A DNA stretch of 18,551 nt from Candidatus Eiseniibacteriota bacterium (GTDB lineage: Bacteria > Arandabacterota > Arandabacteria > Arandabacterales > Arandabacteraceae), in assembly GCA_043810925.1 (NCBI GenBank), contig JBDRNT010000022.1, positions 1-18,551 on the forward strand, in the 5' to 3' direction. The translations under genes and the position numbers were made by a program. The notes below the pieces were generated by a model, which was given only the letters and a program-made list of their open reading frames with translations, made no database searches and was not told where the DNA came from. How positions within the stretch are numbered: position 1 is the first letter of the stretch; every line of letters begins with the position of its first letter. Positions 1-18,551 of the stretch are shown here, piece after piece.

Positions 1-86
1 TCAGAGATCCTCTGGACCACGGCGTTGCGTGCATTCTTTGATTGAAGTCTCTTGATTCCGTAGGTATCCTTGTCCTTGACTTTCAT
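1..86 (-). CDS. 5' fragment of a probable DUF1670-family protein (continues off the left edge)
   Basis: Minus strand reads GGAGG-gtcgta-ATG then MKVKDKDTYGIKRLQSKNARNAVVQRIS with no stop before the edge. The RLxxK..NAVVQRIS pattern resembles DUF1670 N-termini as I recall them. Only 28 codons are visible. Confidence 0.55.
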   Translation of the reverse strand, partial: MKVKDKDTYGIKRLQSKNARNAVVQRIS

Positions 87-89
87 TAC

Positions 90-176
90 GACCTCCATGA
101 GAGAGACAGGTAAGTCCCAAAACTATGCTTCTGTGACTAACTCCTCAGGAGTGTAGTCCTCCTCTCTCATGGGGTC
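90..176 (-). promoter_or_regulatory. Inverted repeat able to sequester the RBS of the edge gene
   Basis: ccatgagagag (95-105) and ctctctcatgg (162-172) are a perfect 11-bp inverted repeat, extended by gacc (90-93)/ggtc (173-176) with t94 bulged. The SD (GGAGG, 92-96) lies inside the stem. Confidence 0.75.
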
Positions 177-178
177 AA
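150..178 (-). promoter_or_regulatory. sigma70-type promoter for the edge gene
   Basis: Minus strand TTGACC (178-173), 17 bp, TACACT (155-150). Confidence 0.65.
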
Positions 179-207
179 ATGATACGAACTAACGGTAAGA
201 CGTAAGC

Positions 208-241
208 GGGCCGCTGGAGAGAGTTTCTTCAGCGGCCCTTT
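208..241. terminator. GC-rich terminator-like hairpin just past the phosphatase stop codon
   Basis: gggccgctggaga (208-220) pairs with tcttcagcggccc (226-238). A short T run follows only on the + strand. On the minus strand the stem is followed by gcttacgtcttac. Confidence 0.6.
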
Positions 242-245
242 AACA

Positions 246-1853
246 TCAGTTTCTTTTCAACACGATGAGAGTCATGTCATCTGAGTACGGGCGGTCCTGC
301 CTGAACTGATCGACCGCGGAGAAGATGGCACCCCTTATGCCCTGGGCATCCTCCGACGAGGTGGTCGCCAGTACTTCCTCCAGTCTCTCTTCGCCGAACA
401 TGTCTCCATCCCCGTTCATGCATTCTGTTATGCCGTCGCTGTAAAGGACGAGCACGTCACCGGGGCCGAGTTGGGTTTCGGAAGTCTGATAGGTAATCTC
501 CGGCAGAATGCCGAGTGGCATTCCGCTGACCTCCAGGCAGGAAATGTCACCCGAGGACCTGCGCAACATCGGAGGATTGTGCCCGGCATTTGAATACCGT
601 ATCCTGTGCGTCGCCGGGTCGAGGATGAGATAGAACAGCGTTATGAATCGTCCTTCGCCGACGCGGCTGATCAGGTCGGAATTCAGTTTGCCGACCAACT
701 CGGACGGATTGATGTCCTCAGCCGCCCGGAGCCTGAGCAGGGCCTGGAGACTCGACATCAGCATCGCTGCCCCGATGCCCTTACCGGAAACATCCGCTAT
801 TGCTATGCCTGTGGTGTTACCCGTGGGCACTACGTCGTAGTAGTCACCGCCGACTTCCGTGCACGGCCGGTTGAAAGCCGAGAGATCATATCCCGGGATG
901 TCGGGAATATCCGACGGGAACAGGCCGGTCTGGATCTCGATTGCGATCTCCAGTTCTGCATCGAGTCTTCGCTTGTCGCGGGCAATGTCGGCAAGGAGCA
1001 CGTTCTCGATTTTTTCGGCTATCATCCCCGAAAGCGTCGAGAAGAACAAGAGATCGATATCGGTGAACTGCCGGTCGGGCTCGGTCGTATCGACATACAA
1101 GACTCCAACAGTCTTCTCGCCGTTCCATAGTGGTGTGCAGATTGCCGACCTTATCCTCAGACTGGCAATGCTCTCGCTCATCTTGAGGCTGTCATCGCCG
1201 GCGACATCTTTTATAAGAATAGCCTGGTTTTCCGCGATGGCCTTTGTTGCTATGGATTTACTTATGGCAAATGTGGTTTGCGTTCTTGTTCTTGAAATGT
1301 ATGCCCGGGGGACAAGTTCACCCTCGTCGTCCCGGAGCAATATGGCCGCCCTTTCCGCACTGGTCCTCTTAACGCACAGGCTCAAGACGGAATCCAGCAG
1401 ACTCTCCAGTGGCTTGTCCTGGACTATCTGCCGCGCGATGTCGGCTACCGTCTCGAGAAGTACTATCGGCGCCATCATCTTCTTGGGCGGGGAGGGTGCT
1501 GATAGACTCATGGTTGAAGATGGGGAGGCATCGCCGGTCTTGTCCTTGAGGAACGAGAACTTCTCAGACGGCTCGTATATGATTCTCGAATTCCCTATAC
1601 CGATCGTATCCCCGGGGGAGAGCTCCTTGAGCCCGGATATCTTCTCGCCGTTTACGAGCGTTCCGTTCCTGCTTCCGGTGTCCTGGACGCTATAGGAGCC
1701 GTTGGTCCGCAAGATCTCTGCATGCCTGCGCGAGGCCACGGGTTCATCGATACATATCTCACTCTCGGGGAGCCGCCCGATCCTGAGCGATTTCTTCTCG
1801 GTGGATACGAGCTTCTGCTCGCCCGTGCCGAGTATCACCAGAAATGATGCCAA
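246..1853 (-). CDS. FHA-GAF-SpoIIE (PP2C/RsbU-like) Ser/Thr protein phosphatase
   Basis: FHA motifs (IGR, SRRHA, D.GSRNGT), a central GAF (SAICTPL..VGVLYVD) and PP2C motifs (GGDYY, ADVSGKG, NAGH, YSDG, DDMT). TTG start preceded by GAGGTG. Confidence 0.93.
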   Translation of the reverse strand: MASFLVILGTGEQKLVSTEKKSLRIGRLPESEICIDEPVASRRHAEILRTNGSYSVQDTGSRNGTLVNGEKISGLKELSPGDTIGIGNSRIIYEPSEKFSFLKDKTGDASPSSTMSLSAPSPPKKMMAPIVLLETVADIARQIVQDKPLESLLDSVLSLCVKRTSAERAAILLRDDEGELVPRAYISRTRTQTTFAISKSIATKAIAENQAILIKDVAGDDSLKMSESIASLRIRSAICTPLWNGEKTVGVLYVDTTEPDRQFTDIDLLFFSTLSGMIAEKIENVLLADIARDKRRLDAELEIAIEIQTGLFPSDIPDIPGYDLSAFNRPCTEVGGDYYDVVPTGNTTGIAIADVSGKGIGAAMLMSSLQALLRLRAAEDINPSELVGKLNSDLISRVGEGRFITLFYLILDPATHRIRYSNAGHNPPMLRRSSGDISCLEVSGMPLGILPEITYQTSETQLGPGDVLVLYSDGITECMNGDGDMFGEERLEEVLATTSSEDAQGIRGAIFSAVDQFRQDRPYSDDMTLIVLKRN

Positions 1854-1884
1854 CAGTCACACCTCTCGCTGAGTGTTCCTGAAC

Positions 1885-1913
1885 AGATTATTCGCTCAGG
1901 CCTCAGCCGTCAA
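1885..1913 (-). promoter_or_regulatory. sigma70-type promoter for the phosphatase gene
   Basis: Minus strand TTGACG (1913-1908), 17 bp, TAATCT (1890-1885). Confidence 0.5.
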
Positions 1914-1916
1914 GCT

Positions 1917-2050
1917 CTGGGGTCAGGCTTTGAATTCTGGAATCAGATGTCCTCTCAAGCAACGCAGGGAACCTTTGAGTTTGAGACCCGGGTCAGATAT
2001 TGAAACCTTCTCTGAAATGCCTGATTCCAGAATTCAAAGCCTGACCCCAG
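1917..2050. repeat. REPIN/MITE-like element with perfect 30-bp inverted arms (GGGGTCAG family)
   Basis: ctggggtcaggctttgaattctggaatcag (1917-1946) is the exact reverse complement of 2021-2050, with a 74-bp spacer. Extra partial copies at about 1987-2005 and 2054-2060. Confidence 0.85.
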
Positions 2051-2066
2051 GTGTGACCCCGGGATG

Positions 2067-4448
2067 CTAGCGGATCATGACGAACTTGGATGTGACGGCT
2101 TTGCTTCCATGCGAAAGCTTGATGAAATAGATGCCTGAAGGTGCGGCCGCGCCACTTGCCAGCCGGCCGTCCCAGGTCAGGGTGGTGCCCGAAAGGAAAG
2201 CCTCTGTAACCGGGAGGCTCCTGACCAGTCTTCCGGAAGCATCATAGATCTTAAGAGCTACGTCGGCATTGTCCCTACTGTCGGCGGGCAAGGAATACCG
2301 TATGACCGCGCTTCCGGTGACCGGGTTCGGTGTGACCCCGACCATCAGTTTTGACGCGGGGCTACGCCCGTCGGCAATACCTGAAAGATCACCGTCTACG
2401 TTGATTGATCCAAGATAGGGCAGGTAGCCGTTCTTGGTCGCGGTTACCTTGATCTCGCCGCTTATAGTCGGTGCGATAGTAAACTGCGCGTCGCCACTGC
2501 CGTCAGTCTCTTCGACATGATAGAGATCATCACCCATCCACAGACAGACGCGGGCACCCTCCAGCGGGGAGCCTTCCGCACTTACTGTGACGGGGAAACT
2601 GTGATTGCCGACGGCAATCTCCACCGGATGCGTCGCAGACGTCGCTATCGGCGTATCAAGCCAGACCGGTGTTTCGGGATCACCGAAGAGATTGCACGTG
2701 AACTGGGTCCACCTGTCGGCGTCGTTGCTTCCCGAATAGGGTATTCTCTGGATCTTGGCATCGGCGTGAATGACGCCGAGATGGCTGTAATTCCTTACGA
2801 ACATCGACTCAAAGAATTCGCGGTCGAACCTCTCGCCGGTCCCGTAACCGGGATTCCCCGGCCAGTACCAACCGTACCTCGAATTGCCTACGAAGAAACC
2901 GCCACCCTGAGGGGACTGGATAAAGCCCCGCCCAAAGCACCCAAAGGGGTTCTCGAAGTTCCCCGGTATGCACGCGACAGTGTAGAAGACGGAATAGCGA
3001 GGTCCATTGGTGAGCGCCAGCATGTCATCCGTGTCAATGGCACCGGATCCGATCGAGAGCAACTGGGCGTTACCATGGCCGTCATGGTTGATTATGCCGA
3101 TGCCGGAGTTGAGGGCGTTCATCGTGGCACTCCAGTTGAGGTTGCCGCTCGACTGGTAAAGCTTGGTTATGGGGTCAAACCGTGAGGGCACGGATTCATT
3201 GTCTATCATGTTCTTCGAAACGGCACCGTCGGTACTCGCATCAGCGTACTCGGCAAGAAAGAGCATCTCGAGCTGGTAATCGGTAGGTAGGGCGTAAAGG
3301 CCTTCGTAAGTGAGGATCTTGCGCACAACCGTCGTGCACTCCACTCCCAGGTTCACAGGCAACCGGCCCGCATACACATCAGGGTAAAGATCGACATCAT
3401 CCCCGGTCTCTCCCCAGTATGAATCACCGTCCTGATTCCAGTCGCCGTCCAGATCTGCGTAGTAAAGATCGCAGGGAATCCCGGTGTCCACCGTGCCGCC
3501 GACACTGCAGTAGCAGCCTCTGATCTTGGCTTTGGGGGCCGATGTAGTAAGTACGACCCACACGGTGCTCTCGTTAAGGTAGAAGTCCTTTACGCAATTT
3601 CTGATCTGCTCCTGTTCATCTCTTCCGGAGTAAGTTGCCAGGACGTCGGTCATGGTTATGATCGCCGCCGGGACTCCCTTTCTCGTCTTCCAGTCCTTGA
3701 GGACCGCATACTCGTCCGCGTGGTTGTCGATACAGATTATCAGGTACTCGGTAGCGACAGATGGGTCAAGCAGACCGGCGTTTTCAGGAAAGTCGTTATC
3801 GAGGTCGCCTGGATTCTCAACCAAGTTCCGGACTATCCTGTTTCTGAGATTCCTGACGTTTCGTGTCTCCATCGGAACGGCCGGTTCGACATCTGCGTCC
3901 TCGAATTCGACCGCCACTGTTATCTCTTCGTTAAACATGATCTTGCGCTCTGCCGGCACGTACTGGATCGGGTAGATCTGAACAGCGGTCATCTTCCTGC
4001 CCGCGATGCTTCCGGAAGATACCGTGTGGACGGGTGATGCCGGGTAGGGTTCAGCCAGGGAGTAGATACTCTCATCCGGGAGAACGGGTTCGGCCACGAA
4101 GCCTTCCAATAGCGGAATCTCCTGCTGGGCCGGCAAAATGAGGTACTCTCCGGGCAGCTCACGACCGCTCACCGACTCCACGGTGATCCGGCTGATCCGG
4201 CTCCCTCGCGGCACGTACACGTTCATTGCCTTTACGGGCAGGCACGGGTGACCGGGCAGCTTCATCAGGTCAAGATCACCCATCTTGAGGAGGTCATATG
4301 TGTCCTCCGCAAGCAGGTGCCGCTCGGCCTGGACTGCGTGCCGGGAGAATTCGAACGAGAAGGTCATGACGCTCTGCCCTGCATAGAGGGTAGACGAGGC
4401 TATGAGGCACAAAAAAAGAAAGAACCCACAGGTTCTACGGAGATTCAT
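2067..4448 (-). CDS. Secreted C25 (gingipain-like) cysteine peptidase with propeptide, Ig-like domain and FlgD-Ig/T9SS-like C-terminal domain
   Basis: Signal peptide; propeptide (PGHPCLP, PIQYVP); WKTRKG, CDLYYADLDGDW, GRLP; catalytic His (HDGHG) and Cys (VAC); NLFGDP; C-terminal PNP...IYDASGRLV...WDG...SGIYFIKL. Confidence 0.92.
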   Translation of the reverse strand: MNLRRTCGFFLFLCLIASSTLYAGQSVMTFSFEFSRHAVQAERHLLAEDTYDLLKMGDLDLMKLPGHPCLPVKAMNVYVPRGSRISRITVESVSGRELPGEYLILPAQQEIPLLEGFVAEPVLPDESIYSLAEPYPASPVHTVSSGSIAGRKMTAVQIYPIQYVPAERKIMFNEEITVAVEFEDADVEPAVPMETRNVRNLRNRIVRNLVENPGDLDNDFPENAGLLDPSVATEYLIICIDNHADEYAVLKDWKTRKGVPAAIITMTDVLATYSGRDEQEQIRNCVKDFYLNESTVWVVLTTSAPKAKIRGCYCSVGGTVDTGIPCDLYYADLDGDWNQDGDSYWGETGDDVDLYPDVYAGRLPVNLGVECTTVVRKILTYEGLYALPTDYQLEMLFLAEYADASTDGAVSKNMIDNESVPSRFDPITKLYQSSGNLNWSATMNALNSGIGIINHDGHGNAQLLSIGSGAIDTDDMLALTNGPRYSVFYTVACIPGNFENPFGCFGRGFIQSPQGGGFFVGNSRYGWYWPGNPGYGTGERFDREFFESMFVRNYSHLGVIHADAKIQRIPYSGSNDADRWTQFTCNLFGDPETPVWLDTPIATSATHPVEIAVGNHSFPVTVSAEGSPLEGARVCLWMGDDLYHVEETDGSGDAQFTIAPTISGEIKVTATKNGYLPYLGSINVDGDLSGIADGRSPASKLMVGVTPNPVTGSAVIRYSLPADSRDNADVALKIYDASGRLVRSLPVTEAFLSGTTLTWDGRLASGAAAPSGIYFIKLSHGSKAVTSKFVMIR

Positions 4449-4507
4449 GGTCTACCTTCCTTTGGTGTCTATGATTAGACTGCTGAGTAGCTGCATCACC
4501 AGTTTAT

Positions 4508-4536
4508 ATCATATCTCAAATTGTGTCCTTAGTCAA
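4508..4536 (-). promoter_or_regulatory. sigma70-type promoter for the C25 peptidase gene
   Basis: Minus strand TTGACT (4536-4531), 17 bp, TATGAT (4513-4508). Confidence 0.65.
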
Positions 4537-4650
4537 GCATGTTGAACCGCGGGGTCCGCACCGGACTTGACACCCGTTCTCGGACATGGTATCCAATGGT
4601 CAGAACACCTTGACCTCGCCGTCGGACATCTGCTGCTGGAGGGACGAGCC

Positions 4651-5421
4651 GTGTCGATACTTCACGCAAAAGTAGTTGTTTCATTGTTTTTTCTTGCAGC
4701 GGGCATCGTGACGTTTTTGTCCATGCTTGCACTGATGGGCAAAGCCGAGCGGAAGGCGAGCCCGAAGACCCTGAGGGCGACCCACCTTGCCGCCGGTGTG
4801 CTGTTCACCGTATTGCTTGCCGTGCAGGCCTACCTGGGCGCCAAGTATGTTGCGGGTGTGGGCGACCAGCTCTCCTTGAGGGCCGTGTTCCATGCCGTGC
4901 TCGCGCTCGGGCTTGTGGCGGTACTTGTTGTCAAGATCCTCATTGTCCAGTATTACAGGAAGCTGATGACATACGTGCCCGCGCTAGGCATGATCGTGTT
5001 TGTACTTGCACTGGTGGTCTTCCTGACGTCTGCGGGATACGATTTTGTAAGGGAAGCGGGGGCTAAGGTCAGAGCCGGTGATGCCACAGATACCACCCAG
5101 CTTGCTGCGCAAACCGGTGAGAAGGTGGCAGAAGAGCAGCCCGCGGATACCAAAGGAGATACGCAAGGAAATGTTGAAGGCGGCCGAGTGCTGTTTGAGG
5201 GCAAGTGCAGTTTCTGTCACTTCGCCGATAGCGAAGAGTCAAGTCTGGGGCCGGGTCTTAAGAGCATTCTCACGAAAGCCAAACTTCCTTCGAGTGGTAA
5301 GCCGGCCACAGCCTCAAACATCCTGGAGCAGCTCAAAGCGCCTGTAGGTACGATGCCGGCATTCACCACGCTTACGAATCAGGAGCTGGGTGATCTCCTG
5401 GCCTTCATGCGGACTTTGTGA
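4651..5421 (+). CDS. Membrane-anchored c-type cytochrome: 4-TM domain (DUF6529-like) plus a class I cytochrome c domain
   Basis: GTG at 4651 after GGAGGG is preferred to the TTG at 4567. Four hydrophobic segments with His in ATHLAAG and VFHAVLA, then [17 protein letters not shown] and a distal-ligand-like MPAF. Confidence 0.85.
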
Positions 5422-5453
5422 CTGCGTTTGAGGGGCGCTTGACAGGAGGAGTC

Positions 5454-7226
5454 ATGGGAAAGTGGAAGTGCTCGGTTTGCGGTTACATTTACGATGAAGC
5501 CCGGGAAAGGGTTCCGTTCAGCGATCTTCCATCCGACTGGACGTGTCCCCAGTGTGGAGCCCCGAAGTCGGCGTTCGTCCAGATTGCCGGTGATGAAAAG
5601 GCCAGGGGCGTGGAGACAACGGTCGCCGATAAGATCGTGGAACAGCTGGTTGCCTACGGCGTCGATCGCGTGTACGGCATTCCCGGTAATTCGAATCTCC
5701 CGCTTACAGATGCTCTCAGGCGCCACCCCGGCGCCGAACTCGTCCTCGTTCGCCACGAGGAATCAGCGGCATTCATGGCTTCCGCTCACGCCAAGCTGAC
5801 AGGCCGGCTCGGAGTCTGCATGTCGATTGCCGGGCCCGGTGCCACAAACATGATAACCGGCATTGTCGATGCAGCGACAGACCGTGCCCCTGTTCTCGCA
5901 TTGCTCGGACAGGTGCCTCAACCGTTTCTCGGAAGCGAGAGCCTCCAGGAGATCCCGGAGGTCAGCATATTCGGCACGTTTTGTGGCTACGCCGAGATGA
6001 TCGTGCGGCCGTCTCAGGCTCTCGGTGCCCTGAATCTTGCCGTCAAGAAGGCGTATGCGGTTCCGGGCCCATCGGCTCTAAGCCTGCCGACCGATGTGCT
6101 TGGGGAGCCCCTGGATCAACCGATCTGGGATCCCGCTAAGCACCTCTTTGAGCCTCACCCGGTGGCCGGTGATGATGAGATCAAGCGAATAGTAGATCTC
6201 ATAGGCAAGGCAAAGCGCCCCCTGCTTTTCGCGGGATGGGGAGCAAGGCACTGCGGTCCGGCGCTGCTCGATCTCGCCCGTCATATAGGAGCTCCGATAG
6301 CGACAACGTCGCGGGCCAAGGGCGTGGTGCCCGAATCGGATGAACTTGTACTGGGTGTCCTGGGGTCGATAGGCAATCGCTTCGCCCCTGCGATCGTCAC
6401 CCAGTCGGATCTGATCGTAATCTTCGGAAGCGGGTTTCGGCAGCGAAACCTGGTGCCGGATGTGAAAAAGATACAGGTCGATATCGATGCCACGCGGGTC
6501 GGCAAGACCTTCGCGGTCGAGATTGGTATCGTCGGTGACGCCGCCAGTGTGATCGACCGCGTCAGGAAGGCAGCTTCTCCAGGTAAGATCGACCCGGATT
6601 TCATGGAGATCATCCGGTCGGCGGCATCCAAGTATGAAAGCCTGCTGGCGGCCGACGCGGCCGATACGCGGCACCCGATCAACCCCGGGTCGGTCATCCA
6701 GGCCTTGAAGCGGCAGGTCCGCAGTGATGCGATTATATGCTCTGATGTCGGTGACCACACCTACTGGTTCTACAAGCGTTTTGTCTGTGAGAACCAGAAG
6801 ACATTGCTCCGTGCCAACATGGCGGGAATGGGTTTCGGGATTCCGGCGGCGATTGCATGCCAGTTTGCCGAGCCCGACCGGCAGGTGGTTGCCATAACCG
6901 GTGACGGCGGATTCGGTATGCTTGGGATGGAGTTTACGACTGCCGTCCATAACAAGCTTCCCATAACGGTGATTGCCTTTAACGACGGGAAATTGAAGAA
7001 CATAGGCAAGGAACAGGACGAATACGGCTTTCCCCAGTACCGGATCAGCTTCCCGAACCCCAACTTCGCTGACATGGCTACATCTGCGGGCGGCCTCGGT
7101 ATAAGGGTGAGCGAGGCCGGGAAACTTGACGGTGCGCTCAAGAGCGCCCTGGATTCACCACTGCCGGCACTGGTTGAGGTGCTGGTGGATTCGGACCTCT
7201 ATATAAAGGCGGTACGGCGCACCTGA
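5454..7226 (+). CDS. Rubredoxin-fused thiamine-diphosphate enzyme (pyruvate oxidase/acetolactate synthase family)
   Basis: ATG at 5454 after GGAGGAG. Rubredoxin [11 protein letters not shown]...[14 protein letters not shown]; ThDP-enzyme motifs [24 protein letters not shown] and GDGGF...FND. Confidence 0.92.
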
Positions 7227-7233
7227 AACCAAC

Positions 7234-7262
7234 TTGACCAGAATCAGTCAGTAGGTTATAAG
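7234..7262 (+). promoter_or_regulatory. sigma70-type promoter for the cytochrome c gene
   Basis: TTGACC (7234-7239), 17 bp, TATAAG (7257-7262). Confidence 0.55.
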
Positions 7263-7299
7263 AGCAGTGACCTTTGATGGTCAGAGGAGGTGATGGAGC

Positions 7300-7761
7300 A
7301 TGAGGAAACTGATTCTTCTTGCAGTCGTCGTCCTGGTCGCATCCATGGTGTTCGTGGTGTGCGCCCAGGAGGAGAAGAAGCCTGAAGTGAAGGCAGCCGA
7401 TCCTGTTGCCGAGTTCAAGGGTTCAATCGAGCGTGGCAAGGCGCTGTTCATGGATCCCAAGCTCGGCACAAACGGCCAGACCTGCACCACCTGTCATATG
7501 AAGGGCGGTACGGTCGCCAGTAAGATGGGTGATATGGATCTCAAAGCTTTCGATGCCCTCAACGCCGCGTACCCCAAGTACTGGATGACGGCAAAGAAAG
7601 TGATGACACTGGACCAGGTGGTAAACTGGTGCATAGTCACACCCCTTAAGGGTGAGGCACTCGCCTGGGACGACATGAGACTGACGGATCTCGTCGCGTA
7701 CTGCGCGTCGGTCAAGCCCGCAAAGCCGGAGATGAAGAAAGAGGAGCCGAAGGGCGAGTAG
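7300..7761 (+). CDS. Periplasmic monoheme cytochrome c, TsdA/SoxA-like domain (probable His/Cys ligation)
   Basis: Signal peptide; RGKALF..CTTCH; YPKY...VMTLDQVVNWCI...G...L.AY parallels the TsdA YPxY...LEDRINGCF pattern; SD AGGAGG upstream. Confidence 0.85.
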   Translation: MRKLILLAVVVLVASMVFVVCAQEEKKPEVKAADPVAEFKGSIERGKALFMDPKLGTNGQTCTTCHMKGGTVASKMGDMDLKAFDALNAAYPKYWMTAKKVMTLDQVVNWCIVTPLKGEALAWDDMRLTDLVAYCASVKPAKPEMKKEEPKGE

Positions 7762-7802
7762 CACACCGCGGGTCGATGTAACGACCCCTGGAAACGAAAC
7801 AG

Positions 7803-7829
7803 GCGGGACCGGGCCTGACCCGGTCCCGC
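7803..7829 (+). terminator. 11-bp GC hairpin downstream of the cytochrome gene (possible terminator or stabiliser)
   Basis: gcgggaccggg-cctga-cccggtcccgc, with no clear U tract. Confidence 0.45.
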
Positions 7830-7955
7830 ATCCGGTCTTCGCGAGCGAGTGTGTCCCAAAGGTGTCCCGCCGAATCTCGCTATAGGCAGCGCACGCAGGC
7901 GACTCACAGAGATCGGCCGTGTCCCGCCCGAATCCGACAAGGCGAAGTAAGAGCG

Positions 7956-8057
7956 ATGTCCGTTAGCGGTCTCGCCGTCGAGAAGGGTCTCATAACGCCG
8001 GGTGAGGCGTGGGACTTGTTCGACCCTGACAGGACGGTCTGGAGCCATCAGGACTGA
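7956..8057 (+). pseudogene. Possible remnant of a fumarase/aspartase C-terminal domain
   Basis: SVSGLAVEKGLITPGEAWDLFDPDR-stop resembles the SVRELxxEKGLLTxEExxxLLDP tail of FumC/AspA. The upstream sequence shows no such similarity. Confidence 0.35.
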
Positions 8058-8144
8058 GCCTGCCCCCCTTACAATACGGCGTGAAACCCACGCTTTCCTG
8101 GTAACCAGTTATGTAACTTTTGTGTAGCATGTCAACCGGCCTTG

Positions 8145-8153
8145 TGTTATAAT
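8145..8153 (+). promoter_or_regulatory. Extended -10 promoter of the Cys-rich lipoprotein gene
   Basis: TGtTATAAT about 80 nt upstream of the AAGGAGG-preceded ATG at 8234. Confidence 0.55.
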
Positions 8154-8233
8154 GCCGCATACGCATCAGGGCTCTGGTGCCACTGAGCGCGGCACGGTCC
8201 GTGGTGTGTGATGAGGATGCTAAGGAGGCATAA

Positions 8234-8809
8234 ATGTTGAAGAAACTCTTGCTCATTGCATTTGTGATTGCGGCCATAGCCGGATGTGCCAGGGAAGAGC
8301 AGCAGGCGGAGATGGATACCCCGGCAGCGACTACCGTCGGGGTGGAGGCCGTCCAGCTCTGTAAGCACCAAGAAGGTACGTGTACTTGCAAGGGACATGA
8401 AGGTGAACCGTGTCCTCGCCGCGGTGAGGAGATGATGTGTACGTGTGCGTCCTGCGGCCACGAATGGAAGTGTGACGGACACGAGGGTGAGGCCTGCCAC
8501 AAGACTGAAGACGGATGCGTCTGCAAGTGTCCGGAGTGTGGGGCTGAGTGTAAGTGCGAGGGCGGTCGACGCTGTGCAACGGGTGAGGGCTGCAAGGGTG
8601 AATGTGGAGCGGGGTGTACTTGTGAGGGCCATGAAGGCGAGGCCTGTCCGGGTGGGGACGCATGCACATGCAAGCATCACTCGCATGGTGACGAGCATTC
8701 GGCAGCAGATAAACCGGGCTGTGGTGAGAAGGTGGGCTGTCCTTACGCAACAACCGGTAACCCGGGATGCGGCCGCAGCGGTTCATGCAAGGCCAATAGC
8801 GGTTCATAA
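8234..8809 (+). CDS. Cys/His-rich metallothionein-like lipoprotein
   Basis: Strong SD; signal peptide with lipobox IAGC; 28 Cys and 10 His in 191 aa; three C-x-GHEGE-x-C repeats; no CxxCH. Confidence 0.75.
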   Translation: MLKKLLLIAFVIAAIAGCAREEQQAEMDTPAATTVGVEAVQLCKHQEGTCTCKGHEGEPCPRRGEEMMCTCASCGHEWKCDGHEGEACHKTEDGCVCKCPECGAECKCEGGRRCATGEGCKGECGAGCTCEGHEGEACPGGDACTCKHHSHGDEHSAADKPGCGEKVGCPYATTGNPGCGRSGSCKANSGS

Positions 8810-8812
8810 CAA

Positions 8813-8840
8813 CTGACCCTTGGGGTCAGGTTTTGAAATT
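8813..8840. repeat. GGGGTCAG-family REP-like copy
   Basis: ctgaccc-ttg-gggtcag hairpin. tggggtcaggttttgaa closely matches the 1917 arm (tggggtcaggctttgaa). Confidence 0.7.
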
Positions 8841-8842
8841 AA

Positions 8843-8876
8843 GCGTCGGGTCTCCGTACCCGACGCGTTTGTTTCT
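8843..8876 (+). terminator. Rho-independent terminator
   Basis: gcgtcgggt-ctccgt-acccgacgc followed by gtttgtttct. Confidence 0.65.
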
Positions 8877-9098
8877 GGGTGCGGCATTCCCTTCCCGAAA
8901 AACCTAATGTCTTCAAGTTCCCGCCCGATACTCGTAGTAACACCGCATCGGGCCTTAGGTCGGCACTCGTGCCGGCCTAGCCCGTTGCATGGACTCACAC
9001 GAATCCGGCTGGAGGTACGTGTGGCCCAGGGGCGTTAGGCGAAGCAACTCGTTCACGGATGATGGTGTTGTCATCGGCATGAAGGGAGCGGTGATACA

Positions 9099-9422
9099 AT
9101 GAGCGGCCTTTACTTCTTCATTTTCCTCGCGATGTATGCCTACATGGGACTTACGTTGCAGACCATCGCAAGCAAGACCGGCACGACGGACCCGTGGCTT
9201 GCGTGGATCCCGGTTGCCAATGTTTACCTGATGTGCAAGATCGCCAAGAGACCCACGTGGTGGGTGGTACTCTGCTTTATTCCGTTCGTGAACGTCATTA
9301 TCAGCGTAATTCTCTGGATGGGGATCGCCGAAGCCAGGCAGAAACCGGCCTGGTTGGGCGTACTGATGCTGGTTCCAATAGCGAATATCATTGTCCCGGG
9401 ACATCTCGCGTTCTCAGAGTGA
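9099..9422 (+). CDS. DUF5684-like small membrane protein
   Basis: W.AWIPVANVY...WW...IPFVN...K......L.PI....HLAFS pattern; hydrophobic; purine-rich SD. Confidence 0.75.
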   Translation: MSGLYFFIFLAMYAYMGLTLQTIASKTGTTDPWLAWIPVANVYLMCKIAKRPTWWVVLCFIPFVNVIISVILWMGIAEARQKPAWLGVLMLVPIANIIVPGHLAFSE

Positions 9423-9524
9423 TTCCCGGTGATCTGCAGGAAGTCGAGTTGCTTCGCCTAACACAACTCGCATCTGCCGGAACCGGCATCGAACAGGAAT
9501 CGGTCTCAATGAAGGATCCCGGTC

Positions 9525-10127
9525 TTGCTTGGCGCACTTCTGATAAGTAACGTCTGGTTCGCCATATGCCTGTGGGCGGCCATCTATATCTCCGATTACT
9601 GCCTGACCATCTGGGCGGCGCGGCTCTACAGGGCAGGTGCCAGGGACCACCTGGCATTCAAGGGAAGTCTTGAGATCACTCCATATTTCCAGGAAGACGT
9701 CGACGCTCTTACACCCATAAGCACTCGCTTCGTCCGCGCGCTGATATTCTCCGTGCTCTCGATTGCCCTTGCCTGGATACTCTCGGTCAGATGGGCCGAC
9801 CTGCCGCAGGCCTTCGCCGTCCTCATGGGCTCTTTGATATTCCTCGAGGCGACGGCGCACATCAGGCATATCCGCAATATCACCTTCTTCCGGAGCCTGA
9901 TGCGGTCTGAGGATCTTACCGGGAGGATAGAATACCCGCGGTGGCTTTCCCTCAGGCTGTCTTCCGTTGAGGTCTTAGGCTTCGCGGTTCTGTTTCTGTT
10001 TGCCTTTCTCGTATCAGGCAGCTGGTTCTTTGTCGGCGGGGTCGCATCCTGTCTGGTTACCGGGCTTAAGCACATGGACTGGGCAAACAAGGCACTTGCC
10101 GAACCGGGGCGATCCGACACTCCCTGA
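9525..10127 (+). CDS. Hypothetical multi-pass membrane protein
   Basis: 200-aa ORF with about 5 hydrophobic segments, co-oriented with its neighbours; TTG start uncertain. Confidence 0.65.
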   Translation: MLGALLISNVWFAICLWAAIYISDYCLTIWAARLYRAGARDHLAFKGSLEITPYFQEDVDALTPISTRFVRALIFSVLSIALAWILSVRWADLPQAFAVLMGSLIFLEATAHIRHIRNITFFRSLMRSEDLTGRIEYPRWLSLRLSSVEVLGFAVLFLFAFLVSGSWFFVGGVASCLVTGLKHMDWANKALAEPGRSDTP

Positions 10128-10182
10128 CTTATCATCCCGCGCCACCCCCATATTCTGAGTGCGATCCTGATTCCTCTTTGAG

Positions 10183-10188
10183 TATAAT
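10183..10188 (+). promoter_or_regulatory. -10 box positioned for a leaderless transcript
   Basis: TATAAT, 6 nt, then ATG at 10195; no SD. Confidence 0.5.
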
Positions 10189-10194
10189 CACCTG

Positions 10195-11121
10195 ATGACT
10201 TCGCATCTGATAGGTGAAACAGCCGCAGTCTGTACGGCGGCCCTGTGGACCACATGTTCGATCCTCTTCGCGGCTGCCGGAAGGAGGATCGGTGCTCTCA
10301 GTGTCAATGCCTACCGCATTGCGATGGCCGTCGGACTGCTGGGCATCGCTCATGTGATCCTGCATGGTTCCATACTGCCGTCCGCCAACTCCGCGCAGTG
10401 GTTTTACCTGGGACTTAGCGGCGTCGCCGGTCTGGCACTCGGGGATTTCGGTTATTTCGGTGCGCTTGTCTTCCTCGGTCCCAGAAGAGGCGTGCTCCTG
10501 ATGGCGATGTCACCGATCTTTGCCACGGTTGCAGCCTACTTTGTGCTGGGTGAGGTGCTCGCGCCATGGGATATGATCGGGATCGCCGTAACGCTCTGCG
10601 GTGTTACCTGGGTGGTGATCGAGAAAGAAGTGCACTCCAGTGAGAGCCCCGTAGCCCCGAGGCAGAAACTCTACGGTATTCTCTGCGGCTTGGGCGGAGC
10701 GATCGGGCAGGGTCTCGGTCTCGTTTTATCCAAGTACGGGATGCTCGCTGCCGGTGGTGATGCCTCTCAGCCGCTTAATCCACTCTCGGCTACGCTGCTC
10801 CGGATGATCGTGGCCGCCGCCTTTGTGTGGCTTGCCGTGACGGTCTCAGGCCGGTTGCCACGTGTTATCGGTGCGCACAAGAATACCGCGGCGATCTCAA
10901 GAACGTTTGCGGGAGCGCTGACCGGTCCCTTCGCGGGGGTCTGGCTCTCGATGGTAGCGGTGACCTACGCGGTGGCCGGAGTTGCGGCCACATTGATGTC
11001 ACTCATGCCCGTAATGGTAATTCCGGTTCTGTGGATGCTCTACAGGCAACGGACAAGCCGGAGGGGTATCACGGGCGCCGCGATAGCAGTGGCAGGGGTG
11101 GCCATCCTCTTTCTGATCTAG
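10195..11121 (+). CDS. DMT/EamA family transporter
   Basis: About 10 TM segments in two repeats; SG..GLALGD..YF.AL..LGPRR, SPIFA..AY..LGE. Confidence 0.9.
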   Translation: MTSHLIGETAAVCTAALWTTCSILFAAAGRRIGALSVNAYRIAMAVGLLGIAHVILHGSILPSANSAQWFYLGLSGVAGLALGDFGYFGALVFLGPRRGVLLMAMSPIFATVAAYFVLGEVLAPWDMIGIAVTLCGVTWVVIEKEVHSSESPVAPRQKLYGILCGLGGAIGQGLGLVLSKYGMLAAGGDASQPLNPLSATLLRMIVAAAFVWLAVTVSGRLPRVIGAHKNTAAISRTFAGALTGPFAGVWLSMVAVTYAVAGVAATLMSLMPVMVIPVLWMLYRQRTSRRGITGAAIAVAGVAILFLI

Positions 11122-11125
11122 CCGG

Positions 11126-11246
11126 GGCTGGTGAAAGACATCCATCTGCTGCGTTACGCTCGCCCCACCTCACTGCACGTACCTTCAAAGTACGCCTCGT
11201 TCTCCGGGGCTTCGCGTGCTATGCATCTGAATGTCTTTGACCAGCC
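11126..11246. mobile_element. 121-bp MITE-like element with terminal inverted repeats
   Basis: ggctggtgaaagacat versus the reverse complement of atgtctttgaccagcc: 15/16 identical (20/24 extended). Central cgtac-N7-gtacg palindrome. Lies between convergent genes. Confidence 0.7.
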
Positions 11247-11259
11247 GTATTATTCGGTC

Positions 11260-11832
11260 TTAGGCTACCGCATCGGCTCCAGCTTTGCGTGCTTGCGTCA
11301 TGACATCGGTGTTCGCGCGGACATCACCCTTATCGTAAGCGCCCGGGGCCAGTACCGAGGCGAAGAGCTCGGCCCCGACATAAGCGAGCGAGTCCTTGAA
11401 CATCCCCACCACATGACGACCGGTTTCAGGATCTGTGTCTCCCATGGGTACTGCAAGTATCACACGCCGGTTCTTGAAAACCTGCATATGTTCATCATCG
11501 CCGGCCTGTGAGAACCATCTGTCCACAAAGGCCTTGAGCTGCGCGCTCGGTCCCCACCAGTAGACCGGGGTTCCGAATACCCATACGTCGCTTGTCTTCA
11601 TCTTCTCAAACAGGCCTTGCATATCATCAGATAAAACACACACACCGCCCGGACGACACGCATAGCAGGCCTTACAGGGGCCGATGTCAAGATCGCCGAG
11701 CATCACCTTCTCCGTATCTGCTCCGGCCTCTTCAGCACCCTTCAGAATCTCATCCACGAGGATATCGGTGTTGCCGTTGCGACGTGGACTCCCCATGATG
11801 GCGAGCACCCGTTTGCGATCTGACGGTTTCAT
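11260..11832 (-). CDS. Flavodoxin-fold iron-sulfur flavoprotein / NADPH-dependent FMN reductase
   Basis: GSPRRNGNT, CKACYACRPGGVC (CX2CX2CX5C), DDM, GTPVYW, KAFVDR; SD GGAGG. Confidence 0.92.
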   Translation of the reverse strand: MKPSDRKRVLAIMGSPRRNGNTDILVDEILKGAEEAGADTEKVMLGDLDIGPCKACYACRPGGVCVLSDDMQGLFEKMKTSDVWVFGTPVYWWGPSAQLKAFVDRWFSQAGDDEHMQVFKNRRVILAVPMGDTDPETGRHVVGMFKDSLAYVGAELFASVLAPGAYDKGDVRANTDVMTQARKAGADAVA

Positions 11833-11917
11833 TCAGGCCTCCTGATTGTACGAGATGGCTGCCGGTTGCCGGTAGTGGATGATAGACCTGTTCCAAGGGT
11901 GAACAGGTGTTGCGTAA

Positions 11918-12046
11918 GGAACCAGGTGGGTTCCCCGCTCATAAGAACGTGCTCATTCAGTTTTGAACCCGGCGGCGTAACCATCCATGCAAGTGGGTCG
12001 GTCCAAAATCATGGGAGTTCACGTCCCACGCAGGGAACCCACTGGC
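11918..12046 (-). ncRNA. Rod-shaped ~125-nt structured RNA, probable short 6S-like RNA
   Basis: Starts right after a consensus promoter. Nested pairings: ccag/ctgg, tgggttccc/gggaaccca, acgtg/cacgt, ctc/gag, ttttggacc/ggttcaaaa. A further hairpin follows (11886-11908). Confidence 0.6.
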
Positions 12047-12050
12047 ACCC

Positions 12051-12079
12051 ATTGTACACTATATGACTCCCAGGGTCAA
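12051..12079 (-). promoter_or_regulatory. sigma70-type promoter for the structured RNA (and possibly the flavoprotein gene)
   Basis: Minus strand TTGACC (12079-12074), 17 bp, TACAAT (12056-12051). Confidence 0.75.
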
Positions 12080-12235
12080 GAACAATCCTACGAAGGCAGG
12101 TGATGGCAAGGATACGCAAAGGATAGTCAAGATCCGCAAAACCTTCGGCCTTTTGTGCCTCGGCCGGTGCGGGACACGGTGTACTTAGCCACCCATCGTG
12201 TAGTATAATGATAGAAACGTCACAGGGAGGCTGTC

Positions 12236-14464
12236 ATGGTGAGATGGCTGTGTGCAGTGATCGTACTGATCTTAGGCGGTCCCGTCCTCGCGGTTGCCGC
12301 TGACGAGTATTCCCGGGACTGCGCTATCAAGGAGGTCTTCGATGATCTCGACCGAACCCGGATTACGACCGGGATACTCTATGACAGAGTGATTCCGCTT
12401 TCGCATGTCACAGACTACGATGGCAGCCAAACATCGAGACCTATCAGGCCTAAGCACTGGAAGCAGATCTACTTTGAGATGTACCGGGCCTCTCTGGAGA
12501 CACCCGCGTGGCCCGATCTGCGGACACTTCTCAAGCAGATGGAGCGTGCAACAGCCGGTGGGATTGTGCCCGTCGCATTCATTGATCTCGAGTACACCAG
12601 CATCTGGTCCGATGCGCTTGAGGATGGATCGCTTACGATAGAAGCAGGCCGTCTGCGTGATGGGCCGGGCGATCCCTATATCGAGAATAGAGTCTTTGCC
12701 GTCACCGCCCTCAAGGACTATACCCATTGCGGCAATTCGATCACGTTCGCACTCGATCCGGCCTGGTATGTCACCGACTCAGGCATCCTGCCGGACAGGC
12801 TCGAGATGGATTTCGATGACGGTCTCGGTTTCCGGTCCGTGGAATTAGGTGCCAACTACCGAATTTCGTATCCGGCTGCCGGCCGGAAGCAGGTGCGGGT
12901 GAAAGCACATGCCGGTGACAGGACGGTCCTCTATGCCGCATTCAGTTTCAATGTTAAGACACTTCAGGCGCCGGTCCCCGATGACACCCTCGCGGTTACC
13001 GCGACCATACCCTATAACGGCGGTTTCGGGAGCGGGGAAGCATACCTCTATTACTCTGATTCACATGTTGTTCTCACTGACCCCGTGATCGTGGTCGAGG
13101 GGTTCGACATAGATAACAACATGAACTGGGAAGAGCTCCATGAGTACCTCAACCAGGAGGGTATGGTAGAGAGTCTGCGCACCGAGGGCTATGATGTCGT
13201 TGCCCTCAACTTTACGGATGCCACGGATTTCATCCAGCGGAATTCCTTTGTGCTGGTAGAGTTGATCCAGCAGGTCAACGCCATGATCGATCCCGGTACG
13301 GATATCGCCATGGTGGGGGCCAGCATGGGTGGTCTGGTCGGCCGGTGTGCCCTTGCGTACATGGAGACCAATGCGCTCGACCATAATACGAGGACGTTCA
13401 TCTCTTTCGATTCACCCCAGAACGGGGCAAACATACCGCTCGGACTACAGTACTGGGTCGACTTTTTCTCTGGAGACTCCGAGGATGCCGCTTATATGCT
13501 AGAAAGGCTGAACACGCCGGCCGCAAGGCAGCTGCTCGCATACCACCTGACCGATCCGCCCGGGACGACCGGTGAGAGCGACCCCCTGCGGACTGGCCTG
13601 CTTGCTGATCTTGCAGCGGTGGGGAATTACCCCCAGATTCCGCGGAAGGTGGCTGTCGCCAACGGCAGCGGCTCACGCGCAGATCAGGGTTTTGCCGCCG
13701 GGGACCAGGTGGTTTTCTATGAATACTACAGCCTGCTTGTCGACATCATCGGCAATGTGTGGGCGGTGCCCGACAGTGCCAACCAGACCGTCTTCCGCGG
13801 TGTCATGGATCTCATATGGCCGTTGCCGGATAGGCGGATGACTGTCGATGTTTCGGGAACACGCCCCTATGACAACGCCCCGGGAGGTTACCGGAATTCA
13901 ATGGCGCAGTTGGACTCGGCCGCGGCGCCGTACGGGGACATCGTCGCGCTTTATGACAACCACTGCTTTATCCCCACAATCAGCGCGCTGGCCCTCGATA
14001 CCGAAGATCTCTTCTACGATATCGCCGGGGATGCCGATCTTATGACACATACCCCGTTCGACACCGTCTATTATCCTGTTGTCAATGAAGGGCACATGGA
14101 AATCACGGCCGAGAGCGCAACCTGGTTCCTGACCGAGCTCAGGCGGGACGACGCGGCCGTACCCGGGCAACATATGCCGGTGCCGGAGGCGGCGGTCCTG
14201 TACCGGAATTCCCCGAATCCCTTCAGCCGGACAACCACGATCCGCTACTCGGTCGCTCGTCCGGAGAGGATACACCTTGATATCTACGATATCGAAGGCC
14301 GGAGGGTGGTAAGCCTTCTGGACCGGTCCGTGTCGGCCGGGTTGGGGCAGGTTGTCTGGGAGGGCACCGACGGGCACGGCAGAGACGTCGCCTCCGGGAT
14401 CTACTTCTGCCAGCTTTCGACCGCTGACGCGTGCCGCATGCAGCGTCTCGTCCTCCTCCACTAA
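12236..14464 (+). CDS. Secreted alpha/beta hydrolase (lipase/esterase-like) with FlgD-Ig/T9SS-like C-terminal domain
   Basis: Signal peptide; TGILYDRV; VVEGFD; nucleophile elbow GASMGG; SFDSPQNGANIP; HCFIPT.SAL; C-terminal PNPF...IYDIEGRRV...W.G.D...SGIYF; SD GGGAGG. Confidence 0.88.
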   Translation: MVRWLCAVIVLILGGPVLAVAADEYSRDCAIKEVFDDLDRTRITTGILYDRVIPLSHVTDYDGSQTSRPIRPKHWKQIYFEMYRASLETPAWPDLRTLLKQMERATAGGIVPVAFIDLEYTSIWSDALEDGSLTIEAGRLRDGPGDPYIENRVFAVTALKDYTHCGNSITFALDPAWYVTDSGILPDRLEMDFDDGLGFRSVELGANYRISYPAAGRKQVRVKAHAGDRTVLYAAFSFNVKTLQAPVPDDTLAVTATIPYNGGFGSGEAYLYYSDSHVVLTDPVIVVEGFDIDNNMNWEELHEYLNQEGMVESLRTEGYDVVALNFTDATDFIQRNSFVLVELIQQVNAMIDPGTDIAMVGASMGGLVGRCALAYMETNALDHNTRTFISFDSPQNGANIPLGLQYWVDFFSGDSEDAAYMLERLNTPAARQLLAYHLTDPPGTTGESDPLRTGLLADLAAVGNYPQIPRKVAVANGSGSRADQGFAAGDQVVFYEYYSLLVDIIGNVWAVPDSANQTVFRGVMDLIWPLPDRRMTVDVSGTRPYDNAPGGYRNSMAQLDSAAAPYGDIVALYDNHCFIPTISALALDTEDLFYDIAGDADLMTHTPFDTVYYPVVNEGHMEITAESATWFLTELRRDDAAVPGQHMPVPEAAVLYRNSPNPFSRTTTIRYSVARPERIHLDIYDIEGRRVVSLLDRSVSAGLGQVVWEGTDGHGRDVASGIYFCQLSTADACRMQRLVLLH

Positions 14465-14477
14465 CCCACAACTACCT

Positions 14478-14529
14478 GGGGTCAGAGCTAAAAAGCTGAC
14501 AACCCCCGGGGTCAGAGCTAAAAATGTGC
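14478..14529 (+). repeat. Tandem pair of GGGGTCAGAGCTAAAAA repeats (left arm)
   Basis: Copies at 14478-14494 and 14508-14524, 30-bp period. Confidence 0.85.
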
Positions 14530-14688
14530 GTGTCCGTATCCAGTGGGATTTGAGTCCCGGCCTCGCCTGCGGACACTTCCCAGATCGGGGTTTTGTGCCT
14601 ATAGTAAAATTGAAGGGCAGAGTGTCGGGTCACTGATGCGGGACGCGGCTCCCCCGTAGGGAGCCATGGACTTCAGGAGGTGAGGACA

Positions 14689-15303
14689 GTGACCGCGCGT
14701 GCTGAGGTAAGAGAGAAGCACACGGCATTCTTGCGCACCGCATTCGTTCTGGCCGGTCTTATCCATGTTGTGATATTCGCATTCTGGCCGGAGTACGTTC
14801 CATCCGTCTATCAGCTTCCGGAGATTGTCATACCTGAGTGGCTGGAGATTGAGCCTGAGAGGGTGATCCCGCCGATTCCGAAGGAGACGGAACCACCTGA
14901 CATACCCGTGCGGATCGCCGCCAGCGATGACGTGGATGATGATGAGACGATACCCCACACTCTTGTGGATTCTAAGGACTTCATTCACAGGCCGGTCGTT
15001 GCTCCTCCACAGCCGGACAGTTTCATCCCGTTTGATACGCCTCCCGAGCTTATGACGAGTGCAGAGCCGGTCTATCCGGAGCTGGCAAGACGGGCCGAGG
15101 TCGAGGGCATGGTGGTTGTTCTCGTGACGATAGATGAAAGCGGCCGAGTTATTGGCGCCGAGGTGGCCACATCAGACTCGTCGGTTTTTGACGAAGCCGC
15201 GCTTGCGGCGGCATACAAGTTCGCATTCAGACCGGCGCTTCAGCGTGATATCCCGGTCAAAGCCAGGATAGCAATCAGGTTCCGGTTCTCGCTCACAGAC
15301 TGA
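14689..15303 (+). CDS. TonB-family energy transducer
   Basis: GTG at 14689 after AGGAGGTG. N-terminal TM anchor with His (AGLIH), Pro-rich linker, TonB-C domain (PVYPELARRAEVEG.V.V...IDESG.V...FDEAAL.A..F.F.PA). Confidence 0.9.
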   Translation: MTARAEVREKHTAFLRTAFVLAGLIHVVIFAFWPEYVPSVYQLPEIVIPEWLEIEPERVIPPIPKETEPPDIPVRIAASDDVDDDETIPHTLVDSKDFIHRPVVAPPQPDSFIPFDTPPELMTSAEPVYPELARRAEVEGMVVVLVTIDESGRVIGAEVATSDSSVFDEAALAAAYKFAFRPALQRDIPVKARIAIRFRFSLTD

Positions 15304-15317
15304 CACCTCAGGGGGCT

Positions 15318-15369
15318 GCACATTTCTAGCTCTGACCCCAGGGATTGTCACACTTCTAGCTCTGACCCC
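15318..15369 (-). repeat. Tandem pair of TTCTAGCTCTGACCCC repeats (right arm, inverted relative to 14478-14529)
   Basis: The reverse complement matches the left arm at 45/52 positions with the same 30-bp period. A degenerate third copy lies at about 15381-15398. Confidence 0.85.
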
Positions 15370-15624
15370 TGTTACCTGTTACATCTGGCTCTGAGTCCGT
15401 GTCAAAACACACCAGCAGAGACGGCGCCGGGCCACACGGAGCGGCGCAACACCGCATCAATGCACACCTTGACGTACAACCCCAAAGTCAGCATTGTATG
15501 GTATGATTATTGCAGTTATACCGAAATTGACGTTGTCTGTCTTGAAACATCCGGGACGCATGGGTCGTCATCCTAGTTGAGCGTCATACGTCACAGTTGG
15601 AGACCGTAAGTCTGAACGGAGAGC

Positions 15625-16740
15625 ATGCCGATGAGAAAGCTACTTCCTTTTATCTGCCTGGTGGCGGCCGCCGTCTTGATTTTCACACAGCCTGGATGCG
15701 GCAGGCGATCGCATTCCGATGATGAGGACGATGGCGAAGCCGTGGTAGTACCGGTCGAGATTGAAACGGTCACATCGGGTGAGATAGCCACCTATTTTAC
15801 CGGTACCGCCACTCTTGAGGCAGAGGAGGAAACGGATGTCGTCGCGAAGGTGGGCGGAGTCGTCGAGACCATCCTCGTTGAGGAGGGCGATTTTGTGGGA
15901 GCCGGGCAGGTCCTGGCCAGGCTCGATGATGAGAAGCTCGCCGTCCAGATGGAACAGGCAACCGCGAATCTCCGAAGGCTCGAGCATGAGTACAACCGGA
16001 ACAAGGAACTCTTCGAAGGCAAGTTGATAAGCGACCAGGAGTTCCAGGGTGCCAAGTACGAATACGAACACCAGAAGGCCGCGTACGATCTGTCGAAGCT
16101 CGATCTGGAGTATGCCGCGATTCGTACCCCCATAAGCGGTCTGGTTGCCGAACGCATGATTAAGGTCGGTAACATGGTGATTACCAATCAGCCGGTTTTC
16201 AGGGTGACAGGTTGGAACCCGCTCCTGGGAGTGCTTTATGTACCCGAACGCCAGATAGGTAAGCTCCGTGTCGGTCAGGTAGCAAGTCTCCGTGTCGATG
16301 CCATCGAGGGCGAGGAGTTCCCGGGCCGCGTTGAACGTATCAGCCCCGTGGTCGATCCTTCGACGGGCACCGTAAAGGTCACGGTCGAGGTGCGTGACAA
16401 ATCGAAGACACTTAAACCCGGTATGTTTGCGCGCATCAACATAATACATGATGTTCACCGCAATACCATGCTCGTGTCCAAAGATGCAATCATCACCGAG
16501 GACAGGGAATCATCGGTCTTTGTCGTAAGAGACTCCACCGCCTATAAGCAGATCGTTGAGACGGGCTATGTCAATTCCAGCCATATCGAGATCCTTGACG
16601 GCTTGACGGAAGGAGACACCGTCGTCACGACGGGCAAGGGAAGCCTCAAGGACAGCACGAAGGTGGAGATGGTTTCACAGGGGACGGGGGACGTGGTGGC
16701 AGGCGACAGCTCGGGTGTTGTTGCCGGGCCGAACGATTAA
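15625..16740 (+). CDS. RND efflux periplasmic adaptor (membrane fusion protein)
   Basis: V.AKVGG.V..I.VEEGD.V..GQVLARLD, helical hairpin, IRTPISG, ISPVVDPSTGTVKV, LKPGMFAR; start may be 15631. Confidence 0.93.
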   Translation: MPMRKLLPFICLVAAAVLIFTQPGCGRRSHSDDEDDGEAVVVPVEIETVTSGEIATYFTGTATLEAEEETDVVAKVGGVVETILVEEGDFVGAGQVLARLDDEKLAVQMEQATANLRRLEHEYNRNKELFEGKLISDQEFQGAKYEYEHQKAAYDLSKLDLEYAAIRTPISGLVAERMIKVGNMVITNQPVFRVTGWNPLLGVLYVPERQIGKLRVGQVASLRVDAIEGEEFPGRVERISPVVDPSTGTVKVTVEVRDKSKTLKPGMFARINIIHDVHRNTMLVSKDAIITEDRESSVFVVRDSTAYKQIVETGYVNSSHIEILDGLTEGDTVVTTGKGSLKDSTKVEMVSQGTGDVVAGDSSGVVAGPND

Positions 16741-16761
16741 TTTCCGATCTGTGATCAGGCT

Positions 16762-18551
16762 ATGAACATAATAGACATATCGACTCGCCGGCGCGTGACG
16801 ATCGCCATGTTCACACTCGCCGTCATCCTCTTCGGGGTGGTCTCACTTCTTCGTCTCAAGATCAATCTGCTTCCGGAGTTGACTTATCCGACACTGACCG
16901 TCCGAACGGAATATCCAGGTGCTGCACCATCCGAGATCGAAAACCTGATTTCCAAGCCTGTCGAGGAAACCCTCGGTATCGTCAAGAATGTCAATCGTGT
17001 GAGTTCGATATCACGTTCAGGCCAGAGCGATGTGGTTCTTGAATTCGCCTGGGGCACCAACATGGATTATGCCGGGCTCGACGTGCGCGAGAAGCTGGAT
17101 GCCCTCGAGCTTCCACTTGAGGTCAGCCGGCCTTCCGTGCTCCGGTTCGACCCATCACTCGATCCCATAATGCGCCTGGGTCTCTTCCGGGAAGAGGATG
17201 ACTCCGGGGGGGAGGATGCCGGGAAGGCAGCGCCCGCTGGGCCGGAACATGCCGTCCGCACTCCTGAGGACAAGCTCGACACAGAAAACCTCAAGATACT
17301 GCGCCGCTTTGCAGAAGAACAGATCAAGAAGGAGCTCGAGGTAGCCACCGGTGTGGCCGCGGTCAAGGTGAGCGGCGGGCTCGAGGATGAAATCCAGGTG
17401 CTGATCGACCAGGCGCGAATGGCGCAGATTGGTCTCCCCCTAGAGGCGCTCGCCCGCCAGCTGGGCGCGGAAAATGTCAATCTCTCGGGAGGACGTCTCG
17501 AAGAGGGGACACGACAGTATCTCGTCCGGACGATCAACCAGTTCCAGTCGGTGGGTGAGATCAGTGACGTGATAGTCTCCAATCAGGATGGCAAACCCAT
17601 CTACCTCAGGGACATCGCGGTGGTCCGGCAGGGCTACAAGGAACGTGAGGCGATCTCGCGGTTGGGCGGGATTGAGGCCGTTGAGGTGGCGATCTACAAG
17701 GAGGGAGATGCCAATACGGTGACAGTGGCCCGGCAGGTCGAGAGCCGGCTGCGTCATGTGAGGGATATGCTCCCCGCCGGTGTCCGGCTTGTGAAGGTTT
17801 ATGACCAATCCACCTTCATCAGACAGTCGGTAAACGAGGTCATCCGGGCAGCAGTGATCGGTGGGATTCTGGCCGTCGTGATTCTCTATTTCTTCCTCAG
17901 AAGCTTCTGGACTACCGTGATCATCTCCTTCTCGATACCGGTGTCCGTGATTGCCACGTTCAACCTCATGTATGGTGCCGACCTCACGCTCAACATCATG
18001 TCGCTCGGTGGGATAGCCCTTGGAATCGGCATGCTGCTTGACAATTCGATTGTGGTCCTGGAGAACATCGCACGACACCGGCAAATGGGTAAGGATACCC
18101 TCACGGCTGCCCGGGAGGGGGCAAGCGAGGTGGGGATGGCTGTGACCGCATCCACCCTGACTACGATTGCCGTCTTCTTTCCGCTGGTCTTCGTCAAGGG
18201 CATCGCCGGCCAACTCTTCCGCGATCAGGCTCTCACAGTGACGTTCGCGCTGCTTGCATCGCTGGTGGTTGCACTTACATTGATCCCCATGCTGGCTTCG
18301 CAGCAGAGTCGCAAAGACGCCGCAGTCGACCCGCCGCCGGCCAAAACCGGGGTGGAGCCGACGGGGAAGTTCCGGCGCATGGCCGGACGGATCCGGGGCC
18401 TTGTCTTCATGGCTGTTCCTGTTTTCCTGGCGAGGCGGATCTTGAGGCTCACGCGTGGGATCGCACGGCTCTTGCTTCTGATCATGACTCCGGGTCTCAA
18501 CGCGTTTCAGCGCGTCTACGGGACGCTTGAGGAGCGCTACCCGGTACTGCT
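16762..18551 (+). CDS. RND efflux permease (AcrB/AcrD/AcrF family), truncated by the window edge
   Basis: Not in the ORF track because it has no stop in the window. Manual translation: MNIIDISTRRRVTIAMFTLAVILFG...LLPELTYP...YPGAAPSEIE...LNIMSLGGIALGIGMLLDNSIVVLENI...STLTTIAVFFP. Confidence 0.95.
   Translation, partial: MNIIDISTRRRVTIAMFTLAVILFGVVSLLRLKINLLPELTYPTLTVRTEYPGAAPSEIENLISKPVEETLGIVKNVNRVSSISRSGQSDVVLEFAWGTNMDYAGLDVREKLDALELPLEVSRPSVLRFDPSLDPIMRLGLFREEDDSGGEDAGKAAPAGPEHAVRTPEDKLDTENLKILRRFAEEQIKKELEVATGVAAVKVSGGLEDEIQVLIDQARMAQIGLPLEALARQLGAENVNLSGGRLEEGTRQYLVRTINQFQSVGEISDVIVSNQDGKPIYLRDIAVVRQGYKEREAISRLGGIEAVEVAIYKEGDANTVTVARQVESRLRHVRDMLPAGVRLVKVYDQSTFIRQSVNEVIRAAVIGGILAVVILYFFLRSFWTTVIISFSIPVSVIATFNLMYGADLTLNIMSLGGIALGIGMLLDNSIVVLENIARHRQMGKDTLTAAREGASEVGMAVTASTLTTIAVFFPLVFVKGIAGQLFRDQALTVTFALLASLVVALTLIPMLASQQSRKDAAVDPPPAKTGVEPTGKFRRMAGRIRGLVFMAVPVFLARRILRLTRGIARLLLLIMTPGLNAFQRVYGTLEERYPVL

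Follow-up and report, generated by a model that had tools for sequence, protein, structure and literature searches.

The left edge of the window (the whole 18,551-nt stretch of DNA analysed, which is contig C22 of the source genome G000, an assembly of 185 contigs, and which begins where this contig ends, at position 1) raises the question of whether the reading frame cut at this edge belongs to a mobile element and, if so, whether its translation is shielded from transcription entering from outside. The first-pass annotation had regarded this frame as the mobility gene of an element ending at about 180–207, with a promoter and an inverted repeat arranged as in IS10 and IS50. The data described below make it almost certain that positions 1–195 are the left end (LE) of a multi-copy IS-like element of ~1.75 kb, and an IS10/IS50-like RNA lock against outside transcription is the best-supported reading of its leader and, judged from the sequence, a probable one.

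The edge ORF (ORF1) runs off the start of the window, since the contig itself ends there, and none of the remaining G000 contigs overlaps window 1–57, so that the sequence could not be extended leftwards. The smallest contig of this genome is 2026 nt long; therefore, the collapsed repeat body of ~1.5 kb was probably dropped from the assembly. According to the ORF list, translation of ORF1 could begin on the minus strand at the ATG at 98 or at 86, and the latter was taken as the start because GGAGG stands 5 nt before it and nothing similar to a Shine-Dalgarno sequence (SD) is located before ATG 98. The start at ATG 98 that had been assumed earlier was thus not borne out, and ATG 86 is the likelier start. 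The features of this region are collected in Table 1.

Table 1 Features of the left end of the element and of its outer flank, in window coordinates
Feature	Position	Strand	Remarks
ORF1 (DUF1670 paralogue 1), first 28 codons	1..86	-	ATG 86-84; frame cut by contig end
Downstream helix arm	83..105	-	Spans SD and start codon; imperfect inverted copy of terminal-repeat core
SD GGAGG	92..96	-	5 nt before ATG; invariant in 14/14 type-A leaders
-10-like hexamer TACACT	150..155	-	Predicted transcription start site (TSS) near 143, inferred from hexamers
Upstream helix arm	162..182	-	Within terminal repeat and promoter spacer
Terminal inverted-repeat core GTATCATTTGACCCCATGAG	166..185	-	Common to LE and right ends
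-35-like hexamer TTGACC	173..178	-	LE T vs right-end A (ATGACC)
LE-specific outermost 15 nt CCGTTAGTTCGTATC	181..195	-	Last element base 195; also in L039
TA target-site duplication	196..197		Empty site in same-genus G001
GC-rich hairpin, flank outside element	199..247	-	Inverted repeat and fold; behind phosphatase gene
SpoIIE/FHA/GAF phosphatase gene	246-1853	co-directional with ORF1	Pfam

The genome G000 carries at least three LE copies (99.5–100% identity) and five right ends (REs) with a sharp boundary. Window 1–198 recurs at 99.5% identity on contig C169, where it is also located at the contig end, window 58–194 recurs at 100% identity on C43, and the three LE flanks within this genome are unrelated outward of 196–198. 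The 20-nt core (166–185) was found, with 95% identity, near the ends of five further contigs, where it marks the REs, the distance to the contig end being ~116 nt in C165, C77, C38, and C25 and 187 nt in C63; these contig ends were assigned as REs because complete relatives show the same RE layout. The LE of the complete element L039 is identical to the window LE at 174 of 195 bases, and its RE matches the C165-type sequence. Complete elements carry the core GTATCAWWTGACC(C)CATGAG at both termini, as terminal inverted repeats (TIRs).

An empty site was found in the same-genus genome G001, in which only 7 nt and TA separate the orthologue of the phosphatase gene (88% identity to the window gene at 246–1853) from the stop of a convergent type IX secretion system (T9SS) gene, without the element; over 1266 nt, this convergent gene shares 82% identity with the C165 gene adjoining the RE. 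The G001 site reads ..CATCT TA TCTATT..., and in G000 TA flanks both the C22 LE and the C165 RE. It follows from this arrangement that C22 and C165 flank one insertion, that the target-site duplication is TA, and that the last base of the element is 195, inside the interval proposed by the first-pass annotation on the basis of the window alone. The empty site is imperfectly clean, since the spacer comprises 48 nt in G000, with the GC-rich hairpin at 199–247 included, vs 7 nt in G001. This hairpin, present in G000 and missing from the orthologous G001 spacer, was not called as a canonical terminator by the terminator scan, and the Rfam search of window 1–400 returned on it a single sub-threshold miRNA match (E 0.094, 21.5 bits; threshold 93). 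Multiple copies with a sharp boundary and empty sites, for which a BLASTN search had been suggested, were thus confirmed by the C169 and C43 copies, the five REs, and G001, and the edge ORF is therefore not a single-copy syntenic housekeeping gene.

The site of insertion is defined to the base. Among 37 distinct RE junctions, the boundary reads TAG in 33 and TAA in three, and the remaining one (L073) is a false RE call. The REs abut the stop codon exactly, and TAA becomes TAG (G000 contigs; loci L037–L088); accordingly, the unoccupied G001 gene ends with AGA TAA and the occupied G000 gene with CGA TAG, the final G being provided by the element. The tails of RE-adjacent ORFs matched TIGR04183 (T9SS type A sorting domain) above the cut-off in 22 of 23 cases, with L046 as the exception, in a test that covered only adjacent ORFs with at least 40 aa available (n = 23). 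On the RE contigs of G000 (C165, C77, C38, C25, and C63), four of the five tails match TIGR04183, and the fifth is a 65-aa remnant. The window itself contains, at 2067–4448, a Peptidase_C25 gene (gingipain-family) with a propeptide and a T9SS sorting domain, and its stop, CGC TAG, is without an element.

The content of the element could be read from complete copies. Scanning species-representative genomes with the 19-nt core gave 28 loci, a number to be set against ~35 expected by chance (arithmetic estimate); by inspection, 22 of these loci are element ends or derivatives, and six are unrelated contexts. Complete copies are present in a Gemmatimonadota chromosome (L017), a Zixibacteria metagenome-assembled genome (MAG) (L033), and a Poribacteria chromosome (L023 and L031), and their layout is LE, ORF1 (~270 aa), overlapping ORF2 (~267 aa), and RE, with a size of ~1.7–1.9 kb. 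Full-length ORF1 and ORF2 both match PF07900 (DUF1670), with E values of 1.5e-57, 2.9e-62, 1.2e-58, and 6.7e-61, and the match spans the whole 220-position model in both genes of the full-length relatives. The full-length ORF1 homologues have E values of 1e-57 to 1e-58 for this family, and the full-length homologues aligning to the window residues score 195–210 bits against a PF07900 gathering threshold of 25 bits. The 28 residues encoded in the window are 64% identical to the N-terminus of one such full-length DUF1670 protein (P0003, ORF1) and give no Pfam match by themselves because they precede the PF07900 model on its N-terminal side. The DUF1670 assignment of the edge ORF, made in the first-pass annotation from these residues, therefore relies on the full-length homologues.

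The element thus consists of two paralogous DUF1670 helix-turn-helix (HTH) genes only, without a recognisable transposase. Searches of ORF1 and ORF2 against Pfam and NCBIfam found no transposase family, only DUF1670 and HTH matches, and no DDE_3 domain (Pfam); the HTH matches are weaker, and those of ORF2 to HTH_23, HTH_28, and HTH_29 are sub-threshold or borderline. The sequence search of the PDB returned nothing better than E 0.32. The AlphaFold model of ORF1 (pLDDT 75.9, pTM 0.43) predicts a winged HTH at residues ~100–165 and a second helical DNA-binding module at ~168–255. With this model, Foldseek gave no match at E ≤ 1e-3, and VIA-align 2 against representative solved chains gave Z ≤ 6.5, with HTH matches exclusively, none of them nuclease-like, and with residues 1–100 barely covered. 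The ESM Atlas gave only HTH_23-type clusters with scores of 0.77–0.81 (lead level 0.9). We infer from the gene content of the element, in which no catalytic domain was recognised, that the edge ORF is a mobility gene, since only one other gene accompanies it there. The mean column identity in the alignment of 40 ORF1 sequences is 71%, with an invariant TRGxKxDMGPGxSHK loop and with L061 left out as an ORF1-ORF2 fusion; in this metagenome copy (L061:158-1840), the two ORFs are fused in a single frame of 561 aa. Pfam lists no function for DUF1670 (PF07900), and in the literature search no paper was found that names DUF1670 or PF07900, nor one on an insertion sequence targeting the stop codons of type IX secretion genes. 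The carrier element is thus without a description in the literature found; the principle of a fold-back lock is itself already known.

In the window, a perfect inverted repeat of 11 nt (95–105 / 162–172, 100% complementary, 56 nt between the arms) forms the centre of an extended helix, 162–182 / 83–105, which in a symmetric local alignment has 20 Watson-Crick pairs and one G.U pair, one bulged A, and one 1 × 2 internal loop. The first-pass annotation had described this repeat at 162–176 / 90–105 with the SD in its downstream arm; it is indeed there, and it is longer, so that the AUG is covered as well. Folding with ViennaRNA of the RNA 200..70 (131 nt) yields exactly this helix, at −47.2 kcal/mol with a z score of −3.74, and none of 200 shuffled sequences was as stable. 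The same helix is predicted, with a z score of −4.47, for a 241-nt read-through RNA starting inside the upstream gene. The RNA from 143 (74 nt) folds at −14.3 kcal/mol with a z score of +0.43 and leaves GGAGG unpaired. Both of the earlier expectations, that a transcript entering from outside buries the ribosome binding site (RBS) and that a transcript from about 143 leaves it free, are therefore reproduced as predicted folds.

The proposed mechanism is as follows. An inward promoter would be located in the LE, with its −35 hexamer belonging to the terminal repeat, and transcripts of the element's own, starting near 143, would lack the upstream arm and leave the RBS free. Transcripts from outside, for which the likely source at this locus is the co-directional phosphatase gene at 246–1853, would carry both arms, and such read-through RNA may fold into a helix of ~20 bp over the SD and AUG; with both buried, the genes of the element would remain untranslated from foreign transcription. 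The transcription start, the effect on translation, and transposition by the DUF1670 proteins are accordingly presented here as predictions.

The promoter-like sequence TTGACC-17-TACACT is present at 178–150 of the minus strand exactly as it had been placed and agrees with the consensus at 9 of 12 positions. The promoter scan of window 1–2500 found one site, against 1.4 ± 1.0 in shuffled sequences, so that this match, taken by itself, does not exceed chance. In relatives, a −10-like hexamer follows xTGACC after 16–18 nt in 11 of the 14 distinct type-A leaders (the subfamily that includes the window), and in all eight leaders of the TTGACC type the sequence TAnnnT is found at exactly 17 nt. The remaining six type-A leaders, all with ATGACC, carry TTGTAT followed, after 16–17 nt, by TATACT or TAAACT, as judged by eye. 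In 30 of the 40 type-B leaders, TAnnTT[TA]N, which we take to be the Bacteroidota −7 motif, is located 8–13 nt after GACC. In every one of these promoter layouts, the upstream arm precedes the implied start. Moreover, the LE reads TCATTTGACC, vs TCATATGACC or TCAAATGACC in the RE, in all six complete type-A TTGACC elements, and the same difference, TTGACC in the LE vs ATGACC in the RE, holds for the three LE and five RE copies of G000.

RNA libraries were also consulted. Two runs shared small parts of the stretch; one yielded no matching contig, and the other, an RNA-seq library of an aquatic metagenome, yielded one contig of 196 nt, which matched window 36–196 with ~94% identity. The runs are available as contigs only, from which the start, strand, and level cannot be read. 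This contig spans both arms and the boundary and could originate from either DNA or a read-through transcript; it runs into a different flank and therefore belongs to a related copy elsewhere.

Conservation of the helix was analysed in a metagenome scan, in which 67 loci with ORF1 relatives provided 64 leaders with the terminal anchor, 62 of them distinct and 59 analysable; four of the 67 loci (L045, L089, L101, and L102) were dropped as having no recognisable terminal anchor, and the leaders L063, L070, and L081 as having no in-frame ATG at the expected place. Over the 59 leaders, the mean unpaired probability from SD to AUG is 0.22 in the read-through form vs 0.43 with a shuffled upstream arm. 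The unpaired fraction is below the shuffled-arm control in 58 of 59 leaders and below the short form in 58 of 58. Type A (14 distinct leaders) has the arms CCATGAG.. and ..CTCATGG-A-GGTC, and type B (40 distinct leaders of low GC content) has the arms GACCATAGGAG.. and ..CTCCTATGGTC; between the two, compensating substitutions are present at two adjacent pairs (CCATGA/TCATGG vs CCATAG/CTATGG), together with a matched 2-bp insertion in both arms. In MAFFT alignments, pairing amounts to 83.7% for the type-A helix vs 29–48% in slid registers (14 leaders) and to 76.8% vs 27–45% for the type-B helix (40 leaders). Within type A, double changes occur in 5 of 22 pairs, and the covariation score was reached by 10 of 500 shuffles; within type B, covariation was not above the shuffles (percent paired reached by 164/500 and score by 40/500). 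Little of the helix is free to vary, since the same bases also serve as terminal repeat, SD, and start codon. Stem conservation in DUF1670 homologues, which had been suggested as a check, is therefore found in the sense that the helix is kept, in 58 of 59 leaders and in a divergent subfamily, but covariation within a subfamily is weak.

The divergent DUF1670 subfamily is represented by G000 contig C40 (L034/L035) and a relative on contig C14 of G008 (L121/L123). Its terminal repeat, GGCCATGTGTCC = GGCCAT(G/A)TGTCC, is unrelated to that of the window element, its flanks are TAA, and the orientation of insertion is opposite, with the LE placed directly after a co-directional T9SS gene. Since this gene reads straight into the LE, read-through is certain in this subfamily. 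The leader pairs TIR+TCC with GGAGG(A/G)C..AUGGC, enclosing an inner hairpin of very high stability, and has a predicted fold of −58.9 kcal/mol (z −6.62), and the helices of C40 and G008 have a single difference, U-A to U.G. This helix can be regarded, from its sequence, as an independent line that would favour pairing of the RNA in cis over a shared protein site.

A shared protein site is what the main rival explanation assumes. According to it, the inner arm at 83–105 is a third, inverted DNA copy of the TIR core, bound by the DUF1670 proteins for autoregulation or transpososome assembly, and pairing in the RNA is a by-product. The inner arm does resemble the TIR core over ~20 nt, a protein-binding role would likewise yield an inverted repeat, ORF1 and ORF2 are both predicted multi-HTH DNA binders, and the type-B TIR core is a perfect palindrome, GGTCATATGACC, as is typical of the sites of dimeric HTH proteins. 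However, relative to the terminal repeat, the inner arm contains two indels, the bulged A, by which GGGG becomes the SD GGAGG, and the 1 × 2 loop, and both are kept in 14 of 14 type-A leaders; a helix tolerates such changes, and a phased protein site usually does not. Moreover, outside the part that LE and RE have in common, the inner arm agrees with the bases specific to the LE: in a symmetric test on 35 distinct complete elements, 31 have an inner arm more similar to the LE than to the RE, one is a tie, and three show the reverse, and when only the 16 nt outside the shared core are compared, the numbers become 31, 3, and 1. At the same time, among transition mismatches, G.U outnumbers A.C by 30 to 13 in 51 distinct arm pairs and by 24 to 10 after clustering at 85% identity (37 clusters; binomial p 0.024), with a per-cluster sign test of 14 vs 6 (p 0.12); A.C mismatches are present, e.g., in L033 and L037. 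The tracking of the LE, the indels, and the excess of G.U over A.C therefore favour cis RNA pairing, and we consider a protein-bound DNA copy unlikely as the explanation of the inner arm. Still less probable is a constitutive brake, in which every transcript begins either before the upstream arm or beyond the element and translation is low or dependent on an activator. It would agree with the fact that the element's own TSS is predicted from hexamers only, with the T9SS gene reading directly into the LE of the C40/G008 subfamily, and with ISPpu9, for which a 5′-UTR structure is described that makes the RBS inaccessible and that an sRNA opens (PMC8450116). Against such a brake, promoter-like hexamers bracket the upstream arm in 8 of 8 TTGACC leaders and, differently placed, in other subfamilies, and the better −35 hexamer, TTGACC, is in the LE vs ATGACC in the RE in 6 of 6 complete elements. 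The promoter scan, being at chance level by itself, would also allow a chance inverted repeat beside an ordinary single-copy gene, but this explanation, with a practically negligible probability, was ruled out by the multi-copy status, the empty site, the 59 leaders, and the second subfamily.

A further alternative bears on the mobility-gene claim and not on the lock, and its probability is to be taken separately from those of the readings weighed above: the element may be non-autonomous, the DUF1670 proteins being regulators or targeting factors and the transposase being encoded elsewhere, e.g., an IS630-type DDE enzyme. The TA target duplication is as in IS630/Tc1-mariner, the HTH_23, HTH_28, and HTH_29 matches of ORF2, sub-threshold or borderline as they are, point in the same direction, structure searches found no catalytic fold in ORF1, and G000 has six DDE_3 genes. 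However, the terminal motif of the element was found at none of the six DDE_3 loci, and the two-gene unit is kept with intact frames at 55–77% protein identity in many metagenomes and at least three phyla, a conservation across phyla that suggests selection for a function of the element's own. A non-autonomous element thus appears somewhat unlikely to us. The six IS630-type DDE_3 genes (G000 contigs C65, C35, C108, C34, C145, and C185) are mutually unrelated in DNA, and one of them has an internal TGA. The opposite proposal can be made tentatively and is, in our opinion, possible, namely, that the DUF1670 pair is a new transposition machinery without a DDE, HUH, serine, or tyrosine fold, whose target would be the DNA for the last residues of the T9SS sorting domain, with insertion at the stop-codon TA. 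In this view, the conserved promoter within the repeat and the RBS lock would mark the unit as an insertion sequence that evolved, autonomous and self-restraining, in many phyla.

Returning to the RNA lock as the preferred reading of the leader, its closest parallels are IS10 and IS50, in which fold-back inhibition of transposase translation protects against outside transcription. The likeness consists in a promoter within the terminus of the element, a complement of the RBS located before the element's own start, and an inhibitory helix that is possible only in read-through RNA. At the same time, the element family and the proteins are unrelated, the upstream arm of the DUF1670 element is the terminal-repeat core including the −35 hexamer, and the helix extends over the AUG as well; neither antisense RNA nor methylation control is evident for the DUF1670 element, whose lock is predicted here from the sequence. 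IS630/Tc1-mariner elements duplicate a TA target, and the DUF1670 element shares with them this duplication, short terminal inverted repeats, and the HTH_23/28/29-like motifs of ORF2. Unlike them, it has two paralogous genes instead of one transposase, no DDE_3 or other catalytic domain was found in its ORFs, and it inserts strictly at the stop codons of T9SS sorting-domain genes. Via the TnsD pathway, Tn7 inserts at attTn7, where a conserved coding sequence has its 3′ end, and spares the gene. The DUF1670 element likewise targets the 3′ end of coding sequences with the gene kept (TAA to TAG), but its target is a domain common to many genes and not one locus, and the element is tiny and has no TnsABC-like proteins. 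For ISPpu9, an mRNA leader structure is described that hides the transposase RBS (PMC8450116), as is predicted for the leader considered here; in ISPpu9, it is the element's own mRNA on which this structure acts, and an antisense sRNA opens the structure (PMC8450116), whereas the geometry of the DUF1670 leader predicts discrimination by the start site.

If the lock is real, an element unrelated to IS10/IS50 reached the same way to ignore host transcription, i.e., by convergent design, and this would argue that the DUF1670 unit is an autonomous mobile element selected to limit its own activity. The unusual traits of this element are the absence of a recognisable transposase, its presence in distant phyla at 55–77% identity, and its base-exact aim at the stop codons of T9SS cargo genes. 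The defined LE, promoter, and leader provide a concrete construct for testing the movement of DNA by DUF1670 proteins. Additionally, the element explains contig breaks beside T9SS genes in metagenome-assembled genomes.

Several shorter sequences related to the element or located beside it were also observed. In a MAG of candidate division TA06, the loci L012, L026, and L029 are miniature derivatives of ~130 nt, in which the LE leader, the opening codons of ORF1, and the RE are retained. In Cloacimonadales, a conserved module of ~100 nt (L007, L011, L013, L015, L024, L028, L030, and L032) has the RE core directly after T9SS-type stop codons and a terminator-like hairpin at its far end; the stretch of sequence inspected there showed no DUF1670 ORFs. 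In the window, a MITE-like palindromic repeat of ~134 nt with arms of ~30 nt (1917–2050) occupies the interval from the start of the phosphatase gene to the stop of the T9SS gene for the C25 peptidase; it has 88 blastn matches across many G000 contigs, and its arm motif also flanks the LE copy on C169.

What the first reader, a model, noticed from the sequence alone, without database searches (positions are those of the whole stretch)
11886..12079. Miniaturised 6S-like RNA with its own promoter upstream of an iron-sulfur flavoprotein
Seen: consensus promoter, then a ~125-nt rod: tgggttccc (12041-12033)/gggaaccca (11935-11927), acgtg/cacgt, ttttggacc (12008-12000)/ggttcaaaa (11969-11961), enclosing only 30 nt, followed by an 8-bp hairpin. 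Established: 6S RNAs are rods of about 180-200 nt, often with a UUGAACC/GGUUCAA-type helix beside the central bubble, and Bacteroidota have a short 6S-Flavo form. Inference: a short FCB-type 6S or 6S paralogue with a collapsed apical arm, outside the usual zapA/ygfA/rny context. The alternative is a new cis-regulatory leader for the flavoprotein gene.
Basis: partly seen in the sequence, partly recalled or inferred. Interest (0 to 1): 0.7.

Follow-up and report, generated by a model that had tools for sequence, protein, structure and literature searches.

The report
Rod-shaped small RNA, 6S-arm-like family
This is a real gene for a ~125-base hairpin-shaped small RNA, one member of an uncatalogued RNA family in Eisenbacteria-like bacteria whose copies sit behind three kinds of promoter; it resembles one arm of 6S RNA but is not the 6S RNA.

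Summary

It is not the 6S RNA. Rfam 6S scores 24.4 bits against a cut-off of 46.4. 6S-Flavo gives no match. A canonical 6S (85.9 bits) lies on another contig.

It is one of five diverged paralogues in this genome. They belong to a family found in 17 of 18 genomes of the window's small phylum. A model built only from a sister subtype finds that subtype in 111 of 151 sampled Eisenbacteria genomes, and it also recognises the window copy (38 bits, E 6e-11). Compensatory changes support the rod.

Subtypes defined by RNA body carry different promoter motifs: sigma70-like (A 10/15, A' 4/4), ECF-like (B 8/9) and sigma54 (C 10/10).

Neighbouring genes differ between copies, so the family is not a leader of the flavoprotein gene.

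The rod is collinear with, and weakly similar to, the closing arm of the genome's own 6S. I read it as a stand-alone, trans-acting RNA that probably binds a protein. RNA polymerase is one candidate partner, unproven. No expression data were available.

The parts
12074..12079 (-). -35 hexamer TTGACC of the RNA's own sigma70-type promoter
   Evidence: Promoter scan. TTGAC(C/G) plus TACAAT is kept in the 4 of 4 A' copies that have upstream sequence.
12051..12056 (-). -10 hexamer TACAAT. The start site is inferred about 5-9 nt downstream, near 12046-12042, at the foot of the rod.
   Evidence: for the hexamer. The start site is inferred from spacing; no RNA data exist.
11921..12046 (-). Rod-shaped RNA body (subtype A'), made of helices P1, P2, P2b and P3 plus a 30-nt cap
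   Evidence: Minimum-energy fold, z -4.46. Helix map. Model R1 scores 113.9 bits, but the window is in its seed. Independent model R2 scores 38.0 bits, E 6e-11, at 12044-11924.
12030..12046 (-). P1 5' strand (GCCAG + UGGGUUCCCUGC). It pairs with 11938-11921 and contains the invariant CCCUGC/GCGGGG block with its U-G wobble.
   Evidence: Six of 12 P1 pairs change on both sides across 29 sequences.
11921..11938 (-). P1 3' strand (GCGGGGAACCCA + C bulge + CUGGU)
12015..12027 (-). P2 (GGGACGUG) and P2b (CUC) 5' strands, pairing with 11954-11944
   Evidence: Three of 8 P2 pairs change on both sides. P2b covaries by eye (CUC/GAG, CUUCG/CGAAG, CCUC/GAGG, UUCCU/AGGAA).
12000..12008 (-). P3 5' strand UUUUGGACC, pairing with GGUUCAAAA at 11969-11961
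   Evidence: This helix is 98.5% paired across 29 sequences but shows no change on both sides.
11970..11999 (-). 30-nt apical cap (GACCCAC...GCCGCCG). This copy lacks the second mini-hairpin (GACGC-loop-GCGCC) that type A and the g7 A' copies carry.
   Evidence: Alignments; folds.
11886..11908 (-). 8-bp hairpin ACCUGUUC-ACCCUUG-GAACAGGU after the rod. It is followed by CUAUCAUCC, which is U-poor, so it is not a canonical intrinsic terminator.
   Evidence: Read. Not listed among terminator-like sites. Identical in the sister species.
11260..11832 (-). It starts 88 nt after the rod and the scan finds no promoter-like site between them.
   Evidence: ORF list. Pfam PF03358 1.1e-24 and PF02525 1.4e-16. 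Promoter scan.

Best explanation
The element is a stand-alone gene for a ~125-nt rod-shaped small RNA. It is one paralogue (I call it subtype A') of an uncatalogued RNA family of Eisenbacteria-like bacteria.

The family shares one long imperfect hairpin. Its base is the invariant helix GUUCCCUG/CGGGGAAC, which contains a U-G wobble. Both strands of the hairpin carry conserved blocks.

Paralogues differ mainly in two things:
- The apical cap.
- The promoter. A and A' have a sigma70-type motif, B an ECF-type motif and C a sigma54-type motif.

This genome has five copies (A' twice, A, B and C) plus a normal 6S RNA.

I infer, and have not shown, that the RNA acts in trans by offering its conserved double-stranded surface to a protein partner. 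Differently regulated paralogues would then feed different signals into one partner, as Csr/Rsm- or Crc-type decoy RNAs do (that comparison is recalled).

The rod is collinear with the closing arm of 6S RNA. RNA polymerase, or whatever else reads that arm of 6S, is therefore the leading candidate partner.

In this genus the RNA may also be the 5' part of the flavoprotein transcript, because no good terminator or second promoter separates them.
For: The structure is real.
- Fold z is -4.46.
- 94.2% of cells are paired against 31-55% when partners are slid, with 9 pairs changed on both sides.
- The sister subtype C shows 96.7% against 37-53% on an unfitted alignment.

It belongs to a family.
- Model R1 finds 45 loci in 16 of 16 genomes of the order and hits 17 of 18 genomes of the phylum.
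- Five of those loci are in G000.
- Model R2 was built only from type C sequences. It hits the window copy at 38.0 bits, E 6e-11.
- R2 hits 18 of 18 genomes of the phylum but only 3 of 83 other sampled genomes.
- R2 hits 111 of 151 sampled genomes of the Eisenbacteria phylum (one of these, G079, is flagged unpublished).

The copies are stand-alone genes.
- Type A copies carry a GC hairpin plus U-run and face a convergent guaA.
- The A' copies in genus g7 lie between a PAD_porph gene and a convergent Na_Ca_ex gene.

Promoter motifs sort by subtype.
- Sigma70-like: A 10/15, A' 4/4.
- ECF-like: B 8/9.
- Sigma54: C 10/10.
- Backgrounds in random windows are 4.4%, 1.1% and 0.8%.
- rpoN and 14 sigma70/ECF-model hits are present in G000.

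The rod resembles the 6S closing arm.
- RF00013 scores 24.4 bits on the window and 37-40 bits on type C.
- Arm-to-arm alignment with the same genome's 6S gives z 4.07 for the window and a mean z of 2.19 over 33 comparisons. Mean score is 10.9 for the correct arms against 5.0 for swapped arms.
Against: - No transcript data exist. No RNA run holds the locus, so the promoter, the RNA ends and trans action are all inferred.
- No partner protein is identified.
- A sequence-only profile of 19 canonical 6S RNAs does not find the family (best 7.8 bits, E 3.2).
- R2 does not find canonical 6S in 19 loci.
- In a 22.5-kb Rfam search only 1 of 7 family loci reached E<=1 for 6S.
- The block most like 6S is the basal helix. 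Section 3.1 of PMC8876501, read, says the terminal (closing) stem is dispensable for RNA polymerase binding. The same section places the sigma contacts in the 3' strand of the bubble and in the '-35' arm, and this RNA lacks both.
- The window copy has no convincing terminator, so it could work in cis here.
Confidence: 0.5

Rival explanations
1. It is a true miniature 6S. The RNA binds RNA polymerase holoenzyme in the active-site channel like 6S, sequesters it and serves as a template for product RNAs that release it.
For: - RF00013 is the only Rfam family matched. Both model ends align and the middle is deleted. Type C reaches 37-40 bits, E about 1e-6 per genome.
- The rod has the same length as the 6S closing arm (41 against 44 nt on the 5' side) and the same order of blocks.
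- The motif UGGACCGA(U/C) sits where E. coli 6S has GAGCCGAU, its product-RNA start. That comparison is recalled.
- Truncated B. subtilis 6S-1, reduced to the bubble plus two short arms, still runs the 6S cycle in vitro (PMC8876501, abstract and section 3.1).
Against: - All scores are below the gathering score.
- There is no two-sided central bubble and no second arm. The 3' side of the cap, which would be the '-10' mimic, is only a few nucleotides long.
- Canonical 6S coexists in 15 of 18 genomes of the phylum and in 4 of 5 Eisenbacteria genomes tested.
- There is no reciprocal model hit and no profile hit.
- In Eisenbacteria type C is an almost continuous hairpin with a 6-nt bulge rather than a bubble (L120).
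Confidence: 0.2
2. It is a base-pairing regulatory RNA. The rod is only a stabilising scaffold, and a conserved unpaired stretch pairs with mRNAs, for example at Shine-Dalgarno sites. Candidate stretches are the cap's GAUC(C/U)(U/C)C or GACCCAC, or the 5' tail's C(U/C)GAAUAG in types A and C.
For: - Sibling small RNAs under stress-type promoters are typical of base-pairing regulators (recalled).
- The cap motifs GAUCUCCU, GAUCCCCCU and GAUCCUC are C/U-rich and resemble anti-Shine-Dalgarno sequence (read).
- A GAAUAG box is shared by the 5' tails of types A and C.
Against: - Conservation is strongest in the paired strands, not in loops.
- The cap differs between subtypes, and the window copy lacks both the GAAUAG tail and the GAUCCUC motif.
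- A scan of G000 for sites complementary to these motifs found nothing that stood out.
Confidence: 0.2
3. It is a cis-acting leader (riboswitch or attenuator) of the flavoprotein gene, at least in this genus.
For: - The FMN_red gene starts 88 nt downstream on the same strand in G000 and in the sister species.
- The scan finds no other promoter-like site and no terminator between them.
- A 226-nt fold prefers an alternative structure that involves the leader.
Against: - Only 2 of 5 A' copies have this neighbour, and they come from one genus.
- None of the 7 type A and none of the 9 type B contexts examined shows an FMN_red neighbour.
- Many copies have their own terminator and face convergent genes.
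- The alternative pairing is not kept in the sister species (read).
- No riboswitch family matches.
Confidence: 0.07
4. It is a non-functional repeat, a relic of a mobile element, or a chance hairpin.
For: It is multicopy, with 5 loci in G000. One copy lies at a contig end beside an unannotated 219-aa ORF.
Against: - Copies are only about 76% identical or less within the genome and carry compensatory changes.
- Orthologues keep their positions across genera, for example type A beside guaA.
- Each subtype has its own promoter class at a fixed distance.
- The family spans two phyla.
Confidence: 0.03

Closest known systems
6S RNA (SsrS, Rfam RF00013)
   Same: - It is a separately promoted, abundant-type small RNA gene.
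- It is a long imperfect helix whose base carries the CCCUGC/GCGGGG block with a U-G wobble.
- The order of blocks and the length (about 41-44 nt per strand) match the closing arm of the same genome's 6S.
- Sub-threshold matches align both ends of the model.
   Different: - It is about 125 nt, not about 185 nt.
- It has one arm only. There is no two-sided central bubble and no '-35' arm.
- Scores are below the gathering score.
- The canonical 6S is encoded elsewhere.
- It is multicopy, with sigma54- and ECF-type promoters on some paralogues.
- No sequence-profile or reciprocal model match exists.
6S-Flavo (Rfam RF01685), the short Bacteroidota 6S form
   Same: It is a short, 6S-like rod in a lineage of the FCB group. 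The group assignment is recalled; records are titled Candidatus Eisenbacteria.
   Different: No match in the region at E<=10 or in the genome at E<=1. In Bacteroidota 6S-Flavo stands in for 6S (recalled), whereas here a canonical 6S is present.
GlmY/GlmZ and other homologous small-RNA pairs with sigma54 and sigma70 promoters; CsrB/C, RsmX/Y/Z and CrcZ/Y decoy RNAs
   Same: Homologous small RNAs in one genome are placed under different promoters, so that several signals converge on one target or partner. This is recalled. PMC4152352 on GlmY/GlmZ was seen only in a search listing.
   Different: There is no sequence or structure likeness. The decoy RNAs carry many repeated single-stranded protein sites (GGA or A-rich), whereas this family has one long duplex and at most one GGA in the cap.
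6S-like RNAs without Rfam-level similarity (for example scr3559 of Streptomyces coelicolor, PMC8539372)
   Same: The RNA is called 6S-like on shape rather than on sequence.
   Different: I saw only the search listing and the start of the abstract. That RNA is single-copy and of 6S size (recalled).

Membership tests
6S RNA (RF00013) | Covariance-model score at or above the curated gathering score (46.4 bits) | tested here: not met
   No gathering-level match in the window. The score is 24.4 bits, E 0.006, in a 601-nt permissive search. Paralogues of type C reach 37.4-40.4 bits. Only 1 of 7 family loci reached E<=1 in a 22.5-kb search.
6S RNA (RF00013) | About 180-200 nt, with two irregular helical arms flanking a large two-sided central bubble | tested here: not met
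   The element is a 125-nt single rod with a 30-nt terminal cap. The consensus of 12 and of 29 relatives has only the three stacked helices.
6S RNA (RF00013) | It is the genome's ssrS locus | tested here: not met
   Canonical 6S scores 85.9 bits at G000:C161:105638-105827. It scores over the cut-off in 15 of 18 genomes of the phylum, including 10 of 10 high-quality ones.
6S RNA (RF00013) | Descent from, or specific likeness to, 6S sequence | tested here: inconclusive
   For: arm-to-arm alignment with the same genome's 6S gives z 4.07 for the window, z>3 in 12 of 33 comparisons, and scores above the swapped-arm control. Against: the nhmmer profile of 19 canonical 6S finds nothing (E 3.2), and R1 and R2 do not hit canonical 6S.
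6S RNA (RF00013) | Binds RNA polymerase holoenzyme and templates product RNAs | not testable with these tools
   This needs gel shifts and in-vitro transcription. No RNA runs hold the locus.
6S-Flavo (RF01685) | Covariance-model match (gathering score 85 bits) | tested here: not met
   No match at E<=1 in the whole genome and none at E<=10 in 11700-12300.
Cis-regulatory leader / riboswitch of the flavoprotein gene | Homologues lie consistently 5' of the same gene class on the same strand | tested here: not met
   FMN_red lies downstream in only 2 of 5 A' copies, both from one genus. The other A' copies face Na_Ca_ex or an unannotated ORF. All 3 type A downstream ORFs scanned are guaA on the opposite strand. 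Type B neighbours vary.
Repeat / mobile element | Near-identical copies without constraint on structure | tested here: not met
   The nearest intragenomic copy is 76% identical over 116 nt. Compensatory changes occur. Subtype clades appear in a tree, with C at 100/100 support.
   R2 was built from 65 type C sequences, with no A, A' or B. It matches window 12044-11924(-) end to end at 38.0 bits, E 6e-11, in 44 kb with filters off. E-values from these models are rough.
Sigma54-dependent small RNAs (functional class) | A -24/-12 promoter (GG-N10-GC) at a fixed distance upstream | tested here: not met
   The window copy has a sigma70-type promoter. The motif is present in 10 of 10 type C paralogues of the phylum. 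It is present in 48 of 65 type C loci from the pattern scan under a strict pattern.

The most novel reading that the evidence does not exclude
The family is a set of miniature 6S-arm RNAs that dock in RNA polymerase, using the downstream-duplex channel without the sigma70 '-35/-10' mimic. Each paralogue is made by a different holoenzyme: sigma70, an ECF sigma or sigma54. When one sigma becomes active it therefore produces a polymerase decoy that shifts the competition between sigma factors. That would be an RNA-based layer of sigma-factor cross-talk not described before.
Probability: 0.15. Interest if true: 0.9.

Novelty: new variant of a known kind. Interest (0 to 1): 0.62.

Why it matters
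If the family is real and expressed, it adds a conserved small RNA to two uncultured phyla in which I found no small RNA described. It occurs in 111 of 151 sampled Eisenbacteria genomes and 18 of 18 genomes of the window's phylum. My two literature searches that forced the term Eisenbacteria turned up no paper on such an RNA.

It also shows an unusual pattern: one RNA scaffold copied behind three promoter classes in the same genome. That is a ready-made natural experiment on how paralogous regulatory RNAs are rewired.

Its likeness to just one arm of 6S raises a testable question. Is that arm, whose base is conserved from E. coli (recalled) to these bacteria yet reported as dispensable for polymerase binding (PMC8876501, section 3.1), read by some other factor?

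For annotation, models R1 and R2 let these loci be labelled instead of being called weak 6S hits.

Tried and rejected
- Expression: the look-up of sequencing runs listed no RNA holder, only two DNA runs with small shares of the words.
- Rfam: the gathering search of the whole window found nothing.
- SRP RNA: I considered whether the rod could be the SRP RNA. That lies elsewhere (G000:C94, 80 bits).
- 6S-Flavo: no match.
- Sequence-level homology to 6S: the nhmmer profile of 19 canonical 6S against 39 family members gave a best hit of 7.8 bits, E 3.2.
- Reciprocal model search: R2 against 19 canonical 6S loci with filters off found only unrelated hairpins. R1 did not hit L001.
- R1 on Eisenbacteria: it found nothing in 5 genomes. 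Only 150 of more than 1000 candidates were scored there. The link to that phylum therefore rests on R2.
- Target search: sites complementary to the 5'-tail and cap motifs in G000 gave nothing notable. Three ACCACTGAATAG hits lie inside a repeated element and look like chance.
- Context of type C in Eisenbacteria: 3 of 7 loci have an Opp/Dpp-type ABC ATPase upstream. The other ORFs I called had no Pfam match, and my crude ORF calling is unreliable at that G+C content. No enhancer-binding protein was seen next to any copy examined.
- Long-range pairing between the cap and the flavoprotein leader, seen in the 226-nt fold: rejected, because the partner sequence differs in the sister species.
- CsrA-type decoy: rejected as unlikely, because there is at most one GGA per RNA (read).
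- Earlier notes of this scan: no look-alike by sequence and nothing for this genome. Two notes on other genomes describe 6S-like rods at sigma54 promoters that were judged not to be 6S. I took these as leads only.
- One search failed because a search term was too short. I corrected it.
Full report
**1. The observation**

- TTGACC (12079-12074), a 17-nt spacer and TACAAT (12056-12051) form a promoter-like site. The scan scores it 10 of 12. It is one of two such sites in 1.6 kb, against 1.1 expected.
- The stated complementary blocks follow at exactly the stated coordinates, and they enclose 30 nt.
- An 8-bp hairpin lies at 11908-11886.

Folded alone, the 129-nt core adopts this rod as its minimum-energy structure. 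The values are -57.4 kcal/mol and z -4.46, and 0 of 200 shuffles fold as well. The helices are P1 12046-12030/11938-11921, P2 12027-12020/11951-11944, P2b 12017-12015/11954-11952 and P3 12008-12000/11969-11961.

A 226-nt fold that includes the downstream leader prefers another structure. The partner sequence for that pairing is not kept in the sister species.

**2. It is not the 6S RNA**

- Rfam at gathering thresholds finds nothing in the window.
- In a permissive 601-nt search, RF00013 is the best of three matches: 24.4 bits against a cut-off of 46.4, E 0.006. Both model ends are aligned and 94 central positions are replaced by 22 nt.
- RF01685 (6S-Flavo) gives nothing in the region or in the genome.
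- The genome has a canonical 6S at G000:C161:105638-105827 (85.9 bits).
- Its SRP RNA is at C94.
- Canonical 6S scores over the cut-off in 15 of 18 genomes of the phylum, 10 of 10 among the high-quality ones. It does so in 4 of 5 Eisenbacteria genomes tested.

**3. It is a member of a family**

- BLASTN found a second copy in the genome, 76% identical.
- BLASTN also found relatives in 10 of 60 other genomes, all from the window's family and order.
- A covariance model from 12 of these sequences (R1) found 45 distinct loci in 16 of 16 genomes of the order. It hit 17 of 18 genomes of the class and phylum, which hold only 18 genomes in this collection.
- G000 has five loci:

| Contig | Position | R1 score (bits) |
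|---|---|---|
| C22 | the window | 113.9 |
| C68 | 24714-24848 | 106.3 |
| C26 | 9-139 | 106.1 |
| C67 | 5999-6127 | 57.9 |
| C8 | 6188-6312 | 38.8 |

- I examined 39 of the 45 loci. Of the six left out, five are type C by R2. The sixth is a fragment at a contig end.
- R1 does not match the canonical 6S locus.

**4. Subtypes**

I grouped the 39 by RNA body, using score tier and cap sequence and not the promoter.

| Subtype | Copies | Signature |
|---|---|---|
| A | 15 | cap CCGAUCCUCG..AGGA..GACGC-loop-GCGCC |
| A' | 5 (window, its sister species, two g7 genomes, G000:C26) | cap CCGACCCAC |
| B | 9 | divergent |
| C | 10 | GGGCUGAUCUCC |

A tree gives C as a clade (100/100). A' plus B are nested (93/95) inside a paraphyletic A. 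It needs 4 label changes where 3 is the minimum.

**5. Structure support**

- On the model-fitted alignment of 29 A, A' and B sequences, 94.2% of cells pair, against 31-55% when partners are slid. Nine of 27 pairs change on both sides, and 0 of 500 shuffles reach the covariation score.
- The unfitted 12-sequence MAFFT alignment gives the same helices.
- For type C, an unfitted alignment of 65 sequences gives 96.7% paired against 37-53% slid, with 7 pairs changed on both sides.
- Caveat for type C: the outer helix and CGUG/CACG were fixed by my search pattern, so those columns say nothing.

**6. Reach beyond the phylum**

- An exact pattern of invariant columns found 103 stretches in the 185,579-species collection, of which 80 were listed.
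- By reading them, 65 are type C-like rods. Most are in records titled Candidatus Eisenbacteria. Six are type A loci and nine look like chance (for example Streptomyces, Nocardia, Lachnospiraceae).
- Model R2, built from 64 of these plus one G000 type C, hits 111 of 151 evenly drawn genomes of the Eisenbacteria phylum at E<=1e-4. Most have one copy. G079 is flagged unpublished; without it the count is 110 of 150.
- Among 101 'relatives' of G000, R2 hits 18 of 18 genomes of the window's phylum and 3 of 83 others.
- R2 was built without any A, A' or B sequence. It still matches type A loci at 36-48 bits and the window copy end to end at 38.0 bits, E 6e-11. The subtypes are therefore one family.
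- E-values of these quickly calibrated models are rough.

**7. Promoters**

I counted motifs within 110 nt upstream of each body, with backgrounds from 5000 random 122-nt windows of the same loci.

| Motif | Found in | Background |
|---|---|---|
| Sigma70-like pair (TTGACA within one mismatch, 16-19 nt spacer, -10 with A2 and at least 4 of 6) | 10 of 15 A, 4 of 4 A' (the fifth A' is cut by a contig end) | 4.4% |
| ECF-like G[AG][AT][TC]C-N15-19-TCT[AC]A, ending 1-4 nt inside the model's start | 8 of 9 B | 1.1% |
| Sigma54 GGCA[CT]-N5-NTGC | 10 of 10 C | 0.8% |

- Across subtypes there was a single extra motif match. It overlaps a sigma54 site.
- Among the 65 type C loci of the scan, 48 have a stricter sigma54 pattern within 130 nt.
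- G000 encodes rpoN. It has 14 matches to the sigma70/ECF model.
- These are motif matches, not shown promoters.

**8. Context**

- Type A: all 3 downstream ORFs scanned (L033, L024, L030) are guaA on the opposite strand. Two upstream ORFs scanned (L033, L030) are secA. A cspA-like gene lies beside two copies (L033, L016; sub-threshold cspA matches). Most type A copies carry a GC hairpin plus U-run.
- Type C lies between a RACo gene and a PduL-type gene, which has its own TTGACA..TAACCT site.
- Type B neighbours vary.
- A' in G000 and its sister species is 88 nt upstream of an FMN_red gene. In genus g7 it lies between PAD_porph and a convergent Na_Ca_ex gene. The C26 copy is followed by ORFs on the other strand that have no Pfam match.
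- The family is therefore not a leader of one gene class.
- In the window's genus, read-through into the flavoprotein gene is possible, because the hairpin at 11908-11886 lacks a U-run and no second promoter is seen.

**9. Relation to 6S**

For:
- The only Rfam likeness is to RF00013.
- The rod's strands are as long as the closing arm of the same genome's 6S. They align collinearly with it at 27 of 44 and 31 of 46 identities for the window, z 4.07.
- Over 33 member-versus-own-6S comparisons the mean z is 2.19 and 12 exceed 3. That includes all 8 type C members compared.
- Mean score is 10.9 for the correct arms against 5.0 for swapped arms. My arm cutting was crude for some genomes.

Against:
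- The profile HMM of 19 canonical 6S finds nothing.
- R1 and R2 do not find canonical 6S.
- Only 1 of 7 loci reached E<=1 for 6S in a larger search.

What the literature says: PMC8876501 (abstract and section 3.1 read) reports that 6S-1 cut down to the bubble with two short arms still cycles in vitro with about 10-fold lower affinity. It also says the sigma contacts lie in the 3' bubble strand and the '-35' arm, and that the terminal closing stem is dispensable for binding. The part this RNA shares with 6S is thus the part least tied to polymerase binding.

**10. Reading**

- Shown: a conserved, structured RNA element with its own promoter motif. It is a family with four body types, spans two phyla and is distinct from the resident 6S.
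- Inferred: it is transcribed as a discrete RNA and acts in trans.
- Inferred further: it works as a protein-binding duplex, with RNA polymerase or another reader of the 6S arm as the candidate partner.
- Rivals: a true mini-6S, a base-pairing RNA and a genus-specific leader role.
- Expression could not be tested.

**11. Novelty**

- Nothing in Rfam 15 matches it except the weak 6S likeness.
- Literature searches found no description of such an RNA. They were: 'Eisenbacteria' plus 'small RNA' (1 unrelated paper); six ncRNA terms with Eisenbacteria (none of the 12 papers listed contains the word); '6S-like'; and sigma54 small-RNA terms. These searches cover open-access text only.
- Two earlier notes of this scan, on other genomes, describe 6S-like rods at sigma54 promoters that were judged not to be 6S. 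I did not test whether they are related.

Noticed in passing
G000:C8:6188-6312 (L045 1989-2113, minus strand) and its orthologues L029, L038-L043, L050, L051: The sigma54-type paralogue (type C) lies after a RACo (corrinoid reductive activator) gene and before a PduL-type phosphotransacylase gene. A TGGCAC-N5-TTGCA site and an ACAACUGAAUAG box lie upstream of it. A separate TTGACA..TAACCT site lies downstream, before the PduL-type gene.
   Followed up: partly
L033 1926-2287 (+) and L016 366-749 (-): A cold-shock (cspA-like) gene lies divergently beside the type A RNA. Rfam's cspA thermoregulator matches below threshold (36.4 and 30.5 bits against 78), mostly over the coding part.
   Followed up: no
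L003 1-139 (G000:C26 start) and 326-985 (-): The second A' copy sits at the very start of a contig, with only a TATAAT left of its promoter. It is followed on the other strand by a 219-aa coiled-coil-looking ORF and a 164-178-aa ORF, both without Pfam matches. Whether this is an insertion site of a mobile element was not examined.
   Followed up: no
G000:C26:15700-16250, C44:720-1270, C88:5390-5940: Three closely similar copies of a repeated element turned up in a motif scan. The opposite strand carries an ORF start that looks like a transposase N-terminus. That resemblance is recalled and was not tested.
   Followed up: no
window 12208-12237 (-) and 12236-14464 (+): A second promoter-like site on the minus strand (ATGACA-18-TATCAT) overlaps the start of a divergent 742-aa ORF. 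The first 448 residues of that ORF give only a weak Palm_thioest match (2.6e-06).
   Followed up: no
5' flanks of type A loci, for example L024, L026, L028, L032 (30-45 nt before the rod): Two to four AGCG(A/G)A repeats and a CCGAAUAGCG box lie in the predicted 5' tail of type A RNAs. The GAAUAG core is shared with the tail of type C but is absent from the window copy.
   Followed up: partly
window 12046-12038 versus 11998-11991; L003 13-21 versus 56-64: In A' copies the 5' strand of P1 (CCAGUGGG; CUGGUGGG in the C26 copy) is also complementary to the start of the cap (CCCACUUG; CCCACCAG). The change between the two paralogues keeps this pairing. It offers a possible alternative conformation and was seen only by eye.
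   Followed up: no
G017:C7:54707-54815 and 64804-64912: Two R2 matches with identical scores lie 10 kb apart on one contig of a distant genome of the phylum. This suggests a recent duplication of the type C locus.
   Followed up: no
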